Source: a virus
Taxonomy: Duplodnaviria > Heunggongvirae > Uroviricota > Caudoviricetes
Reading direction: 5' to 3' (one strand)
Length of the DNA stretch: 6,952 nucleotides
Virus record (IMG/VR): IMGVR_UViG_3300000289_000189
Part shown: piece by piece, positions 1-6,952 of the stretch
How positions within the stretch are numbered: the stretch's first letter is position 1
How the letters are laid out: the number at the start of each line of letters is the position of its first letter
The notes under the pieces: generated by a model
Told to the model about the DNA's origin: nothing
What the model saw: the letters and a program-made list of their open reading frames with translations, nothing else
Databases searched by the model: none
Made by a program: the position numbers and the translations under genes

Positions 1-1
1 C

Positions 2-463
2 GCAGCAGCAGGCGCAGCTCTGGGCGGCGGCGTGGGTTATTACATGGATGTGCAGGAAGCGAAGCTGCGTGACAAAATGCGCGGCACTGGTGTTAGCGTA
101 ACCCGCAGCGGGGATAACATTATCCTCAATATGCCGAACAATGTGACCTTCGACAGCAGCAGCGCGACCCTGAAACCGGCAGGCGCTAACACCCTGACCG
201 GCGTGGCAATGGTGCTGAAAGAGTATCCGAAAACGGCGGTTAACGTGATTGGTTATACCGACAGCACGGGTGGTCACGACCTGAACATGCGTCTCTCCCA
301 GCAACGTGCGGATTCCGTTGCCAGCGCGTTGATCACCCAGGGCGTGGACGCCAGCCGCATCCGTACTCAGGGCCTTGGCCCGGCTAACCCAATCGCCAGC
401 AACAGCACCGCAGAAGGTAAGGCGCAAAACCGCCGTGTAGAAATTACCTTAAGCCCGCTGTAA
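2..463 (+). CDS. yiaD: OmpA-family peptidoglycan-associated lipoprotein YiaD, C-terminal portion (5' end lies upstream of the window)
   Basis: Open frame from window position 2 (frame of ORF 32..463) with no upstream stop; translation ...AAAGAALGGGVGYYMDVQEAKLRDKMRGTGVSVTRSGDNIILNMPNNVTFDSSSATLKPAGANTLTG...NRRVEITLSPL matches the OmpA-like C-terminal domain of E. coli YiaD as I recall it (NRRVEI motif); stop TAA at 461-463, then a hairpin terminator. Confidence 0.88.
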   Translation, partial: AAAGAALGGGVGYYMDVQEAKLRDKMRGTGVSVTRSGDNIILNMPNNVTFDSSSATLKPAGANTLTGVAMVLKEYPKTAVNVIGYTDSTGGHDLNMRLSQQRADSVASALITQGVDASRIRTQGLGPANPIASNSTAEGKAQNRRVEITLSPL

Positions 464-473
464 TCCCTTTCAT

Positions 474-512
474 GCCAGGTGATGCAGAAATCACCTGGCA
501 TTCTTCAGTTTT
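474..512 (+). terminator. Rho-independent terminator downstream of yiaD
   Basis: Perfect 10-bp inverted repeat GCCAGGTGAT (474-483) / ATCACCTGGC (490-499) with a 6-nt loop, followed by the T-rich run TTCTTCAGTTTT (501-512). Confidence 0.7.
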
Positions 513-566
513 CCTTCATCATATTTCAGGCTAAGGTGATCGCCTTATCAGTGAATGGAGAGAAGC

Positions 567-1677
567 ATGAAGCCGTCCGTTATCCTCTACAAAGCCTTAC
601 CTGATGATTTACTGCAACGCCTGCAAGAGCATTTCACCGTTCACCAGGTGGCAAACCTCAGCCCACAAACCGTCGAACAAAATGCAGCAATTTTTGCCGA
701 AGCTGAAGGTTTACTGGGTTCAAACGAGAATGTTGATGCCGCATTGCTGGAAAAAATGCCGAAACTGCGTGCCACATCAACGATCTCCGTCGGCTATGAC
801 AATTTTGATGTCGATGCGCTTACCGCCCGAAAAATTCTGCTGATGCACACGCCAACCGTATTAACAGAAACCGTCGCCGATACGCTGATGGCGCTGGTGT
901 TGTCTACCGCTCGTCGGGTTGTGGAGGTAGCAGAACGGGTAAAAGCAGGCGAATGGACCGCGAGCATAGGCCCGGACTGGTACGGCACTGACGTTCACCA
1001 TAAAACACTGGGCATTGTCGGGATGGGACGGATCGGTATGGCGCTGGCACAACGTGCGCACTTTGGCTTCAACATGCCCATCCTCTATAACGCGCGCCGC
1101 CACCATAAAGAAGCAGAAGAACGCTTCAACGCCCGCTACTGCGATTTGGATACTCTNNNNNNNNNNNNNNNNNNNNNNNNNNNNNNNNNNNNNNNNNNNN
1201 NNNNNNNNNNNNNNNNNNNNNNNNNNNNNNNNNNNNNNNNNNNNNNNNNNNNNNNNNNNNNNNNNNNNNNNNNACGCATCATCTGTTTGGCGCAGAACAA
1301 TTCGCCAAAATGAAATCCTCCGCCATTTTCATTAATGCCGGACGTGGCCCGGTGGTTGATGAAAATGCACTGATTGCTGCATTGCAGAAAGGCGAAATTC
1401 ACGCCGCCGGGCTGGATGTCTTCGAACAAGAGCCACTGTCCGTAGATTCGCCGTTGCTNNNNNNNNNNNNNNNNNNNNNNNNNNNNNNNNNNNNNNNNNN
1501 NNNNNNNNNNNNNNNNNNNNNNNNNNNNNNNNNNCCAACGTCGTCGCAGTACCGCATATTGGATCTGCCACCCATGAGACGCGTTATGGCATGGCCGCCT
1601 GTGCCGTGGATAATTTGATTGATGCGTTACAAGGAAAGGTTGAGAAGAACTGTGTGAATCCGCACGTCGCGGACTAA
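567..1677 (+). CDS. ghrB: Glyoxylate/hydroxypyruvate reductase B (D-isomer-specific 2-hydroxyacid dehydrogenase); interrupted by two N-runs (1157-1273, 1459-1534) with frame changes
   Basis: Start ATG 567 ([14 protein letters not shown]...) preceded by GGAG at 557-560; the ORF-track start at 555 lacks a Shine-Dalgarno. Translation contains the Rossmann NAD(P)-binding motif [16 protein letters not shown]. Three visible segments are in frames 0, 2 and 1 (567-1156, 1274-1458, 1535-1677) and together read as GhrB; stop TAA at 1675-1677 (...CVNPHVAD*). Confidence 0.88.
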
Positions 1678-1779
1678 GCCGCGACTGCGTGAAGTAAAGC
1701 CCGATAATCGCTCGGGCTTTTACTCTTTATTGGGTTGCAGTAACTGCTGTAGTCCAGGCCTGATTAAACGCCTGATGTT
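1668..1779. repeat. Copy 1 of a 112-bp direct duplication (ghrB 3' end, intergenic terminator, yiaF 3' end), ending at the 10-N run
   Basis: 1668-1779 aligns base for base with 1790-1901 (offset 122) except A/G at 1692 vs 1814 and T/A at 1745 vs 1867. Confidence 0.9.
1696..1731. terminator. Bidirectional rho-independent terminator between convergent ghrB and yiaF (in copy 1 of the duplication)
   Basis: Stem AAAGCCCGA (1696-1704) / TCGGGCTTT (1712-1720), 7-nt loop, with a T-rich tail (1721-1731) on the + strand; the A-run inside the 5' arm gives a U-run for the minus-strand transcript. Confidence 0.6.
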
Positions 1780-1789
1780 NNNNNNNNNN
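1780..1789. other. 10-N gap flanked directly by the duplicated 112-bp segment (probable scaffold gap)
   Basis: Exactly ten Ns; the left flank ends with ...CCTGATGTT and the right flank restarts with CGCGGACTAAG..., i.e. the same 112 bp on both sides. Confidence 0.6.
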
Positions 1790-1901
1790 CGCGGACTAAG
1801 CCGCGACTGCGTGGAGTAAAGCCCGATAATCGCTCGGGCTTTTACTCTTTATTGGGTTGCAGTAACAGCTGTAGTCCAGGCCTGATTAAACGCCTGATGT
1901 T
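1790..1901. repeat. Copy 2 of the 112-bp direct duplication, continuous with the full-length yiaF
   Basis: See copy 1. Copy 2 continues rightward into an uninterrupted yiaF reading frame on the minus strand. Confidence 0.9.
1818..1853. terminator. Bidirectional rho-independent terminator downstream of yiaF (copy 2 of the duplicated hairpin)
   Basis: Same hairpin as 1696-1731 shifted by 122 nt; the yiaF stop (TAA on minus, 1849-1851) sits at the edge of the U-rich tail. Confidence 0.6.
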
Positions 1902-2559
1902 GTGCCGGTAATGGCGCAATCAGTTTGTTATATTCACTTGCCTGCTGTGAAGTCGGGAACTGGATGCCATTTGCGACAAAGCTCACCTGAGTACCTTGCT
2001 GAGCAATGTAGTCTCCAACCATCACCAGTTGTTGCGTGAAAGTTTGTGCCGCCGGAATCAACGGTTGCAATGCATCAGCTGGCGTCGTTACCACTTTGGT
2101 GAATGCCTGATCAAAGACCGGTTTCAAATCATCGGTCTGTTTTAGCGCAGAGTGCGCAGCATCGGCCTGCAACTTCGCATTTTGCAGTTGTTGCGCCAGC
2201 ACACCCAGCGAACCGTTCATTTCACGCAGCGGACCGCTTTGCGTAACGTAATCCTGCGGTACGCGAATTGCGTTAACGCTGTCTACGACCGGGCGCAGAC
2301 CGGAATCCATCGCCTGATTCACCTGCTGAGAATAACCATACAGAATCGCGTAATCAGAGACAAAAGGACCAAACTGTTTTTTCTGATCGGCAGTCAGGGT
2401 TGGTAGACGTTCACCGCTACGCATCACTGTATTCTGCAGGAAGTCGATAAACGCTTTACGCTGATCGCCTTCTTTATCAAAACACCCACTCAGGCTAACT
2501 ACCATTAATAACGCCGCAAGAGGCGCAAACCAGCGAGAGCAGGACTTTCCTGTCGCCAT
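1849..2559 (-). CDS. yiaF: Predicted lipoprotein YiaF (uncharacterised); 236 aa
   Basis: Minus-strand ORF 1849..2679. Preferred start is the internal ATG at 2557-2559 (MATGKSCSRWFAPLAALLMVVSLSGCFDKEG...), preceded by AGGAG (complement of 2567-2571) with a 7-nt spacer. The N-terminus has a signal peptide with lipobox LSGC. Translation matches E. coli YiaF as I recall it. Confidence 0.85.
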   Translation of the reverse strand: MATGKSCSRWFAPLAALLMVVSLSGCFDKEGDQRKAFIDFLQNTVMRSGERLPTLTADQKKQFGPFVSDYAILYGYSQQVNQAMDSGLRPVVDSVNAIRVPQDYVTQSGPLREMNGSLGVLAQQLQNAKLQADAAHSALKQTDDLKPVFDQAFTKVVTTPADALQPLIPAAQTFTQQLVMVGDYIAQQGTQVSFVANGIQFPTSQQASEYNKLIAPLPAQHQAFNQAWTTAVTATQ

Positions 2560-3061
2560 TTTCTTACTCCTTTCACCCAAAAAAAGCGCACAACGACACA
2601 CGCGTGTCTGACGTGACAAGGATAGTCCAGGACAGGCTTGCAGGATACCCTTTCTACGTAATCTTCCTGGTAAAATCATGGAGAAAATGAAACAAGGTTA
2701 ATTTGTTGTTTCATTGTTAAAAAATGATATTGCCGTTGCCTTTTTTGTAGCCAGAGATTTACGCCTTCGCAGAACGTTAGATTTTCGAAATCTTTACAAA
2801 CCGGGAGTGGTAAGAGATATATCGGCATTTATCAGATCGTTAGGTGGCTATAAGTCANNNNNNNNNNNNNNNNNNNNNNNNNNNNNNNNNNNNNNNNNNN
2901 NNNNNNNNNNNNNNNNNNNNNNNNNNNNNNNNNNNNNNNNNNNNNNNNNNNNNNNNNNNNNNNNNNNNNNNNNNNNNNNNNNNNNNNNNNNNNNNNNNNN
3001 NNNNNNNNNNNNNNNNNNNNNNNNNNTTCACGATCCCGCAGTGTGATTTGAGGAGTTTTCA

Positions 3062-3429
3062 ATGGAATATAAAGATCCAATGCATGAGCTGTTGAGCAGC
3101 CTGGAACAGATTGTTTTTAAAGATGAAACGCAGAAAATTACCCTGACGCACAGAACAACGTCCTGTACCGAAATTGAGCAGNNNNNNNNNNNNNNNNNNN
3201 NNNNNNNNNNNNNNNNNNNNNNNNNNNNNNNNNNNNNNNNNNNNNNNNNNNNNNNNNNNNNNNAAAAGGGACAGGGTTAAAAATCGATGATTTCGCCCGG
3301 GTTTTGGGCGTATCAGTCGCCATGGTAAAGGAATGGGAATCCAGACGCGTGAAGCCTTCAAGTGCCGAACTAAAATTGATGCGTTTGATTCAAGCCAACC
3401 CGGCATTAAGTAAGCAGTTGATGGAATAG
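3062..3429 (+). CDS. yiaG: HTH-type (Cro/C1, XRE-like) transcriptional regulator YiaG; interrupted by N-run 3182-3263 with a frame change
   Basis: ATG 3062 preceded by GAGGAG (3050-3055). N-terminal segment MEYKDPMHELLSSLEQIVFKDETQKITLTHRTTSCTEIEQ (frame 2). C-terminal segment from 3265, KGTGLKIDDFARVLGVSVAMVKEWESRRVKPSSAELKLMRLIQANPALSKQLME*, in frame 1 with helix-turn-helix character; stop TAG at 3427-3429. Confidence 0.82.
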
Positions 3430-3559
3430 ACTTTTATCCACTTTATTGCTGTTTACGGTCNNNNNNNNNNNNNNNNNNNNNNNNNNNNNNNNNNNNNNNN
3501 NNNNNNNNNNNNNNNNNNNNNNNNNNNNNNNNNNNNNNNNNNNNNNNNNNNNNNNNNNN

Positions 3560-3620
3560 AATCATAAATATGAAAAATAATTGTTGCATCACCCGCCAAT
3601 GCGTGGCTTAATGCACATCA
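3560..3620 (+). promoter_or_regulatory. cspA: cspA promoter: AT-rich UP element, -35 TTGCAT (3584-3589), 17-nt spacer, -10 CTTAAT (3607-3612)
   Basis: Hexamers and spacing read directly. The AT-rich tract 3560-3583 lies immediately upstream of the -35. The predicted transcription start near 3621 (ACGGTTTGACGTACAGACC...) gives a 159-nt leader, consistent with the known cspA 5' UTR. Confidence 0.75.
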
Positions 3621-3779
3621 ACGGTTTGACGTACAGACCATTAAAGCAGTGTAGTAAGGCAAGTCCCTTCAAGAGTTATCGTTGATACCCCTCGTAGTGC
3701 ACATTCCTTTAACGCTTCAAAATCTGTAAAGCACGCCATATCGCCGAAAGGCACACTTAATTATTAAAGGTAATACACT
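3621..3779 (+). promoter_or_regulatory. cspA: cspA long 5' UTR (about 159 nt) with the cold-box element TGACGTACAGA at 3627-3637
   Basis: The cold-box sequence is present near the 5' end of the leader, and the leader runs to the cspA ATG at 3780 with a weak SD (AAGG, 3767-3770). The cspA leader is an established RNA thermosensor. Confidence 0.75.
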
Positions 3780-3992
3780 ATGTCCGGTAAAATGACTGGT
3801 ATCGTAAAATGGTTCAACGCTGACAAAGGCTTCGGCTTCATCACTCCTGACGATGGCTCTAAAGACGTGTTCGTACACTTCTCTGCTATCCAGAACGATG
3901 GTTACAAATCTCTGGACGAAGGTCAGAAAGTGTCCTTCACCATCGAAAGCGGCGCTAAAGGCCCGGCAGCTGGTAACGTAACCAGCCTGTAA
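3780..3992 (+). CDS. cspA: Major cold-shock protein CspA (70 aa)
   Basis: Translation [70 protein letters not shown] matches E. coli CspA as I recall it; cold-shock domain RNP1/RNP2 motifs KGFGFI and VFVHF; stop TAA 3990-3992. Confidence 0.97.
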
Positions 3993-4019
3993 TCTCTGCT
4001 TAAAAGCACAGAATCTAAG

Positions 4020-4057
4020 ATCCCTGCCATTTGGCGGGGATTTTTTTATTTGTTTTT
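4020..4057 (+). terminator. Rho-independent terminator of cspA
   Basis: Stem ATCCCTGCC (4020-4028) / GGCGGGGAT (4033-4041) with one G-U pair and a 4-nt loop, followed by TTTTTTTATTTGTTTTT (4042-4057). Confidence 0.8.
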
Positions 4058-4140
4058 CAGGAAATAAATAATCGATCGCGTAATAAAATCTAGTATTATT
4101 TTTGTGAAAAATAAATTTGGGTGCAATGAGAATGCGCAAC

Positions 4141-4171
4141 GCCGTAAGAAAGGCGGGAATAACTTCCCGCC
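4141..4171 (-). terminator. Putative 3' terminator hairpin of the hokA transcript
   Basis: Perfect 8-bp stem GGCGGGAA (4152-4159) / TTCCCGCC (4164-4171) with loop TAAC; on the minus strand it is followed by TTTCTT (complement of 4146-4151). It lies 3' of hokA, but the hokA stop codon is hidden in N-run 4187-4289, so the spacing is unknown. Confidence 0.4.
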
Positions 4172-4289
4172 GAAGACTCTAACTCTNNNNNNNNNNNNNN
4201 NNNNNNNNNNNNNNNNNNNNNNNNNNNNNNNNNNNNNNNNNNNNNNNNNNNNNNNNNNNNNNNNNNNNNNNNNNNNNNNNNNNNNNNNN

Positions 4290-4419
4290 AAAACGCCGCC
4301 AGCTCATAACTCTCCTGTTTAATATGCAATTCACACAGTGAATCTCTTATCATCCAGGTGAAAAATAAAAGCGTGAAACAAATCACTATTAAAGAAAGTA
4401 ATCTATATTTCTGCGGCAT
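4290..4419 (-). CDS. hokA: Hok-family type I toxin HokA, visible N-terminal 43 codons (C-terminus and stop hidden in N-run 4187-4289)
   Basis: Minus-strand translation from ATG (complement of 4417-4419): MPQKYRLLSLIVICFTLLFFTWMIRDSLCELHIKQESYELAAF..., a Hok/Gef-family small membrane toxin with a hydrophobic transmembrane stretch; G-rich SD-like run just upstream; genomic context between cspA and glyS matches the known hokA locus. Confidence 0.8.
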
Positions 4420-4479
4420 TCCCAGCCCCCTGTGTTGATTTCCAACGAGTAAGAGGCTAACCTTATGGTGTTCAGGCAT
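4420..4479 (-). other. mok-like upstream reading frame, in frame with hokA (MPEHHKVSLLLVGNQHRGLG-)
   Basis: ATG at complement of 4477-4479 with SD GAGG about 7 nt upstream (complement of 4487-4490); no stop before the hokA ATG in the same frame. In hok/sok systems hok translation is coupled to an upstream mok frame. Confidence 0.4.
4435..4463 (+). promoter_or_regulatory. Candidate promoter for the Sok-like antisense RNA (sokA): -35 TTGATT (4435-4440), 17-nt spacer, -10 TAACCT (4458-4463)
   Basis: Hexamers read directly on the + strand, antisense to the mok/hokA leader, firing away from hokA across the mok translation-initiation region, which is where Sok promoters sit in hok/sok loci. The -10 is weak and there is no experimental support. 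Confidence 0.3.
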
Positions 4480-4540
4480 AGGGTAGCCTCACTTTGATTT
4501 ATAGTCAGGTGGGGCTTTTCTCTGTCTGCCTTTCGGTGAA
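4470..4540 (+). ncRNA. sokA: Putative SokA antisense RNA (extent approximate)
   Basis: Inferred from the candidate promoter and hok/sok architecture; the region is complementary to the mok SD and start. No clean intrinsic terminator was identified, so the 3' end is a guess. Confidence 0.25.
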
Positions 4541-4776
4541 TACCTGAGACAAACAGTCTCAAGCACCCGTGGCTATTCTAGCNNNNNNNNNNNNNNNNNN
4601 NNNNNNNNNNNNNNNNNNNNNNNNNNNNNNNNNNNNNNNNNNNNNNNNNNNNNNNNNNNNNNNNNNNNNTTTCTTCTCCTTGATATAATCCTAAAAAAAC
4701 CTCATAAAATTAATATATGAGATAATCTTTATTCAGCAGAAGATTATTAAAGGTTGCTGTATTATTTAGCGATAAT

Positions 4777-4806
4777 AAAAAAAGCCTGCCAGATGGCAGG
4801 CTTTTT
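4777..4806. terminator. Bidirectional rho-independent terminator 14 nt downstream of the glyS stop
   Basis: 10-bp perfect stem AAGCCTGCCA (4782-4791) / TGGCAGGCTT (4794-4803), flanked by an A-run (4777-4783) and a T-run (4802-4806). Confidence 0.7.
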
Positions 4807-4819
4807 AATAACGGCGTTA

Positions 4820-6952
4820 TTACTGCAACAGCGAAATATCCGCAACGCGCAGGAACAGTTCGCGCAGTTTCTCCAGCATGGTCAGACGGTTGAGACGNNN
4901 NNNNNNNNNNNNNNNNNNNNNNNNNNNNNNNNNNNNNNNNNNNNNNNNNNNNNNNNNNNNNNNNNNNNNNGTCATCAACCATGACCATCACTTTATCGAA
5001 GAAAGCATCGACCGGTTCACGCAGCTCTGCCAGTTCGACCAGCGCATCCTGGTAACGACCTTCCGCAAAGTACGGCTCCAGCTTGTCACGTAGCACCACC
5101 ACCTGCATCGCCAGTTTAATTTCTTCCGGCTCTTTCAGAGTAGAGGCATTCACGCGATCGCTCAGCACTTCGTCAGATTTCGCCAGGATGTTAGATACAC
5201 GTTTGTTCGCCGCCGCCAGTGCTGCAGCTGCTTCCAGGGTACGGAAGTGCGATACCGCTTTCATACGGGCATCGAAATCAGCCGGACGAGTCGGACGACG
5301 CGCCAGTACCGCCTGGATGGTGTCAACGGTATAACCTTCGTCCTGATACCAGGCGCGGAAGCGACCGAGCATAAAGTCGATAACATCATCAACTACGTTG
5401 GCATTAGTCAGCTTATCGCCATACAGACGCACCGCTTCTTCGGTCAGCGTTTGCAGATCAAGGTTGAGGTTCTTCTCAACGATAATTCGCAGCACGCCAA
5501 GTGCGGCACGACGCAGCGCAAACGGGTCTTTGTCGCCTTTCGGATGCTGGCCGATACCGAAGATACCCGCCAGAGTATCCATCTTGTCAGCAATCGCCAG
5601 CGCACAGGCTACCGGGTTAGACGGCAGGTCATCACCGGCAAAGCGCGGCTGATACTGCTCATTCAGCGCCACCGCGACATCTTCCGCTTCGCCATCGTGA
5701 CGCGCATAGTGCATCCCCATAACGCCCTGGGTGTCGGTGAACTCGAAGACCATGTTGGTCATCAGGTCGCACTTAGACAGCAGACCCGCACGGGTAGCGT
5801 GGTTAACGTCAGCGCCAATCTGTTCAGCAATCCAGCCAGCCAGCGCCTGGATGCGGTCAGTTTTGTCGCGCAGCGTCCCCAACTGTTGCTGGAACAACAC
5901 GGTTTGCAGGCGCGGCAGGTTATCTTCAAGACGTTTTTTACGGTCGGTGTTGAAGAAGAACTCGGCATCCGCCAGACGCGGACGAACGACTTTCTCGTTA
6001 CCAGAGATAATTTGCTGCGGATCTTTCGATTCGATGTTGGCAACGAAGATAAAGTTCGGCAGCAGTTTGCCGTCGTTCGCATACACCGGGAAGTATTTCT
6101 GGTCACCTTTCATGGTGTAAACCAGCGCTTCAGCCGGCACCGCGAGGAATTTCTCTTCGAATTTTGCGGTCAGAACGACCGGCCACTCCACCAGCGAAGC
6201 CACTTCTTCCAGCAGGCTTTCGCTTAAGTCAGCGTTACCGCCAATCTTACGCGCTGCTTCTTCGGCATCGGCTTTAATCTTCGCCTTACGTTCTTCGTAA
6301 TCGGCGATGACTTTCCCACGCTCACGCAGAANNNNNNNNNNNNNNNNNNNNNNNNNNNNNNNNNNNNNNNNNNNNNNNNNNNNNNNNNNNNNNNNNNNNN
6401 NNNNNNNNNNNNNNNNNNNNNNNNNNNNNNNNNNNNNNNNNNNNNNNNNNNNNNNNNNNNNNNNNNNNNNNNNNNNNNNNNNNNNNNNNNNNNNNTTGCC
6501 GGAATGACTTTGTCGCCCAGCAGCAGGGTCACGGTGTGCACCGGACGCACGAAGTGCACGTCGCTTGCGCCCCAACGCATCAGTTTCGGGATCGGCAGTT
6601 TCGCCAGAGAAGTCGCAACCATATTCGGCAGCAGTGCTTCGGTGCTTTCGCCCTTCACATGGGCGCGATACAGCAGCCATTCGCCTTTATCGGTAGTCAG
6701 ACGCTCAGCCTGGTCAACGGTAATACCGCAACCACGCGCCCAACCTTCTGCCGCTTTGCTCGGTTTGCCTTCAGCGTCGAACGCCTGGGCAATCGCCGGG
6801 CCGCGTTTTTCGATTTCACGATCCGGTTGCGCTTCCGCCAGGTTAGCTACTTTCAGCGCCAGACGACGCGGAGCAGCAAACCATTGAACGGTGCCGTGTG
6901 CGAGGCCAGCGTTATCCAGCTCCGCAGTAAAATTCGCAGCAAAGGACTCAGC
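4820..6952 (-). CDS. glyS: Glycine--tRNA ligase beta subunit, 3' ~80% (N-terminus beyond window end); interrupted by N-runs 4898-4970 and 6332-6495 with frame changes
   Basis: Minus-strand translation: C-terminal ...[25 protein letters not shown] with stop TAA at complement of 4820-4822. Long middle segment (4971-6331) [31 protein letters not shown]...[10 protein letters not shown]. Upper segment (6496-6952) [152 protein letters not shown]. All match E. coli GlyS as I recall it. Confidence 0.93.

Follow-up and report, generated by a model that had tools for sequence, protein, structure and literature searches.

An apparent 112-nt duplication at the ghrB/yiaF junction is very probably an assembly artefact built from two E. 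coli strains

Assemblies of metagenomes and mixed strains contain breaks at strain variants and chimeric consensus contigs. In heterozygous vertebrate assemblies, heterotype false duplication leaves allelic versions of a locus as neighbours on a scaffold, with a gap between them and haplotype-specific k-mers in each (Ko et al. 2022, Genome Biol 23:205; PMC9516828, which cites earlier work by Kelley and Salzberg). Further marks of such duplications are a read depth of each copy that is about halved or otherwise lowered, and read pairs that are discordant or compressed across the two copies. Negative gaps were described with PBJelly as places where adjacent contigs should overlap according to the distance estimate, yet their sequences do not (English et al. 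2012, PLoS One 7:e47768; PMC3504050).

In the window (the whole stretch of 6952 nt analysed here), a 112-nt segment at the junction of ghrB and yiaF stands on either side of a run of ten N. Judging from sequence comparison, we consider it very probable that this 112-nt 'duplication' is an assembly artefact, in which one ghrB/yiaF junction was assembled from two E. coli strains and written out with a placeholder gap. We see in the window a heterotype false duplication of a bacterial, mixed-strain kind, with a negative gap at the junction. As in the vertebrate examples, one scaffold retains both allelic versions as neighbours, each marked by haplotype-specific k-mers and parted from the other by a gap, and in better, high-quality assemblies of the species the locus occurs once. 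However, heterotype false duplication was described for the two parental haplotypes of diploid vertebrates, whereas the window combines two co-present bacterial strains, and the window case is tiny (112 nt), creating no false gene and only a 17-codon yiaF fragment. Compared to the negative gaps of PBJelly, the contigs are likewise expected to overlap and stand unmerged with a token gap between them, but the contig ends in the window do overlap, with 98.2% identity (110/112), though without an exact word of at least 53 nt; two strain-specific SNPs would explain why they stayed unmerged despite this overlap. The window contigs also resemble those of mixed-strain assemblies in that they switch haplotypes and fragment where strains differ or coverage is thin, although most gaps in the window are not at strain differences.

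The repeat and its locus

We mapped the window pieces onto a complete annotated chromosome, NZ_AP022036.1 (L001), and found them colinear with the yiaD-ghrB-yiaF-yiaG-cspA-hokA-glyS region. The features around the junction are:

567..1677, plus strand: ghrB (glyoxylate/hydroxypyruvate reductase B), mapping to the annotated ghrB at L001 1067-2041, with two oversized N runs inside (1157-1273 and 1459-1534)
1678-1726: ghrB/yiaF intergenic spacer, 49 nt, from the L001 mapping
1727..1779, minus strand: apparently spurious yiaF 3' fragment cut by the N run, consisting of the last 53 nt (stop, 16 codons and 2 nt; about 17 codons)
1790..1799, plus strand: apparently spurious second ghrB 3' end of 10 nt (CGCGGACTAA), from self-comparison of the window and the L001 mapping
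1849..2559, minus strand: complete yiaF (DUF3053 protein, 236 aa), with a translation equal to L001 yiaF WP_000190517.1 from the annotated start onward

The true ghrB 3' end sits in the first copy of the repeat, where the stop TAA at 1675-1677 makes 1668-1677 the final 10 nt of the gene.

Self-comparison of the window gives two direct copies, 1668-1779 and 1790-1901, of 112 nt each and identical at 110 of 112 positions (98.2%). They differ at 1692 (A) versus 1814 (G), an intergenic site, and at 1745 (T) versus 1867 (A), a synonymous site in yiaF (Ala231, GCA/GCT). The ten N at 1780-1789 are the sole spacer between the copies, the end of copy 1 and the start of copy 2 lying flush with the run, and the repeat extends no further: the base left of copy 1 faces N, as does the GTGCC... 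to the right of copy 2. The runner-up direct repeat in the window is 31 nt long with 77% identity, and a 112-nt repeat of 98% identity within 7 kb is far beyond chance. The original prediction had reported a near-identical 112-bp duplication with these two mismatches, the second of them synonymous, abutting the 10-N run on both sides. Its coordinates were reproduced exactly, and the content it proposed (10 nt of ghrB end, the 49-bp spacer and ~17 yiaF codons) agrees with the mapping to the annotated complete genome.

Two further genes of the locus drew our attention. The protein WP_000014594.1 (L001 3806-4018; L002 7275-7487; window about 3780-3992) is labelled cspE/'CspE' in NZ_AP022036.1 and cspA/'CspA' in NZ_CP033092.2 (L002); two names for one protein at the same locus are a RefSeq annotation inconsistency. 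Downstream of cspA, the hokA type I toxin locus (window about 4096-4480; L001 4209-4358) differs between genomes: L001 has it annotated as an incomplete pseudogene, ATCC 11775 has it intact, and in L006 (2538-3907) and strain SFE8 an IS3-family element replaces or interrupts it. The N run at 4187-4289 divides the locus in the window.

The spacer contains a hairpin in each copy:

1696..1720, plus strand: terminator-like hairpin AAAGCCCGATAATCGCTCGGGCTTT in copy 1, from a terminator consensus scan
1818..1842, plus strand: the same terminator-like hairpin in copy 2, from the same scan

On the plus strand, both copies of the hairpin have a 9-bp stem with 5/9 GC pairs, a 7-nt loop and a T-rich tail, which is the arrangement of an intrinsic (rho-independent) terminator, where a U-run comes after a GC-rich hairpin on the transcribed strand. 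The copy 1 spacer folds at -18.5 and -20.5 kcal/mol on the plus and minus strands, respectively (z = -2.9 and -4.3), and the copy 2 spacer at -21.7 and -22.4 kcal/mol; across both copies, z ranges from -2.9 to -3.6 on the plus strand and is about -4.2 on the minus strand. Like the intrinsic terminators of convergent genes, this element places a GC-rich stem and a T-rich tail between ghrB and yiaF and folds both ways. However, the U-tract on the yiaF side is broken (TTTACTTC), and despite the stable predicted fold of the opposite strand, the consensus scan returned no minus-strand site. The earlier description of a 'bidirectional terminator' thus has partial backing: both strands fold, while the scan flags the plus strand (ghrB side) only. 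The terminator is single-copy in reality and its apparent doubling is an artefact. As a separate observation, the natural A/G polymorphism at 1692/1814 lies at the foot of the hairpin, where G adds a base pair at the stem base; with the G allele at 1814, the predicted fold energy of the spacer is 2-3 kcal/mol lower on both strands.

On L001, the piece 1535-1779 maps to 1899-2143 and the piece 1790-2857 to 2032-3099, so that the two contigs overlap by 112 nt. The same 112-nt overlap is seen on OGUF01001352.1 (L003), an unrelated, gap-free metagenome contig that carries the locus once. We then surveyed 5,426 complete E. coli genomes, using the left contig 1535-1779, the right contig 1790-2857 and copy 2 as queries. 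The junction segment was matched in 5,423 of the 5,426 genomes at a median of one place each, and is single-copy in about 5,420 of them; one complete genome has two places for it, and three have none. The real locus is one copy of ghrB, a 49-nt spacer with a terminator hairpin, and a convergent yiaF, an arrangement ordinary in essentially every E. coli.

Geometry alone would permit a genuine tandem duplication of 112 bp, comprising the 3' ends of ghrB and yiaF and the terminator between them, in which the assembler broke at the repeat boundary and the copies later diverged at two sites; breakage at a repeat that exceeds k likewise leaves copies flush with a gap. We find this highly improbable. 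The novel junction that such a duplication creates is occupied by N in the window, and a 46-nt probe for it (...GCCTGATGTT|CGCGGACTAA...) matched 0 of the 5,426 complete E. coli genomes, including the genome with two places for the junction segment. The single-copy state of the locus in about 5,420 genomes also speaks against a duplication.

A side observation concerns the left edge of the left contig. Four Logan contigs of 6-21 kb (L004-L007), independent and from different runs, start within 2 nt of the contig start at 1535-1537 (L001 1899-1901) in ghrB, and the collection has the same edge-truncated GhrB fragment of 46 aa in 94 blocks. A ghrB repeat does not account for this recurrent start, as 5,422 genomes contain the flanking 91 nt once. 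The start at ...GCTCTCAATGG|CCAACG... may reflect chance in a very large collection, or else a recurrent break or coverage dropout.

Two haplotypes in one scaffold

We took L001 (NZ_AP022036.1) as haplotype A and the type strain ATCC 11775 (NZ_CP033092.2) as haplotype B, and classified all sites at which they differ. The pieces at the junction are:

1535..1779, plus strand: left contig piece, pure haplotype A (3/3 informative sites A), 100% identical to L001 1899-2143 and to many complete genomes
1668..1779, no strand assigned: copy 1, at the end of the left contig; 1692 A and 1745 T are haplotype A, with a 100% match to L001-type genomes
1790..1901, no strand assigned: copy 2, at the start of the right contig; 1814 G and 1867 A are haplotype B, with a 100% match to many genomes including ATCC 11775
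1790..2857, plus strand: right contig piece, an A/B chimera with the complete yiaF and the yiaF-yiaG spacer; informative sites B B B a a a a a a a B B B B

At 113 called A/B-informative sites, the window carries the A allele at 104 and the B allele at 9. These nine are the only mismatches to L001, and among 5,972 called positions there were 0 bases that match neither the A nor the B reference. Seven of the mismatches lie in the right contig and all seven are ATCC 11775 alleles, with five intergenic, two synonymous and none nonsynonymous, as expected for standing variation. The contig 4290-4582 reads B B a a a a a a a a a, and every piece besides this one and 1790-2857 is pure A.

A versus B alleles at two positions of the overlap are impossible for a single-copy locus in one genome, and the sample therefore held at least two E. 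coli haplotypes. This bears on the two causes that had been offered for the mismatches between the copies. The mixed template holds, with both alleles at both sites being natural and coming from two E. coli haplotypes, whereas read errors do not. It might be argued that a single strain left an overlap unmerged because two sequencing errors in thin contig ends blocked the merge. Errors are common at contig ends of low coverage, and the coverage of the window, whose roughly 6.2 kb are in 11 pieces, is plainly low. Against this, both supposed error bases are natural alleles found together in ATCC 11775-type genomes, the variants keep clear of nonsynonymous positions, and 9/9 deviations from A are B alleles with 0 private bases in 5,972, for which the chance under random error is about 1e-20. 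We therefore rejected sequencing error as the source of the mismatches, and the single-strain account that depends on it appears very improbable. The two SNPs that separate the copies are haplotype-specific, distinguishing A from B genomes, rather than random.

The B alleles form three tracts, 1790-2050, 2730-2857 and 4290-4313, and 3/3 touch a contig end. The median distance to the nearest contig end is 56 nt for B sites and 205 nt for A sites (one-sided Mann-Whitney p = 0.0035, which treats linked sites as independent and is indicative only). This is the pattern expected from sparse minority-strain reads extending majority-strain contigs. Both ends of the contig 1790-2857 match B-type genomes perfectly and its middle is one mismatch from A-type genomes, while its A/B mosaic has no counterpart in 5,423 complete genomes, in which the best match is 99.4%. 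The exact 101-nt pattern across the B-to-a switch had 1 match in metagenome_contigs (OGUF01001352.1, a third haplotype) and 0 in genome_contigs.

These data also allow us to weigh a single natural recombinant strain, with an A background, imported B-type tracts, and an overlap left unmerged for an unrelated reason. E. coli genomes are mosaic, the B-type tracts, at 100-340 nt, are of a size that recombination tracts can have, and OGUF01001352.1 shows that 2050 C with A-type neighbours exists in nature. Yet the two contigs carry different alleles, A in one and B in the other, at two single-copy positions, which is impossible within one genome; recombination gives no reason for all B tracts to lie at contig ends; and the mosaic is in none of the complete genomes. 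Such a strain is barely credible as the source of the window.

The haplotypes count against a genuine tandem duplication as well. The sites at which its copies would have 'diverged' are alleles of two pre-existing natural haplotypes, which mutation after duplication would not have produced, and the B-type alleles run past the repeat into the right contig, at 2050. In a variant of this idea, an A-type chromosome would have taken up B-type DNA through an unequal or illegitimate crossover at the ghrB/yiaF terminator, giving a true 112-bp tandem duplication that keeps donor and recipient alleles, with the junction hidden by the ten N; we regard this as extremely improbable.

Gap lengths as an internal calibration

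The window consists of 11 contig pieces and 10 N runs, in order of 117, 76, 10, 169, 82, 99, 103, 87, 73 and 164 nt. Nine of these, of 73-169 nt, went unmentioned in the original prediction, and none of the nine has duplicated flanks. Compared to L001, the runs are:

1157-1273: 117 N, true gap 49 nt
1459-1534: 76 N, true gap 8 nt
1780-1789: 10 N, true distance -112 nt; the only 10-nt N run, and probably a floor-length placeholder for a negative gap
2858-3026: 169 N, true gap 100 nt
3182-3263: 82 N, true gap 5 nt
3461-3559: 99 N, true gap 29 nt
4187-4289: 103 N, true gap 16 nt
4583-4669: 87 N, true gap 12 nt
4898-4970: 73 N, true gap 9 nt
6332-6495: 164 N, true gap 96 nt

For the nine long runs, N length correlates with the true gap on L001 at r = 0.983, and the excess of N over the true gap is 64-87 nt (mean 71.8, sd 6.9, mode 68). 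Because the N lengths track the true gaps with a constant excess, the scaffolder must have estimated distances with a constant bias. The region spans 6184 nt in the best complete genomes and 6952 nt in the window; the near-constant surplus in every sized gap makes the window exceed the real locus by 768 nt, and it also throws reading frames that cross a gap, such as those of ghrB and glyS, out of register. As to the source of this surplus, our guess is that the scaffolder reported gap sizes in units of k-mers (k-1 = 68).

The 10-N junction is the only one with a negative true distance (-112 nt). There, the calibration predicts an estimate of about -40, that is, an estimated distance below zero between adjacent contigs; since such a value cannot be written as N, a floor value would have been written in its place. 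A real duplication with abutting copies (distance 0) predicts 64-87 N rather than 10, and the observed run is 8.9 sd lower. This argument against a real duplication is independent of which program was used. The earlier reading of the repeat as an unmerged contig overlap is thereby supported from four sides: the 112-nt overlap on complete genomes, the single-copy locus, the absent tandem junction and the gap calibration.

Two other accounts of the N runs were considered and rejected. If all of them were strain bubbles bounded by A/B SNPs (with +68 = k-1), the gap ends should be polymorphic, which they are not, and 3/9 true gaps are without any A/B difference. The true gaps contain 11 A/B differences in 324 nt versus about 6.4 expected, a weak enrichment. 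As most gaps lie off strain differences, with three of the nine lacking any, the breaks seem to come mostly from low coverage and not from strain bubbles. Masked real sequence or reference-sized gaps do not fit either, as the runs are 64-87 nt longer than the sequence they stand for.

An unmerged overlap and what it means

Within the 112-nt overlap, the exact-match runs are 24, 52 and 34 nt, and the copies have no common k-mer at k >= 53. The lack of any common word of 53 nt or more would have kept a large-k de Bruijn-graph assembler from merging them, and an assembler of this type, with k >= 53, was probably used.

The course of events that best explains the window would be as follows. The sequenced DNA would have come from two E. 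coli strains, with haplotype A dominant and haplotype B minor, and their combined coverage would have been low. A-type reads would give a contig that ends at window position 1779, and B-type reads one that starts 112 nt further back. A coverage hole in A after 1779 and another in B before 1668 would leave dead ends that overlap in sequence and not in the graph (k >= 53), as the two SNPs, 53 nt apart, leave no exact word of at least 53 nt in common and no merge would occur. The scaffolder would order the contigs rightly, arrive at a negative distance estimate and write a minimum gap of ten N, leaving the same 112 nt on either side of the gap.

Velvet writes at least 10 N, and SPAdes an artificial gap of 10. 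Together with the internal calibration, these defaults suggest that the 10 N are the program's floor value; in the literature, we found no documented 10-N floor in a named scaffolder, and the papers retrieved use 10 N in other senses. The strain mixture itself may be biological, from a metagenome or a mixed culture, or may be due to contamination.

For the record, the correction is to collapse 1780-1901, making the window 122 nt shorter, and to take the remaining N runs as about 70 nt too long. Screens for repeats or duplications in draft scaffolds should discard near-identical repeats that lie flush with a minimum-length N run. A scaffold's own gaps can calibrate what a real abutting duplication looks like, and this check is reusable on other scaffolds. 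The repeat is without biological significance. What the scaffold represents is a consensus of at least two E. coli strains, and SNP typing, recombination analysis and phylogenetics would be misled by its chimeric contigs, 1790-2857 and 4290-4582.

Follow-up and report, generated by a model that had tools for sequence, protein, structure and literature searches.

The stretch of DNA analysed here (6,952 bases, hereafter the window) carries, between cspA and glyS, a locus that is best explained as the chromosomal hokA/mokA/sokA type I toxin-antitoxin system of Escherichia coli in its IS-free form. A single T-to-A change at the end of the toxin gene would remove the hokA stop codon and make both HokA and the in-frame Mok-HokA product 28 residues longer. 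We consider that this IS-free locus with a lost stop is probably a decayed copy and not a working one. The system itself is already known, being a textbook chromosomal copy of hok/sok, and its IS-free state is that of roughly half of E. coli.

Results

The window is a segment of the E. coli chromosome in a stitched or low-quality assembly

The gene order of the window, yiaD-ghrB-yiaF-yiaG-cspA-hokA-glyS, is that of the E. coli chromosome, and its visible bases are 99.8% identical to complete E. coli genomes such as NZ_AP022036. The placement of hokA between cspA and glyS, as expected of the Escherichia gene, matches the annotated neighbours in K-12 and in other complete genomes. The cspA thermoregulator RNA (Rfam RF01766) was matched over its full length with 501 bits at window positions 3620-4047 on the plus strand, and the cspA terminator (4018-4045) and the hokA transcript, at its 3' end, face each other.

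To check the gaps, the blocks between N-runs were aligned one by one to the closest complete genome. The window is interrupted by ten N-runs (1157-1273, 1459-1534, 1780-1789, 2858-3026, 3182-3263, 3461-3559, 4187-4289, 4583-4669, 4898-4970, and 6332-6495), every one of which exceeds the sequence that it replaces in that genome by 64-122 nt. Two of them lie within the essential glyS gene, with excesses of 64 and 68 nt. Since neither is a multiple of three and both would break the glyS frame, the lengths of the N-runs must be artefacts, and gap length is therefore useless for inferring insertions. Around hokA, the 103 N at 4187-4289 stand for 16 nt in the closest genomes, and the 87 N at 4583-4669 stand for 12 nt in the relatives. 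The interval between hokA and glyS, which the initial annotation had put at about 400 nt, is accordingly about 325 nt long in the relatives.

The same 112 nt, comprising the 3' end of ghrB and its terminator, occur twice (1668-1779 and 1790-1901) on the two sides of the 10-N run. The copies differ at two positions (1814 and 1867), which points to an unmerged contig overlap. Block 1790-2857 has seven near-private differences from the closest genome, clustered near the block ends, and no complete genome matched this block above 99.4%. From the N-run lengths, the unmerged overlap, and this divergent block, we conclude that the window is a stitched or low-quality assembly.

The block that holds the visible part of hokA (4290-4582, 293 nt) has an exact match in no complete genome, the best being 99.7% identical. 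It contains K-12-type alleles, C at 4294 and T at 4313 (the latter giving Glu36), whereas its left flank is of the type found in two other comparison loci (L001 and L003). The haplotype of the block is thus recombinant-looking or rare, as judged from these alleles.

Toxin frame and mok start of hokA

The hokA gene lies on the minus strand. It starts with the ATG at 4419..4417, and 43 codons (MPQKYRLLSLIVICFTLLFFTWMIRDSLCELHIKQESYELAAF) are visible down to 4291, followed by the first base of codon 44 at 4290 (toxin ORF, 4290..4419). The 43 visible residues match Pfam HOK_GEF (PF01848) with 69.8 bits against a cut-off of 22, with the whole domain covered, and the NCBIfam HokA equivalog NF007290 with 112.8 bits against a cut-off of 89. 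The N-run at 4187-4289 lies over codons 44-49. In the closest genomes it corresponds to 16 nt, TAGCCTGCAATTTAAA on the minus strand (..LACNLK), which are identical in L001 and L015; the gap is also 16 nt long in L003. By comparison with these relatives, the hokA frame would run through codons 44-49 without an earlier stop.

A mokA-like start (4477..4490, minus strand) was found 20 codons upstream of hokA and in frame with it, consisting of an ATG at 4479..4477 and a Shine-Dalgarno sequence GAGG at 4490..4487, 7 nt before the ATG. In K-12, mokA is annotated with a 3' end common to hokA. A predicted mok frame with its own Shine-Dalgarno sequence, on which hok translation depends in the hok/sok architecture, is thus present.

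The initial annotation had recognized a hokA/mok/sokA type I locus between cspA and glyS, with 43 visible Hok codons, an in-frame upstream mok-like start, and a 3' hairpin, and had assigned it to a known class of system. All of this is borne out: the protein profiles, the Rfam match described below, and synteny agree on the locus and on the minus strand, and the hairpin is a G+C-rich stem-loop at 4171..4152.

Predicted folds of the hok mRNA and the sokA antisense gene

We then considered the RNA elements. Rfam RF01794 ('sok') matched over its full model (1-157) at 4568..4417 on the minus strand, with 124.9 bits, E = 5e-29, and a gathering score of 59. Although the family is named 'sok antitoxin', the match lies on the hok mRNA strand and stops at the AUG of hok, so that RF01794 here describes the mRNA leader and not the orientation of the antisense RNA. 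The 5' leader would accordingly extend from a presumed transcription start at 4568 to the hok ATG (4417..4568, minus strand). A probable −10 element of the hok promoter, TAGAAT, lies 7 nt upstream of the leader start (4575..4580, minus strand), and the −35 region probably lies under the N-run at 4583-4669. A scan for consensus promoters called neither the hok nor the sok promoter; both depart from consensus, and the scan is uninformative.

The hokA mRNA was rebuilt from the minus strand of the window, with the 16 hidden bases filled in from the closest relatives. The full-length form of 365 nt has a predicted folding energy of −134 kcal/mol and a z-score of −6.5 against shuffled sequences. Its 5' end, GGGUGC-UGAG (nt 1-6 and 8-11, within the tac element at 4568..4558), pairs with the fbi element CUCAUUGCACCC at 4130..4119 (4119..4130 on the minus strand) in both the minimum free energy and the centroid folds, giving the tac/fbi closure. 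The fbi element does not vary in nine loci, and covariation support for tac/fbi pairing was nil, the pairs being invariant in all loci gathered. Folding also places a ucb box, AGCCCCAC (about 4516..4509, minus strand), in pairing with the mok Shine-Dalgarno sequence. The G+C-rich stem-loop GGCGGGAAGUUAUUCCCGCC (4152..4171, minus strand) stands after the normal position of the hokA stop, and its hairpin GGCGGGAAGTTATTCCCGCC (4171..4152) is followed by TTTCTT. By likeness to plasmid R1, this stem-loop would form the end of the processed mRNA. In a form cut at 4140, after the 3' stem-loop, tac is predicted to pair with ucb, and the region of the mok start forms a hairpin of its own.

These folds suggest how the mRNA would be controlled. 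The full-length transcript would be closed by pairing of the 5' tac with the 3' fbi, with ucb covering the mok Shine-Dalgarno sequence; the processed form would refold so that tac pairs with ucb and the region of the mok start becomes a hairpin. The complementary 5' and 3' mRNA elements to which the initial annotation had pointed are thus found in the predicted full-length fold. The fbi element, at 4119-4130, falls just outside its range of 4141-4560.

The sokA antisense gene was placed on the plus strand at 4435..4525 by mapping the K-12 sokA remnant and by folding. The remnant annotated in K-12 (L002, 2578-2612) maps to window positions 4491-4525. The region is predicted to fold stably (z = −5.0). 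A putative sok promoter consists of TTGATT (4435-4440), a 17-nt spacer, and TAACCT (4458-4463), from which a SokA RNA of about 4469 to 4525 would be made, complementary to the Shine-Dalgarno sequence and start codon of mok. The antisense RNA would in this way cover the mok start. While the promoter is a reading of the sequence, the sokA DNA is intact and identical to that of IS-free relatives. By these models, the window has every RNA element that a hok-family locus should have.

Both IS150 target sites are uninterrupted

The initial annotation had placed an IS150 element adjacent to hokA in K-12 and had seen no insertion sequence here; the insertion sites were examined by alignment. In the K-12 annotation a 1,443-bp IS150 does lie between hokA and glyS. 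The left junction of this element aligns with window position 4450/4451, and K-12 is also without the 39 nt of window 4451-4489. A second type of IS150 insertion, in the opposite orientation, corresponds to 4500/4501, 50 nt away. IS150 is thus found in the hokA leader in two configurations (loci L002, L005, and L006). In the window both target sites are contiguous, and neither a transposase ORF nor an IS end is visible in its sequence. The alignment to K-12 hokA and the IS150 junctions that had been proposed as a check thus agrees with the claim that the visible locus holds no IS.

The sequence under the flanking N-runs was a further point raised by the initial annotation. As those runs replace only 16 and 12 nt in the closest genomes, no IS need be hidden in them; given those 16 nt, however, the stop of hokA would be lost, as described below. 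An IS beneath the N-runs was also considered as a candidate and set aside as unnecessary, all ten runs being overlong, including those with a frame-breaking excess in glyS. The length of an N-run in this window is no guide to the presence of an insertion.

The IS-free state is not in itself notable, contrary to the earlier emphasis. Of 5,425 complete E. coli genomes, 2,817 (~52%) have the 293-nt block at 4290-4582, with its two IS150 sites, in one contiguous piece; the K-12-type IS150 junction was found in 1,663 of 5,426 and the second type in 1,114 of 5,426. Other Escherichia lineages, among them E. albertii and E. ruysiae, likewise have a hokA free of IS. In E. coli C, an IS-free hokA locus was characterised as early as 1999 (Pedersen & Gerdes 1999, as reported in bioRxiv 10.1101/2025.08.07.668861 and PMC3562002). 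The region where hok and sok overlap looks like a recurrent or ancient target of IS150.

The hokA stop codon is replaced by a leucine codon

The initial annotation had taken the locus for an uninterrupted and potentially functional system, pending confirmation that the Hok C-terminus and stop are intact. It had overlooked that the K-12 stop position is visible in the window (4182..4180) and reads TTA. At window position 4181 the plus strand has a where K-12 and the outgroups have t, which changes TAA to TTA on the minus strand and makes codon 51 of hokA (4180..4182, minus strand) a leucine codon. Where the family normally stops after about 50 codons, the window therefore has an open codon 51. 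Seven of the eight comparison loci, namely K-12 and six other sampled E. coli haplotypes, have t at 4181. TAA is found in all five representatives of Escherichia species that were compared (E. albertii, E. ruysiae, Escherichia sp. E1V33, and two E. coli), which indicates that TTA is the derived state. Between the complete genomes L001 (TTA) and L004 (TAA), this base is the single difference in the 680 nt that span cspA to glyS.

The frequency of the allele was estimated by exact 30-mer search of about 5,420 complete E. coli genomes. The TTA 30-mer was found in 141 genomes (~2.6%), and its TAA counterpart in 1,843. The other identity classes differ by exactly 141 from one search to the other, which limits TTA to ~2.6% of complete genomes and to one flanking haplotype. 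The stop-loss allele is also present in at least 1,000 contigs and in E. coli W.

With the 16 hidden nt of the relatives in place, a length common to all those examined, the hokA ORF runs 27 codons past codon 51 to a TAA at 4098..4096. If the hidden codons of the window keep this frame, the locus fails the check for an intact stop that the initial annotation had set. The read-through extension, ESSAGSYSRLSYGVAHSHCTQIYFSQK (4096..4179, minus strand), crosses both the 3' stem-loop and fbi. Together with the leucine of codon 51 it adds 28 residues, so that HokA grows from 50 to 78 aa, or to 98 aa when counted from the mok start. Both the 78-aa and the 98-aa products are on public record, including in E. 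coli W and KO11FL, where the 78-aa product is recorded as 'small toxic polypeptide'. In both TTA genomes that were checked, the two closest complete genomes, PGAP treats hokA as a pseudogene with 'missing C-terminus'.

The same substitution affects a small ORF on the other strand. K-12 annotation places ysaE (23 aa) antisense to the 3' end of hokA, at window 4132-4182 on the plus strand. There the SNP at 4181 changes a leucine codon, TTA, to a TAA stop, which shortens YsaE from 23 to 16 residues.

In a window of this quality, the TTA codon or the IS-free appearance could in principle result from sequencing error, chimeric assembly, or an IS lying in an assembly gap. Wrong N-run lengths throughout, the duplicated overlap left unmerged with its mismatches, the seven differences and the 99.4% ceiling of block 1790-2857, and the general tendency of IS elements to cause assembly gaps all lend themselves to such an account. 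We nevertheless regard it as extremely unlikely. The 627-nt block that contains TTA is 100% identical to a complete genome of the same allele, and a sequencing error at 4181 is ruled out by the occurrence of TTA in 141 complete genomes and in E. coli W. N-runs recur every few hundred bases, even in glyS, and so are not gaps caused by IS, while both known IS150 sites are visible and intact. A chimeric join of the TTA codon to the 5' half of hokA is also unlikely, because the E36 variant of the window and the stop loss occur in cis on three independent contigs; it is from these analogous contigs that the linkage of TTA to the 5' half would follow in the window.

Discussion

Probable consequence for the toxin

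On the basis of the lost stop, the derived minority allele, the PGAP pseudogene calls, and the precedent of plasmid R1, we find the earlier description of the locus as potentially functional to be unsupported. Loss-of-function suppressors recovered in R1 hok include six substitutions that remove the stop codon and extend the protein by 17 aa (PMC9841398). An 8-aa FLAG tag at the C-terminus of R1 Hok abolishes toxicity as well, and the processed, translatable R1 mRNA has its terminal stem in the G+C stem found just after the stop (PMC9841398).

By analogy with R1, processing would leave the hokA mRNA with a 3' end near 4150, short of the stop at 4098..4096. As that stop is located past the 3' stem-loop, the processed and translatable form would lack it and would be a non-stop message from which ribosomes run off. 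R1 is the model for the site of 3' processing, for the non-stop outcome, and for the predicted loss of toxicity. On these grounds the HokA toxin appears likely to be inactive or much weakened in the TTA lineage. The locus would thus be decaying by point mutation, whereas in about half of E. coli genomes the leader is occupied by IS150.

A locus that is intact in function, with a normal 50-aa toxin under the control of SokA, is what the RNA elements, the mok start, the Sok region, and the two IS150 sites, all of them intact, would suggest when taken without the codon at 4180..4182. The coding sequence of K-12 HokA is toxic on over-expression (bioRxiv 10.1101/2025.08.07.668861), which is in keeping with such a view. 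It is very unlikely in the face of TTA at the normal stop position, of the treatment of this allele as a pseudogene by PGAP, and of the loss of function that accompanies stop loss in R1 hok (PMC9841398). Even the IS-free hokA of E. coli C, with its stop intact, gave neither post-segregational killing nor activation by rifampicin, according to the account of Pedersen & Gerdes 1999 in bioRxiv 10.1101/2025.08.07.668861.

Alternatively, the extended HokA of 78 aa (98 aa from mok) might still be a working membrane toxin, the locus being a normal hok/sok module whose product has a longer periplasmic tail. There is no change in the N-terminal transmembrane segment or in either cysteine (C29 and C46), and the Pfam match extends over the full domain. 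Tagged chromosomal Hok proteins, HokA included, were reported to be still lytic (bioRxiv 10.1101/2025.08.07.668861), so the 78-aa protein could stay toxic. That the allele has persisted (141 complete genomes, at least 1,000 contigs) also fits, but is equally expected of a neutral pseudogene. The R1 stop-loss and C-terminal FLAG variants, in contrast, are non-toxic (PMC9841398), and, as the counterpart of the stem-loop at the end of the processed R1 mRNA comes before the downstream stop here, the translatable mRNA would be without a stop. We therefore find a working 78-aa toxin rather doubtful and retain the view that the locus is a decayed copy.

A more speculative proposal, which we hold to be quite unlikely, is that one palindromic SNP (TAA/TTA, 4180-4182) both removes the hokA stop and truncates YsaE, and that the translatable mRNA is a natural non-stop message, either rescued by tmRNA or serving as a stress-conditional toxin. 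If it were true, the handling of a non-stop hokA message by tmRNA would be a previously undescribed natural route of silencing a type I toxin, and would concern E. coli W and about 2.6% of complete genomes.

For the decayed copy that we favour, the significance is modest. Beyond correct annotation the finding matters little, and the stop-loss allele is a small detail at the level of annotation. Loss of the toxin's stop in a lineage to which the industrial strain E. coli W belongs is in line with the long-standing idea of a decay of chromosomal hok loci along several independent routes.

Comparison with known hok/sok systems

The closest annotated counterpart is hokA/mokA/sokA of K-12 MG1655 (b4455, b4647, and b4614), which occupies the same position between cspA and glyS. 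Its Hok protein is identical over the 43 visible residues, and the 3' stem-loop, fbi, the leader, and the 3' part of Sok are the same. K-12 has IS150 at 4450/4451 and the 39-nt deletion, which together remove the mok start, the Sok promoter, and the Sok 5' end, whereas the window has neither. Conversely, K-12 keeps the TAA stop where the window has TTA. The hokA/sokA locus of E. coli C, set beside the window by its published description as far as this is quoted in later work, is likewise IS-free, with the regulatory elements of the hok family and a SokA antisense RNA. In that description the E. coli C toxin is treated as full length, unlike that of the window.

The hok/sok (parB) system of plasmid R1 has the same architecture and the same predicted switch, with tac/fbi closure, ucb over the mok Shine-Dalgarno sequence, a 3' stem-loop, and an antisense Sok. 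The refolding predicted for the window matches the switch described for R1 hok (PMC9841398), and Pfam HOK_GEF and Rfam RF01794 match both. R1 hok/sok differs in being plasmid-borne, in having mok out of frame with hok where that of the window is in frame, and in encoding a Hok of 52 aa with its stop intact; it mediates post-segregational killing. The nearest likeness to the allele described here is provided by the stop-codon suppressors of R1 hok (Le Rhun et al., NAR 2023, PMC9841398), in which a single-base loss of the stop extends the protein through the 3' stem-loop, as it does here. Those suppressors are laboratory mutants with an extension of 17 aa, whereas the window carries a natural allele that adds 28 residues and is fixed in a minority lineage of E. 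coli, including E. coli W.
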